A DNA stretch of 64,000 bases from Bacteroidota bacterium (lineage in GTDB: Bacteria; Bacteroidota; Bacteroidia; AKYH767-A; OLB10): assembly GCA_016721435.1 (NCBI GenBank), contig JADKIC010000005.1, forward strand, positions 48,157-112,156, in the 5' to 3' direction. Below the pieces are notes generated by a model. The model did no database searches and had not been told where the DNA came from. It was given only the letters and a program-made list of their open reading frames with translations. Below, one piece after another: positions 1 to 64,000 of this stretch (its first letter is position 1; each line of letters starts with the position of its first letter). The position numbers were made by a program, and so were the translations under genes.

Positions 1-1049
1 CTTTTCGGCAGCAGGATATTTGACCGTTTGGAGTCAATGATAAAATCAAAATAATATCGGTCATACAATACCGTATACCCACGCAGTGTATAGCGGAAAT
101 AAATATAATACTGACCGAAGAGATAGTCCACGTAATAATATAGAAATCTAAGAAACGAACTTATCGTATTCGTATTTGTACCCTGACGTGGATTTCTATC
201 CCTTGTTTTCTTCTCTGCTTCAGCTTTCCCATGCTTAAAGCTGCTCAGGATAGGAAACAAAGAAGGGCGATGACGTAACACGACCGTCTTTTGACGGTAT
301 TTATGTTGCAATGCAGATTCCACTTCAGCAATCATGGTGGATTTCCCGGCTCCATCTACACCACTAAAGGTGATGGTGATACCACGATGATTCAACAAAT
401 CACCGGTAGCATCTTTCCAATACCGTAAGGCATGCATTTGTTTAAAGGGAAAACGGTTTACGCTCAAGTCCTTGACATGACTGATAATTCGCTTTGAAAA
501 GCGTGTATTCATGTCGAATAGCTCGTCAAGTACATTGATATTCACCTTGTATTTTCCGGTTACATGTGTAAAAATGGTTGTCCGTTGTTCGAAGTTGAAT
601 CCTGCAAAATACTTTCGGTAGCGTTCGGGTACTGAAGCACTATTTAACTGATAGAATAATAGTATATACTCAAAATTATGGTGATGCGCGGCCCGCTTCA
701 ATCCTTGTTCATCTTCAAAGGCATGATCCAGCACTTCGGTGGAGTCGAGATAAATAGTTCCTTTTCTATCGAAGCGATTGATCAGGTCAATTTCAAGGTA
801 GGAACCATCCTGAAAGAAAATACTGACAAAAGTGACAAATGATTTTCGGTGAAGACGGACACGTTCAATGCCGGGTCCTTTGCGAATTATTTGCAGGAAC
901 GCCGGTTTCTCCGTCTCATCAATCAGCATATCCACATCGGAATTTTCCGGGAGTGCATCAATGGATTCATGTATAAACTTAAGCAAGGCATAGCGGAAAG
1001 GCTTTATCGCTTTGAAGAAATATGCTAAAAATGCCTTTCGCTGATTCAT
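1..1049 (-). CDS. Two-domain protein with its C-terminus outside the window: a nucleotidyltransferase-like N-terminal region fused to a P-loop (thymidylate-kinase-like) domain
   Basis: This minus-strand ORF runs off the window start, so it is absent from the ORF track (no stop in the window). My translation from the ATG at 1049-1047 reads MNQRKAFLAYFFKAIKPF... It contains an acidic NSDVDMLI motif, a Walker A motif FSGVDGAGKST (about nt 330-365), and LYDRYYFD. Its start overlaps the stop of the upstream gene (ATGA at 1046-1049). Confidence 0.55.
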   Translation of the reverse strand, partial: MNQRKAFLAYFFKAIKPFRYALLKFIHESIDALPENSDVDMLIDETEKPAFLQIIRKGPGIERVRLHRKSFVTFVSIFFQDGSYLEIDLINRFDRKGTIYLDSTEVLDHAFEDEQGLKRAAHHHNFEYILLFYQLNSASVPERYRKYFAGFNFEQRTTIFTHVTGKYKVNINVLDELFDMNTRFSKRIISHVKDLSVNRFPFKQMHALRYWKDATGDLLNHRGITITFSGVDGAGKSTMIAEVESALQHKYRQKTVVLRHRPSLFPILSSFKHGKAEAEKKTRDRNPRQGTNTNTISSFLRFLYYYVDYLFGQYYIYFRYTLRGYTVLYDRYYFDFIIDSKRSNILLPK

Positions 1050-2437
1050 GATTTTCCTACAGTTCGTTGTGTCGATTCGAGGTAATCTTCTATCGCCAAT
1101 GTCCATGCGTTCATCATCCATTGACTCTGCATCAGCGGTTCGCGTTCGCTGAGATACTGACGCAGGTAATGACTTACATTGAACAAGAGATAGAGGGCGT
1201 GATGAAGCGAGAGATGTATTCTGTACTTCTTCACGAGTTGCTGTACTAAAGGTTGAATGGTCCATTGGTTGATGGTATCTTTCACTTCAGCAAAACCCTT
1301 TCGTTGCTGAAGTATTAAACTCTGGTAGGTGAAATGGAATAAATCGAACAACATGGGCATTCCATTGCGGGCCATCTCCCAATCGTAAACGTAGAGACGT
1401 TGTTCATCGCAATACATATTCCAGGGCGTAAAATCGCCATGCGAAACAGATACGGGAACGGATTCCCCGATAGGAACCACCTGCAATAACTTCTTAAGGA
1501 GTTGAACCAGATGACGGGTACTTTCCTTATCGAGTTCATTGATAAAAACAAGCTCTTTCGTTAGAAAATCCATGTTGGAAAGAATGCTCTGCCAGGCTGC
1601 TGTATCTGCTACAGCTTTTTTCTCCCGGCTCAGGGCATACAACTCTGCCAAAGCACGTATATGGATCGCCGTTATACGATCAGCCGGAATAATCACTGCC
1701 GGTTTAATATTGGAAAGTCGCGCATGACCATTGATACGTTTGGAGATCTTTGGAATGCTCAGACTGGTAAAGTCATACTTATTCAGTGTGTTGACCATGT
1801 TATATTCGTTTTCAATCAAAAGCTTAGCTGCTTCTGTAAACGCCACTTTTATAAACCCTTGCGATTGATGGTTCTTGTGAACTTCCATGACCATCTTCCG
1901 CGTGATTCCCCGGGTACCGGTAAAGAAGGACACGACTTCGTCCGCATCAATTCCGTAACTCTTTTGTACTGTTTCAAAAAGTAATTGTTGCACTCTGAAG
2001 GTGCCGGAAGCCAATAACCGGGAATATCCTGCTTTCCAGACCAGGCGTGTGATCGTTTTATAGAGCTTTGCCTTAGTGGAAGCTGCATTGTACAAATCCA
2101 GGTGACCGGCATGTTCCCCATTGGAACCATAGAACCAGCGAATACTCCCATCAGGGTTGTTGATGTAATCAAAACTGACCCATTGATGATCTGACGCAGT
2201 ATTCAGGAATATATCAAAACCGGATTTATGTACTTCAACAATACAAGCCGGATAATCACGGTCGATGACATCATCCTTTTTCGTGAAAGAGGCAGCTGTT
2301 ACATTTCCGGAAATGCTGTTGTTCTTGTCCAGCAAATACAATTCCTTCCCTTCCGCGAAAAAATCACGTAAAAGCTGGAGATCGGTAAGGTGGAGCTTCG
2401 GAGGTTTCATTAGAGGTTGAAGCGTTTTTACGTTCAA
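1046..2437 (-). CDS. Aminoglycoside/choline-kinase-like (APH family) phosphotransferase in the EPS locus
   Basis: A 463-aa ORF. The C-terminal half has the protein-kinase-like catalytic loop SHGDFTPWNM (HxDxxxxN) followed by YVYDWEMA. The start could instead be the internal Met at 2410. Confidence 0.65.
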   Translation of the reverse strand: MNVKTLQPLMKPPKLHLTDLQLLRDFFAEGKELYLLDKNNSISGNVTAASFTKKDDVIDRDYPACIVEVHKSGFDIFLNTASDHQWVSFDYINNPDGSIRWFYGSNGEHAGHLDLYNAASTKAKLYKTITRLVWKAGYSRLLASGTFRVQQLLFETVQKSYGIDADEVVSFFTGTRGITRKMVMEVHKNHQSQGFIKVAFTEAAKLLIENEYNMVNTLNKYDFTSLSIPKISKRINGHARLSNIKPAVIIPADRITAIHIRALAELYALSREKKAVADTAAWQSILSNMDFLTKELVFINELDKESTRHLVQLLKKLLQVVPIGESVPVSVSHGDFTPWNMYCDEQRLYVYDWEMARNGMPMLFDLFHFTYQSLILQQRKGFAEVKDTINQWTIQPLVQQLVKKYRIHLSLHHALYLLFNVSHYLRQYLSEREPLMQSQWMMNAWTLAIEDYLESTQRTVGKS

Positions 2438-3664
2438 TACCCGTCTGAGGTTCCAAAGCAGCAGTAAATACTAAGAATAAATAAAATAATATACCATAAT
2501 TCGTCTCTCCGAAAATGCCAAATTCAGTGAGTGAGTTCACAAAAAGCGGAATGAAAATGAGTCCCACCACCATTCTGTACTTCTTATCGGCTACTTGCTT
2601 TACTGTCCATAAAAAAGCAGACAGTTGAATAAGAACAAGCAGCAAGCCTGTCATTCCCAAGCCAAGGAGGACCTGGAGAAATGTATTGTGAGTCATGGCA
2701 CCCGCATAGGCATTTATGACTCAAATTTATCCGCATAGTCAATACGCATATAACCATATCCGAACCATGCTTCACGTGGGAAGTTGTAGGTCAGCAGATC
2801 TCGCCAAAAGGGAAGTCTTCCGGTGAGTGTATAGATTTCCGTTAACTGATCCTGTTTTACAAAGAAGGACCAGCCTGCTAAGGGGATAAGTGCAATTCCA
2901 CCCAGAAAAATCAAAGTTCGTTGTAAGCGGCCTCCATTGGTTAACCCATAAACAAGTACTACAGCAAGCAATCCGATGAATGCCGATCGCGAACCGGTAA
3001 GCAGGAGCAACTGAATCAGCAAGAGTAGTGAAAGAATAACTGAAACCCGAAGACGACCATTCTTCACCAATAATGGTAGTAAGCAAGCAATGCCGATAAC
3101 AAGCAGCATCCCCAGTTCATTGGGATTAATGATAAATCCTCCCAATCGACTAACAGCACCACCATGAGTAAGACGGTAGAAGCGGTCGGGGTCGAGAAAT
3201 AGACCGATAAGAAAACCCAATCCGATAAAAAGGATAGCCGGTGCGAGCAACTTATGCAAATCAAAATAACCACCGGGATGCCGTTGACGGTAAATCGTTA
3301 AGAGGTAAATATAGAGGAATGAAAACGCAAAGCCTTCTATGTCCATCAACAGTTGCAGCAGACTCACGTCAAAGGAGCTGGTCCATAACAGCGAAGCCAT
3401 ACCGAATATTAAATAGACAACATACATCCACACGCTTACCGGCTGATGCATACGAAAGGTCTGTTTATTGTGCTCCCTCAAATGATACAGTACTGCTGCG
3501 AGCATCACCAGCGACAATCCCGCACGTAATCCCGCCTTCATAGCCTGTACCACCACAATAGAATCCGACAACATAAAATAAGAGCAAATACGCAAAATCA
3601 GCAATGCGATCAGGAAGTTCCTGTAACCTCTTGCCGGTTCACGTAATATACTTTGCGGTTTCAT
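2364..3664 (-). pseudogene. O-antigen polymerase/ligase family (Wzy-type) membrane protein, split by one frameshift
   Basis: ORFs 2714..3664 (316 aa, many TM helices) and 2364..2696 (110 aa) lie in different frames. The second carries the conserved ...AMTHNTFLQVLLGLGMTG core typical of this family. The join ...YADKFE | INAYAGAMTHN... needs a 1-nt correction near 2697-2716. Confidence 0.6.
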
Positions 3665-3681
3665 GGAGGGAGTTTGGTAAA

Positions 3682-4797
3682 TCAGGCTTTATAAATTTCC
3701 AGCATTCTGCCGGCGATAGCATTCCAGTTAAATTCTTCAGCCACCATTTCACGGGCACGTTCACCCATCTTCAGGTATTCCTTTGATAGATAAAGATCAT
3801 GAAATGTAGACAACGTCGTTTCAATCGTTTTAGAAGTACTTTTCCGGAGATGTAATCCGGCACCATACTGTTCCACTTCCTGCCCGACATTCGTAGCAGT
3901 ACTCACCATAAGGGCTATCCCCAAAGCGCCTGCTTCCAGTACTGCTGTAGGAGAACCCTCTGAACGGGAGGGATGACAAAAGAGATCCATGTTAGCAATG
4001 CGATTCAATTTATCCTTTCCATATCGCGCACCCATGAAAACAATACGATCATTCACATGTAATGACTTCGAGAGCGCTTCCAGCTTGGGACGATCAGGAC
4101 CATCACCTATCAACCATAGTTCTCCTTCACCGCCTTTCTTACAGTAGGCGGCAAAACCCTCCACCAACAAATCCAATCCTTTATAATAAATATCCATCCG
4201 CCCGCAAAAACCAAACACCGGCGATTGGCGACGTTGCATTTTATGAAATTCGAAATTCAGTTCTTTAAAATCCTGCCCATTCGGAACAACTACTTTGTTC
4301 TGTAGTCGCATCAGGTTGGCCATATTATCAAACTCACTCTGACCCAGGAACTGCACTTTCTTCGCTTCCTTCAATATCACCTTTTCATAGCGGTTAAAAT
4401 AGACCTTCTTCACCCACTTGTTCTTCTCCAAAGCCACTTTGTTAAAGGCACCATGCGGGGTGTACACAAATGGTATTTTGAGGTCTTTCAACAGACTTAC
4501 TACTTTATAGAAATCATTGATGAAAGCACCATGGATATGAAATATTGTTCCTTTCTGTTGTTTTGAAATGCGATGCATGAGTTGGGGATCCAGGTCGCGG
4601 TAAAAAGGCTGTGCACGAAAAAGAACAGTTGGAAAGGGACGGGGATAAACAGTATCCTCCACATTTTTGTAATGCCCCAGATTTCTACGTTCACCCCCTT
4701 TCTCGTACAAGCTCATCGACAAAAAGTGCACGACCCTATTCACGCCGTTCATGCGTTCAGGATTGGCTTTACCCAAAACAAGATGGATCACCTTCAT
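3682..4797 (-). CDS. Glycosyltransferase, GT-B fold (family 4-like)
   Basis: The ORF is 3682..4845, and the likely true start is MKVIHLVLGK (ATG at 4797-4795). The upstream 16 codons are read out of the 86-bp repeat. The EX7E-type region is HPSRSEGSPTAVLEAGALG. Confidence 0.75.
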   Translation of the reverse strand: MKVIHLVLGKANPERMNGVNRVVHFLSMSLYEKGGERRNLGHYKNVEDTVYPRPFPTVLFRAQPFYRDLDPQLMHRISKQQKGTIFHIHGAFINDFYKVVSLLKDLKIPFVYTPHGAFNKVALEKNKWVKKVYFNRYEKVILKEAKKVQFLGQSEFDNMANLMRLQNKVVVPNGQDFKELNFEFHKMQRRQSPVFGFCGRMDIYYKGLDLLVEGFAAYCKKGGEGELWLIGDGPDRPKLEALSKSLHVNDRIVFMGARYGKDKLNRIANMDLFCHPSRSEGSPTAVLEAGALGIALMVSTATNVGQEVEQYGAGLHLRKSTSKTIETTLSTFHDLYLSKEYLKMGERAREMVAEEFNWNAIAGRMLEIYKA

Positions 4798-4837
4798 AGA
4801 TAGCCTTTCTACGTGTAAGATTGATGTAAGGTTTCGT

Positions 4838-5250
4838 CTCGTCATTACTCATCTCGGCTTCGCCGATTTGAAACTGACGAGATTTTGGGAGTGATTCGTC
4901 AACTGACGGGATTGAAGGAGCATCTCGTCATTACTCATCTCATCTGCGATGATTTGAAACTGACGAGATTTTGGGAGTGATTCGTCAACTGACGGGATTG
5001 AAGGAGCATCTCGTCATTACTCATCTCATCTGCGATGATTTGAAACTGACGAGATTTTGGGAGTGATTCGTCAACTGACGGGATTGAAGGAGCATCTCGT
5101 CATTGCTCATCTTATCTGCGATGATTTGAAACTGACGAGATTTTGGGAGTGATTCGTCAACTGACGGGATTGAAGGAGCATCTCGTCATTGCTCATCTCA
5201 TCTGCGTTGAGCTGAATCTGACGAGATTGGGGATGAGTCGTTCGCGGGAG
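4838..5250. repeat. Tandem 86-bp repeat, about 4.8 copies, each unit a nested hairpin
   Basis: The motif CTCGTCATT recurs at 4838, 4924, 5010, 5096 and 5182, an exact 86-bp period. Each unit has an outer stem ATCTCGTCA...TGACGAGAT, an inner stem TCATC-TGC-GATGA, and a second hairpin CGTCA-AC-TGACG. The last unit is degenerate. No ORF of 60 aa or more crosses it. Confidence 0.95.
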
Positions 5251-5686
5251 GAGGCATTAAATACGCTTGTTGAGGAAGATTCAATGCGCAGGTAGGACAT
5301 TCTTTCGTCAAAATTCAATTTATCATCTATAATAAAAATATAAAGAGATTATTTGAAGGATTGTTCGTTGAGCATCGACAGCCTCGATTTTGACTGAACT
5401 CTTTAGCTACATCTTGTTCTACAAAATGTACTATACAAATGAATAATTTCTGTTTAGGCAGTTGAAATCGTATCAATTTAGACCAATTGATCTGGAACAG
5501 ATTAAACGAAGATTCAAATTCAGTTATCACATTTAAATAAAACTTAATTATTTATAGAATTTCTGCGTGTAAAGCGGCGGCTAAAAATCAAATTCCAGCA
5601 AACAATTTTGTCAATTCAGGTCAAAAATCACTTCGCCGGAGCATCCATCTCCTTCCTCAAATGATACCAATAAATAAAAATAGTGA

Positions 5687-6895
5687 TCAGTTGTGTGGCA
5701 CAAGCCCTATCAGCACACCGGCTAATCCAAACATTTTGATGATGGGATAGGCGGTGAGAATACTGAAAGCGCTGCTGACAATGAAGGAAAGAAATATCAA
5801 CCGTGTGTTTTCGAGGGTGCGGATGGCATAGCGTAAGGGATAGCCCATGAAGATGATCACATATAATCCGCAAAAACCTAAGAGCATGTACTGGTATCCG
5901 ATAAACTCGGCACCGTAAAACATGACGATGATTTGCTTACTGAAGAAGGCGATGAGAGCCAGCAAGGATAAAGTTAAAAATCCCATGCGCAAGGTGAAGC
6001 CCTTGAGGTAGTTGAACATTTGTTTCTTTCCCCCTGTGCGCAGATGACTTGCTGCACGTACCGGAATAATATTTTCCATGGCAAGAAAGAGCACATGCGT
6101 AATGCCGACAATGTTCTGTGCCATGCGTGTGGCTCCTACTGCAATTGGTCCGATGATGGCACCGGCAGCGATGATGAACAGATTGCCGCTAAACCATTGG
6201 AGGAGTGCCGTTGCCGTTAACCACTTGCTGAAATCCCAATGTTCCAGGACAGATGCTTTTATTAACCGGGTATTGAATCGCAATTGATCCAGCGACCAGA
6301 GTCCTACCAACGAGGCATAGAGAAAGAAAACCGCCGTGAGCAATAAGACGAATTGTGCATCCATGGTGCGCACAAAGTGGATGGCAAACGCGCTAAGCAA
6401 GACTCCGCCATAAGCAATGGCATCAATTAAAAATGATTTATACGGTTTCCCAATGACAAAGAAATAACGACGAAAGAAATCCTGCAATAAAAAAGAGAAT
6501 ACGGCGAGCGGGAAAGCAAGAATGATACTTTGTACTTTCCATTTATCTAAAATATAACTCATGACCACAACCGCCATGAACGCTAAAAAACCCATGAGGG
6601 CGGCGAATAAGAGTTGCTTAAAGACGAGAGTCTGCAAATAGGCCTTCTGCACCTCCGCTGTTTTTTTTCCACTTAGCGTTTGCATCGGTGAAATGATGAA
6701 GGGCTGATTGATGCTGCTTGCAATAAACACACCCAGCCAGGCGATGCTGTAAATTCCAAATCCCTCTAAACCCAGGTAACGCGCCAGGACCACACTCGAT
6801 AAAAAATTCAACCCGCTCACCAATGCCTGATCGGCATAGATAATGGCTGTTCCGCTGCGGAGGAACTGTTTCGGGCGTGTGAGACTTATCTGCAT
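5687..6895 (-). CDS. Polysaccharide/oligosaccharide flippase (Wzx-type, MOP superfamily)
   Basis: A 402-aa ORF that is hydrophobic throughout (about 12 predicted TM segments). It sits between the Wzc-type and glycosyltransferase genes. Confidence 0.65.
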   Translation of the reverse strand: MQISLTRPKQFLRSGTAIIYADQALVSGLNFLSSVVLARYLGLEGFGIYSIAWLGVFIASSINQPFIISPMQTLSGKKTAEVQKAYLQTLVFKQLLFAALMGFLAFMAVVVMSYILDKWKVQSIILAFPLAVFSFLLQDFFRRYFFVIGKPYKSFLIDAIAYGGVLLSAFAIHFVRTMDAQFVLLLTAVFFLYASLVGLWSLDQLRFNTRLIKASVLEHWDFSKWLTATALLQWFSGNLFIIAAGAIIGPIAVGATRMAQNIVGITHVLFLAMENIIPVRAASHLRTGGKKQMFNYLKGFTLRMGFLTLSLLALIAFFSKQIIVMFYGAEFIGYQYMLLGFCGLYVIIFMGYPLRYAIRTLENTRLIFLSFIVSSAFSILTAYPIIKMFGLAGVLIGLVPHN

Positions 6896-6904
6896 AAAAT
6901 CAGC

Positions 6905-9205
6905 TTACCACATGAAGAGGTTCGTCAGTTGCGCGGGGACTTTTTTTCCTTTGATGGTTTTGACTTTTGCCGGGGAAATGTATCCGGTATGATTGCGCTT
7001 TTCCTTCATGGCATTGAGGACATAGTACACTTCCTCCAAACGGTATTCTTCTTTTACCATTTCCGCATTCGCTACCAACTCGGTACGGTCGCTATCCGCT
7101 CTTACTACATATAAGTTCAGATCGCTCCACTTCACAAACGGAATCGCGTCGGTGTACTCTCCTACTTCGGGGGTATCGATGATGACAGCGTCGTATTGTG
7201 TATGTAGTTCTGCAATAATTTCTCTTGTGCGCGTTGTGGCTATCAAATGTCCGATGGGTTTATCCGATTCGCCCGCAGAAACCACATCCAGGTTCGGAAT
7301 AGCCGTTAACTGAATGGCATCCTGCAGCGAACTTTGGTGGAGATAGACTTCCTTAATACCATTGCTGTTGCGGGTATCAAACCATTCTCCCAAACGGGGA
7401 AAGTGGGTATTGAGATCGAGGAGAATGACTTTTTTATCCTGTGCGGCAAGTGTACGTGCCAGTTGTGCAGCAATAAAGGATTTGCCTTCACCTTTGCGGG
7501 TACTCGTCACCGTTATGACCAGTGATTGGTCCATCGGCTTGTTCATCAGGATTCGTGTACTCAATGCGGTGAATGCTTTGTAAGCCGGTTCATCTTTTCT
7601 AAACTGTTGCACTTGTCCGATGACCGGAATAGTAGAATCTTTACCCAGATCTTCCGGTGTATTGACAGAAGGTTTGGTATAATGTCGGAAGTAAGCAAGT
7701 ACAACGCCGAGGATGAGTCCAAGGAACAAGGCAACACCCCAGATCACATCTCTGCGTGGCGCTACAGCTTCGATCGGAACATCGGCAGATTCTAAAATGC
7801 GATTGAAGGAAACATTTACCTGTTTGGTAATGATGGCTTCGGTTCGCTTTTCAATGAGGAAATTATAGACTTTCTCAAAGAGGAAATAATTTCTATTGAG
7901 TTCCTGGAGCGTACTTTCTTTCTCCGGTAGTCCTTTGAAAGTGGCTTTTTGATCATCGATGGCGAGATATAAGTCATCCTGCTTCAGTAAAAGTTTGCGC
8001 CGGGTATTGTTAATACTCTCTACCAAATACGCTTTCTGCTGTGCAATTTCTGCTTCAGCACTTCGCACCCTGTCATTATCCGCTGTATATTTCCGCAACA
8101 GGTCATCGCGCTCCCGCATTTTACCGTTGAGGCGACTGACACTCTCTGAAAACAATTGATCTATGACGGTACCATATTCGGGACCGGAAAATTTTATTTC
8201 CTTATTCTTTCGCAAATAATCACTCATGTTCTCCAATACGGTCAGTTGCATGCCGATATCGACTTTCTGAATTTCCAGCTCTCCGAGCGTTTTATAGGTC
8301 GCTTCTGTTTCCTGAGAGATATTTACGATTTCATTTTTTATCCGGTAACTCTTAATCGCATCTCTGGCTGCTTCCAGTTCACGGCCTACGATAGCAATTT
8401 GCTGATTGATGAAATCAACAGTGTTCCCTGCCAGGTCCTGCTTATCGGCGATTCCCTGACTGATATACGTTTCAGCAATGGCATTCACAAGCAACGATGC
8501 TTTTTCCGGAACAGGATGCGTATAATATAACTTAACAATATTTACATCTTTGTCAATGGCCTTCACCAGGAATTGCGGACCCATCAATTTAGCAGACAGT
8601 GCTGAGCGGGAATACACAGTAAAACTCCAGGGCTCATTCATCTTACTGCGATGGTACTTCCATTGCTGTTCGTCTTTCTTAATAGTGACACATAATCCCT
8701 TCTCACATAATGGCTGACCGAACTGACCTTCCTTCTCAATAGAACGACCTCCCGACTCATAGCTGATTTTAAATTTCTCTCCGGCATCGTATCTGAAATC
8801 AAAGGAAAGCGATCGGAAGGAAGAGTCGGCGATGGTGAAATCAACATAGAAAGGAGCGGCATGATACACTTCCTCTTTCTTCAATTCACCCTGACGATAA
8901 TATTCAACATAGAAATCCAGGCGGTCGAGGGCTCTTTCGAAAAGGGAGCGGGACTTCAAGACCTCCACTTCTGTTTGTACTTTGGAGTTGACTTTAAATA
9001 CGTCGAAGTCGCGGTATAAATTACTGCCCGACATCCCATCATGGGCATCTTCAATGCGCAAAGTAGCCGTTGCCTGGTACTGCGCTGTGGCCATATAAAG
9101 GTAACGCGTAGCCGCAATTCCGGAGAGGAGAATGCAGATAACAATCAGATACCATCGCTTTTGCAATGGATAGAGGATAGACTGGAGTGAACCTGGGCTG
9201 CGCAT
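6905..9205 (-). CDS. Polysaccharide co-polymerase / tyrosine autokinase (Wzc/GumC-type)
   Basis: A 766-aa ORF. It has an N-terminal TM segment and chain-length-determinant region, a long coiled-coil periplasmic part and a second TM segment. The C-terminal P-loop domain carries VTSTRKGEGKSFIAAQLA (Walker A), VILLDLN (A') and AVIIDTPEVG (Walker B). Confidence 0.85.
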   Translation of the reverse strand: MRSPGSLQSILYPLQKRWYLIVICILLSGIAATRYLYMATAQYQATATLRIEDAHDGMSGSNLYRDFDVFKVNSKVQTEVEVLKSRSLFERALDRLDFYVEYYRQGELKKEEVYHAAPFYVDFTIADSSFRSLSFDFRYDAGEKFKISYESGGRSIEKEGQFGQPLCEKGLCVTIKKDEQQWKYHRSKMNEPWSFTVYSRSALSAKLMGPQFLVKAIDKDVNIVKLYYTHPVPEKASLLVNAIAETYISQGIADKQDLAGNTVDFINQQIAIVGRELEAARDAIKSYRIKNEIVNISQETEATYKTLGELEIQKVDIGMQLTVLENMSDYLRKNKEIKFSGPEYGTVIDQLFSESVSRLNGKMRERDDLLRKYTADNDRVRSAEAEIAQQKAYLVESINNTRRKLLLKQDDLYLAIDDQKATFKGLPEKESTLQELNRNYFLFEKVYNFLIEKRTEAIITKQVNVSFNRILESADVPIEAVAPRRDVIWGVALFLGLILGVVLAYFRHYTKPSVNTPEDLGKDSTIPVIGQVQQFRKDEPAYKAFTALSTRILMNKPMDQSLVITVTSTRKGEGKSFIAAQLARTLAAQDKKVILLDLNTHFPRLGEWFDTRNSNGIKEVYLHQSSLQDAIQLTAIPNLDVVSAGESDKPIGHLIATTRTREIIAELHTQYDAVIIDTPEVGEYTDAIPFVKWSDLNLYVVRADSDRTELVANAEMVKEEYRLEEVYYVLNAMKEKRNHTGYISPAKVKTIKGKKVPAQLTNLFMW

Positions 9206-9207
9206 GA

Positions 9208-9951
9208 TTAATCGTTTGATACACTATAAACCAGTGCTAATGCTGTCAGCAGACTGGCGAGAGGGATGAGTTTGGATGCAAAGCGGTCGAAGGCTTTGTT
9301 CCGGCCGGGAGGAATATAGATGACGTCGCGCGGATAGACGAGCGTTTCATTGTTGATCGCTTCGGTCAGATTGATTTTAATTGTTTCTGTGCCGCGGATG
9401 ATTTTAATTTCAGTGGTTCGTGCATAGTCCGTGAGACCATTGGCTTTTCCGAGCATGTCAACGAGGCGGGCATGGTCGGTATGGAAAACATAATTTCCCG
9501 GACGCTGTACTTCACCGAGTACGGTCACCTGATTGTTCAATAAGCGCAGATTCAGAACAGGCTTTTGAATGAACTGACTGTAGACACCGATTAGTTTCTC
9601 TTCTGCTTTTCGAAGTGTAAGGCCATCCAGATTTACCTTTCCTACCTGCGGAAGATTCACTTCCCCTTTCTCATCAATCATCAGCCATTTTCCGGATTCT
9701 TCAGGCGAATTGTAAACGGTATGGATGGAACCAACGCTCAAATCGTCATGACCCCAGATGCTCAATGAGATTTTATCACCAAAACTCAGTGTTTTCTCCA
9801 CTGCCTGAACGTTAGAATCCTGTTTCGCACCGGGCTTCGCGGCAGTCTGGTACAAGGCATAGCGGTTACAGGAACTAAATAGCAGCAGCATGATCATCCC
9901 CGAAACGAAGAGGAGGGCTGCTTTCAGAAAAAAATCGGTTTTTACTTTCAT
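9208..9951 (-). CDS. Polysaccharide export outer-membrane protein (Wza-type)
   Basis: A 247-aa ORF with a signal/lipoprotein-like N-terminus (LLFSSCNRY). It has the GDKISLSIWGHDDLS and VTVLGEVQRPG motifs of the Poly_export/SLBB architecture. It is the first gene of the locus, directly upstream of the Wzc-type gene. Confidence 0.8.
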   Translation of the reverse strand: MKVKTDFFLKAALLFVSGMIMLLLFSSCNRYALYQTAAKPGAKQDSNVQAVEKTLSFGDKISLSIWGHDDLSVGSIHTVYNSPEESGKWLMIDEKGEVNLPQVGKVNLDGLTLRKAEEKLIGVYSQFIQKPVLNLRLLNNQVTVLGEVQRPGNYVFHTDHARLVDMLGKANGLTDYARTTEIKIIRGTETIKINLTEAINNETLVYPRDVIYIPPGRNKAFDRFASKLIPLASLLTALALVYSVSND

Positions 9952-10130
9952 GGTGGTTTTAATGATTGATTTCCGCTTAACGGTACACTCTTATCACAAT
10001 TAAACTGTAATGAGCGGGAAAGGGTTTCAATTCTTGAAATAACATTACGCCTGCCAGGGAGAAGGCCTTACCAATGAGCAGGGTCAGTTTAAAAACATAT
10101 TGTACTTCTATGGTCTGGCCAATTACTCGA

Positions 10131-10143
10131 TTTTTTTTTTTTT
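10131..10143. repeat. T13 homopolymer followed by A6, in the leader/promoter region of the EPS operon
   Basis: Direct reading gives cga-T13-A6-tatttaaatttt. The tract lies about 180-190 nt upstream of the Wza-type start codon at 9951. Confidence 0.9.
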
Positions 10144-10460
10144 AAAAAATATTTAAATTTTGTGGGTTGTTAATACAAAAAAGCCCCAATTGAAGATTTC
10201 CTTTCGTGGTTTGGTAGCAGGACCACGTAAAACGCCGAATAAAGGGTTTCAGCAGGTAAAGGCTTCATTTATCATCCTACAGAACCTTTTACACAAAGCC
10301 TTCATTGCGGAAAAACGTGTACGGGATCGTTTAAGAAAAAAGAATTTCTCTTTACGCTTCTATGAAATGTTTAGTTTATTTAAGTCCTGTTGTATACACT
10401 GCCTCAGACAGATTAGAAAACCGGATAGCATTAACCAATGATCGATAATTGCATCAACAA

Positions 10461-11312
10461 TCAATGCTTCACCACCCATCTGGTATTCCGTTGCTGACCA
10501 CCGGTTTTCAGGACGCAATTATAAATACCTGCAGGCAGTGACCGGGCATCGATTTCAGCTTTATAGCGGCCGGCAATCATCTCTTGCTGAAGCACCTTTT
10601 GCACTAAAACACCCTGTACATTATACACGTTGATCTCCACTTCACCTTGTTCCTCCAATGAAAATGGCAATAATGAGATGCCGGAAGCGGGATTGGGTTG
10701 AGGGCTTGACAAATCCAGTCTGATCACGTCGGATTCTTCTCCTACACCCGTGCTTGTACTGAGGAGGATATCATCTATTTGCACAAATGAACCAACAGTT
10801 GCTAAACCCACTAAAGAAGAAATCGTCAGACTCAAAGCCGCTGTAACAGGAGTTCCTCCAATATTTGTAATGGGCACCACAGCCTGCACATAAACATTTG
10901 AATTATTTGCTGCCGTAATTGCTCCGGATCCTCCACCGGTTGTACCGGAAGCGGCATCGTAAAAGATCGCTGTTCCACTGAAGAAATCACTTGCAAGCAG
11001 ATTCGCCTTATAATAATACCTTAAACTACCGTAAGACTGACTCACAGGGAAGCCTGCTCCTCCGGCATTGCAAGTCAGCAGACCGGGAAATGGATTTCCA
11101 AATGCAGATAACACTTCCAGTTTTGCAGCTAATGACCCCCCATGTGCATCGCTTGTTTGGGTAACCGGAATAGCTGTTCCCACTACATTATTCGTGAGCC
11201 AGTTATTCGGATTACCTTGCGTCCATGTTTCCATTCCCGGATTAGGGACGGGATTTTGTGCGAGTGCAAATAGAGGAAGGCTTAAGCAGAGATTGAGTAA
11301 AATTGTTTTCAT
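10461..11312 (-). CDS. Secreted protein with a T9SS C-terminal sorting domain (Por_Secre_tail type)
   Basis: A 283-aa ORF with signal peptide MKTILLNLCLSLPLFALAQ. The C-terminal ~80 aa (...EVEINVYNVQGVLVQKVLQQEM...GIYNCVLKTGG...) match the type A T9SS C-terminal domain (CTD) pattern. Confidence 0.75.
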   Translation of the reverse strand: MKTILLNLCLSLPLFALAQNPVPNPGMETWTQGNPNNWLTNNVVGTAIPVTQTSDAHGGSLAAKLEVLSAFGNPFPGLLTCNAGGAGFPVSQSYGSLRYYYKANLLASDFFSGTAIFYDAASGTTGGGSGAITAANNSNVYVQAVVPITNIGGTPVTAALSLTISSLVGLATVGSFVQIDDILLSTSTGVGEESDVIRLDLSSPQPNPASGISLLPFSLEEQGEVEINVYNVQGVLVQKVLQQEMIAGRYKAEIDARSLPAGIYNCVLKTGGQQRNTRWVVKH

Positions 11313-11424
11313 GGTGATATGATTTAGAGTGGAATATCTTGCTAAAACTGTAATTCAAAAGTACTATTCTTAATGCATCCTCAAAACATTTTTTCATGCT
11401 ATCTCCCGTTTATTCTCCTCTCTC

Positions 11425-11446
11425 CCTGCTGAAAAGCAGGTTTTTT
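11425..11446 (+). terminator. Intrinsic-terminator-like hairpin (CCTGCT-GAAA-AGCAGG + T6) upstream of dut
   Basis: A perfect 6-bp stem with a GAAA tetraloop is followed by TTTTTT on the + strand. No annotated + strand gene lies upstream of it. Confidence 0.4.
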
Positions 11447-11522
11447 AACAATTGAGGCAGGAAAAGACCTTGTTTCAGGTGATAAAGCTGCGCTGAAAAG
11501 CCTTAATTTCGTTGCCCGAACC

Positions 11523-11954
11523 ATGGAAGTAAAAATCATCAATCAATCGGGCCATCCATTGCCTGCTTACGAAACAATCGCCTCAGCGGGGATGGATCTT
11601 CGTGCAAACATAGAGGAATCGGTCATGGTTTCTCCTCTGCAAAGAGTAATCGTTCCCACGGGTTTGTTCATAGAACTACCTGTCGGTTACGAAGCGCAGG
11701 TACGACCAAGAAGCGGCTTAGCCTGGAAGCATGGGATTACCGTTCTCAACAGTCCGGGAACTATTGACGCCGACTATCGGGGCGAAATCAAGGTAATTCT
11801 CATCAATCTCAGTCAGGAGCCCTTCGAAATAAAGAATGGAGAACGAATTGCCCAAATGGTTATCGCAAAACACGAAAGAGTCGAATGGTCGGAAACCTCT
11901 GATTTACAAGACACAAGCAGAGGAGCAGGCGGATTTGGCTCCACAGGTCGATAA
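11523..11954 (+). CDS. dut: dUTP diphosphatase
   Basis: A 143-aa ORF carrying the five dUTPase motifs: [33 protein letters not shown] and [11 protein letters not shown]. Confidence 0.95.
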
Positions 11955-12062
11955 GGCATCTTCCGCATTAACAGATTTCTAAAAACATCATTGCTTTCGA
12001 ATTATATAAATATCGCTTGAAGAAAATCAGTTCAATTCACTACTCACGCAACTAAACCCTCT

Positions 12063-13064
12063 ATGAGAATTATTGTTCCAATGGCCGGCATGGGCAAACG
12101 CATGCGTCCTCACACACTTACCACACCGAAGCCGCTGGTACCTGTGGCCGGGAAACCGATCGTTCAGCACCTGGTAGAGGATATCATTCGCATGTGCAAT
12201 CAGAAAGTGGAAGAAATCGCCTATGTAGTCGGGCATTTCGGAGAGGAGGCAGAGAAAAATCTGATCAAAATTGCAGAAGATCTGGGCGCAAAAGGAACGA
12301 TACATTATCAGGATACTCCTCTGGGAACTGCGCATGCCATTCTTTGTGCTGAGTCGGCTCTTCGCGGTCCGGTAGTAGTAGCTTTTGCAGATACACTCTT
12401 CAGTGCTGATTTCCGCATGGATGCGGACTGCGATGGCGTTATATGGGTAAAGCAAATAGAAGATCCCCGTCAATTTGGTGTGGTGAAAACAGGTGCAGAT
12501 GAAGTCATCACTGATTTTGTTGAGAAGCCACAAGACTTCGTTTCTGACCTCGCCATCATTGGCATTTATTATCTGAAAGATGGAGAAAATTTACGCAACG
12601 AACTCCAGTATTTAATTGATAACAACATCAAGGATAAAGGAGAATATCAGTTGACCAATGCCCTCGAAAACATGAAGGCCAAAGGAAAGCGACTCAAAGC
12701 CGGAAAGGTAGATGAATGGCTCGATTGCGGAAATAAGGATGCCACCGTATTTACTAATCTGCGTGTTCTTGAAATTAAATATCCGAACAATCACATCTCC
12801 TCCACAGCCAAAGTGCACAATAGCATTGTCATTCCACCCTGCTATATCGGCGACGGTGCGGTGATAGAAGCTTCGGTTGTAGGTCCACATACCAGTATCG
12901 GCGCGCACAGTAAGATCCAGCAGAGTCTGGTCAAAAACAGTATTATCCGCGACCACAGCACTATAAAAGAAGCAGCCATCAACAATTCACTGATGGGGAG
13001 CCACGTTCACTATAAAGGCGTTCTCCGTGACTTAAGCATGGGTGACTACACCACCGAATCATAA
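12063..13064 (+). CDS. Sugar-phosphate nucleotidyltransferase with a C-terminal left-handed beta-helix-like region
   Basis: A 333-aa ORF. The N-terminal signature VPMAGMGKRMRPHTLTTPKPLVPVAGKP (GxGxR...K) is typical of NTP_transferase enzymes. Confidence 0.8.
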   Translation: MRIIVPMAGMGKRMRPHTLTTPKPLVPVAGKPIVQHLVEDIIRMCNQKVEEIAYVVGHFGEEAEKNLIKIAEDLGAKGTIHYQDTPLGTAHAILCAESALRGPVVVAFADTLFSADFRMDADCDGVIWVKQIEDPRQFGVVKTGADEVITDFVEKPQDFVSDLAIIGIYYLKDGENLRNELQYLIDNNIKDKGEYQLTNALENMKAKGKRLKAGKVDEWLDCGNKDATVFTNLRVLEIKYPNNHISSTAKVHNSIVIPPCYIGDGAVIEASVVGPHTSIGAHSKIQQSLVKNSIIRDHSTIKEAAINNSLMGSHVHYKGVLRDLSMGDYTTES

Positions 13065-13066
13065 CA

Positions 13067-14820
13067 ATGAAGCATATACGAAATCTTTACCTACTGCTCC
13101 TTTTACCATTGTTGTTCCTGACAGCATGCGGGACGACTAAAAAACTTCAGGAAGCAGTGCGGCCGCTCCGAAGCAAGGAGGGAGCAATCTCAAGGAAACC
13201 GACAAGATCAATGCTACTTATGCATTTTTTGAAGGGCAAAAAGAAAAGGTAACCGGTAATGAACAGAAGGCAGTAGAGAAATTCGCGCAATGTTTACGGA
13301 TAGATCCCAAAAATCATGCAGCCATGTTTGAGCTGGCGGCGATCTATAATCAAAAATCAAAAATCAGTGATGCCCTCTTCTTTGCAAAAAGTGCGGCTGA
13401 GCTGGATCCGAAAAACGAATGGTATCAACTTTTGCTTGCCAATACCTACGAAAAAAGCGGCAAGTTCAATGATGCAGTTGTCATCTATGAACAGCTCTAC
13501 AAATTACATCCCGACAGAGTAGAATATCTTTTCAATGCTTCAGATGCCTACCTCATGCAGGGAAAACTCAACGAGGCGATAAAACTCTACGATAAGATTG
13601 AAGAAAAAATCGGAGTGAACCGGGAGATGATTCAGCAAAAGCAGCGGCTCTACCTGAAGATGGGAAAAGTGAATGAGGCAGCGGCTGAGCTGGAGAAGCT
13701 GATTCAATCAGAACCGGGAAATCTTGATAATTATTCACTGCTGGTAGAACTCTGGCAGGTAAATAATCAACCGGAGAAAGCACGCGCAACCATTAAGAGA
13801 ATGGAGGCCATTGATCCGGATAACCCGGGTATCGCTCTTGCTTTGGCAGAGCAGTTCCGCAGTGAAGGTGATCGTGCAGCATCCTTTGAACAGCTTAAAA
13901 AAGCATTTGCCTCTCCTCAGTTGGCAAGTGAGGTGAAAATCCGCATCCTGACCAGTTATCTTCCTTTAGTAGAGACAAGTCCTGAGATGATGGATCAATC
14001 GTTAGCATTAAGTAAATTACTCAGTCAAACACATCCGGGAGAAGCCAATCCGCAATCTGTTTATGCTGACTTTTTAAATATCAATAAACAATACAGTGAG
14101 GCGCGAACATTATACAGAGCAAGTTTAGCTATCGACAAGAAAAATCTGCAAGCCTGGCAACAATTGCTGATTATAGAATCCGAGTTGAGGGATTATGCAT
14201 CGATGGAGCAGGAAGCAGAAGAAGCGCTGGGTCTCTTTCCGGATCAGAGTGTCTTGTATCTCTTCAGTGGCATAGCAGCGAGTCAGAATAAAAATTATGA
14301 AACGGCAGCGAAGAAATTGTTGAGTGGAAGCAAGCTGGTCGTGGATAATGACCAGCAGCTCATGGAATTTTATTCGAATCTGGGAGATGTTTACGATAAA
14401 CTGAAAAAATTTGAAGACTCTGATAAATACTACCAGAAGGCGATCAACATAGACGGGAATAATGTGTATGTTTTAAACAACTGGTCGTATTACCTGAGTC
14501 TGAGAAATGAACAACTCGAGAAAGCCGCGGAAATGTCGAAGCGCTCGAATGAACTCAGTCCGAATAACCCTTCCTTCCTCGACACCTATGGCTGGATTTT
14601 ATACATGCAGGCGAAGTACAGTGATGCATTGATTTGGTTAGATAAAGCAATCGCTGCAGGAGGAGCGGAAAACGGAACTATTCTCGAGCATTATGGAGAT
14701 ACTCTTTTCAAACTCGGAAAAATAACAGAGGCGTTTGATTATTGGACACGCGCAAAGAAGACCGGCGATCATACGGAACTTCTTGATAAAAAAATCAACG
14801 ATAAAAAACTCTATGAGTAA
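13067..14820 (+). pseudogene. TPR-repeat lipoprotein, with the signal peptide separated from the TPR body by one frameshift
   Basis: ORF 13067..13252 encodes the lipoprotein signal MKHIRNLYLLLLLPLLFLTAC. The TPR frame is open from 13141 (…DKINATYAFFEGQKEKVTGNEQKAVEKFAQCLRIDPKNHAAMFELAAIY…) but has no start codon before 13324. The two frames overlap at 13141-13252. Confidence 0.7.
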
Positions 14821-15649
14821 TTACCGGTGGCTGCACATGCTGGCAGTCATTCTCTTACTGACGGCAGCATCATGTAAATCGAGGCAGAAACTTCCTTCGG
14901 TTCCCGGAACGGCTATCCGTCCCATGGAGAATGAATCGGTTGCAGAACTCATGAACCGTCTTGACTCTTCTGCTTTTAATGCGAACTGGATAAACGCGAA
15001 GGCCAGTGTCACTACCATTCAGGAAGGCAGTGAAACATCCTTCAATATTTCCTTACGGGCCAAGCGTGACAGTATCATCTGGATTTCCATCTCCCCCTTG
15101 CTGGGCATTGAAGTCGCAAGGGTAATAATTACATCCGATTCCGTAAAATTTCTGGACCGTTTGCACAGCAAGTATCAGGTAAACACTTTTGAAACCATCA
15201 ACAAGCTCCTGCAACTCAAAGTTAATTTTGAAATTGTGCAAGCGCTGATGTATGGTAATTTCTTCGCCTACAAGAAAAATGAAAACCGGTTCAATTCCGT
15301 TTATCTGGAAGATAAATATTACATCTTGAGTTCACTCAACAAGAAAAAACTGAAACGTTCTCTTGAAGAAAAAGATCTGAATAAACCGGTAATTCAGGAT
15401 GTTTATATTAACAGCGGCTATTATAGAATAATTAAAATGTCGGTGGAAGATCAGAAAATCGGCAAGACCTTATTGACAGAATATGATGATTTCCGGATAA
15501 CGGATGCCGGACAGTTTCCTTTTAAATCGAAAACAAAAATTACTGCTGAAAAGGATTTTGAAATACAAATTGAATACGGAAAATTAAATGTAGGACAAGA
15601 ACAAGAGTTCCCCTTCACGGTTCCTTCCAACTATGAGCGCGTTCGTTAA
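14813..15649 (+). CDS. DUF4292-family (LolB-like) lipoprotein
   Basis: The likely start is MSNYRWLHMLAVILLLTAASC (ATG 14813, overlapping the TPR gene stop as ATGAGTAA). The TPR / DUF4292 / M23 gene order is conserved in Bacteroidota. Confidence 0.6.
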   Translation: MSNYRWLHMLAVILLLTAASCKSRQKLPSVPGTAIRPMENESVAELMNRLDSSAFNANWINAKASVTTIQEGSETSFNISLRAKRDSIIWISISPLLGIEVARVIITSDSVKFLDRLHSKYQVNTFETINKLLQLKVNFEIVQALMYGNFFAYKKNENRFNSVYLEDKYYILSSLNKKKLKRSLEEKDLNKPVIQDVYINSGYYRIIKMSVEDQKIGKTLLTEYDDFRITDAGQFPFKSKTKITAEKDFEIQIEYGKLNVGQEQEFPFTVPSNYERVR

Positions 15650-16871
15650 GAAATTTTCTATTCTACTTACTATCCTGTTATTGATGACAGGAAGTGTTCT
15701 TGTTGCGCAAAACAAAAAGGAGCTTGAAAACAAGAAAGCCAAACTTCAAAAGGAAATTGACTTCACCAACAAGCAACTGAAGATCGTTGAAAAAAATAAA
15801 AATGCAACGGCGGAGCAACTCGGTGCATTGAGGAAAAAGATTCAATTGCGCGAAGCGTTGATCGGAACCATCAACTCGGAAATTTCAGTGTTGGGTGGAG
15901 AGATTGCATCTACCGGTAAGGAAATAAATAATCTGGAGGAACAATTGCAGCAGCTACGCAATGAGTATGCGAGCATGATCCGTTACGCCTGGAAGAACCG
16001 GAATGTATACCAGCAACTCATGTTCGTTTTCGCTGCAAATGATTTCAATCAGGCCTATAAGCGTATGAAATATCTCCAGCAATATGGAGAATACCGCAGG
16101 CTTCAGGCAGATCAAATCACCAATACGCAAAATCTACTCAACGGAAAGAAAACCGAACTGGAGCAGCGGAAGGAGGAGAAGACAAGTCTGAGAAACACGG
16201 AACAAAAGCAGAAAAGCACATTACTCAAAGAAAAGCAGGATCAGGATAAGTTACTCAAAAACCTCACCGATCGTGAAAAACGACTGCGCAAAGAGTTAGC
16301 AGATAAACAAGCGGCCAAACAAAAGCTAGACAGGGCCATCGAAAAAATTATCAGAAAGGAAATCGAAGCCGCGAAGAAGAAAGCGACTGCTGCAGGAAAG
16401 AAAAATGTTACTAACAGCAACGTCTTTACGTTAACTCCTGAAGCTGCAAAACTTTCTAATAGCTTTTCGGGAAACAAAGGTGCCTTGCCCTGGCCAGTGG
16501 AACAGGGAATTATCACAGGAACATTTGGTGAGCATCCGCATAAAGAATTTAAAAATATTGTCATAAAAAATAACGGCTTAGATATTCAATCGGCAAAAGG
16601 TGCACGTGCCCGCGCCATTTTTGAAGGAACGGTGAGCGGAATAGTTTCCATTCCCGGTGCAGGGAAGGCCGTTATCATCCGCCATGGCGACTACTTAACG
16701 GTATATTCCAATATGGAAACGGTATCTGTTAGTTCCGGCGACAAAGTCAGTACCAAGCAAGCTATAGGTACCATTGGCACCTCATCCGAAGAATCAAGAG
16801 GAGAAATCCACCTGGAGATCTGGAAAAACACCTCGAAACTCGATCCCAAAGTTTGGCTGGCGAAACGGTAA
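15633..16871 (+). CDS. EnvC-like murein hydrolase activator (coiled coil plus degenerate LytM/M23 domain)
   Basis: A 412-aa ORF with a signal peptide and a long K/E/Q-rich coiled coil. The C-terminal LytM domain reads NNGLDIQ in place of the HxGxD motif, followed by EIHLEIW. Confidence 0.75.
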   Translation: MSAFVKKFSILLTILLLMTGSVLVAQNKKELENKKAKLQKEIDFTNKQLKIVEKNKNATAEQLGALRKKIQLREALIGTINSEISVLGGEIASTGKEINNLEEQLQQLRNEYASMIRYAWKNRNVYQQLMFVFAANDFNQAYKRMKYLQQYGEYRRLQADQITNTQNLLNGKKTELEQRKEEKTSLRNTEQKQKSTLLKEKQDQDKLLKNLTDREKRLRKELADKQAAKQKLDRAIEKIIRKEIEAAKKKATAAGKKNVTNSNVFTLTPEAAKLSNSFSGNKGALPWPVEQGIITGTFGEHPHKEFKNIVIKNNGLDIQSAKGARARAIFEGTVSGIVSIPGAGKAVIIRHGDYLTVYSNMETVSVSSGDKVSTKQAIGTIGTSSEESRGEIHLEIWKNTSKLDPKVWLAKR

Positions 16872-16887
16872 TGCGGGCGTCTGTGTA

Positions 16888-16975
16888 ATGACAGGTCGCG
16901 ACCTGTCATAAGAAGCCGGTGACAGGTCGCGACCTGTCACATACAGACTGGCAGTGACAGGTCGCGACCTGTCAC
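16888..16975. repeat. Three REP-type perfect palindromes (GTGACAGGTCGCGACCTGTCAC family)
   Basis: Copies lie at 16888-16909, 16919-16940 and 16954-16975, in the gap between two convergent genes. The core GACAGGTCGCGACCTGTC is an 18-bp perfect palindrome. Confidence 0.95.
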
Positions 16976-16977
16976 TA

Positions 16978-17619
16978 CTACACCAACCCCTGATTAATCG
17001 CTTTCGCCACCGCTTCCGTCATACTGGCAACATGCAGTTTTTCGTATATGTTTTTCATGTGTGAACGAACGGTTTCATAGCTGATATGGCAGGTGTCTGC
17101 AATCATTTTATAACTCATCCCTTTCACGAGGCAACTTAAAACTTCCTTCTCTCGGTTGGATAAATTATAGTCCGGAATGACTTTGCTTATAACGGGAGGA
17201 GCCTGCAAAAATCCAAGCACTTTTCGGGCAACGGAAGGACTCATGGGTGAACCACCTTGATATACTTCGATGATGGACTCAAGGATGCGTGCGGGCAAGG
17301 TGTTTTTCAAAATATAGCCCGAAGCACCTGCACAAATGGCATTAAAGACTTTATCATCATCTTCAAAGGAAGTCTGCATCAGGACATTTAACTTCGGAAA
17401 TGATTTTTTAATCATCTTGACGGCTTCAATGCCATTCACCTTCGGCATTTCGATATCCATCATGACCACATCAGGTTCACTGGTGTTGATTTTATCTTCC
17501 AGGTTTTCGCAATCCGTATAGGCTCCGCAGAGAAAAAATCCCGGTGCATCCTCTATGAGAAGAGACATGGAATCAAGGAAGAGAGCATTGTCATCGAAGA
17601 TGGCTACACGAACGGACAT
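16978..17619 (-). CDS. Response regulator, NarL/LuxR family
   Basis: The ORF is 16978..17655, and the likely start is MSVRVAIFDDN (17619). The receiver domain contains DVVMMDIEMP. The C-terminal HTH is LSNREKEVLSCLVKGMSYKMIADTCHISYETVRSHMKNIYEKL. Confidence 0.9.
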   Translation of the reverse strand: MSVRVAIFDDNALFLDSMSLLIEDAPGFFLCGAYTDCENLEDKINTSEPDVVMMDIEMPKVNGIEAVKMIKKSFPKLNVLMQTSFEDDDKVFNAICAGASGYILKNTLPARILESIIEVYQGGSPMSPSVARKVLGFLQAPPVISKVIPDYNLSNREKEVLSCLVKGMSYKMIADTCHISYETVRSHMKNIYEKLHVASMTEAVAKAINQGLV

Positions 17620-17736
17620 GGATTGCTTTTTTTTCGTTGGAAAGATATTAAACAAAAAGAATTATTTGCCTGCTGATACCTTTTGAAATTAATATACATA
17701 CAAAGGACGAAGATCTGATCCTTGTAAACAATCCCC

Positions 17737-19665
17737 TTATTTGGGGATTTTAAGAGATACAGACGTCCCGGAGCTATCAGAATGTATAAAAATTACTCCT
17801 CTTGATTCTTTAGCTCTGTTTCTGATATTCCGAAGTCCGTTGCCTGATTTGACGTTGTCCGGATTAAACCCACATCCATTGTCGTTAATACTCATCTTCC
17901 ACCCCTGCTCATTTTCTTCCAATTCCACTCTCACACGAGTAGCACCGGAGTATTTCGCGCTATTATTTATCGCTTCTTTGAATATCATAAATATACTTTT
18001 TCTGGCACCCGGAGGCAGTTCGCCTGAAGGATTTACTTTGGCAATGTTAAAATCGAATTCCATACCCTTTGATTGAAGAAGTGTACTGGCAAAAGATTCC
18101 ATCTTGGCAATTAAATGACGATTATCATCATTTACAGGATTTATGGCCCAAACGATGTCACTCATAGTATTCATCGTTGTGCGGGCATTGGAACCGATTT
18201 GTTCCAGTAATTTTACTGCCCGTTGATGATCCCCTAAACGCAATTTTTGCGCAGCCGAGTCGCTATAAATGCTTATGCTGCTAAGTGTGGCGCCAATATC
18301 GTCATGTAAATCCGCAGCTATGCGATCTCTCTCCTCAATATTATGAAGAATCAGACGACGTTTTTCCTCTGCTTCCTTGTGCAGTTTTTCCTGATAAATG
18401 CGCTGCTCCCTTTCCAATAGTCGTGCTTTAATCACCAATCCCGCATTAAAGACAATCATCTCTGCAATCACACCGATCATGGTCAACTCCAACGGTGTTA
18501 CCGGTAGAAATTCATACAGCCATTTCGAATAGGTAGAGAAGTTGGCAATCAAACTCGTAAAAAGTGCAAGAACACTTCCGGCCACTAGAATCCTTGAAAG
18601 GATGTTCCTGAGCAAATAGACTTTAAAGATAAAGTAAACAGAAGCTATCAGCAAGGATACCAATCCAAAAAATAAAATGAATTGAAAAATAGCAGATGAT
18701 GCATTTAAGTAAATACAAATGAACAGCAAGAAACAAATCATTAACACACCTTTCTCCGCTATCTTAATCTTCCTTGCCAACTTTGGGTCCTGCTTTTCGA
18801 TTTCACAATAATGACGGGCAAAACGGTAATAAAAAAAGTAAGGAATATAGAGCAGAATATTGCTTCTTATAAAATTGATCGACGGGAAAAAAGTAAAAAA
18901 GATGTCCCAGTTTAAGGCAAGTTCATATTTTGAAAGATAATACATCCCAATGCTGAATGCGTACAGCAAATAATATAAATATTCAATGCGTCGGGTGTAG
19001 AGCCCTTGAACTCCGATAAAAAGTAATTGAAACAATAACATGCTTAAAAAAATAACGGCTATAGTAATTGTTTTTCTTATCTTGAAAAACGCATAGACTG
19101 ATTCTTTCAGGAAATCATCTTCTGTTGTCACAATAACAAATAAATTATCAATAGCAATTGGCTTTAAAGTCGGAACAATTTTAAGAATAACACGAACCTC
19201 TTCCTTTCCACCAATATATACCTCTGTTGTCCTACGCTGTGTATTTATCTGATGGCTGGAATTATAGATATTTCGTCCGGCAATCTTTAGACTATCGCCG
19301 GCGGGATATTTGAGAAGAAAGAGTAAAGTATCAGATAAAGGAGGCTCGAGGAGAAGTTTACGTAAGGTGTCAGAAGTATTGCTGATTGAAAAACTAATCC
19401 AAATGACTTTATCGATATCACCATTTTCCTTTAAGGAATCCAACTCGGAAACAGGACTTGCTTTGTAATAATTTAAAAAAGTATACTTCCCTCCTGAATC
19501 AACAAGTAACAATGATGCTGAAATTTCAATACCCTCCACTTTGGATAAAACACGCGTAGACAGAGTGTCAGCAATTGTCAAGGTTGACGAAAAGATCAGT
19601 ATACCGCTTAAGGTCAGCCGAATAATTTCCGACAACGAACGAGCAAATTTCTCCCAACATTTCAT
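17737..19665 (-). CDS. Sensor histidine kinase with a 7TM-DISM-type N-terminus, HisKA_3 and HATPase domains
   Basis: A 642-aa ORF with an extracytoplasmic domain and about 7 TM helices. The H-box is AADLHDDIGATLSSI. The ATPase motifs are EAINNSAKYS, NDNGCGF and GNGLRNI. Confidence 0.85.
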   Translation of the reverse strand: MKCWEKFARSLSEIIRLTLSGILIFSSTLTIADTLSTRVLSKVEGIEISASLLLVDSGGKYTFLNYYKASPVSELDSLKENGDIDKVIWISFSISNTSDTLRKLLLEPPLSDTLLFLLKYPAGDSLKIAGRNIYNSSHQINTQRRTTEVYIGGKEEVRVILKIVPTLKPIAIDNLFVIVTTEDDFLKESVYAFFKIRKTITIAVIFLSMLLFQLLFIGVQGLYTRRIEYLYYLLYAFSIGMYYLSKYELALNWDIFFTFFPSINFIRSNILLYIPYFFYYRFARHYCEIEKQDPKLARKIKIAEKGVLMICFLLFICIYLNASSAIFQFILFFGLVSLLIASVYFIFKVYLLRNILSRILVAGSVLALFTSLIANFSTYSKWLYEFLPVTPLELTMIGVIAEMIVFNAGLVIKARLLEREQRIYQEKLHKEAEEKRRLILHNIEERDRIAADLHDDIGATLSSISIYSDSAAQKLRLGDHQRAVKLLEQIGSNARTTMNTMSDIVWAINPVNDDNRHLIAKMESFASTLLQSKGMEFDFNIAKVNPSGELPPGARKSIFMIFKEAINNSAKYSGATRVRVELEENEQGWKMSINDNGCGFNPDNVKSGNGLRNIRNRAKESRGVIFIHSDSSGTSVSLKIPK

Positions 19666-19788
19666 TCTTCAACTAAAATAGTTTAAAAACTTCGAATAGC
19701 GAAATCCCTATTTTCGGGGATTGGATTTTTGAAGTGATGTCATCATTTTTGAAGAGGATAAAACTCCTCTCCTCCATCAAAATAAATT

Positions 19789-20890
19789 ATGAAAACTCAG
19801 CGCGCTCTCCGACTCCTCATCGTTTTTCTAGTTTTAAATTACCAACACCTCAATGCTCAACAAGCAGCAAAGGAAGAAATTAAAGCAACAGAATTTTCAG
19901 TGCCTGTTTCACCTGCATTCGCATTAATGGGAGCCGACCCGGCACTCGTATCCATGCCGGGCGTCATTCGTGATTTTAAAGTGGATTGGTCCTTTCGATC
20001 CTATCGTTTAAGCCCAAATATTTCTGTAGAAGCTCAACCGATATGGCTTTTTGCATATGACCGGCCGGAGTTAACCGCTTACCGTAAAGCAGGAAGATTC
20101 ATGAGGCAATTATCCACGCTCAGTGTTTCGTTAGGCACTTTACAATTAGATACCGTTCGAATTGTGGCTTATGCTCTTAAAATGAACTTGTTCCGAAGCA
20201 GGGACCCCCTAACGGATTCCTCATACATGAGCCAGGGAATGCAGGAAGTATTGGCTCAGGAAAACGCGCTCAAACTCCAAATGGAAGAGATGAAAAAGGT
20301 CTGGATACCATTACCGATACTTATCAGCGCATTCAGACTGAAAACCAGATCCTGAATACGGAGTCGCAAATTATCAATATGAGAGCCAATACCCATGCAA
20401 GAGTAAAAGAATTGCGGGAAATGTATTTGCGTAGTTACTGGAATTCGGCTTGTATTGATTTGGCTTTCGGACAGTCCTATAGTTATATCAACGAAAGTCT
20501 GGATAGTCTCGACCTCAGCAGAAGAGGATATGGTATTTGGATTACAGGAGGCGTCGGAGCAGGAAAAAAAACTTTCTTCAGCGGACTGGTGAAATATCAG
20601 AAACTCACTGATACACAAACCGGACAGCAATACGGTATTAATTTCAGATATGGCAGCAACAAGTTTCGCTTTTTACTGAGGCGATGTATGAAAAAACAGA
20701 GGATAAACTGGTCAATGAATTGCAGGAGAAATTCAAGGTCGTTAATGAAGGATTCATCTTTGCATATGGAGGTGATCTGAAAATAAATAACAATGTGGTG
20801 CTTGGATTTTCCTTGCGTACTGTGTACAACAGCGATTTAAAATTCGTCAACCTGATTCCTGTGGCTAACATTGGTTGTTTAATGCGATAA
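19789..20890 (+). pseudogene. Secreted protein of unknown function (possibly outer-membrane), with two frameshifts
   Basis: The ORFs 19789..20355, 20379..20780 and 20684..20890 read continuously if A5 (20293-20297) and T5 (20670-20674) each gain one base: ...EEMKK|GLDTITDTYQ... and ...NKFRF|FTEAMYEK... The signal peptide is MKTQRALRLLIVFLVLNYQHLNAQ. Confidence 0.55.
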
Positions 20891-21190
20891 ATACCACCAG
20901 TATTGGGGATTGATTGTCGCTCCGGGAGCAACGATATTTGCACTGTTAATTCTATATGCACTTCTTTGGTCGGAAGTAATATATTCATCATTACATTTTA
21001 AAAGCGCTGTTCACTTGGGTTTGGGTGTTCAGCGCTTATTTATTTAAGCTATTTCTCTTATATACCACTGACCCGTAAAATTAAGTTTTTACTTATCGTA
21101 TTGATTACTAAATATATAAAACAAGAGCAGTCATCATTTATCTTCGTTTTGAAATTAAAATGAATATCTTTGTACTGTAATAAATTGAAA

Positions 21191-21397
21191 ATGAACTTAA
21201 CAATATTACTCGGATTTCTTGGAGGCATGGGAACAACAGAAATTATTATGATAATTGTGGTGATCCTCTTGTTTTTCGGAGGAAAGCGCATACCGGAACT
21301 TGCAAAAGGACTTGGCAGAGGTATCAAAGAATTCAAGGATGCTTCAAAAGGTGTCGCTGGTGAAGATGAATCAAAGAAAATAGAGGAAAGAAAATAA
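21191..21397 (+). CDS. tatA: Twin-arginine translocase subunit TatA/E
   Basis: A single TM helix followed by an amphipathic helix: [35 protein letters not shown]. The start could be 21170, 21191 or 21227. Confidence 0.85.
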
Positions 21398-21413
21398 AAA
21401 TCCTTCTCATTAA

Positions 21414-21455
21414 AAGAGGCTGTCTTATTATCAGGCAGCCTCTTTTGTGTTTTTA
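21414..21455 (+). terminator. Intrinsic terminator after tatA
   Basis: The stem AAGAGGCTG ... CAGCCTCTT (9 bp) is followed by TTGTGTTTTT. Confidence 0.7.
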
Positions 21456-21532
21456 AATGCTTCTTGAAAGAAGATAAGAATTGAAATACTTGATTTTTTA
21501 ATCCATTAAAAGTTCAATTCTCCCCGGGAAAA

Positions 21533-22534
21533 TTACTCCACCGGATAGCAAACTTCAGTCAGCCATTTCGTTGAATCCTTCTCCATCATAGGGTCGGTAA
21601 TATAGCGTTCCCAGGGAGCACCGGTAGACTTCTTATTGTTCTTTTCCAAAAACTTTCCAGCCGCTTCATGCGCCGAAGGGGTATTTTCATAGGGTCCGTA
21701 ATGTGAAGCAACTATCATATTCCCGCCTGCATAATTACCTGCTTTAATGGCGCCATCTTCTTTTCCGGCTTTGTTTACAGGGATGCAAACATCCATTTCC
21801 CAATTCGTAGTGGACTCCGTATAGTAGATAGCGAAAGGAGCACCACTTTGTTCTAACCCTTGCTTTTTCATGGCCTCCATAATTTTTCCATAGTTCATAC
21901 CCAGTTTCATACCAATGGTAGCTATACTTGCTGAATCATGAATAAAGAGATACTCCATGGCAGGCATAGCTTTCAATTCTACCGGAATAGAAGGGGTGGA
22001 TGCAACAGGGGCTTTTCCGGCCATTTCACTTATTCCGGCAAGGCCCTGGTCGAATGCATCTGTCATCATGCTTTTACCCAAAGACCAAAATAGCCTGACA
22101 AAGGGGTTTGCTCCCAATTCACTATCAAAAGCCCAGGTGACATTGGTACCACTACCATCAGGTGCAAAAGTAAAATAGCTGGAAGCCGGCTTTTCTCCTT
22201 TAAATGCGAGGTCCATTTTAATCAGTTCAGTTGGCTTACACTCTGTCAGCGTAATTGTCCCTTCACCGGTTTTCGGTCCATTCCAGCTATAACTTGCACC
22301 TTCTCCTGCCGGAATAGTGTTATAGGTGATCTTCACTTCCGGGTCCATTTTTTGCCAGGGACTCCATCCTTCCCAATTCTTCAAAGTATTAACCTGATCA
22401 TAAATATTTTCTACCGGAGCATTCATTGTTAAGCTTCTTTCAACGTGCAACTGTGAAGGCATCATCCAGCCAATGACTGCAGCAACAACTATCAAAACAA
22501 GCAAGACTAGCAGAATTTTTTTGAGTACTTTCAT
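21533..22534 (-). CDS. Membrane-anchored SRPBCC-fold domain fused to a GyrI-like small-molecule-binding domain
   Basis: A 333-aa ORF with an N-terminal TM anchor. The first region is SRPBCC-like (SLTMNAPVENIYDQVNTLKNWEGWSPW). The C-terminal half resembles GyrI-like effector-binding domains. This is a family-level call only. Confidence 0.5.
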   Translation of the reverse strand: MKVLKKILLVLLVLIVVAAVIGWMMPSQLHVERSLTMNAPVENIYDQVNTLKNWEGWSPWQKMDPEVKITYNTIPAGEGASYSWNGPKTGEGTITLTECKPTELIKMDLAFKGEKPASSYFTFAPDGSGTNVTWAFDSELGANPFVRLFWSLGKSMMTDAFDQGLAGISEMAGKAPVASTPSIPVELKAMPAMEYLFIHDSASIATIGMKLGMNYGKIMEAMKKQGLEQSGAPFAIYYTESTTNWEMDVCIPVNKAGKEDGAIKAGNYAGGNMIVASHYGPYENTPSAHEAAGKFLEKNNKKSTGAPWERYITDPMMEKDSTKWLTEVCYPVE

Positions 22535-22682
22535 TTTAAATTGGTTTTAGGTTTGGACGATGAAAGTAGTACATTTTCTCAAATCAAAATACAAAATGAA
22601 AACATTTAACTATTTTCTTACATATTTCCTGACCTGCCTGAATTGTAAAATGTCGCGATAAAAATTTCTTTACTTTCGTTGA

Positions 22683-23672
22683 ATGCAATCAATCACAGTT
22701 GTAGGAGGAGGTAGTTGGGCCACGGCCCTGGTGAAAATCCTCAGCAACAATGCGGATACCATTCACTGGTGGCTGAGAAATCCTGAAACTGTAGCCTTTA
22801 TAAATCAATATCAGCACAATCCGAATTACCTGAGCGATGTTGAAATTGACCCGGAAATAGTTAAACCATCAGCAAAATTAGAAGAGTGCATTCACCAATC
22901 TGAAATTATACTTCTGGCCATTCCTGCTGCCTTTTTAAAAACAGCATTATCCGGTATACAACCTGCCATTTTCAAAGATAAAATTATTTTTTCTGCCATC
23001 AAAGGGATCGTGCCGGAGCACAATATGATTGTTGGAGATTAAATGCACAAGGTGATTGATATACCTTATGAAAAAGTGGGTGTGATCACCGGACCTTGTC
23101 ATGCGGAAGAAGTGGCACTGGAAAAACTGAGTTATCTGACTGTAGCTTGCCATGACCATATTACCTCCCGTAAAATGGCTTCCTTACTAACGTGCAGGTA
23201 TATACGAACGGTGGAATCGGATGATATTTTTGGTACAGAATACGCTGCTGTTCTTAAGAACGTTATGGCGATCGCCAGTGGAATATGTCATGGCCTAGGT
23301 TACGGAGATAATTTTCAGGCTGTATTAATTTCGAATGCTATCCGTGAGATTAAACGCTTTGTGGATGCCATTTATCCCATTCAAAGAGACATCAACGACA
23401 GTGCCTATTTGGGTGATTTGCTGGTTACGGCCTACTCCCAATTCAGCAGAAACCGGACCTTCGGGTCGATGATTGGAAAGGGTTATTCGGTTAAAAGTGC
23501 GCAATTGGAGATGAATATGATCGCGGAAGGTTACTATGCCGTGGCCTGTATACATGAAATCAACAAAGAATTGATGGCTGATTTACCCATTTGCTCAGCG
23601 GTTTATAATGTACTTTTACGAAAAACCTCCGCCCGCCTTGAGATGAAATTACTCACCGATAAGTTGACCTGA
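22683..23672 (+). pseudogene. gpsA: NAD(P)H-dependent glycerol-3-phosphate dehydrogenase interrupted by an in-frame TAA
   Basis: ORFs 22683..23042 and 23043..23672 are in the same frame: ...IVPEHNMIVGD-TAA-MHKVIDIPYEKVGVITGPCHAEEVA... The N-terminal motif VVGGGSWATA is the Rossmann GxGxxG. The stop sits at 23040-23042, where homologs as I recall them have Tyr. Confidence 0.85.
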
Positions 23673-24116
23673 TTTTTCTGTAATTATCATAAGAGTTATT
23701 GTAATAAGTCAACCTTTTCTTTGAATACTCCAATTTTATAGCAGTTTGGACCTGATTTGATCTGCTTAAAACTATCGACGGGGGGCTGATAAACAGATTC
23801 TAAAGGGGGAAAGAGAAGGTGTTTGGCTAACCGGCACTTCCTTTTTCTGAACTGTTCATGCCCGTTTTTTTTGAAATCCGGAGGGCTGAATTTGAGAAAT
23901 GAATTCTTTTTAAAACAGGTCGAATTTCCCTTACCCATGATAAACCTTCTTTCACCTAAATAAATCAGTCGCTTACGTATTTTTAATACAATTATAATAA
24001 CTACATTTACCTACCGATAATTATCGGCACACCAAAACAAAAACCACCATGCCGTCAATGTGCTTTCTATTAAAAAATGGAAGCCTGGCGACACTACTAA
24101 TTTACTAACGTTGACG

Positions 24117-27100
24117 ATGCTGAGAAGAAATATATTTTTAGTACTAGTCCTGATTGCCTTTGTTTTTTCTGAAGCGCAATCACAGGTTTACAATATGAAT
24201 AATTCCTCTGTGAATACTTGCGGCGGAACTTTTTATGATAGTGGCGGAAATGCGGGTAACTATGGCAACAGCCAGAATTTCACTATGACCTTTTGTTCAT
24301 CGGTGCCCGGTAATTGTGTCCGACTTTTGTTTACAAGTTTTGCACTTGAAACAAATTTTGATGAGATGACCATTTATGACGGGCCTTCAGCAGCCTCCCC
24401 ACTCATCGGGGTGTTTACCGGAAATACAAGTCCGGGATTGATTACAGCGAACAGTGGTTGTCTAACAGTAGTATTTACATCTAATGGTTTATTCAACGAG
24501 CCGGGTTGGGCCGCTACTATCTCCTGTGTAAATTGCGCTACCGGAACTTGTGCTACCAATTGCAATGGTGGACCACCTCCAGCAAACGATGCCTGCACCG
24601 GTGCACAAAATTTAGGACTTCTTCCAGTCCCGGCTGCTTGCCCGGGGGGAATAGGTGCTTTATCTGTCACGAATACCACCAATCTTTGCGCTACTGCTGC
24701 TACTCCTTATTCCTCTTTACTCGGGTGTCAGCCTGGAGGTAACATGGCTTCCCCTGCTGCTGATGTTTGGTATCGGTTTTCGATTACAGGTCCGAGTATT
24801 AATATTAGCATTTCAGGTGGTATCAATACTCCGAATGTAGGACTTTACGAGGGCGCAAGCTGTGCAGGATTAATCCCGAGAGGATGTGCTATCGGCAGCA
24901 ACGGTTCATTAAATACGACATTTGGCGGATTGGCATCAGGTACTTATTATTTACAAGTCAGCGGAGATAATCTCGCCGATCAATGTGATTTTACTTTAAC
25001 CCTGCAGAACAATTACGACTGCGCTGGTTGTGTCATACAGAGTACTTTAGTTGCAAATCCTCCTCCTGTAAACGGATCGTATCCTGCCGGACAATCCGTA
25101 ACCTTCTGTTATACTGTATCCGATTACAATCAGACCTCTGCGAATTGGTTTCATGGTGTTGTGCCTTCGTTTGGTGCCGGCTGGGACATGAGCACTTTTA
25201 CGCCTGCTCCCGTAGCTGATTGTTCAGGTGATGGTACCTGGAGTTGGTATCCCGGAAATATCACCAGCTCGGCCACCGGTAATGTAACAGGTCCCGGGTT
25301 TTACTATGAATCTCCTTTGGAAATCCATTCGCAGTTGCTGATGGTAATCCGGGAAATAATTTCGGAGACAACAATGGCACCAATAACTGCGACTGGACAT
25401 TTTGCTGGACCATCAATACACTTCCTCCGGGCGCTTGTATACAGGGTGCGAATTTGAATATCAACATCAATACCCTCGGTGATGGTGAAAGCGGTTCCTG
25501 GGGGTCGCTCGCTTGTACACAAGATCCCATCACTAATTTTTTTGCAACACTCTCCTGTTGTGAAGCTCCCACTGTAAATATTACCCAACCGGATTGCCCA
25601 AATCAAAATACCGGAAGTGCAACAGCGCAAGGGATGGGTGCAAGTCCTTGGGATTATGTCTGGACAGATGCAGGTGGTACCATACTTTTAACACAAAATA
25701 ATGTCGCGGGGTCATCTGCTCTCAACAATCTCGCCCCGGGAAATTACACGGTAAGCGTTACTGACAATACCGGTTGTACTGCTAATGCCGCCATTTCCAT
25801 CACGTCGCCCGCTGCATTTTCGGCAGTGATGAATACTACCAATCTTACCTGCAATGGAAATCATACCGGAACTGCAACAGTTGTAGTAAATGGAGGTGCA
25901 CCGGCCTACTCGTATGCCTGGTCACCTTCAGGCAGTGGAAGTAGTCCGATCAGTCTGGCAGCAGGAAATTATAACGTTACTGTTACAGATGCCAACGGAT
26001 GTACTGCAGTAGCCTCCGGGACAATCACTGAACCGGCTGTTCTGAATGCAAGCATTTCTTCAAAAACCGATGTCACCTGCAATGGCGGACAAGATGGGGC
26101 TATTACAGTTACGACTGTAGGAGGTACGCCGGCTTACGCGTATGCCTGGTCCAATGGAGCAGCAGGAAATTCCATCAGTGGATTAAGTGCAGGGGCCTAT
26201 ACGGTAACGGTTACGGATAGCCGTGGTTGTACAGGTTTTATGACAGTCGCCATTGCTCAACCCACTGCAATTGTACTTAATTTATCATCCACCGCATCCA
26301 GTTGCGGAAATGCCAACGGTTCTGCCACGGTGAACGCGCTGGGAGGAACTCCTCCTTACAGTTATGCCTGGTCTCCTTCCGGTGGCAGTGCGATGTTAGC
26401 GAACGGACTCACAGCCGGCGGATATAATGTAACGGTTACGGATAGCCGTGGATGTACTGCCATCGGAAATGTTGTAGTCACCAATTCAAGCGGTCCTACT
26501 GCCAGTATTTCGGGAAGCAGCAATGTTACCTGTTTTGGGGGCGCTGACGGAAATGCTACCGTAAATGTTTCAGGAGGAACCGCTCCCGTGGTTTACAACT
26601 GGACACCTTCCGGAGGTGCAGGAGTCACCGCGCAAAACCTGACAGCAGGAAATTATACAGTCACCGTCAGTGATGGTTCCGGATGTACTTCATCCGCATC
26701 GGTCATTATTACCGAACCGACTCAACTAACGGCCACTGTAACCGCAAACGTAGCTGCTTCCTGTAGCTATGAAAACGATGGTTCTTTAACGGCTCAGGGA
26801 AATGGTGGTATTCCCGCGTATAGCTATGACTGGAGCGGTGGCTCAGTGAATGCAACAGATAACAATCTTCTTCCCGGAACATATACCGTAACTGTGACCG
26901 ATGCAAATGGTTGCACAGCATTAACCAGTGCTACCGTTGCAGCACCTGCTTTACTTCAGGCTTCCATAAGTGCCACTACGCCTGCTGCCTGTAACGGTGG
27001 AACAGATGGAAGTGCCACTGCACAAGCTGTCGGTGGAACACCGGTATATACTTTTGTTTGGTCAAATGGAACTGCAGGCATACTTGCGTCCGGACTGGCA

Positions 27101-30100
27101 GCGGGCAACTATACCGTTACTGTTACGGATGGGAATGGATGTACTTCCGTTACCACAGCCAACATTACAGCTCCAACTCCGCTTGTTTTAAATATGTCCT
27201 CTACAGGAACTACCTGTGGAAGTACAAACGGAACGGCCAGTGTAGCCGTGAATGGTGGTACCGGACCCTACTCCTACAACTGGAATCCTACAGGGGGAAG
27301 TGGAACTATTGCATCAGGTCTGGGCTCAGGAAACTACTCTGTTGTTGTAACAGATGCCAATGGTTGTGTAGCCATTGGAAATGCCAGCGTGCCCAGTGCA
27401 GATGGACCCATCCTTACACTAAACACCAGTACCATGGTCACTTGTCCCGGTGGTGCAGATGGTAGTATTGATATTTCTGTGAATGGAGGTGCACTTCCTT
27501 ATACCTATAACTGGTCAAATGGGGCTGCAGGAACCACTATTAATAATCTCAGTGTAGGAATTTATACGCTTACTGTTACTGATGATAACAATTGCTCTGC
27601 GGCTCTCTCTATAAATATCACCGCTCCTGCCGCTTTTGGATTTAACATGACGCCTGTTACCGCACATTGTGGTCAAGCTAATGGCAGCTTATCCGTGCTC
27701 GTAAATGGAGGTAATCCTGCTTATTCTTACGTCTGGTCAAACGGAGCAAGTGTAACGAATCAGTTGAATGCCATTACTACAGGGACTTATACAGTTACTG
27801 TTACCGATGCGAACGGTTGCACAGCCGAAAGTCAGGGTGTTGTTCCTGATGTGGCCGCGCCGGTGTTAAGTATCAATACGCTCCTGGATGCCACCTGTCC
27901 GGGTTTGGCGGATGGAAGAATTCGAGTCAATATCGCCGGAGGCACCGGGCCCTACGCCTACCTTTGGTCAAATGGTGTGGTAGGAAATTTTAATAATAAC
28001 ATCTCTTCCGGAACCTATACCGTTACTGCAACGGACGCTTTCGGCTGTACGGCAACGTTACAAGCCACTGTTAATGAGCCTGCCCCACTGGCATTGGTGG
28101 CCAACAGTACTTCAGCGACCTGTGGTTCCAGCAATGGAAGTGCCGGTGTCGTTGTAAATGGAGGAACTCCGGGTTATCAATATGCGTGGATTCCTTCCGG
28201 TGGTTCAGGTGCCAATGCTGCTGCGCTGCCTGCCGGAGCTTATACCGTTGTGGTCACAGATAACAACGGGTGTTCCGAGCAAGCCAACGTGACCGTTCCA
28301 AGCTCAAACGGGCCTTCCGTTGCGGTACTCATCTCCACCGACGTTAGTTGCTTCGGAGGTAATGACGGGGACCTTACCATTGCAGTCAATGGAGGGGCAG
28401 CACCTTATAGCTATGTATGGTCATCCGGCGGGAGTGGTATTTCAGGGTCTAACCTAAGTGCGGGTAATTACACGGTCACCGTTTCTGACGCGAATAACTG
28501 TACATCTACCGTCGTGGCGGTCATCAATGAGCCGGCTGCTTTGGCCCTTATTGGAAATGATTACACTGCTCACTGCGGACAGTCAGATGGAAGTGCTGAA
28601 GTTCTTGTAAATGGCGGCGTACCGGTTTACTCTTATTCCTGGTCAACGGGTACCTCCACAAATAATACGATTTCGGCTATGCCTGCCGGTAGTTATACGG
28701 TGACGGTAACCGATGACAATGGCTGTACGGCTCAAACCGCAGTAACCATTCCGGATGAATCAGGCCCAACATTAAATATAGCTTCGCTGAACGATGTAAG
28801 TTGTAACGGAGGTGCCGATGGAAGCATTGGTGTTGCGACTGTAAATGGCAATGCTCCGTTTTCTTATCTCTGGTCTAATGGAACCACAGCGGCTGTAAAT
28901 CCCATTTTATCTGCCGGGACTTATACTGTAACGGTTACTGATAATTTCGGATGTACATCAATGTTACAGGCTACAGTAGGAGAACCTGCCGTCATCCAGC
29001 TTGCTTTTAACAACACTACTTCTACCTGTGGAAATGCCAATGGTACATCGACGGTAACCCCTGCCGGTGGAACTGCTCCATATTCTTATTTGTGGAGTTC
29101 CGGGGCAAGCACAGCTATGGCCGCCTCGATTGCAGCAGGAGTACATACAGTAACGGTTACTGATGCCGATGGCTGTAGTGTTTCTGAAAGTACAATTATT
29201 AATAGTGCCGGAGGGCCAGTACTTGCCGCAGGACCTTATACTGACGTCAGTTGCGCAGGAGGATCTGATGGAACCGCCGCCGTAATAGTTTCTTCAGGAA
29301 ATGGACCTTTCACTTTTGACTGGCTCCCCTACGGAGGTATATCAGCAAATGCAACCGGACTCACACCGGGAAATTACAAAGTCAGTGTTACAGATATCAA
29401 CGGTTGCAGTACCACTTTAAATTTTGATATCGAAGAGCCGGATCCCCTAGTTGTAAATAATCTTACTACTCCTACCTCCTGTAACGGAGGTAATAACGGG
29501 ACTGCAGACATCGATGCGCAGGGCGGAACTTTACCTTACAGCTACGATTGGGCTCCCGGAGGTATTTTATCAGCAAACAGAATCAATCTTCAGGCCGGCA
29601 ATTATGATGTAACCGTTACTGATAGTAAAGGATGTACAGAAATTACTACTGCAATTGTTTCAGAACCCTCCGCTGTAGCAGGAACACTTACCCCGACGGA
29701 TGCCACCTGTTTCGGCGGAACAAACGGAAGTGCTGATATTGTTGCCAATGGAGGCACAGCACCGTATACTTTTCTATGGAATGATGGCTCTACAGGAACG
29801 CAACTTTCAAATATCATCGCAGGAACTTACACGGTCACCATTAGCGACAACAACGGTTGCACACAGCAAGAAACTGTAATTGTGGGTGAAGCAACAGCGA
29901 TCAATCTGATTGTAAACGCTACCGATGCCAGTTGCGGTAATGCTAACGGTAGTGCACAGGTGAATGGAAACGGCGGAACCGGAGGGCTCACGTATCAATG
30001 GTCCACCGGAACTCCCGGAACAAATATTATTAACCTTTCTTCAGGTGCTTATACAGTTATAGCTACCGATGCCAATGGCTGCACCGCCTCCGGCACTACT

Positions 30101-33100
30101 GCAGTAGCCGATATGGGCGGACCTGCGATCAGTCTTCTAAATTCCACGGATGCTTTGTGTTTTGGCTCAGCCGATGGAAATGCAGAAGTCACCATAAATA
30201 GTGGCAACGGTCCGTATACTTATCAATGGCTGCCCTCCGGTGGAAATGCCAGCGCCGCTAACGGACTTACTGCCGGCGCTTACTCGGTAGATGTTACTGA
30301 TATCAATGGTTGTCTTTCCACACTGAATGTAACAATTAGTGAACCCGCTTCCATTGTACTGCAACTTTCTTCTACACAAGCCATTTGCGGTAATGCCAAT
30401 GGTTCTGCAACTGTTCTTGCCAATGGGGGAACAGGTGCTTATTTGTATTCATGGTCCAATGGTGATTTGACTGCTACTGCAAATGCTCTTGCAGCAGGAA
30501 ATTATGATGTTACGGTGACGGATGCCAATGGATGCTCTACAAGTGCTTCGGTAAGCGTTACACAACCTTCTTCCCTTGCTGTGGCAAATGCTTCAACGGA
30601 TGTAACTTGTTTCAACGGCAGCGATGGCAGTGCTTCCGTGAATGTGAATGGTGGAAATGCTCCCTATTCTTACCTCTGGAGTAATGGTGATATCACCTCT
30701 CAATTAAATAATATAAGCGCAGGTTCGTATACAGTGACCGTTAGTGATGCCAATGGATGCTCCTTCATCGATGTGATAAATGTCAATCAGGCTCCGGCAA
30801 TAAATTTGGTCATAAATACTGTAGATGCGACTTGCGGTGGAGCTAACGGCAGCGTACAGGTGAATGGAAATGGAGGAACAGGAGCACTTAGTTATCTCTG
30901 GGACAGTGGACAAAGTTCTACCTCGCTGAACGGACTTGCCGCAGGATCCTACACCGTGACAGCTACTGATGCCAGCGGTTGTTCTCAAACCGGTATTGCC
31001 AATATTTCTAACCTTGGTGGTCCGCAGGCGACACTGCAAAACAATACAGATGTAAGCTGTGCAGGCGGCAACGACGGAAGTGCAGAGATTATCGTCAACT
31101 CCGGTAGTGGTCCTTTTACCTATCAATGGCAACCTGCCGGTGGCAATGCTCTCCAGGCAAATGGTTTGAGTGCTGGTAATTACACAGTGGTTGTAACCGA
31201 TATCAATGGCTGTATCGGTAATGTAAACATCATCATCAACGAACCCGTTGCTTTAGCTCTTCAAACCAATAGCACACAAGCTACATGCGGCACTGCCAAT
31301 GGTTCAGCTACCGTTATTGCTAATGGAGGAACAGGTGCTTATCAATATCTATGGTCCAATGGAGATATTACTTCGACATCCAATGCCCTCGCAGCAGGGA
31401 ATTATAATGTTACTGTGACAGATGCCAATGGATGTACAACAATTACATCGGTGAGTGTGACGCAACCTTCTTCTTTGGCAGTAGTAAATGCAGCAACAGA
31501 CGCCACCTGTTTCAATGGCAGTGATGGCAGTGCTGCTGTAAATGTGAATGGCGGAAGTCCTCCCTATACTTTCCTCTGGAGTAATGGAGATGTCACTGCT
31601 CAAATAAATAATATTCCTGCCGGATCGTATACTGTCACCGTCACGGATATGAGCGGTTGTTCATTCATCGATGTGGTAAATGTCAATCAGGCAGCTCTAA
31701 TAAATCTTGTTATAAACACTACTGATGCTACCTGTGGTGCAGCTAACGGTAGCGTACAGCTGAACGGTAACGGTGGAACCGGAGCACTAACTTATCTCTG
31801 GAGCGGCGGACAGACTTCCACCACTTTGAACGCGCTTGCCGCGGGCGCCTATACAGTAACAGCTACAGATGGAAACGGATGTACTTCCACCGGTATCGCT
31901 AATATTTCTAATCTTGGTGGTCCGCAAGCTACAATACAAAATAATACTGATGTTAGCTGTGCAGGTGGTAATGACGGAAGTGCTGCCATTACCGTTAACG
32001 CGGGCAACGGCCCCTTTACTTACCAGTGGCAACCTGCCGGAGGTACAAGTACTCAGGCAAATGGTTTGAGTGCCGGCAATTATACGGTAATCATCACGGA
32101 TAACAATGGCTGTGTGGGTAATGTCAATATCATCGTTAACGAACCAACTGCATTAGCCATTCAACTCAACAGTACACTTGCAACTTGTGGTAATGCCAAT
32201 GGCACGTTAACTGCAAATGTTAACGGCGGAACAGGAGCTTATCAATATAACTGGTCGAATGGTGGCAGTGGAAGCAACAATATTAATTCACTGGCGGCCG
32301 GAAATTATTCTGTCACAGTCACTGATGCGAATAACTGTACTGCTGTATCTACACTTGCAGTTTCCAATGCAGGCGGACCTGTGCTTGCGGTAAATAATGT
32401 AACACCGGCTTCCTGCTTCGGATTTGCGGATGGAAGCGCAAGTATTGCAGTGAACAGCGGAATCGGACCTTTTACTTACAGCTGGAGTCCACAAGGAGGC
32501 AATGGAGCAAACGCTGTCGGACTCAGTGCCGGAAATTATTTTGTTGCCGTCACTGATGCGAATGGTTGTACCGGACAACAGGCTATTATCATTCAGAAGC
32601 CTGCTGCGCTAAATCTGCAAAGCATTACTACACCTACACAGTGTAATGCTTCTAACGGTAGCGTACAGGTGCAAGTGAGTGGCGGAGCCGGAAACTACAG
32701 CTACGACTGGAGCACCGGAGCCAGCACCGATCTTGTGAATGGTCTCACCTTTGGCAATTATACTGTTACTGTCACGGATAATAATGGCTGCACCTCCAGC
32801 AGCACCCTCACTGTATCCGGCTTACCCGGACCAACAATTAATAATGTTACCATTACTGATGCACTCTGTTTCGGAGAAGCTAACGGTAGCGCACAGGTTC
32901 AATACTCCAGTGGAAGTGCTCCTTACACATTGAGCTGGTCAAACGGTAGTACCGGTGGCAGCACCGCGGGCCTCGCAGCAGGAGCCTATACAGTAACTGT
33001 CACAGATAATTTCGGTTGTTCTGACGCAAAACCTTTCAATGTTCAGGAACCTTCCGCGCTCAGCTTAACAGCAACACCCGTTAACATGGTTTCCTGTTTT

Positions 33101-35215
33101 GGAGGTAGTGACGGAAATGCTGAAGCCCTTGCCATTGGAGGAACTTCTCCTTACGGCTACTCCTGGTCAAATGGAACTACTTCTGCGGTTGCTGGCAATC
33201 TCGCTGCGGGTACGTATTCTGTCATCATCACCGATCAACATGGCTGTACCGAAATAAAAAATACGGTCATCACTGAGCCTGCTTTGCTTACAACAACACA
33301 ACAAACTTTAACGATGGTGAGTTGTCATGGCGGGTCAAATGGTACGGCTTCATTTTCTGCTGCCGGTGGAACCGCTCCGTATACTTACAGCTGGTCGAAT
33401 GGCGCAGTAACAGCAAACACTTCCGGACTTATCGCCGGCACGTATAACCTTACTGTCACCGACGACAAAGGATGTGTTACAACATCATCGGTTCTCATTA
33501 CTGAACCTGCCGCTATACTCTTTAATACTCCATCCATCACCAATGTAAGTTGTTTTAATGGTAATAACGGACAGCTTTCAGTAAGTAACTCCGGAGGGCT
33601 GGCACCTTATGCTTACCAATGGTCAACAGGAAGTACCAATGCGGTGCTGAACAATTTGGCAGCAGGTGCTTACACAGTTACAGTGACTGATGCGAATTCC
33701 TGTACAGAAACAAGAACGATGAGTGTTTTGCAGCCGGATGCGATCAGTATTCAATCTGCCATCAACGCCATTCCCTGCTTCGGGATGAACAATGCCGCTA
33801 TCACTGTTAACACATCAGGAGGTGTGGCACCCTATAGTTATGTCTGGAACAATGGGGCAAATACAAATGCGATCTCCTCACTTTCTCCGGGTACGTACTC
33901 CATCACCATAACGGATGCAAACAATTGCGTCTTCGATACCACTTACACTATTACTCAACCAACCGCATTACAAGCCGCAGTGGCCAATCCGGATACTATC
34001 TGCATCGGACAAGCTGCAGTACTGAATGCTGTTGTTAATGGAGGTACGCCATCCTACAGCTACGAATGGAGCAATAGTAATTCAACCAATTCCATTCAGG
34101 TCAATCCTGCTGTTACATCCTCCTACGCACTCACCATTACCGATGCCAACGGATGTAACCTCAGTGTAAATAATATCAACGTAGCCGTGTATTCTGCTTT
34201 ATCCGTAAATCTCGTTGTTTCCGATGATAGCCTATGCGAGGGAGAAAGCACTCTTCTTAGCGCCATTGCAGGTGGAGGTAACGGTGGTCCCTATACGTAT
34301 ACCTGGAACACCAATTCGGGAAATGTTAGTGGTTTTAACGGAACACCGGATAGCAGTTATCTTTACACAGTAAGCATCAGCGATGCCTGCACGGTACTTG
34401 AACCACTGGCACAGCAATATGTTGTAGTACATCCATTGCCAATAGTGGGCTTTACTCCTCTGACAGCAGAAGGATGTAATCCCGTAACAGTTTCATTCGT
34501 TTCAACCAGTCAGACCACACCGGGCGCTACTTACAATTGGAACTTTGGAGATAACAGTGATGGTACCGGAAGTTCCATTGCCCATACCTATATTACAGAC
34601 GGTTCCTTTGCTGTGAGCCTGGAGGTTACTGATCAATATGGCTGTATTAACGCACTGACACAAACAAACCTTGTTACTGTCTTCCCGCTACCTGTTGCAT
34701 TTTATACCAGTGATCCGCAAGAGGTGAGTATACTTCATCCCATCGTACAGTTTATCAACGGAAGCACCGGTGCGGCAACTTCTCACTGGGATTTTGGAGA
34801 TGGCTCGAACCCGACATTCGATTGGTCGCCTGAACATATTTTTGGAGATACCGGTCGTTACAAAGTAGAACTTATCGCGATCAGCAACGATGGTTGTGTA
34901 GATACCTTCTATAATGAAATCATTGTAAAAGGAGAAACCACTTTCTACATTCCCAATGCGTTTACTCCGAACAATGATGGCAACAATGAAACATTTACCG
35001 GCTATGGCATCGGCATTATCCGTGCGGATTTCTTCATCTTTGACCGCTGGGGAAAACTCGTTTATCAGTCGAATACTTTAGAAAAGGGCTGGAACGGGAC
35101 CTACCAAAATAGCGGCGATGAGTGTCCCGAAGGCACCTATGTGTATTTATTCAAGGTGTTCAACGGACAGCCGGCACCATTAGAGATTTCGGGTAAGGTG
35201 ACGTTGGTGAGATAG
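24117..35215 (+). pseudogene. Giant cell-surface adhesin with one frameshift: signal peptide, CUB-like domain, roughly three dozen SprB-type repeats, PKD domains and a type B T9SS (gliding-motility CHU_C) C-terminal domain
   Basis: ORF 24060..25457 has its likely start at ATG 24117 (MLRRNIFLVLVLIAFVFSEAQSQ). ORF 25454..35215 has a frame that is open from about 25310. The join ...YYESP|FGNPFAVADGNPGNN... works if T3 at 25316-25318 is really T4. The ~75-aa repeat consensus is C.G..DG......GG..PY.Y.WS.G.......L.AG.Y.VTVTD.NGC. The C-terminus reads TFYIPNAFTPNNDGNNETF...DRWGKLVY...GWNG. Confidence 0.85.
29520..32220 (+). repeat. Three consecutive 900-bp (four-repeat) supermodules inside the adhesin gene
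   Basis: Positions 30421 and 31321 align in register (ANGGTGAYLYSWSNGD / ANGGTGAYQYLWSNGD). By eye the two copies are about 85% identical over 900 bp. The block about 29520-30420 keeps the same register but is more diverged. Confidence 0.8.
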
Positions 35216-35463
35216 ACATAAATTATTCATTCGATAATTTTACAAAACCGGCACGTGGAAATAGTGCAGTTGAGGATATGCTACTATTCTGTATGGCATC
35301 CGAACATTTAGCTAGTTCTTTAGCATAATTACTCCCCATGGAATGTAACCTGCGCACATCAATAGGGCACCGGTAGCACTAATTAATTCTATATCGGGAT
35401 TATTCAGTAAGAGAAGACCAATAATGATGTACTCTCCTTGCCATTTGCTAAATGGCTTGGGGT

Positions 35464-35880
35464 CTATTTAAACTCCACGACATCAGCTATTACTACAATT
35501 TTAATTTTTGTGTAAAATAACATATTGAAAGTTTCTGAATCATAGCGCAAATTTGTCAACGCCAGCGTCCGTCCAACAGCACTTCCATTCTTTGCCTCAA
35601 AATTTGCCCAAAGGTTTTCCATAGCATTCTTATAGAGTGTACGATTGGATGATAATGGTATAATTGAGAATTGACCTCCACCCAAACCAATGCCAAAACT
35701 CACGCCCAAGATTCCTTTACTTGAGGATTCACCACTGATACTTGTGGCCACAATTTGATAGTTTTTGCTTGTTAAACCAACATTGGTAAGATGGGCCGAA
35801 GCCGTAAGACCAGTTGAAGCACATCCCCCGAAGAAGGTAATTATTACGATGGCAAGTAAAATTGAAATTAACTTTTTCAT
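35464..35880 (-). CDS. Small lipoprotein of unknown function
   Basis: A 138-aa ORF with lipobox LLAIVIITFFGGC. Confidence 0.6.
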   Translation of the reverse strand: MKKLISILLAIVIITFFGGCASTGLTASAHLTNVGLTSKNYQIVATSISGESSSKGILGVSFGIGLGGGQFSIIPLSSNRTLYKNAMENLWANFEAKNGSAVGRTLALTNLRYDSETFNMLFYTKIKIVVIADVVEFK

Positions 35881-36239
35881 GATTTGCAGTTTAATTATTT
35901 TTCAATGTAAAATTGAATGTCATCAACTAGAAAATTAATGACACTGTTCACTAATACTTATGATTCCTGTCATTTTTTATTTTATAAAAGTGATAGCAAA
36001 TCGGCTTTGCTGACTTTAAGGATGTGTCAGTTTTTGGGTTAACAGAATGTTCTGTCGGATCGGATGGCAGTTGCCTGAAACGGTTGAGGCTATAAGCCGG
36101 CGGGCATTTCGAAGCACTTCACTGTCAACTTACGATGAAGTTTATTTGATGTACTACACTTCAAATTACCACTAGCTGCCCGCTTGATGTTAGCCTTTGT
36201 CTGTTGTTGTTGGCGTTTGTTGTACTTCAAACTCAACAT

Positions 36240-36866
36240 TCATAGTGTTTCCGCCTTTTCGTGCCCTTTTCCCTCGTGAAAAACTAGAGCAAGGAAAATA
36301 CAAGAGATCGGCAGGACTATACCATAACCAAGGATTCCGACTCGCTGAATAGCCATATTCCCCACCATTGGTCCAATAGCGCCAAGCAAACAAAGAACAC
36401 CCGTTGCAAAAAGAGCCCAGCGGGCACGGGCGCTATGCCCTCGTCCGGTGACTGCGGGAGCAGCAAAGACAAGAGCCAATCCGAGGAAGACATCCCAAGC
36501 GAGGAGTTCGACAGAATATAAAGTGGATGGCCAATCTAATGTTGTGAAGTTCATCTGGCGCCCCGCAGTAAGCGTCACGAAATGCACGGCGCTTGTCAAG
36601 CCTGCCATAATTGCCCCAAACGTTAGAGCAAGTACTCCAAACACCTTGCGTTCTGGGCTGGCAAGGCCGCTTACTGCGGCAAGTAAAATAACAATAAGCG
36701 GTGCGGAAACTAAGGTAATAGCCTCCATCACAGCCAGAGTTGGGTCAATGATTGGTTTGTCGAGACCAACTTGTGCAATTCCGAACCCTACCACTATAGC
36801 ATATGTCATTCCAACTATAACTAGTCCTAAAGAAGAAAGAAAACCAAGTTGTCGCGTATTTTTCAT
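36240..36866 (-). CDS. Six-TM membrane protein of unknown function, probably horizontally acquired
   Basis: A 208-aa hydrophobic ORF. A strong Shine-Dalgarno GGAGG lies 9 nt upstream of the ATG (minus strand AATGGAGGAACACAGATATG). The gene is visibly more G+C-rich than its AT-rich flanks. Confidence 0.6.
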   Translation of the reverse strand: MKNTRQLGFLSSLGLVIVGMTYAIVVGFGIAQVGLDKPIIDPTLAVMEAITLVSAPLIVILLAAVSGLASPERKVFGVLALTFGAIMAGLTSAVHFVTLTAGRQMNFTTLDWPSTLYSVELLAWDVFLGLALVFAAPAVTGRGHSARARWALFATGVLCLLGAIGPMVGNMAIQRVGILGYGIVLPISCIFLALVFHEGKGHEKAETL

Positions 36867-37170
36867 ATCTGTGTTCCTCCATTAAGCGCATCCAAACAGA
36901 GAAGTAAGTGGGACACGTTTTTTAATTCATTAATGCTCTCTATCGCAGATGCCAATAACAGCCAACATATAATTAACGCATAAGAGTTTTAAATCAGGAT
37001 CTTTTAATGAGCTAAATCATCAAGGTACTTAAATCCGCATAAATTCCACGGCTAATTAAACACATTGCTTTTAACATGGCAATATCAACTTTCAAAATTA
37101 ATGTCCATCAGAAAATATTTCTTCGCCTCAACATACTTTTAAAAAACAATCCCCTGCTCCATCCTTCCCA

Positions 37171-37980
37171 CTACATCAACCCAAAACTATCTGCATCCAT
37201 CAACACAGGAAATTTCTTGCGCACATCCTGCAAGGCCTTCCAGTTAAGTTCAATCGTTTCAACTCCGGTTTTGTTGGGCTTGATATTACTAATGCTCTCC
37301 CCCAGTGGATTGAGGACAACAGAATCACCGCTATATGGAATATCGTTTCCATCCTTCCCTATACGATTTACACCTGCCACATAACTTTGATTTTCGATAG
37401 CGCGGGCAATGAGTAATTGCTTCCACGCATAGCTTCTTGCGCCGGGCCAGTTCGCTACATACAGCAAAACATCGTAATCGTACTTTGCTTTCGCGCCTTT
37501 ACCAATGATGCGGTTGCGGCTCCATACCGGGAAACGAAGGTCATAACAAACCATCGGACAAAATCCCCAGCCTTTGTATTCAATCACCAATCCTTCGGCA
37601 CTATTTGAAAAAGTTTTCTCCTCCTTAGCCATTCTGAAAAGATGGCGCTTGTCATAATGATCATAATGTCCATCAGGCTCCATCCAGATAAATCGGTTAT
37701 AAAATTTTCCTTCCTCCTTAATGATTAGCGATCCGCAAATTGCTGCTTTCAATCCTTTTGCAGTTTCAAACATCCACTGCATCGACGGGCCTTCCATTTC
37801 TTCGGCTAATTTTTTTGCCTGCATACTAAATCCGGTACTAAACATTTCCGGCAATACAATCACATCACTCTCTCCTTTTCCAATCTTAGAAAGCAATTTA
37901 TTAAAGGTTTTGAAATTATCTACCGGTGATTCCCATGCAAGGGTAGACTGGACGAGAGTAATATTTAGATTTCTTGGCAT
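37171..37980 (-). CDS. yafV: Carbon-nitrogen hydrolase, omega-amidase (YafV-like)
   Basis: The likely start is MPRNLNITLVQ (37980). The Glu/Lys/Cys triad contexts are VIVLPEMF, YDKRHLF and VCYDLRFPVWSRN. The protein is colinear with E. coli YafV as I recall it (…YVANWP..R…LL.ARAIENQ.YVAG.NR.G.DG). Confidence 0.8.
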   Translation of the reverse strand: MPRNLNITLVQSTLAWESPVDNFKTFNKLLSKIGKGESDVIVLPEMFSTGFSMQAKKLAEEMEGPSMQWMFETAKGLKAAICGSLIIKEEGKFYNRFIWMEPDGHYDHYDKRHLFRMAKEEKTFSNSAEGLVIEYKGWGFCPMVCYDLRFPVWSRNRIIGKGAKAKYDYDVLLYVANWPGARSYAWKQLLIARAIENQSYVAGVNRIGKDGNDIPYSGDSVVLNPLGESISNIKPNKTGVETIELNWKALQDVRKKFPVLMDADSFGLM

Positions 37981-38026
37981 ATGCGTCTTTTTTATGATGA
38001 CGAATATACGTATTTTGTCCATTGTA

Positions 38027-38068
38027 GTGACAGGTCGTGACCTGTCACGAGCGAGGGCGACCTGTCAT
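38027..38068. repeat. REP palindrome (one full copy plus a half-site) between the yafV-like and ybdL-like genes
   Basis: GTGACAGGTCGTGACCTGTCAC lies at 38027-38048. The half-site GGCGACCTGTCAT lies at 38056-38068. Confidence 0.9.
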
Positions 38069-38072
38069 TACA

Positions 38073-39237
38073 TTACGGACGAATCTTTAAAAGTCTTTCC
38101 GCTGCCTGCTCGAGCATTGTATTTTCCTTGGCGAAACAAAAGCGAAGGAGATGATAATCCTGAGGTATATGATAAAATACAGAAACCGGAATGGAGGCCA
38201 CGCCATTTTCCCTCGTGAGCCGAATGGCATAATCGGTATCCTTTTCTTTTGAAATACCGCTGTAGTCAAGCACTTGAAAATAGGAGCCCATACAGGGGAG
38301 TATTTTGAAAGCCGAGCCTGTAATGAGCTGACGAAAATAGTCTCTTTTCTCTTCGTAAAATTGCTGCAGGCCCTGATAAGTGCTTTTGTCCTTCATGTAT
38401 TCTGTTAAGGCATATTGCAAGGGTGTATTGACGGAAAAGACAGTAAACTGATGCACCTTCCTGAATTCTTTCATGAGATTAGCGGGTCCAATGCAATAAC
38501 CGATCTTCCATCCCGTGGCATGAAATGTTTTCCCGAAACTATATACCAACAGACTCCTCGATGCCAATTTTGGAAAACGTGCTACACTCTGGTGTTCGTA
38601 ACCATCAAATATAATATGCTCATATACTTCATCGCTCAGGACAATAATATCAGTACCGTCCGTGAGCTTTTCCAGCTGGAGCATATCTGCAGCATTCAAA
38701 ATAGTTCCTGTCGGATTTTGTGGTGTATTAATAATGATCATCCGTGTGCGTTGGTTGATCAGCTTTTTTATTTCCTCCCAGGGTATTTTATATGCAGGTG
38801 GTTTAAGATGAATATGCACCGGAATTCCTCCGGCCATATTGATTGCGGGTACATAACTATCGTAGGCGGGTTCGAGAACGATCACTTCATCACCTTCATG
38901 AATGAAAGCAGCGATGGCGGTGTAAAGGGCCTGTGTTCCGCCTGCAGTGATGGTGATTTCGGTATCAGGGTTATAGGCAGATGAATAGAGCTCCTGCATC
39001 TTTTCGGCTATGCGTTCCCGTAGTGGAAGGATGCCGGGCATAGGAGCGTATTGGTTATGCCCCGCCTTCATGGCTGGGGATATAAAGTTCAATCAGTTTC
39101 GGCGAAACCGGAAAACCCGGAAAGCCCTGACTCAAATTGATAGCTCCCACTTCATTGGCAAGACCGGACATTATGGTAAAAATGGTGGTCCCGGCCTTGG
39201 GAAGTTTGCTGCGTATATTTCCTGTAAATTCCGGCAT
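38073..39237 (-). pseudogene. ybdL: PLP-dependent methionine/glutamine aminotransferase (YbdL-like), one frameshift near the N-terminus
   Basis: ORFs 39055..39237 (MPEFTGNIRSKLPKAGTTIFTIMSGLANEVGAINLSQGFPGFP...) and 38073..39092 (...AGHNQYAPMPG...SFGKTFHATGWKIGY...) together are colinear with E. coli YbdL. The frames meet at about 39075-39095. Removing one T from the CTTT there restores KLIELISPAMKAGHNQY. Confidence 0.8.
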
Positions 39238-39313
39238 ATCGTACGAATTTAAGCATTCATTTTTATCCCGGAATAGTATCTTTGGATGCTATTGATCCTC
39301 ACCTAAAAAAGAA

Positions 39314-40192
39314 ATGATGAATCCTGCAGATGCCTTTCGTATGTCTTGGGAACAGTCCTTTCATCGCTTTGCCGATGTGGTCGCCATCCATCCGCTTGGA
39401 GGCGGAAGTATTAACAGCGTTTATAAAGTAGAGACGACAGACGGACAATTTGTGATGAAGATGAATTCTTTATCACGTTATCCGGGGATGTTCAAAGGGG
39501 AAGCGGCAGGGTTGCAATTGATCATGGATACAAAAAGTGTATCTGTACCGGGAATAGTGGCGGTTACAGCATTAAAACAGCATCAGGTTTTAATACTGGA
39601 ATACATAGAACCGGCACCTCGTATAAAGCATTTTTACAGTCATTTTGGAGAACAACTCGCAGCCATGCATCGTCATACTTCGGAAACATTTGGACTTTCC
39701 TTCAACAATTACATCGGCTCACTTCCTCAAAATAATAAACAGGAAAAATCACTGTATGATTTCTTTATCCAACATAGGATTGAGCCACAACTAAGACTGG
39801 CTGTACGAAAAGAATTACTTAATGACAGGGATGAAAAAGATTTCGAAGACCTCTTCAAAAAACTCGAACATCTTCTCCCCGATGAGCACCCCTCATTGAT
39901 TCATGGTGATCTTTGGAATGGAAACTACATCACCGGAAATGACGGTAAGGCCTGGCTGATAGATCCTGCAGTGTCTTACAGCTCGCGCGAGGCAGATATT
40001 GCGATGACAAAATTATTCGGAGGATTCGAACCTGAATTTTATTCTGCCTATCACGAGGTTTTTCCTCTTATTGACGGGTGGGAACAACGTTTAGATCTCT
40101 GGAATCTCTATCCCTTGTTGGTCCATGTGAATCTTTTTGGTGGACATTATGTGCAGGAAGTGAGAAGTATCGTTAAAAATTATATACGATAA
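39314..40192 (+). CDS. Fructosamine/ketosamine-3-kinase family protein
   Basis: A 292-aa ORF. The catalytic loop is PSLIHGDLWNGN, followed by WLIDPAVSY. Confidence 0.85.
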   Translation: MMNPADAFRMSWEQSFHRFADVVAIHPLGGGSINSVYKVETTDGQFVMKMNSLSRYPGMFKGEAAGLQLIMDTKSVSVPGIVAVTALKQHQVLILEYIEPAPRIKHFYSHFGEQLAAMHRHTSETFGLSFNNYIGSLPQNNKQEKSLYDFFIQHRIEPQLRLAVRKELLNDRDEKDFEDLFKKLEHLLPDEHPSLIHGDLWNGNYITGNDGKAWLIDPAVSYSSREADIAMTKLFGGFEPEFYSAYHEVFPLIDGWEQRLDLWNLYPLLVHVNLFGGHYVQEVRSIVKNYIR

Positions 40193-40202
40193 ACAGGGGA
40201 GC

Positions 40203-40263
40203 TCTCGTCTACTGACGAGACTTGGGGGAGGGGAGGATCGTTCTTGGGGGAGGGTAGTGAGGA
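40203..40263. repeat. Singleton related to the 86-bp repeat: hairpin TCTCGTC-TACT-GACGAGA followed by a G-rich tail
   Basis: ACTGACGAGACTTGGGGGAGGGGAGGATCGT here parallels ACTGACGAGATTTTGGGAGTGATTCGT in the 4838-5250 units. The G tracts span 40224-40254. Confidence 0.7.
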
Positions 40264-40297
40264 TACAAGGCTTTTATATACCTAACTATTTATGAAA

Positions 40298-40531
40298 TTA
40301 TTGGGAAGGAAGAATATAGGATAATGCGCCGGAAGGACATTTTTTTACTTGCTCAACTATTTCTTTTGTACCGGCGTTCTCTGCTTCGATCCAGGGTCGT
40401 TTACGCGGGTCAAAAACTGCAGGCAGGCCTTTGAAACAAATGGCAGAATGGATACATAAGGAGGGTTTCCAAACAATGGTTACTTCACCGTTCGAGTACT
40501 TTTTTGTGATCTCTTTCATATATTCAGACAA
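40298..40531 (-). CDS. Small divergent 4Fe-4S mono-cluster (ferredoxin-like) protein
   Basis: A 77-aa ORF with the pattern ...IVWKPSLCIHSAICFKGLPAVFDPRKRPWI...VKKCPSGALSY. Confidence 0.65.
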   Translation of the reverse strand: MSEYMKEITKKYSNGEVTIVWKPSLCIHSAICFKGLPAVFDPRKRPWIEAENAGTKEIVEQVKKCPSGALSYILPSQ

Positions 40532-40713
40532 ATGGGGTTAATGAATTAATATGAGCTAAAATACCAATTTTGCACTGAAATTAAACCTTCACGATTCTGG
40601 AATAGAAAATGAACATCTATTGATGGATTATATTAAGGATCAGCGAAAAAGAACAAGATTATATTTCGTCATTTATTGGCCCAAACCACTTTTGCAAATT
40701 GTATCTTTGCCCC

Positions 40714-41166
40714 ATGGGAACGATTGAGGAGGCCATTAAACAAAGTAAATTCAATAACGACCACGAAAAAGTTGTTGTGAATATACTTTACACGGCCAGT
40801 TGGCTGGAAAGCTACAATATTCAACGTTTTAAACCTTTTGGTATCTCTCCGCAACAGTTTAATGTACTTCGCATTTTACGTGGCTCCTTTCCAAATGCAC
40901 TTCGATTAAGCGACATCACAGAACGGATGATCGACAAAAATTCCAATGCCACACGTTTGGTAGAAAAGTTACGTCAAAAATCATTGGTCAAACGGGAGAT
41001 CTGTAAACATAATCGTCGACAGGTGGATATTTGGATTACTCAAAAAGGCCTGGATCTTTTATCCCAGCTCGATGCGAAAGCAGAAGAATGGCTCAAAGAG
41101 TTGCAGGGAATTTCTAAAGAGGAAGCCGGACAATTATGCGAACTTTTGGATCGGTTGCGGGGTTAA
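40714..41166 (+). CDS. MarR-family transcriptional regulator
   Basis: The ORF is 40699..41166 with the likely start at ATG 40714. The winged-helix region is ISPQQFNVLRILRG...LRLSDITERMIDKNSNATRLVEKLRQKSLVKRE. Confidence 0.8.
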   Translation: MGTIEEAIKQSKFNNDHEKVVVNILYTASWLESYNIQRFKPFGISPQQFNVLRILRGSFPNALRLSDITERMIDKNSNATRLVEKLRQKSLVKREICKHNRRQVDIWITQKGLDLLSQLDAKAEEWLKELQGISKEEAGQLCELLDRLRG

Positions 41167-41224
41167 AATGATTCAGAAAAGTATTATTGCTTAATTAAAG
41201 TGGTTGCAGAAAAAAGACTTCCAT

Positions 41225-44200
41225 TTAATTTTTGATCAACTTTACAAAAAATGTAGTTCCTTCATTTTCTCTGGTCTTGAACCAGACTTGTCCGCCCATA
41301 CCTTCCACCATCGCCTTCACCATAGCAAGTCCCAGCCCGGTGCCGCTGGTCTTGGTAGTAAAATTCGGAACAAAGATTTTCCCCAGTTGATCCGGTGGTA
41401 TGCCGACGCCGTTATCCTCTACACTTACTGTGATGTCGCTATCACTTTCTGTAAATCGCAGTTGAACAACGCCTACTCTCTGATCCGGAATAGCTTGCTG
41501 GGCATTTTTAATAAGATTCCCAAACACTCTTATCAATTGATCCTTATCTGCCTGAACAAACAATTCTCCGGCCCGATCTTCAAAAACGACAGTCGCACTT
41601 CCTGCCTCATTGTATAAATCACAAGCATGAATCAAAACTCCCTTCAACTCTACACGTGTATATTCCGGCTTAGGCATCTTGGCAAAATGACTAAACTCCG
41701 TTGCAATATTGGAGAGGGTATCTATTTGTTCAATCAAGGTGGTACTGATTTTCCTGACAAGTTCATCCATATTGGGATGCTTCGCATCCATCGCGCGTTG
41801 CAGATGCTGAATTCCCAGTTTCATAGGTGTTAGGGGATTTTTGATCTCATGAGCTACCTGCTTTGCCATTTCCCGCCAGGCACTCTCCCGCTCTGATCGT
41901 GCAAGCAGTCCAGCACTCTTCTGCAGTTGATCTAACATGCGGTTGTACTCGCCAATCAATGCGCTAATCTCATCCTTAGTCTTCCATATAATGGGTTGAC
42001 TTTCGGAACCAAGTGTAGTCCGTTTAAGGTTTTCCTGAATAATTCGAAGGGGTTGAGTGATACGGTTCGAAATAATAAAGGCTACCAAAATTGAAATACT
42101 AAACAGAAGCACGTAGAGATTTATTAACGCGACGAGGAATCCGGAAATATCTCTCTTTAACTCTGTATCACGGTCAAAATACGGCAAACTTAAAAACCAA
42201 TGGCTTTACTTTCCGAATTACGTACAGGTTCATAAGCGGCAATATACTTGAGATTTCCGATATTCTCACTCTGAATAAAATGTGCTTTTTGGTTAGTGGT
42301 TAAACTGGTAAACGCAGTTCGGTTCATCACGGGCGCAATGATCTCCTGTTCATATATTCCGGATTGAGAAAAAAACAAAATTCCATTCGGCTTGTAAAGA
42401 TTAAAATCAGTTTTTAAAGTGACAGATAGATTTCTGAAAGAATACAGTAGATCATCCGTAATACTAAATCCGAGCTCCTCTCTGGATCTCAGCTGACTTT
42501 CTACCAACACTCTTACATTGTTCAATTTTTCTCTTATCCGGGTGGTCTGTGCCTTCTCGTAATTATCTACAATATATGTCACCGTGGCAACGCCAATCAG
42601 GGTAAGTGTTCCGATAACAATCAATACTATTGTAAGCTGGATCCGGCTATTAAAATTTAACTGTAAGCGAAGTCCCTCTCTGATTAAACGAATGGAAATA
42701 TCCAATAAAATATACAGGAAAGTGAAGAAAGTAAAAAGATATGAAAACAGGGTAACCCATACCCATAACCCTGACGTGGAGTACTCAGAATAATAAGATT
42801 TCGACCATACCTGTAAAATAAATGCGAATGATCATCAAAAGAAACAAACCGCATCCCGTCCAGATTTCTCATGTACTGCAGGTAAGGTGCTTCCGTTAAA
42901 TAATAATTATAACCACCCGATTGATTCACCAGCTTACCCAATTGATACTTGGCGTAAGAATAGTTGGTGAGATCTCTCGTCTTTCCCACTTTATCGTTAA
43001 GGAGCAATTCCGGTAAACCATTTTCCTCCTGTGAAGAACGGGCCATCAATTCAATAACTAATGTTCCTGCCGGAGCATCATTTCCCCGGCTTCAATAGCC
43101 CAACATACTCTGCTCTTCCATTTTCTCCACTGAAATAATAAAAACTATTTCCTGCAACGGGTTTCCCTTCTCTAATATTTCTGCTTTGAAGAATGTCCAG
43201 ATTCCAGGAAGGATCACCTGCTCTGTTTACGGGCAAGTCGGAGGAATTAAAATATTTAAACCGCACTTCATAACGACCCAGGTACCCGCTAAAATACTGG
43301 CGCGTCAACTGTCTGCTAATGTCTTCAATCAGATTCGGTGAATTCATTACTATTTGCCGGGAAAGGGAAAGGAGATGGATCAGTGATTTATCGTTTCGTA
43401 AACGCAGCTCTATATTCTGCAAGAGAAATTCCGCGACAACATCCTGTTCGTTTTCAAGCTGAGCTGCCAACAGTTGGCGTTTTTGCTGTTCTCTGATTTC
43501 ATTGAAGCTGTAAATAATCTGTGCCGCGTACAAGGAGAAAACCAGAATCACCAATGCTGTTCGGGATAATGAATACAACTGCAACTCACTTTTTCTGATA
43601 TAACCGATAAAAAATATCAACACATTAGCCATTAAGAAAGCACTGACCCCATAGTCGGTGAATAAATCATTGTCGCGATACACCAATAATGTAGTCAGAA
43701 AAATACCCTGTGAAATAAGGAACAATATAGCCACGATGGAAAACTTCAAGCCGGTTTTACGGATAAACTGCACACCGCCGTCGCAGAGCAGATAAAAAGT
43801 TCCGAGTAGCATACCAATTATCAACATCCCAATTCCGGTGTAGATACTCAATTGAAAAATATTACTGATATCAAAGGATATTTGCGAATTGATGATTAAT
43901 CCGCTTAAAAGGTAATTGATCAAAACTGAAAACAAAAAGGTGGTGTAAAACACCAAGATGATCAACATCCTGCTGAATACACCTTCCTTAAATCTCTTTC
44001 CTTGTAACAGCCAGGCATAGGTGAAAATAATGATCAACGAAGCAACAGCAACTGATATGAGCAAATCCCCCAGTGAGTTCAGCATAAATCCGCTCGCATA
44101 AAAAGTGGAGCTGAACAAATCGCTCTCATATAAAGCAGCCGGCCAATGAAAAGAAGCCATAAAAAAACGAATAATTATTATTCCGAAAAGCAATAGTACT

Positions 44201-44937
44201 CCCCATACAGATCTCTTCCTGCCTAATCGTCGTAAAGCATCAAAGGCAGCGAGCAATAAGAATAAAATGGACGAGCCATATAAAAGTGAAATAAAATGCG
44301 GACAACGGTTTTCAATATCAGTTTTGCTAAAAGAAACCTGAAACAACTCTACTTTCTTTTCATCTCTAATTGAAAAAGCGTCCGGAGCTGTACCTGTTTC
44401 AAGTTGTGTATTCTCAGGGAGTTCAAGGGCCGGATGAAATTGGTTATTCAGGTATTTGTTCTGTAGTACATACTGATGCTGAACCAGCAATAGACCCACT
44501 AACAAGCGATCACCTACGGCTCGTGTTTGAAGAAAATACCAGCCATTCCCTACAAAATGTATCCTGCCGGGTGCCAGTTTGCGGATCTTCGCGGAGTCCG
44601 GCAGCACCTTATTGTCCGTCCAAAAACGAAGATTACCCGCTTCAAATACTAACACACTGGATAGCGGAGGCAGGTCCATATGCTGTACTTTCATTGAAAA
44701 AGCCCGGTCGTTGAAACGAGGACCTTCCATCTCCGTTTGAAGTTGATCAAGGGTTGAATTTAAACTACCGATCAGGCCATTTAACGCAATTTCTGCACTC
44801 TGAGCCGGCTTTTCCATAGATTGCGCTGCATTTTCCTGCCAAAGCTGTAATGAGAGTCCTGTGCATAAAAAACACAGAGCAAGCACACTGAATAGGAGAA
44901 GACGGCGTTTATAGGACATTAAAGCGAAAGTAGGCAC
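41225..44937 (-). pseudogene. Large multi-TM sensor histidine kinase (NtrY-like HAMP-HisKA-HATPase C-terminus), with three frameshifts
   Basis: Four consecutive minus-strand ORFs (43078..44937, 42684..43049, 42190..42705, 41225..42187) read as one ~1,230-aa protein. The last junction, ...KAIGF|LSLPYFDRD..., is restored by adding one T to the T5 run (A5 on the + strand, 42192-42196). The H-box is VAHEIKNPLTPM, and the ATPase motifs are NLIKNAQQA, DNGVGI and GTGLGLA. Confidence 0.75.
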
Positions 44938-45030
44938 TCCGGGAATGAATATACCGGAATCAGGCTGAATTTATTAACGAATTAATGTTTGCGTATGTTT
45001 TCCATCAGGATAATTTACCTTTGTTTCATT

Positions 45031-45528
45031 ATGAAAGCAATCATTAACGGTGCCGCGGAATGGCAAATTGAAAACGAAGGACTACAACTACTTATAAATG
45101 GTGAAATCCAACAATTTGATTTGAATCATGTTCAGTCCGGATCATATCACCTTATCCTGAACGGCGTTTCATTTGAAATGGAAGTATTGCAAAGTGATAC
45201 GACCAATAAAGAATATCTCATTAAAGTAAATGGAAAAAAAGTTGAAGTTAATCTACGAACAAAATACGATGAATTGCTAAAGGAATTAGGGATGGATAGT
45301 TCGGCGGCTTTACGCGTTGGCGATCTAAAAGCACCCATGCCCGGACTAGTGGTCAATATTCCTGTGGAAGAAGGCCAAAGTATTCTTAAAGGCGATACGC
45401 TTCTTGTCCTCGAAGCAATGAAAATGGAAAATTCACTGAAGGCAAGCGCTGATGCAATCGTAAAAAAGATAGCAGTAAAAAAGGGACAAGCAGTAGAAAA
45501 AAATGAAGTGCTGATTTATCTTTCTTGA
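45031..45528 (+). CDS. Biotin/lipoyl-attachment domain protein (biotin carboxyl carrier-like)
   Basis: The ORF is 44989..45528 with the likely start MKAIINGA (45031). The C-terminal biotinylation motif is LVLEAMKMENSL. Confidence 0.75.
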   Translation: MKAIINGAAEWQIENEGLQLLINGEIQQFDLNHVQSGSYHLILNGVSFEMEVLQSDTTNKEYLIKVNGKKVEVNLRTKYDELLKELGMDSSAALRVGDLKAPMPGLVVNIPVEEGQSILKGDTLLVLEAMKMENSLKASADAIVKKIAVKKGQAVEKNEVLIYLS

Positions 45529-45667
45529 AAATTTAGCTATACATAAACTTTGTTTTTCCGATCGATGTCACCTTCATTTTCTCTAAAATAACTAAGCACT
45601 CCGATTATAGCATAAAATACTAAATCACTATACCTTTCATTGTAAATCACTCATCAATTAAAAAAAC

Positions 45668-46369
45668 ATGGACAACAACTTCACCCGTCGGGATTTCATC
45701 AAAATTAGTGCTGCTGCTACGGCAGGAGCTGTCACTTTAGGATCAGGACTTATGGCGTCACCTCATGGTGACCCTAATTTTTCATTGCCTTTAATCCCCT
45801 ATGATTATAAAGCCCTCGAACCCCATATTGATGCACTCACCATGGAGATTCATCATTCCAGGCATCACAAAGCCTATGTTGACAACCTCAATAAACTATG
45901 CAGTGATCTGCATATTCATGATCCCTCACTCGATAATATTATAAAAAATATTTCAAAATTTCCGGCCGGTGTGCGTAATAACGGTGGCGGACACTGGAAC
46001 CACTCCTTTTTTTGGACAGTGATGAAACCTAACGGCGGGGGAGTACCAACAGGAAGAATTGCTGACGCAATAAATACCTCATTCGGAGACTTCGATAAAT
46101 TCAAGGAGTTATTCAACGAGGCTGCAAAAAGCAGATTTGGTTCCGGATGGGCATGGCTGGTAAAAACCACTGATGGTAAATTGGCCATCGGTTCAACTGC
46201 GAATCAGGATAATCCACTCATGGACATTTCTGATTTTAAGGGATCGCCTATTCTTGGACTTGATGTTTGGGAACATGCCTACTATTTAAAATATCAAAAC
46301 AAACGTGTGGATTACGTTAACGCCTGGTGGAATGTAGTGAATTGGGATGTAGTGGCGGGAAGAATGTAG
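45668..46369 (+). CDS. Fe/Mn-family superoxide dismutase with a twin-arginine signal peptide
   Basis: A 233-aa ORF. The N-terminus is [27 protein letters not shown]. The SOD motifs are [17 protein letters not shown] and [12 protein letters not shown]. Confidence 0.9.
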
Positions 46370-46382
46370 GAGAGGGTGTTGG

Positions 46383-46687
46383 TTGATTTACATTGATATA
46401 CTTGAGATACATTGAGATACATTGATATACTTGAGATACATTGATATACTTGAGATACATTGAGATACTTGAGATACATTGATATACTTGAGATACATTG
46501 AGATACATTGATATACTTGAGATACATTGATATACTTGAGATACATTGATATACTTGAGATACATTGATATACTTGAGATACATTGATATACTTGAGATA
46601 CATTGATATACTTGAGATACATTGATATACTTGAGATAAATTGAGATACTTGAGATACTTGAGATACATTGATATACTTGAGATACA
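46383..46687. repeat. Array 1: about 305 bp of alternating 10-bp and 9-bp units (ACATTGATAT / ACTTGAGAT, 19-bp super-unit)
   Basis: Direct reading. Every unit contains TTGA, giving TGA stops on the + strand. All three minus-strand frames are open (ORFs 46312..46734, 46317..46688, 46388..46669 give MYLKYINVSQ... peptides), which is a repeat artefact. Confidence 0.95.
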
Positions 46688-46829
46688 CTGACCTTCGTTG
46701 ATGTTCGATGTAGATTAATATACTTGGTGTGCATTAGTGTGGATTTGTAAATATAGATTTGGGCACTTCAAAACATATTGATATTTTTTCATGGATGTAC
46801 TTTTCATTTTATACTTTATACCACTCACC

Positions 46830-47135
46830 TCCATGTATTCCATGTTACCTCTATGAAACCTCAGGCCTTCCAAAGTACCTTTTGATTCTCCATGTATCCC
46901 CATCAATCCCTTGTCTCCCATATAAATCCATGTCTACTCTTGTCTCCTCATATATCCAGGTCTCCCCTAGTATATCTAAGTATATCCAAGTATCCCCAAG
47001 TTTATCCAGGTCTCCCCAATTATATCCAAGTCTCCCTAAGTATCCCCAAGTTTATCCAAGTCTCCCCAAGTATATCCAAGTCTCCCCAAGTATATCCAAG
47101 TCTCCCAAAGTATATCCATTTATATCCAAGTATTT
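46830..47135. repeat. Array 2: 10-bp units (AAGTATATCC / AAGTCTCCCC, 20-bp super-unit), the inverted counterpart of array 1
   Basis: The clean core is 46951-47130, and degenerate 10-bp units extend left to about 46830. The reverse complement of array 1 reads AAGTATATC-AATGTATCTC, which parallels AAGTATATCC-AAGTCTCCCC. The array ends about 50 bp before the efflux-adaptor start codon. Confidence 0.9.
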
Positions 47136-47185
47136 CATTGTACTTTTTTCCCCTGTTCTCCTTATCTTAGCCAAAACGAATAATT

Positions 47186-48241
47186 ATGCGTGCCAAAACT
47201 TTTATCATCATCCTACTCGTGATCGGGGCTTTGTTCCTTATTAAGAAGTTTTTGCTTCCATCTGAACAAACACCGGCCGGTGGTCAGGGAAGAGGTGCTC
47301 CTGTGGCGGTGGATGTGAAGATCATTACACCAGTGATTTTCGATGAAGTGGTGCAAAGTACCGGAACAATTCTCGCCAATGAAGAAGTAACCCTGAAAGC
47401 GGAAGTTGCAGGTCGAATTACAAAATTGCTCATCAAGGAGGGCGGGAAAGTAAAGAGAGGAGATTTATTAGTTAAGATTAACGATGCTGAACTTCGTGCT
47501 CAACTTTCAAAAGTAGCCTCCGGTTTAAAACTGGCGGAGCAACGATTAGAACGCAATAAGAAACTATTGACGATTGAAGGAATCAGTCGTGAAGAATACG
47601 ATGTTCTGCAAACAGAAGTGGAATCGCTTAAAGCGGAGAAAGATGTGATCCTTGCTCAAATTGATAAAACAGAAATCCGGGCACCCTTCAATGGTGTGCT
47701 TGGATTAAAACAAATTAGCGAAGGAGCCTATGTCACCAGCTTGCAGGATATTATTACTTTACAACAATTAGATCCGCTTAAACTCGAATTTAGTATTCCT
47801 GAAAATTATTTAGGAAGAATAAAAACAGGAGATACCGTAGCCTATAGCCTTAGCGGTCAAAGTTCTTCCTACACTGGAACAGTGTATGCCATTGAACCTG
47901 GTGTAAATGCCGGAAGCAGAAGTATCAACATCCGCGCCTATTGCTCCAATACCTCTTCGCAAGTGTTACCGGGAGCCTTCGCACGCGTAAAACTCCGGCT
48001 TTCTTCATCGAATTCCCTATTGGTGCCTACACAAGCTATTGTACCTGTACTTAAAGGAAAGCAACTATTTATTGTAAGATCGGGTAAAGCCGATACCGTT
48101 ACTGTAAGTACAGGAGTCAGGAATGATACAGCCATACAGATTCTTAGCGGGCTCACTGCGGGTGATACCGTTATCATCACCGGACTCCTTCAGCTTCGTC
48201 CGGGAAGCGAAATTAAATTGAGAAATAAGAGCACGCTTTAA
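47186..48241 (+). CDS. RND efflux periplasmic adaptor (membrane fusion protein)
   Basis: A 351-aa ORF with an N-terminal TM anchor, a lipoyl/hairpin region (AGRITKLLIKEGGKVKRGDLLVKINDAEL), a coiled coil and beta-barrel domains. It lies directly upstream of the RND pump gene. Confidence 0.85.
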   Translation: MRAKTFIIILLVIGALFLIKKFLLPSEQTPAGGQGRGAPVAVDVKIITPVIFDEVVQSTGTILANEEVTLKAEVAGRITKLLIKEGGKVKRGDLLVKINDAELRAQLSKVASGLKLAEQRLERNKKLLTIEGISREEYDVLQTEVESLKAEKDVILAQIDKTEIRAPFNGVLGLKQISEGAYVTSLQDIITLQQLDPLKLEFSIPENYLGRIKTGDTVAYSLSGQSSSYTGTVYAIEPGVNAGSRSINIRAYCSNTSSQVLPGAFARVKLRLSSSNSLLVPTQAIVPVLKGKQLFIVRSGKADTVTVSTGVRNDTAIQILSGLTAGDTVIITGLLQLRPGSEIKLRNKSTL

Positions 48242-48243
48242 AT

Positions 48244-51200
48244 ATGAACCTGCCTTCAATAAGTATTAACCGTCCCGTGCTTGCGATAGTGATGTCGCTG
48301 TTGATTATTCTATTTGGTGGGATTGGATTTAACTTTCTTGGCGTCCGCGAATATCCGTCTATTGATCCGCCTGTTATCACCGTACGTACCGGTTATGCGG
48401 GTGCTAATGCAGATGTGGTGGAGTCTCAGATCACTGAACCGCTGGAGAAAGCCATCAATGGAATTGCAGGTATTCGTACTATATCTTCGGCGAGCAATCT
48501 GGGCAGCAGTGTTATTACCGTTGAATTCGATCTGGAAGTCGGTCTCGAAGCTGCTGCTAATGATGTACGCGATAAAGTCTCACAGGCAGTTCGCAACCTT
48601 CCACAGGATATTGACGCTTTGCCGACAGTAACGAAGAGCGATGCCAACTCTGATGCGATTATCTCCCTCACAGTACAGAGCGACACCAGAAATGTGCTTG
48701 AGTTAAGTGATTTTGCAGAAAATGTTATCGCAGAGCGGCTGCAGACTATCCCCGGTGTAAGCACCATCCAGATTTGGGGACAGAAGAGATATGCCATGCG
48801 CTTGTGGCTGGACCCTGCTCGTCTTGCTTCTTTCCGTCTAACGCCTCTGGATGTACGAAATGCATTGGAAAAAGAGAATGTAGATCTTCCGGGTGGTAAA
48901 GTGGTTGGAAACAGCTCCGAGCTTACTGTGAAAACCATTGGTCGACTCACTTCTGAAGCGGAATTCAATGACCTGATCATTAAAAGCGAAGGGAATAACA
49001 TAATTCGCCTCAAAGATGTGGGGTATGCCACATTGGGACCGGAAAACGAGGAAACAATTTTAAAGAACAATGGTATTCCCATGGTGGCCTGCGCTATTGT
49101 ACCTCAACCGGGCTCGAATTACATTGACATAGCCGATGAATTTTACAAAAGGCTGGAACAAATTAAAAAAGATATTCCTTCCGATTTAAAAATTGGTCTT
49201 GCACTTGATAATACCCGCTTTGTCAGAAATTCTGTAAAGGAAGTAGAAGAAACTTTGCTCATCGCCATTTTACTTGTGGTGTTGATTATTTTCCTGTTCT
49301 TCCGCGATTGGCTCATTGCCCTGCGCCCGCTGATTGACATTCCCGTTTCCTTGATTGGCGCTTTCTTCATCATGTACCTTTTCGGTTTTTCCATCAATGT
49401 ACTCACTCTCCTGGCCATCGTACTTGCTACCGGATTAGTAGTGGATGATGGCATTGTGGTGACTGAGAATATCTTTAAAAAGTAGAAAAAGGAATGAGTC
49501 CTTTGGAAGCTGCCCATAAAGGGTCGGCTGAAATATTTTTTGTCGTTATCTCTACTTCCATTACACTGGCAGCTGTGTTTCTACCGGTGATTTTCATGGA
49601 AGGGTTTGTTGGAAGACTATTTCGCGAATTTGGGATTGTACTCTCGGGTGCGGTGCTGATTTCTGCTTTTGTAAGTCTCACGCTTACGCCTATGCTCAAT
49701 GCGCGCCTTATCCGCAAGAATCAGAAACATAGTCGCTTTTATGAAAGGACGGAACCCTTCTTCCGTAAACTGGATGACAACTACCGGAACTCCTTGCAGC
49801 AATTCATGAAGAAACGCTATATGGCCTGGGTAGTACTGGGCCTGGTAACAGGAATGATATTTCTTTTCGGAGGGATGTTAAAGAAAGAACTCGCTCCGTT
49901 AGAAGACAGGAATTGGTTTAGATTGCTCGTGACTGCACCTGAAGGAGCTTCTTTCGAGTACACCGACAAATTCATGAATTCCGTTGCGGACATGATCATG
50001 GATTCTGTTCCGGAAAGACGTATATGCCTTACCGTTACTGCACCGGGATTTGCCGGCTCAGGGGCTGTGAATACGGGATTTGGTCGTATCGTACTCACTA
50101 CTCCTGATGAACGAAAGCGCAGTCAGCAGCAAATCGTAGATCAGGTCAGTGCTTTCACGCGGTCTTTTCCGGCAGCACGAACATTCGTTGTTCAGGAGCA
50201 GACGTTATCTGCAGGAGGTGGTCCGAGAGGTAGCCTTCCCGTTCAGTTCGTCATCCAAAATTCTGATTTTGAAAAACTGAAAGCGGTGATTCCGGTGTTC
50301 ATGAAAGAAATAAATAGCAATCCCGTATTTCAGGGCAGTGATGTCAACCTGAAATTTAATAAACCGGAATTGCAGGTGAGTATCGATCGGGAGAAGGCAC
50401 GCATGCTGGGGGTATCCATGCTGGATGTTGCGCAAACATTACAACTTGCGTTCAGCGGACAGCGCTTCGCTTATTTTCAGCGACAAGGAAAACAATACCA
50501 GGTAATCGGACAATTTGACCGCGCCAACAGGGATGAGCCTACTGACCTTCGTATGATCTATCTCCGAAATGATAAAGGAGAGTTGGTCCAATTAGACAAT
50601 GTGGTGAAGTTGGAAGAGCAAAGCAGTCCGCCACAACTTTATCATTACAATCGTTTTAAGGCCGCCACTCTCAGTGCAGGACTTGCGCCCGGAAGTACCA
50701 TCGGCGATGGTGTTGAAGCCATGAACAGAATTGCAGAGAAAGTACTGGATGAAAGTTTTAGTACTGAACTTACCGGTGCCAGCAGGGACTATGCGGAAAG
50801 TTCTTCCAATGCTCTTTATGCATTTATGCTGGCACGGTTATTATTTATCTTATCCTTGCTGCACAATTTGAAAGTTTCATAGATCCATTGATTATCATGC
50901 TTACCGTACCATTGGCTTTAGGAGGTGCCGTTTTTCTTTATGGTATTTTAATCTGACATTAAATATTTTCAGTCAGATCGGCATGATCATGCTTATCGGT
51001 TTAGTGACCAAGAATGGTATCATGATTGTGGAATTCGCGAATAAGATCCGTGAATCGAAAAAGTAAAATGGATGCTATCCTTGAAGCTTCTGCTTTACGT
51101 CTGCGACCAATTCTTATGACTAGCCTTGCAACGATGTTGGGGGCTCTACCCATTGCTTTGGCTTTAGGAGCAGGGGCAAGAAGCAGAATTCCTTTGGGAG

Positions 51201-51304
51201 TAGTGATTATAGGTGGACTACTGTTCGCTTTGATATTAACCCTTTATGTTATCCCGGTTATTTATACATACTTAAGTCGAAAAAAAGATGTGTCAAACGG
51301 ATAG
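48244..51304 (+). pseudogene. RND (AcrB/HAE1-type) efflux permease with at least four frameshifts
   Basis: ORFs 48244..49485, 49494..50882 and 51026..51304, plus two unlisted short frames, read as one pump. The junctions are: ...ENIFKK|VEKGMSPLEAA... (A5 at 49477-49481), ...FMLA|.VIIYLILAAQFESFIDPLIIM... (about 50830-50836), ...GGAVF|SLWYFNLTLNIFSQIGMIMLIGLVTKNGI... (T5 at 50931-50935), and ...EFANKIRES|KSKMDAILEASALRLRPILMTS (A5 at 51058-51062). Confidence 0.85.
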
Positions 51305-51316
51305 GAGGTATATTTT

Positions 51317-52623
51317 ATGAAGCATTATAAAGTTCATATCAAAAATTCACTGTTGCTCTACCTGATCATTGGCTGTACCACTGTTCAAGCTCAGGAATCC
51401 TTGCTATTGAAAGATGCCATCACTATCACTTTGGAGAAAAATTATGATGTTCAGGTAGCGAAGTTGACCTCCCGGCAAGCGGAGATAAATAATTCAGCTG
51501 GCGAAGCCGGTATGCTGCCGGTGGTGTCATTGGATGGTAATTACTCCAAGACAGATCTTAATTTGAAGCAGAACCTTGCAGATGGAAGAGTGATTGAGCA
51601 AGACGGGGCTGCGTCAACGTTATACAATGCAAGCGCCGGATTAAACTGGATACTTTTTGATGGATTAACCATGTTTGCCAGGAAGGAAAGACTTGGCAGT
51701 TTTGCTGAAGAATCCAGGCTCACCATGAAATTGCAAATGGAAGGGGCTATTCAACAGGTCATCGCCGCCTATTTTGCAGTAAAGGTTGAAGAAGAAAATC
51801 TGAAAACATTGGCAGCCTTGCTGAAGGTGGATAGCATTCGCGTTGTTCTCGCTGAAGCCCGTCTGGAAGCAGGCAACGGATCGAAACCGGCTGTCTTGCA
51901 AGCCAAACTGGAGCAAAATCTCCACCTTGCACAACAGCTGGAGAGAAAATCTGCTCTGCTGACTCAGATGGAAAACCTGAACATCCTCCTTGGAAGAGAT
52001 CCTCTATCCTATTCACTGCAACAGATAGCATAGTTATAGGGTCAGTTGCAATTGATGAAAGTTCCCGCAACAATGATCTGCGACTACGGCTGGCTGAACA
52101 ACAGAAACGTACAGCCTTTCAATGGCTCCAAGAAAACAAAGGAGCACGATGGCCGGTATTGACTTTAAATGCAGACTATAGTTTCAATAAAACGGAAAAT
52201 GAAGCCGGCTTTCTATTGGAAAATCAAAATTTTGGTCCCGGGATTGGATTGAACTTTCGTTGGAATATTTTCAATGGTTTTAGAACGAATAGACTTATCA
52301 AAAATGCTGAGCTCAACCTGCAAATTGCGGAGACGATGCAAATGGAAGTATTAAGTATCCGCCAGCAAGCTGAGAAAAAATTAATACGGGAATTCAACGA
52401 CCGGATAAGCATGATTGCATTGGAAGAACAAAGCAGCATAATGGCAGCCGAAAATCTTAACATTGTTTTGGAACGTTTACGCTCAGGACTAAGCACATCC
52501 CTCGAAATTCAGGAAGCACAACGTAGTTATCAGGATGCGGTTGGCAGACTTCTGACAGCAAAGTACAATGCAAAAATAGCAGAGACGGAGATTTTACGAT
52601 TAAAAGGTGAATTGTTAAAATAA
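51317..52623 (+). pseudogene. TolC-family outer-membrane efflux protein with one frameshift
   Basis: ORF 51317..52033 is followed by a frame open from about 52010 (…FTATDSIVIGSVAIDESSRNNDLRLRLAEQQK…), which the track lists only from 52159. The junction is at about 52000-52015. Confidence 0.75.
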
Positions 52624-52730
52624 CTTCAATAAAGTTATGCATTTAAGGATTATTACAACTTTTAATTTTCAAGCATGATGAACTCCGTTGCAGGGCTGAA
52701 AATTTTTAAACTAGCATTCTATAAATGAAA

Positions 52731-52760
52731 AAGCCCTGCACTCCATTGTGTACAGGGCTT
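52731..52760. terminator. Bidirectional terminator hairpin between convergent genes
   Basis: AAAA-AGCCCTG-(14 nt loop)-CAGGGCT-TTTC. The A-run and T-rich flanks serve both strands. Confidence 0.6.
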
Positions 52761-52777
52761 TTCAAATGAGAATAAGT

Positions 52778-53620
52778 TTATTGTTTCGGTTCCATCAGCT
52801 TAAAGAACTGATCGAGTTGAGGAAGAATGACGATGCGCGTTCTGCGGTTTTTCGCACGGCCATCGGCACTGGTATTCGGTGCAACAGAGATGTATTCGCT
52901 TCTGCCTGCTGCAATGATGCGCGTTGGATCTACACCATACGTCTTTTGCAGCACGCGAACAACTGCGGTAGCTCTTAAAACGCTGAGGTCCCAGTTATCT
53001 TTAATAGTAGCAGTTGCAATGGATTTGTTATCTGTATGACCTTCTACCATAAATTGAACATCGGGCTGTCCTTTTATGACAGTAGCTACCTTTCCAAGTA
53101 CTTCTTTTGCTTTCGGCATAATATCATAGCTACCACTGCGGAAGAGCATCTTATCGGAAATGCTGATAAACACCGCGCTTCCTTCTACTTTAATATTTAC
53201 ATCTTCATCATTAACATCTTTGAGCTCACCTTTTAGATTCAATACTAAAGCCATATTCAAAGAATCCTTTCTTGCCATCGCCGTTTGTAAATCCTTGATA
53301 TATGTGTCCTTTGAATTGATATTTTCAAGTGACTTACGGATACTCTCCGCCTGCGATGCGCTGATCACTGACATGTCGCTCAATTGTTTCAACATGGTGG
53401 TGCTATTTGCTTTTGCATCTGCCAATTCCTTCTCCAATTTCTGCAAATCACCAATCTGTTTGTTTTTCTCCGCTAAACAGCGCTGTAAATTTGACTCGGT
53501 CGTATCGAAATCTGCTTTCAATTTAGTATATTGATCTACTTGATTGTTATACTTCTTACGACTAACACATCCGGACGCCATAATGGCAACGAGGATAAAC
53601 ACTGATACTATTCGTAACAT
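52778..53620 (-). CDS. OmpA-family (OmpA/MotB C-terminal domain) lipoprotein with a coiled-coil N-terminal half
   Basis: A 280-aa ORF with lipobox VAIMASGC. The OmpA-like region is VEGHTDNKSIA...NWDLSVLRATAVVRVL...GRAKNRRTRIVILP. Confidence 0.85.
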   Translation of the reverse strand: MLRIVSVFILVAIMASGCVSRKKYNNQVDQYTKLKADFDTTESNLQRCLAEKNKQIGDLQKLEKELADAKANSTTMLKQLSDMSVISASQAESIRKSLENINSKDTYIKDLQTAMARKDSLNMALVLNLKGELKDVNDEDVNIKVEGSAVFISISDKMLFRSGSYDIMPKAKEVLGKVATVIKGQPDVQFMVEGHTDNKSIATATIKDNWDLSVLRATAVVRVLQKTYGVDPTRIIAAGRSEYISVAPNTSADGRAKNRRTRIVILPQLDQFFKLMEPKQ

Positions 53621-53895
53621 AATTTTATTTGGTTTTTAAATCAGAAGGCAAAGTTACGACAATGAAAATCATCTTTTGCAAATGGAATTAAACTTAAAAC
53701 CAACAGCTAAGTATTGGTTCAATAATCTACAAAACAGACCTTTATGGCATGAATTAACAAACAAATCAATGGCATAAACACTACCATGACCTTATGATTA
53801 ATCTCATTGAATTAAGAAATGCCGAAATAGTTGCATCTGTTTACCACCTTAAAATATTAATTTAAAAAACACTTCCTGATCCTTTGTGGAGTTAC

Positions 53896-54609
53896 TTATT
53901 CGTCCTTCTCCAATAACAACTGCGACTTCAAATACATGGCATTTCGTCCCCGCTGAAATGTTTTGGATAAGAAATCAAGGTCGTTAGTATACGCGAGTGA
54001 GGTATTTAAAAGATCCAATTCCTGCTCCGACCAGGGCTCATGCGACCGGGGATGTTCTTTACGAATTTTCATCACCGCAGGAGTCAAATCATTTCCTTTC
54101 TTAATAATACCAATTGAAAAAATCAGTTCTTCCAATCTTCTAACCGCGGCATCGGATAGCTTATTGTAAGCGGCTTGATTGAAGAAGGGATGCTCAGATA
54201 CATCAACACCGAAATCCTCCTCCACTTGTTTCTCAAAATAATCATCGATCTGAACCCGAAGTATATTTCTGAACTTTCTATCGATACTTTGAAATAGGTG
54301 GTGGTTCTTGATATCATTAAATTTTGCGGCATGACTTCCCAGCAGAAATTTAGTTACCATAGCGGAGGAAGCTTTCAGTCCTTGATTTTTAATCAACATT
54401 CTCAATTCTTCAATTTGCTCGTTGCTAACAAGGCTTGCACCGGAAACGGAGGATAATGCATCGCTCCCCTCATCCGCTTTCGCCAAGGCCCAATGCAGCA
54501 TATTTCGGACCGACTCTTCGTTCAGAATTTCATCAGAACAGACTTCTCCTGTCACAGGATTACAGCCATTGAGTAAGGCTTCAATTATTTGTTTGTGGGG
54601 ATTCATCAT
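53896..54609 (-). CDS. Hypothetical protein with a C-terminal SANT/Myb-like helix-turn-helix segment
   Basis: A 237-aa ORF. The only recognisable feature is HEPWSEQELDLLNTSLAYTNDLDFLSKTFQRGRNAMYLK. I can support no functional call. Confidence 0.4.
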   Translation of the reverse strand: MMNPHKQIIEALLNGCNPVTGEVCSDEILNEESVRNMLHWALAKADEGSDALSSVSGASLVSNEQIEELRMLIKNQGLKASSAMVTKFLLGSHAAKFNDIKNHHLFQSIDRKFRNILRVQIDDYFEKQVEEDFGVDVSEHPFFNQAAYNKLSDAAVRRLEELIFSIGIIKKGNDLTPAVMKIRKEHPRSHEPWSEQELDLLNTSLAYTNDLDFLSKTFQRGRNAMYLKSQLLLEKDE

Positions 54610-54728
54610 CTATTTTTACTTTTTTAAAGTCTATCACTTTTCTGATATAAATACATAGACACATTATTTTATGGCGTATTGCAAAATCGTTGATAGTTCA
54701 AACTTTGTGTACATCAATATTATTTTGA

Positions 54729-55262
54729 TTATGTAGTTGAACGCTTGTAATGAAGTTGTACTAACCCTTTGTCAAACTTTTTTACCGAAACAAGTTCTAA
54801 ATTTTGTTCAGGTCTTCCATCTTTGAAAAGTCGTGTTCCGCTACCCACCAATATTGGAATAACGGAAATAATAAACTCGTCAATAAGGTTATCTTTTAGA
54901 AGTTCATTGACTATTTCGGCACCACCGTCACAAAAAATATTTTTCCCATTCTCCGATTTTAGCCGGTCAACAAGTGATTTAAGATTACCGGTGTAAAATT
55001 TTACTGATCCTATGGTTGGCCTTGGTGTCCTTGTAATAATATAGGCGTCTTTATCGGTGTGTGGAAAGTCAACACCCATGGATAGTACCTTATCATAAGT
55101 TTTACGCCCAACAATAACCGTGTCCACAGTTTTTACGAAGTCTGCGTAACCGTAGTCTTGTCCTTCTTCCTCGACAATTGAAAGAAAATCAAGATCATCA
55201 TTTGGTTTGGCAATATAGCCATCTAAACTAACTGCAATGTATACTATTACTTTTCTGCTCAC
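54729..55262 (-). CDS. Dihydrofolate-reductase-family protein (RibD C-terminal domain type)
   Basis: A 177-aa ORF with KVIVYIAVSLDGYIAKPNDDLDFL ... VIVGRKTYD ... IFCDGGAEIVNELL. Confidence 0.75.
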   Translation of the reverse strand: MSRKVIVYIAVSLDGYIAKPNDDLDFLSIVEEEGQDYGYADFVKTVDTVIVGRKTYDKVLSMGVDFPHTDKDAYIITRTPRPTIGSVKFYTGNLKSLVDRLKSENGKNIFCDGGAEIVNELLKDNLIDEFIISVIPILVGSGTRLFKDGRPEQNLELVSVKKFDKGLVQLHYKRSTT

Positions 55263-55402
55263 CTTAATTCGTTATGCCTGTTATTAATATTGCCAACATC
55301 ATCTACCTTGCCTGAAAACAATCTACAATTACCCAAATGGGTTTTCGAGATTACTATCCACGACCTTGCGTTTAATTCTTTCAATTCCTTTCATCTTTAT
55401 AC

Positions 55403-56926
55403 CTAATGTATTTTTGCAATCGCCGTCTCTACCATTTCTTCTTCCTGCACATCTCCATAGAATTTTCTGAGTATAGTCTCGAGTCGTGTATCCGGCTTTA
55501 AAGTTAAGGGTTTGATGCCGGAGTTGTCACAATTTTTAAATAAATTATCTTCCTCATCACCCAGATATCTGCACAGAAATTTCATTCGTGACTCTCTGGT
55601 CTCCGCATAAGCCACCATTTCATCCAGCTCTGCCATCCGGATTTCACGCAATTTATCAATCATGCGGAAATCCATTATTGGTGCCCCCGCAACAAAGTGC
55701 AAATACTTCTTCTGCCCTATCTGTTTCTCCACGATCAGTCCTTGCTCGATAAGATCTGCTTTAATCGAACGCATTGCTGCTTCGAAAATATTCGTTTTCT
55801 TGCAAAGTTCCTGTTCTGTATATCGCTTCTCTTGCAACAACTGAATTACTTTCATGTAGCTGGTCACTGCAGGTTTCGAGAAATTAATAAACATCTGCGG
55901 CAGCTTAACATCTGTCGGGTGATACAACAAAATCACTCTTCCGGTATCGCCATCGCGTCCGGCCCGACCAATTTCCTGATAGTAATGAATCGGAGATTGC
56001 GGAATTTGAGTGTGGATAATAAAACGAATATCGGGCTTGTCAATTCCCATACCCAGGGCGTTAGTAGAGATGACACATTTCCAATCGTTGTTCATGAGAC
56101 CTTTCTCGATCTTCACCCTCTCTGCAGGCGACAAACCGGCATGGTATCCGGCACAGGGAATATCATTTTGTTTCAACCAATTCGTATAGCGGGTAACATC
56201 CTTTCGCGTACCTGTATAAATAATTCCTGATCCTTCCAGTTTCTCCAGGTGTTGGGCCAGCCAGATCAGTTTATCATCCTGACATCCCACCTGAATCACC
56301 TGCAACTGCAAATTATCACGCATCAATTTTCCCCGAATGGACTTCGCATTGCCACCCATCTGTTGAATAATATCTTCCTCCACGGTCTTCGTAGCAGTAG
56401 CAGTCGTTGCCAGCACAGGAATACCTGCAGGTAGTGTTTTCACTAATTCAATAATCCTCCGAAAAGCAGGACGAAAATCATGACCCCAAACAGAAATGCA
56501 ATGTGCCTCATCTACTACCACCATCGATAAATTCAATTGCTTAACGGTTTTCATCCAGACAGCATTATCCATACGCTCGGGAGCGATGTACAATATTTTT
56601 ATTTTACCGTCCTTCGCATCCTTTAGAATTTTTGAATTCTCCAACGAATTTTGTTCACTGTTCAGGCAACGGGCAACAATACCTAAACTATTCAATTTCT
56701 GCACCTGATCGCGCATCAAGGCAATCAACGGTGAAAAGATGATCGTAATTCCCGGTAATACTGCAGCCGGAAACTGATAACAGAGCGACTTCCCGAAACC
56801 CGTTCGTTCAATCAGCAACACCCGATCACCATGCAATACATGTTTAATCGTGGTCCACTGTTCATCATGAAAATGATTAAATCCAAAAATTTTTTTCAAT
56901 TGCACTTCTGCCTCTTTCCTGTTCAT
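55403..56926 (-). CDS. recQ: RecQ-family ATP-dependent DNA helicase (short form, no HRDC domain)
   Basis: A 507-aa ORF. The motifs are ERTGFGKSLCYQFPA (motif I), VVDEAHCISVWGHDFRPAF (DEAH box), LATTATAT, NALGMGIDKPDIRFIIH and YQEIGRAGRDG (motif VI). Confidence 0.85.
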   Translation of the reverse strand: MNRKEAEVQLKKIFGFNHFHDEQWTTIKHVLHGDRVLLIERTGFGKSLCYQFPAAVLPGITIIFSPLIALMRDQVQKLNSLGIVARCLNSEQNSLENSKILKDAKDGKIKILYIAPERMDNAVWMKTVKQLNLSMVVVDEAHCISVWGHDFRPAFRRIIELVKTLPAGIPVLATTATATKTVEEDIIQQMGGNAKSIRGKLMRDNLQLQVIQVGCQDDKLIWLAQHLEKLEGSGIIYTGTRKDVTRYTNWLKQNDIPCAGYHAGLSPAERVKIEKGLMNNDWKCVISTNALGMGIDKPDIRFIIHTQIPQSPIHYYQEIGRAGRDGDTGRVILLYHPTDVKLPQMFINFSKPAVTSYMKVIQLLQEKRYTEQELCKKTNIFEAAMRSIKADLIEQGLIVEKQIGQKKYLHFVAGAPIMDFRMIDKLREIRMAELDEMVAYAETRESRMKFLCRYLGDEEDNLFKNCDNSGIKPLTLKPDTRLETILRKFYGDVQEEEMVETAIAKIH

Positions 56927-57127
56927 ATCAATTATTTTAAAGGTGTTTAAAATGAATGCGGCAAATATATAACAGTAAATACAGGATAAGCCGAAATAAA
57001 CATTTGTATTCGTTTGTGGGAGGGTAAGTGAGGGTAGGGAGGTGGATTTGCATAAAAACGTAATTAATTTTGCAAAGGAAACTTACAGATCTATATTTAA
57101 CGAAACCAATTTTATAAAAACCATTTA

Positions 57128-57646
57128 ATGAAATATTTCAATCGTAAAAAGAATCGGCTACCCGGATTCGACTATTCATCATGCAATCGGTACTTCATTA
57201 CTTCCATAGTGAAATACAGAAAGCCTTACTTTGGTAATGTGTTTGATAGCAAAATGGTATTATCGGATTATGGTCATATAGTAGATCAGCAATGGGATTG
57301 GTTGCTTAAAACTTACCCTTACCTCAAATCTCACGGCTTCATAGTAATGCCCGATCATATTCATGGAATCCTTGAAATTACCGATGAACCTTCCTATCAG
57401 GGAAAGATCAAAAGCCTGTCCGAATTGATGGGTGCATATAAAACCACTACCTCAAAACATATTCATCTGGCTGGTGTACCTGATTTTGAATGGCATAGAT
57501 CCTTTCATGATCATATCGTCCGAAACGAATCAGCTTTTATCTGCATGAAAAACTATATCCGGTTAAATCCGAAACGGTGGATGGAAAAAAAATACCATCA
57601 GCCGCGCGTAGTAGTGACAGGTCGCGACCTGTCGTTACTACGATGA
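57128..57646 (+). CDS. REP-associated tyrosine transposase (RAYT; IS200/IS605-like Y1 HUH enzyme)
   Basis: A 172-aa ORF. The features are RLPGFDYSSCNRYFIT, the HUH motif VMPDHIHGILEI, the catalytic Tyr context LMGAYKTTTSKHI, and WHRSFHDHIVRNE...YIRLNPKRW. The last 12 codons (…VVVTGRDLSLLR) are read from the first REP palindrome. Confidence 0.85.
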   Translation: MKYFNRKKNRLPGFDYSSCNRYFITSIVKYRKPYFGNVFDSKMVLSDYGHIVDQQWDWLLKTYPYLKSHGFIVMPDHIHGILEITDEPSYQGKIKSLSELMGAYKTTTSKHIHLAGVPDFEWHRSFHDHIVRNESAFICMKNYIRLNPKRWMEKKYHQPRVVVTGRDLSLLR

Positions 57647-57880
57647 CCGGGTGGGGGCGTAGTGACAGGTCGCGACCTGTCGTTAATGACCGGGGTGGAG
57701 GGGGGGCGGCTACGATGACCGGGGTGGGGGTGTAGTGACAGGTCGCGACCTGTCATTACTACGATGATGACCGGGGTGGTGGTGTAGTGACAGGTCGCGA
57801 CCTATCCTTACGATGATGACCGGGGTGGTGGTGTAGTGACAGGTCGTGACCTGTCATTACTACGATGACCTGTCGTTACA
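57614..57880. repeat. REP array: five full or near-full GTGACAGGTCGCGACCTGTC palindromes plus a half-site, separated by G-rich spacers
   Basis: The copies start at 57614, 57662, 57735, 57787 (right arm degenerate) and 57836, and the half-site is at 57867-57875. The recurring module is TACGATGACCGGGGTGG.GGTGTAGTGACAGGTCGCGACCTGTCATTAC. Confidence 0.95.
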
Positions 57881-57914
57881 CATTTTTTTCTATTTTCAGC
57901 ACCTCAAACCTACT

Positions 57915-59355
57915 ATGTATAACCAACCTAACCGTTCCGCCGCTGCCCTTCCTATTTTGATTTCTGTTTTCTTCTTTTGGGGTTTGTGGCAGCCAGTAAT
58001 GATATTCTGATTCCTGTATTTAAGGAAAAACTGAACCTGGAGCAATGGCAGAGCCAGATGATTTCTTTTGCATTTTATGTTGCGTATACCGTGGGGTCGC
58101 TGATTTATTATTTTATGTCGAAGGCGACGGGGGTGATATTTTAAATCGCATTGGGTATAAAAATGGCATTGCCCTGGGGCTGGTTATTTCTGCATTGGGC
58201 ACGTTGTTGTTCTTCCCGGCTGCTGAATCTTCATCTTTTGGTTTGATGATATCGGGTCTCTTTATTGTCGGACTGGGTTTTTCTTTACAGCAAACAGCCG
58301 CCAATCCTCTCGCCATCACCATTGGAGATCCTAAGAAAGGGGCGCAACGGTTGAGTCTGGCCGGTGGGATTAATAATATCGGAACAACCATCGGACCTAT
58401 CATCGTGAGCTTTGCGATTTTCGGTTCGTTGAAAGCAGGGGAGCATCTGGAATCTCTTTCCGCTGTAAAAGGACCCTACCTTATTCTGGGTGCGGCCTTT
58501 GTGATTGTCGCCATTATTTTTCGTTTCTCTTCATTGCCAAATCAAATTCATCATGAAGAAACTGTTCCCGATGTGCAGAATAAATCGGCGAAGGAAGCCG
58601 GATCCGCATTGTCATACCCGCAGCTATGGATGGGAATGATTGCAATTTTCTTATATGTTGGCGTGGAAGTTTCACAGCCTCCAACCTTCCTGAATTCATG
58701 CGCATCCATCTGAATACGCCTACAAACGAAATCGCACCCTATGTCTCTTTGTTTTGGGCGAGTCTGATGATTGGCCGCTGGACCGGTGCTGTAGGAGCCT
58801 TTGATCTGAAGAAGAATACCCGCACCTTTTTGAATTTCATTCTTCCCTATGCCGCCTTCGGTGTCTTCCTCTTCGCCAACCGGATCGCGAACAATGATCT
58901 TACGCCATTTTATGTATGCTTTCGTCATCATCATCATCATCATCGCTGATCTTTTGAGTAAAGGTAATCCGGCCCGTCAATTGTTGATTTTCTCTTTCTG
59001 CGGAATAACCGCCTTACTCATTGGTATTCTCAGCGACGGACTCACGAGTGTATATGCCTTTATCAGCGTTGGACTTTTTTGTTCTACCCTCTGGCCCTGT
59101 ATCTTTACGCTGGCGATAGCAGGACTCGGTAAACATACCAACGAAGGTTCCAGCTTCCTCATCATGATGATTATGGGTGGCGGATTTGTGAGTTTGTTGC
59201 AGGGATGGCTGGCTTCAGATGATCTGCTGGGGATTCAATGGAGTTATATAGTAGGAATTCTTTGTTTTGCTTATCTCGCCTTCTATGGATGGAAAGTACA
59301 GCATATTCTCGCTGCCCGGGGAATTCACTATGACACATCCAAGGCTTCACACTAA
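57915..59355 (+). pseudogene. MFS sugar permease (FucP / glucose-galactose transporter family) with four frameshifts
   Basis: Five frames read continuously: MYNQPNRSAAALPILISVFFFWG|FVAASNDILIPVFKEKLNLEQWQSQMISFAFYVAYTVGSLIYYFMSKATG|GDILNRIGYKNGIALG.... The lesions are at G4 57979-57982, G5 58129-58133, about 58675-58690 and T4 58908-58911. Confidence 0.75.
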
Positions 59356-59472
59356 CAACTACCCGTCGCGTCCGCTGCGCTATCCTACCGAACGTTGCGC
59401 CTTTCTGCCGGTAGGTTTAAACATAACAACTACCCGTTGCGTCCGCTGCTCTACCGTAGCGAACGTTGCGTT
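59353..59472. repeat. Intergenic direct duplication of about 49 bp with a 71-bp period
   Basis: TAACAACTACCCGTCGCGTCCGCTGCGCTATCCTACCGAACGTTGCGCC begins at 59353. TAACAACTACCCGTTGCGTCCGCTGCTCTACCGTAGCGAACGTTGCGTT begins at 59424. Confidence 0.85.
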
Positions 59473-59485
59473 TAAATAAAACACC

Positions 59486-61752
59486 ATGTGTAATGGAATA
59501 TTAAATAGAAGTTCTCATTGTTTTCTGTGGACAGTCACTTTTCTTTTCGTACTCATGAATACAAAAGTTTATTCCGGAGAGAAAGTAAACTTAATACCGC
59601 TTCCTAACAGCATCGCCTATAAGAAAGGGCACTTCAAAATAGCTCCGGAAACAAAATTATTGGCAAGCAGTAGTTCATCCAGACAATTTGCATTACTGTT
59701 AAACGATTGGATGAAGACGACCCTCGGCTATACATTGCCGATAGTTGAAACAGTAGGACGTAAAGATCATTACATCGCGATTTCCTTTCTTGCAGAAGAT
59801 ACTACAGAGAAGTACCGCATTGCCGTAAGAAAAACGGAATCGTGCTGGAAGGAAGTGCTGCCGGACTTGTGCGCGGCAGTTCTACCCTCCTGCAATTGCT
59901 CTTTCATGCCGGGAAAACCGAAAATAAAATTCCTTGTCTGGTGATTGTCGATCAGCCGAAATTTTCTTACCGCGGTGTTCATTTGGATGTATGCCGGCAT
60001 TTTATGCCGAAGGAATTTGTGAAGCGGTATATCGATCTGATCGCATTGCACAAGATGAACAATTTTCACTGGCACCTCACCGATGATCAGGGCTGGCGGA
60101 TTGAAATAAAAAAATATCCGAAGCTGACTGAAATCGGGGCATGGCGGAACGGAAGTATGGTAGGGCCGTATCGCAACCAGCAGTTCGACAGCTTGCGATA
60201 CGGTGGTTTTTTTACTCAGGATGATATCCGCGAAATTGTAATGTATGCCGAACAACGTCAAATAAATATCATCCCTGAAATTGAAATGCCCGGCCATGCA
60301 TTGGCGGCACTCGCAGCTTATCCTGAATATTCCTGTACAGGAGATGTGAAAGAGGTCGCCAAAGGATGGGGTGTTTTTGACGATGTCTTTTGTGTGAAAG
60401 ATTCCACATTTGCTTTTCTGGAAGATATCCTCACAGAAGTGATCGGACTGTTTCCATCAAAATACATTCATATCGGTGGAGATGAATGTCCGAAAACGCG
60501 CTGGAAAGTTTGTTCAAAATGTATCGAGACGCGTTATGCCAACAACCTGCGTGATGAACATGAATTGCAAAGTTATTTTATTCAACGCATCGAGAAATTT
60601 CTGAACAGCAAGGGAAGAATGATCATCGGCTGGGATGAAATACTGGAAGGTGGTCTGGCGCCCAATGCTACGGTGATGAGCTGGCAGGGAGTTAGCGGTG
60701 GCATCGCAGCAGCTAAATCCGGACATAACGCCATCATGACACCGGGCACACATTGCTATTTTGATCATTATCAGGGCGAGCGGGCATCAGAACCATTGGC
60801 ATTTGGTGGATTCACTCCACTGGAAAAAGTGTACTCCTTCCGCCCCATCCCCGATTCATTGAACGCGGAAGAAGCTAAATACATCCTCGGAGCGCAGGCG
60901 AATTTATGGTCTGAGTATTTGTACGATGTAAAGCAGGTGGAGTATATGCTTCTGCCCAAACTCGCTGCACTCTCTGAAGTCCTGTGGACAGATACGGTCT
61001 TTCATGATGAAGCCAAATTTTATAAAAGATTGTTGCCCCATCAATCCTTGCTGGATCAGTTCCACGTAAATTACTCCACCACCTGGATGCGACCATCACT
61101 GAAGATATCCTCCGGGAAAAACAAACCTTCTCTTGAATTAAACCTGATCTCAAGAATTCAGCAGGATATCGAAACCGCTTTTCGTAACGGTGATGGATTA
61201 ACGACATTTAAAAAGTATCAACAACCGGTGATCATTCAGGAGAGCGGAGATTTTATCGTGCGTAGCACCTACCATAACAAAACGCATGAGATGGTATTTC
61301 CTTTTTCGTTTTCTAAATCTACAGGTGCAAATGTACAACTGCTCGTAAAGGGCGATCGTAATTATGCGAATCCGGCAGCTACTTTATGCGATGGCATCAC
61401 CGGCGATTATCCCTGGACAGGAAAGCACTGGGTAGGCTGGATTGGTAAAGATGGAGTGATTGAAATAGATCTGGGCAGCACAAAAAAAATAGACAGTATT
61501 GTGGTCGTTTACCTGCACGATCCGGTGAGTTGGATACATGCTCCCGGTGCTATTCTATACAACATTGGAAAGGAAGAAGTGCAGTTTCGTCAAATCACGA
61601 AAGACAAAGCTGTCAATCGAGCCGTTATTCCGGTGGAGGGAGAAGCACAACTTCTGAAATTTACTATACAAAGCATTGGGAAGAACCCTGAAGGCAGTGC
61701 AGGAGCCGGAGAAGACGGATGGATGTTTGTTTCGGAAATACTTGTTTACTAG
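59486..61752 (+). pseudogene. GH20 beta-N-acetylhexosaminidase with a C-terminal carbohydrate-binding-like domain, one frameshift
   Basis: ORFs 59486..59944 and 59842..61752 join as ...YRIAVRK|NGIVLEGSAAGLVRG... if A5 at 59830-59834 is really A6. The catalytic region is RGVHLDVCRHF, NNFHWHLTDDQGWR and YIHIGGDECP. Confidence 0.85.
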
Positions 61753-61915
61753 AGAAAGAGTTGGATGGGATCTTGGAAACTGAAGACCTGTTCTTGTAAT
61801 TTACAGTGATAAATATGATTCTTCTTTCATTTTAACGGGAATTTTACATCATATGCAACCTTTTCGACTGATTTTACATCTGCTCTTATACGTTGACCAA
61901 CATCCAAAAACACCT

Positions 61916-64000
61916 ATGAAAAAACAATTCCTCTTTGCTCTGGCTTTGCTGTTGACCTTGCAAGCCAATGCTTCACACATTCTTTGTCAGTCGATTACCC
62001 TGCAGTACGCCGGCACTCCAAACACCTATGTATTAAAAGGTTACATGTACCGCGATTGTGCCGGGATTCCTTCTCCGACCAGTCTTCAAGTCTTCTATTC
62101 AGACTCTGTGGGAACCGGAAGCTCGCTCTATTGGGTTACCCTGCCTATCGTTAATCAGCAGATCATGCCGGTCTTTACCTGTGCACCAACCGTTCCTTTC
62201 CTTTGTTCGAATGGCTTCGGTATTCAGATCACTGAATTTGCGGATACCATTGTTCTTCCCAATGCCAGTGACAACTGGAAATTCTGGATTTCCGAATGTT
62301 GCAGGAGCGCGGCCATAAGCACGATTAATAATCCTACTAGTGCCGGAGCCTTTTGCGAAGCTACGTTGGATAATCTCAATTATCCGACGAATAGTTTGCC
62401 TGACTTCAACACATTGAATGTTCCGATTTTCTGCCTCAACCAGCCTGCTGTTTATCCAAACACCGCTATTGAACCGGACGGAGATAGTATTGTATATTCT
62501 CTGATGGGTCCAAGGGATAATCAAAACGTATCCAGTTATAACCCCTTCCCCATTGGATATTTTGGGCCTTATTCCCCGACACAATTTATTGCTACCAATG
62601 CACCCATCTTTTTTGATTCAACCACCGGCGTCTCTTCATTCACGCCCGTTCTACTTCAACAGGGTGTTTTGGTCGTGCTGGCTTCTGAATACAGAAACGG
62701 AGTCCTGATCGGTACCACCATGCGTGATATCAATGTGATGATTGTAGATGGTATCAACAACCCCAGCATTGTAACGGGTACCGTATACCTAGATGCTAAT
62801 AATAACGGAAACAAAGACGTGAACGAATACGGCGTTGCGAATGAGTTTGTGCAGTCCAACCCTTTTTACGCCTATAACATCACTGATCCCACCGGACTTT
62901 ATTCCATGTACATTGGCACCGGACCACATACGGTGGATTTGGCAAATATCCCTGCATGGTTTACTGTGAATCCGCCTTCCTATAATTTCAACTTCGCTTC
63001 TGCAGGAAATATTTCCAGCGCCAACGACTTCGCACTGGTACCCGTTCCGGGAACCACTGAAATGGAGATCACATTGAACGCAGCACCCGTTCGCCCCACC
63101 TTCAGAACGTTGGTGAATATCGATGTAAAAAACAACGGCAGTGACAATGCCGGAGGGGTGGTTACTTTTATCATGCCCGATAGTGTCGCGGTGGATAGTA
63201 CTTCCATCACTCCATCTTCAGTTAGTGGAAACACACTCACCTGGACATTGCCCACTTTGTTTCCGTTACAAAATTATTACATCATCGTTTATGTAAAAGC
63301 AGACAGTGGACTCGTGATTGGTGATTCTGTTTATTTTCAGGCAGGACTTACAGTAACACCGGGAACAGATATTGACATCTCGAACAATACGTCAGATGGC
63401 TGGGCAAGGGTTATGAATTCCTTCGACCCCAATATCAAATCAGCATTCCCAAGTGGCACCATTCCACAATCTTCCGTCATTGCCGGCGAACCCATCACCT
63501 ACCGCATTGACTTTGAAAATACCGGAACCGCCAATGCACTAACGGTACGCATTACCGATGTTTTACCGAACGAACTAATGCTAAGTTCGGTAGAAGTACT
63601 TGCCTCTAGTCATGGCTATTCCACCAGAATATTCTACCCACGTGAGTTAGAATTCTCCTTCAACAACATCAACCTCACGCCCAACAATGTGGATCCCGTG
63701 AACAGCAAGGGTTACATCATCCTGCGTGCAACGCCCTATCCAACGCTTCCGGTAGGTACACTCATCTCCAATGAAGCAAGAATTTATTTCGACAACAACC
63801 TCCCTATTTTAACTCCAATGGCAGAGGTGATGATTGGCAACACCACCACCGGTATAGCCGAATTACTGAGTACAGCAGGACCACCCTTAAACATCAGTCC
63901 GAATCCTGCAAAAGACATCATCAACATCAGTCTTCCATCAGCAGCAGCGGGTAATTTTGAAGTGCAGGTGTACACGTTACAAGGAAGAATAGTTAAAAAA
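61916..64000 (+). CDS. Large secreted protein with a T9SS (Por_Secre_tail type) C-terminal sorting domain, 3' end outside the window
   Basis: I translated this myself from ATG 61916. It is open for 695 codons to the window end and is absent from the track because it has no stop in the window. The signal peptide is MKKQFLFALALLLTLQANA. The middle has a DUF11-like repeat region (…SFDPNIKSAFPSG…PITYRIDFENTGTANALTVRITDVLP…ARIYFDNNLPILT). The end reads LNISPNPAKDIINISL…FEVQVYTLQGRIV. Confidence 0.75.
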   Translation, partial: MKKQFLFALALLLTLQANASHILCQSITLQYAGTPNTYVLKGYMYRDCAGIPSPTSLQVFYSDSVGTGSSLYWVTLPIVNQQIMPVFTCAPTVPFLCSNGFGIQITEFADTIVLPNASDNWKFWISECCRSAAISTINNPTSAGAFCEATLDNLNYPTNSLPDFNTLNVPIFCLNQPAVYPNTAIEPDGDSIVYSLMGPRDNQNVSSYNPFPIGYFGPYSPTQFIATNAPIFFDSTTGVSSFTPVLLQQGVLVVLASEYRNGVLIGTTMRDINVMIVDGINNPSIVTGTVYLDANNNGNKDVNEYGVANEFVQSNPFYAYNITDPTGLYSMYIGTGPHTVDLANIPAWFTVNPPSYNFNFASAGNISSANDFALVPVPGTTEMEITLNAAPVRPTFRTLVNIDVKNNGSDNAGGVVTFIMPDSVAVDSTSITPSSVSGNTLTWTLPTLFPLQNYYIIVYVKADSGLVIGDSVYFQAGLTVTPGTDIDISNNTSDGWARVMNSFDPNIKSAFPSGTIPQSSVIAGEPITYRIDFENTGTANALTVRITDVLPNELMLSSVEVLASSHGYSTRIFYPRELEFSFNNINLTPNNVDPVNSKGYIILRATPYPTLPVGTLISNEARIYFDNNLPILTPMAEVMIGNTTTGIAELLSTAGPPLNISPNPAKDIINISLPSAAAGNFEVQVYTLQGRIVKK

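Follow-up and report, generated by a model that had tools for sequence, protein, structure and literature searches.

With a probability of roughly 0.7, the tandem repeat in the gap between two genes of the EPS locus results from the amplification, locally and head to tail, of a lineage-specific, DNA-level, non-coding palindromic repeat of the REP/BIME/BOX kind. The repeated element would be a selfish or neutral small intergenic hairpin module, i.e., a new family of a familiar kind and not a new regulatory device. This repeat family accounts for an apparently odd 840-bp "gap" in the EPS locus, and it adds, from the Bacteroidota, a palindromic repeat of the "orphan" type, which combines an invariant foot and a structure-constrained interior with the lack of an adjacent transposase.

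Within the window, i.e., the whole 64,000-nucleotide stretch of DNA that was analysed, Tandem Repeats Finder reports a repeat at 4837-5228 with a period of 86 bp, 4.6 copies, 96% matches and no indels, as well as a weak sub-period of 29 bp. Direct reading agrees with the program, so that the tandem 86-bp nested-hairpin repeat of the initial annotation is real, and it resolves the array into four complete units (units 1-4) and a fifth one, starting at 5181, in which the hairpin is kept and the linker has diverged. Each 86-bp unit consists of a 46-nt nested hairpin and a G-rich linker, which holds a degenerate short hairpin. In its common variant, the 46-nt hairpin reads TCTCGTCA-TTAC-TCA-TC-TCATC-TGC-GATGA-TT-TGA-AAC-TGACGAGA and is built in tiers. 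The 8-bp outer stem is followed by a conserved asymmetric internal loop, above which come a middle stem of 3 bp, an inner stem of 5 bp and a loop of 3 nt. The outer stem is found in all array units, with an additional A-T pair in units 2-5, and unit 1 has the inner stem TCGGC-TTC-GCCGA, units 2 and 3 have TCATC-TGC-GATGA, unit 4 has TTATC and unit 5 has GTTGA; both the outer stem and the inner stems of unit 1 and units 2-3 are as described earlier. As DNA, the long hairpins of the array have predicted folding energies of -9 to -12 kcal/mol (z -3.7 to -5.0 compared to shuffles).

Unit 1 opens on the plus strand with its long hairpin at 4837-4882 (TCTCGTCA-TTAC-TCA-TC-TCGGC-TTC-GCCGA-TT-TGA-AAC-TGACGAGA; DNA fold -11.8 kcal/mol, z -5.0), whose GGC/GCC inner stem is specific to the array locus and recurs in the sister genome at the orthologous position. 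The linker of unit 1 follows at 4883-4922 (plus strand) and comprises TTTTGGGAGTGAT, the degenerate short-form hairpin TCGTCAACTGACGG, of which intact forms exist elsewhere and which relates to the 29-bp sub-period, and then GATTGAAGGAGCA. A second hairpin, CGTCA-AC-TGACG, had been noted in each unit and is indeed present in the linker, although only as a weak fold (-2.3 kcal/mol as DNA, z -1.4). Since this linker hairpin is a degenerate short form that has its own G-rich tail, GATTGAAGGAG, the unit can be regarded as a long-plus-short dimer, in which each of the two hairpins is followed by a TTGGRGGA-type tail. Units 2-4 (4923-5180, plus strand, 86 bp each, with 100%, 100% and 98% identity) carry the TCATC-TGC-GATGA stem common in the family, with two substitutions in unit 4. 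In unit 5 (5181-5245, plus strand), the right arm of the hairpin has diverged (GAGCTGAATC) and a G-rich tail follows (TTGGGGATGAGTCGTTCGCGGGAGGAGG); the unit is orthologous to a hairpin that is split by an IS21-family element in the sister species. Further along the plus strand, at about 5283-5350, lies a decayed sixth copy (TTCAATGCGCAGGTAGGACATTCTTTCGTCAAAATTCAA...), which is 75% identical over 72 nt to C1:27999-28070 and is related to the copy at C1:28025 plus the 5' flank of that copy. A reading of the repeat as a CRISPR array was rejected because the 40-nt "spacers" of units 1-4 are mutually identical instead of unique.

The distance from ORF to ORF across the gap (4846-5686) is 841 bp, and this interval is free of ORFs, in keeping with the non-coding gap of ~840 bp originally placed between the flippase and glycosyltransferase genes. 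Both genes lie on the minus strand: upstream of the gap, at 5687-6895, is a gene for a putative Wzx-type flippase (Polysacc_synt match with E 1.2e-4 and 22 bits, below the Pfam cut-off of 28.2), and on its other side is a GT4 glycosyltransferase gene, whose longest ORF spans 3682-4845 and whose likely extent is 3682-4797. The 16-codon upstream extension to 4845 (MTRRNLTSILHVERLS, MTRRNLTS...) is a translation of unit 1, whereas the ATG at 4797 opens the glycosyltransferase sequence MKVIHLVLGK. Since the nucleotide homology of the glycosyltransferase gene with 11 congeners stops at window positions 4797-4800, the true start is almost certainly 4797 and not 4845, and the N-terminal extension, already suspected of being read from the first unit, is an artefact. 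The start of the glycosyltransferase gene is corrected in this way. The accompanying assumption of a single minus-strand operon is not secure, as ~10.7 kb separate the wza-wzc-wzx block of the sister species from the block formed by the array and the glycosyltransferase gene, with the IS21 element and two unrelated genes in between, and at the level of gene order the array is what appears as the synteny break between the two species.

The family is dispersed, with the array as one of its loci. Further copies were sought by BLAST, by iterated nhmmer and with a covariance model for which 26 copies served as input, and the 46-nt long hairpin was found in ~29 copies at ~21 loci on 15 contigs of the genome of this uncultured bacterium (4.25 Mb, 41% GC); at these ~21 loci the long copies are 100% intergenic. 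A covariance-model scan for additional genomic copies, which the initial annotation had proposed, matched ~33 loci in this genome, and the ~29 long copies bear out the suggestion of a second dispersed family of structured repeats, distinct from the GACAGGTC REP family. Clusters are arranged head-to-tail, both in this genome, where further arrays have periods of 91 bp (C16:65006), 108 bp (C37), 80 bp (C10) and 81 bp (C48), and in the sister genome, with periods of 66 and 172 bp; a single inverted pair was seen, in the sister genome (L045 6057+/6131-). Most copies are surrounded by G-rich flanks (..GGRGGATCG-hairpin-CTGGGAGGAGG..), which are part of a separate tandem module, GGAACGCTTCGCTTGGRGGA.

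Besides the long hairpin, there are short forms that consist of the foot alone, e.g., TCTCGTCA-AC-TGACGAGA. Intact solo short forms, CTCGTCAACTGACGAG followed by ATTGGRGGA, are found at C4:168041, C18:52451 and C2:105544. A singleton near 40203-40263 of the window, which had been taken for a related copy, turns out to be a real short-form member of the same family (40204-40263, plus strand, z -4.2): its hairpin, TCTCGTC-TACT-GACGAGA, covers 40204-40221 and is followed by the G-rich tail CTTGGGGGAGGGGAGGATCGTTCTTGGGGGAGGG, and its ortholog in the sister species is a long hairpin beside the same short hairpin. The two halves of the foot are 2-4 nt apart in the short forms and 30 nt apart in the long ones, and in compound forms the distance can reach ~70 nt. 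Three such compound loci were identified, in which one hairpin is nested in the apex of another (C12:132887, C23:55261 and C4:149683).

The inner stem-loop, CTCGTC-NNN-GACGAG, repeats the sequence of the foot, and the element is therefore self-similar, a property that is probably behind the short forms, the hairpin-in-hairpin forms and easy slippage. It could be taken further, to an element that spreads by nesting in itself, i.e., by hairpin-primed or cruciform-dependent copying or through an unrecognised structure-specific enzyme, independently of RAYT/IS200 transposases. What speaks for such a mode of spread is that the inner stem repeats the foot, that copies are nested at the apex of others, that the hairpin can occur in flip or flop orientation (at C16:65006 it is flipped relative to its own flanks), and that solo G-rich modules carry the exact hairpin apex (C-TTC-G) at the would-be hairpin position. 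We consider this explanation unlikely; if it were true, it might also account for REP families that are "orphans", the CGTC super-family being one example.

The initial annotation had argued from paired substitutions between units that the fold, as ssDNA or RNA, is under selection. An alignment of 41 distinct copies from both genomes, made with MAFFT on best-strand copies and not fitted to the model, supports the part of this claim that concerns the family as a whole. Pairing holds up in this larger set of copies: 90.5% of the cells are standard pairs, the 8-bp foot TCTCGTCA/TGACGAGA is nearly invariant, and the inner helix has six pairs with changes on both sides, such as column 20-28 (AU 18, GC 16, UA 2) and column 17-31 (CG 12, UA 9). 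None of 500 shuffles reaches the observed covariation, and all slid registers score far lower. At family level, selection on the fold is thus supported by the pattern of substitutions. An interpretation of the paired differences within the array as stepwise compensation is not supported. The sole difference between unit 1 and units 2-3 is the block GG..T..CC versus AT..G..AT; the paired substitutions set unit 1 apart from units 2-4 in a single block, with the remaining 81 of 86 positions identical, and the last hairpin in the sister species is a hybrid with GGC in its left arm and GAT in its right arm. Because of this one-block difference and the hybrid, the stem difference within the array looks like the exchange of whole stem-loop variants and not like compensation in place. 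As for the nature of the folded molecule, transition mismatches are balanced (G·T 12 versus A·C 10), which gives no sign of one strand being selected as RNA, and of the two options that had been left side by side, the symmetric counts favour a fold selected at the level of DNA.

The covariance model was run against 41 genomes drawn from the genus, the family and the order, and it matched only this genome and that of its sister species, G012, which holds ~35 copies. The two species are close, as their glycosyltransferase genes are 95% identical compared to 76% for the next closest congener. No long copies were found in the remaining 39 genomes of the genus, family and order, including 18 other species of the genus. 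Three other congeners have one short hairpin each that resembles a collapsed long form, e.g., TCTCGTCATT-TCTGACGAGA, with no match to a reversed control pattern; these lone, relic-like hairpins suggest that the family may be older than the two-species clade and may have been lost elsewhere. Searches of broader collections returned no matches to the strict pattern in genome_contigs, 10 singletons in unrelated taxa for the loose pattern in the same collection (compared to ~10 expected by chance, by our own rough estimate), no matches in metagenome_contigs for either the family pattern or the array-specific linker, and none in viral_contigs. A scan of 4000-6500 against Rfam at E<=1 gave nothing relevant, with one chance-level snoRNA match outside the array, and exact-protein look-ups for other strains gave no record for the glycosyltransferase (with either start) or the flippase.

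Since the majority of loci have an ortholog in the other species, the comparison shows that the family expanded in the common ancestor of this species and its sister species. It likewise shows that the family is still turning over, as many orthologous sites differ in the number of copies, in whether a copy is present at all and in which modules they contain. The array has five units here versus ~2.5 in G012, where the IS21-family element interrupts the last hairpin in its right arm, accompanied by the duplicated sequence ATGAGCT; one copy at C16:45339 corresponds to two in G012; some hairpins are found only in G012 (L027/L028, L045, L048) and others only in this genome (C16:81067, C16:65006); and at several sites the hairpin is swapped for arrays of G-rich modules or for unrelated repeat modules in the other genome. 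From this distribution, we infer that the element is "mobile". A clean pair of empty and filled sites with a target duplication was not recovered in the two-species comparison, because the differing loci have been remodelled wholesale, together with the entire intergenic mosaic. In this Bacteroidota lineage, hypervariable mosaics of this class between genes will fragment assemblies and mislead annotation.

The position of the array in the EPS locus invites a regulatory reading, in which it works in cis as an RNA element within the EPS read-through transcript, provides processing sites, exonuclease barriers or attenuators, sets the ratio of the upstream export genes to the downstream glycosyltransferase/polymerase genes, and is tuned by copy number. 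The mRNA (minus) strand of the array forms five stable predicted hairpins (z -9.1), 40 nt separate the array from the likely start of the glycosyltransferase gene downstream of it, and the number of units differs between the sister species; moreover, REP and BOX elements are known for such processing, exonuclease and attenuation-type effects in Escherichia coli and Streptococcus pneumoniae. However, the hairpin turns up in all kinds of intergenic context and can point either way with respect to the neighbouring genes: at the 21 loci, it lies four times in sense and five times in antisense between co-directional genes, six times between convergent and six times between divergent genes, counts that are about those expected from random intergenic placement. 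No terminator-like site or U-tract is present on either strand within 4837-5250, a sigma-70 scan stayed at chance level with no hit in the array, and the Bacteroidota -7 motif TAnnTTTG is lacking between 2730 and 11355 and hence in the gap. The balance of 12 G·U-type and 10 A·C-type mismatches also speaks against selection as RNA, the family is missing from 18 congeners that have a homologous glycosyltransferase, and the separation of the two gene blocks by ~10.7 kb in the sister species, with an IS21 element in the last hairpin, means that the array is not needed to link them. An RNA function in the EPS transcript is therefore quite unlikely, and the implied notion of an operon-specific structured regulatory element does not agree with a placement in any intergenic context, the absence of promoter and terminator signals and the balanced mismatches. 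Given the stability of the predicted mRNA-strand fold, incidental effects on a read-through transcript are nevertheless conceivable.

A true MITE or a REPtron-type non-autonomous transposon, still active and dependent on a dedicated transposase that is absent from the draft assemblies or unrecognisable, would fit several traits of the family: copies are confined to two sister species with ~30-35 each, some loci are species-specific, and nested copies occur. Moreover, the combination of sequence-specific ends and a structural constraint is the pattern by which HUH/Y1 transposases recognise their targets (PMC6006769, PMC3733652). A search for a cognate RAYT in this assembly, which is 95.5% complete, and in G012 yielded three Y1 genes here and a fourth in G012, all of them flanked by other REP families, and no TCTCGTCA hairpin is found beside the Y1_Tnp genes at these four loci. 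TnpB/IS605 was not found in six genomes, no recurrent neighbour gene or regulator adjoins the copies, and there is neither a gene bracketed by a pair of feet nor a parent IS with the same ends. The ends of the element are inverted repeats because the whole element is palindromic. No direct repeat that could represent a target-site duplication flanks the copies, the flanks themselves being conserved G-rich modules. Nor is there a bias with respect to local GC skew as a proxy for the replication strand (10 of 20 copies on each side), which leaves an IS200/RAYT-like ssDNA mechanism unsupported, albeit at low power. Head-to-tail arrays, finally, are rare among REPs (PMC3733652). Taken together, a dedicated transposon of this type is rather improbable. 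The genome also contains classic GTAG REPs with their own RAYTs.

It is very doubtful that the hairpins are double-stranded DNA sites, in which TCTCGTCA-N30-TGACGAGA binds a dimeric host protein (a regulator or a nucleoid-associated/architectural protein) and the array forms a cluster of sites at the EPS border, since the near-invariance of the 8-bp foot in 41 copies with a variable interior, the presence of copies in divergent promoter regions as often as elsewhere and the single foot palindromes in three other congeners are compatible with it, but the compensatory changes in the inner helix, the nested hairpin-in-hairpin forms and the variable foot spacing are left unexplained, and no regulator gene consistently adjoins the copies.

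If the array is, as we favour, a local amplification of a DNA-level palindromic repeat, the foot might serve as the sequence-specific recognition site of the agent by which the element is spread or maintained, and the structural requirement of that agent might be the hairpin, in the form of ssDNA or of a cruciform. The array could have grown by replication slippage or by unequal recombination between repeated feet and linkers, and gene conversion or hairpin-templated repair could have swapped stem variants from one copy to another. Effects on the EPS genes, if any, would be incidental: five stable hairpins in a read-through transcript could slow 3' exonucleases or serve as processing sites, similar to REP and BOX elements. 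If the means of spread were found, it could help to explain the propagation of REP-like families that lack RAYTs.

Among known structured repeats and motifs, intrinsic terminators and Rfam motifs share with the element a stable, GC-containing intergenic hairpin, but the family has no U-tract, no Rfam match at E<=1 and no orientation bias. Another comparison is offered by BOX elements of Streptococcus pneumoniae (boxA-boxB(n)-boxC), which are modular repeats with a ~45-nt module in variable tandem number and a stable structure. Together with the dRS3/Correia regions of Neisseria, which are mosaic intergenic repeats (mentioned in PMC3733652), they resemble the present family in the ~45-nt module in variable tandem number, the predicted stable secondary structure, the variation of copy number between strains and the possible incidental effects on the expression of neighbouring genes. 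In contrast to them, the family belongs to another phylum, is without sequence similarity to them, has a much lower copy number, and is characterised by a sequence-invariant palindromic foot and self-similar nesting.

GTAG-tagged REPs and REPINs are mobilised by RAYT transposases. Like the elements of these REP/REPIN-RAYT systems, the hairpin is a short extragenic imperfect palindrome in tens of copies or more (here ~29 at ~21 intergenic loci), and as in the REP/BIME families of Enterobacteria and Pseudomonas, the stem has a conserved base and is variable yet paired, clusters are mixed with other short motifs into mosaic intergenic regions, and families are species-specific with rapid turnover. 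Unlike REPs, the family has no unpaired GTAG and instead a paired TCTCGTCA/TGACGAGA foot with the flanks ..GGATCG / CTGGGAGG.. (41 copies), no Y1/RAYT gene adjoins the hairpin, and copies are arranged almost exclusively head-to-tail, whereas inverted (HH/TT) dimers predominate among REPs. It also differs from REP/BIME elements by its 46-nt three-tier nested hairpin, compared to a simple 20-40-nt stem-loop, and by its ~30 copies only.

At the base of the hairpin there is a likeness to the super-family of CGTC-tagged REPs, which have an unpaired CGTC at one end, an 8-9-bp stem starting with AT and a 4-5-nt loop (Di Nocera et al. 2013, PMC3733652), carry a 3-nt CCA-type tail and occur predominantly as HH dimers (PMC3733652). 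Both have CGTC/GACG at the hairpin base, the super-family is reported in Bacteroidetes among other phyla (PMC3733652), and, just as no dedicated transposase is known for it, none was identified here. In the present family, however, CGTC is paired inside the foot on both arms, the stems are nested (8 + 3 + 5 bp) with a 3-nt apical loop, and copies have no CCA tail and stand head-to-tail. With its long hairpin, short hairpin and G-rich modules in varying orders and periods, the family has the mosaic build of BIME- and BOX-type elements.

A G-rich module of ~19-25 bp (GGAACGCTTCGCTTGGRGGA / GGGGGGATCGCTTCGCTGGGAGGA), separate from the 46-nt hairpin, is arranged as tandem arrays in the genome of the analysed DNA, G000 (C2:84539-84648; C39:33671-34096; C48:~640-700), and is also present in the flanks of most hairpin copies. 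When orthologous sites of G000 and its sister species in the same genus, G012, are compared, arrays of the G-rich module stand in place of the sister's hairpin. The centre of the module, CTTCG, is the same as the hairpin apex (C-TTC-G), and the sequence on either side of the two is identical: GGATCG ... CTGGGAGG.

The hairpin itself also occurs in compound form: at three G000 sites (C12:132887-132972; C23:55261-55346; C4:149683-149756), the apex of one copy holds another foot palindrome, which encloses an interior of its own, resulting in three nested helices. At two others (C14:58640-58720; C3:163895-163924), this same foot, CTCGTCA/TGACGAG, encloses unrelated interiors, one a CCCGATAGCTATCGGG-type palindrome, the other a fully paired stem of 14 bp (CTCGTCAAGTCAAT..ATTGACTTGACGAG).

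In the orthologous array of G012, the last hairpin is interrupted by an IS21-family element (C8:~307760-310415; loci L031/L067), which carries istA/istB and multiple TGTTGACCCCC terminal repeats, and ATGAGCT is duplicated at the insertion. A copy of this element, 95% identical, is found in G000 (C33:39789-41699). Between the array and wzx, the putative flippase gene, the two genomes differ by an indel of ~8 kb (window 5401-5669 vs. G012 C8:299738-~307700); the G012 region encodes a 437-aa T9SS-sorted protein as well as a 487-aa protein without a Pfam match.

G000 carries other repeats as well. 7-bp minisatellites (TTTAAGG, TTCAAGG and TTTAATG types), which differ completely between G000 and the sister species, adjoin hairpin and REP modules (C14:58866-58974; C14:85193-85333; C6:148513-148599; and many further intergenic sites). 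An array with a period of ~100 bp (C45:12951-13190) contains CTCGTCAGCAGTAAAACCAACGGTTTAACTAAATGACGAG in its units, adjoining tRNA-like 3' fragments (GATTCCGAGGCGATTCGAAC). Finally, each of the three Y1/RAYT (REP-mobilising transposase) genes lies between tandem arrays of its own family of short extragenic palindromes (GTAGGGGCGAAACCTCTG..., AACCCCAACGGGGTT..., CCCCGTAGGGGCG...), located at C29:8790-8920 and 9660-9930, at C21:24200-24480 and 24990-25060, and at C1:11480-11780 and 12400-12770, where the gene copy contains an in-frame TAA.
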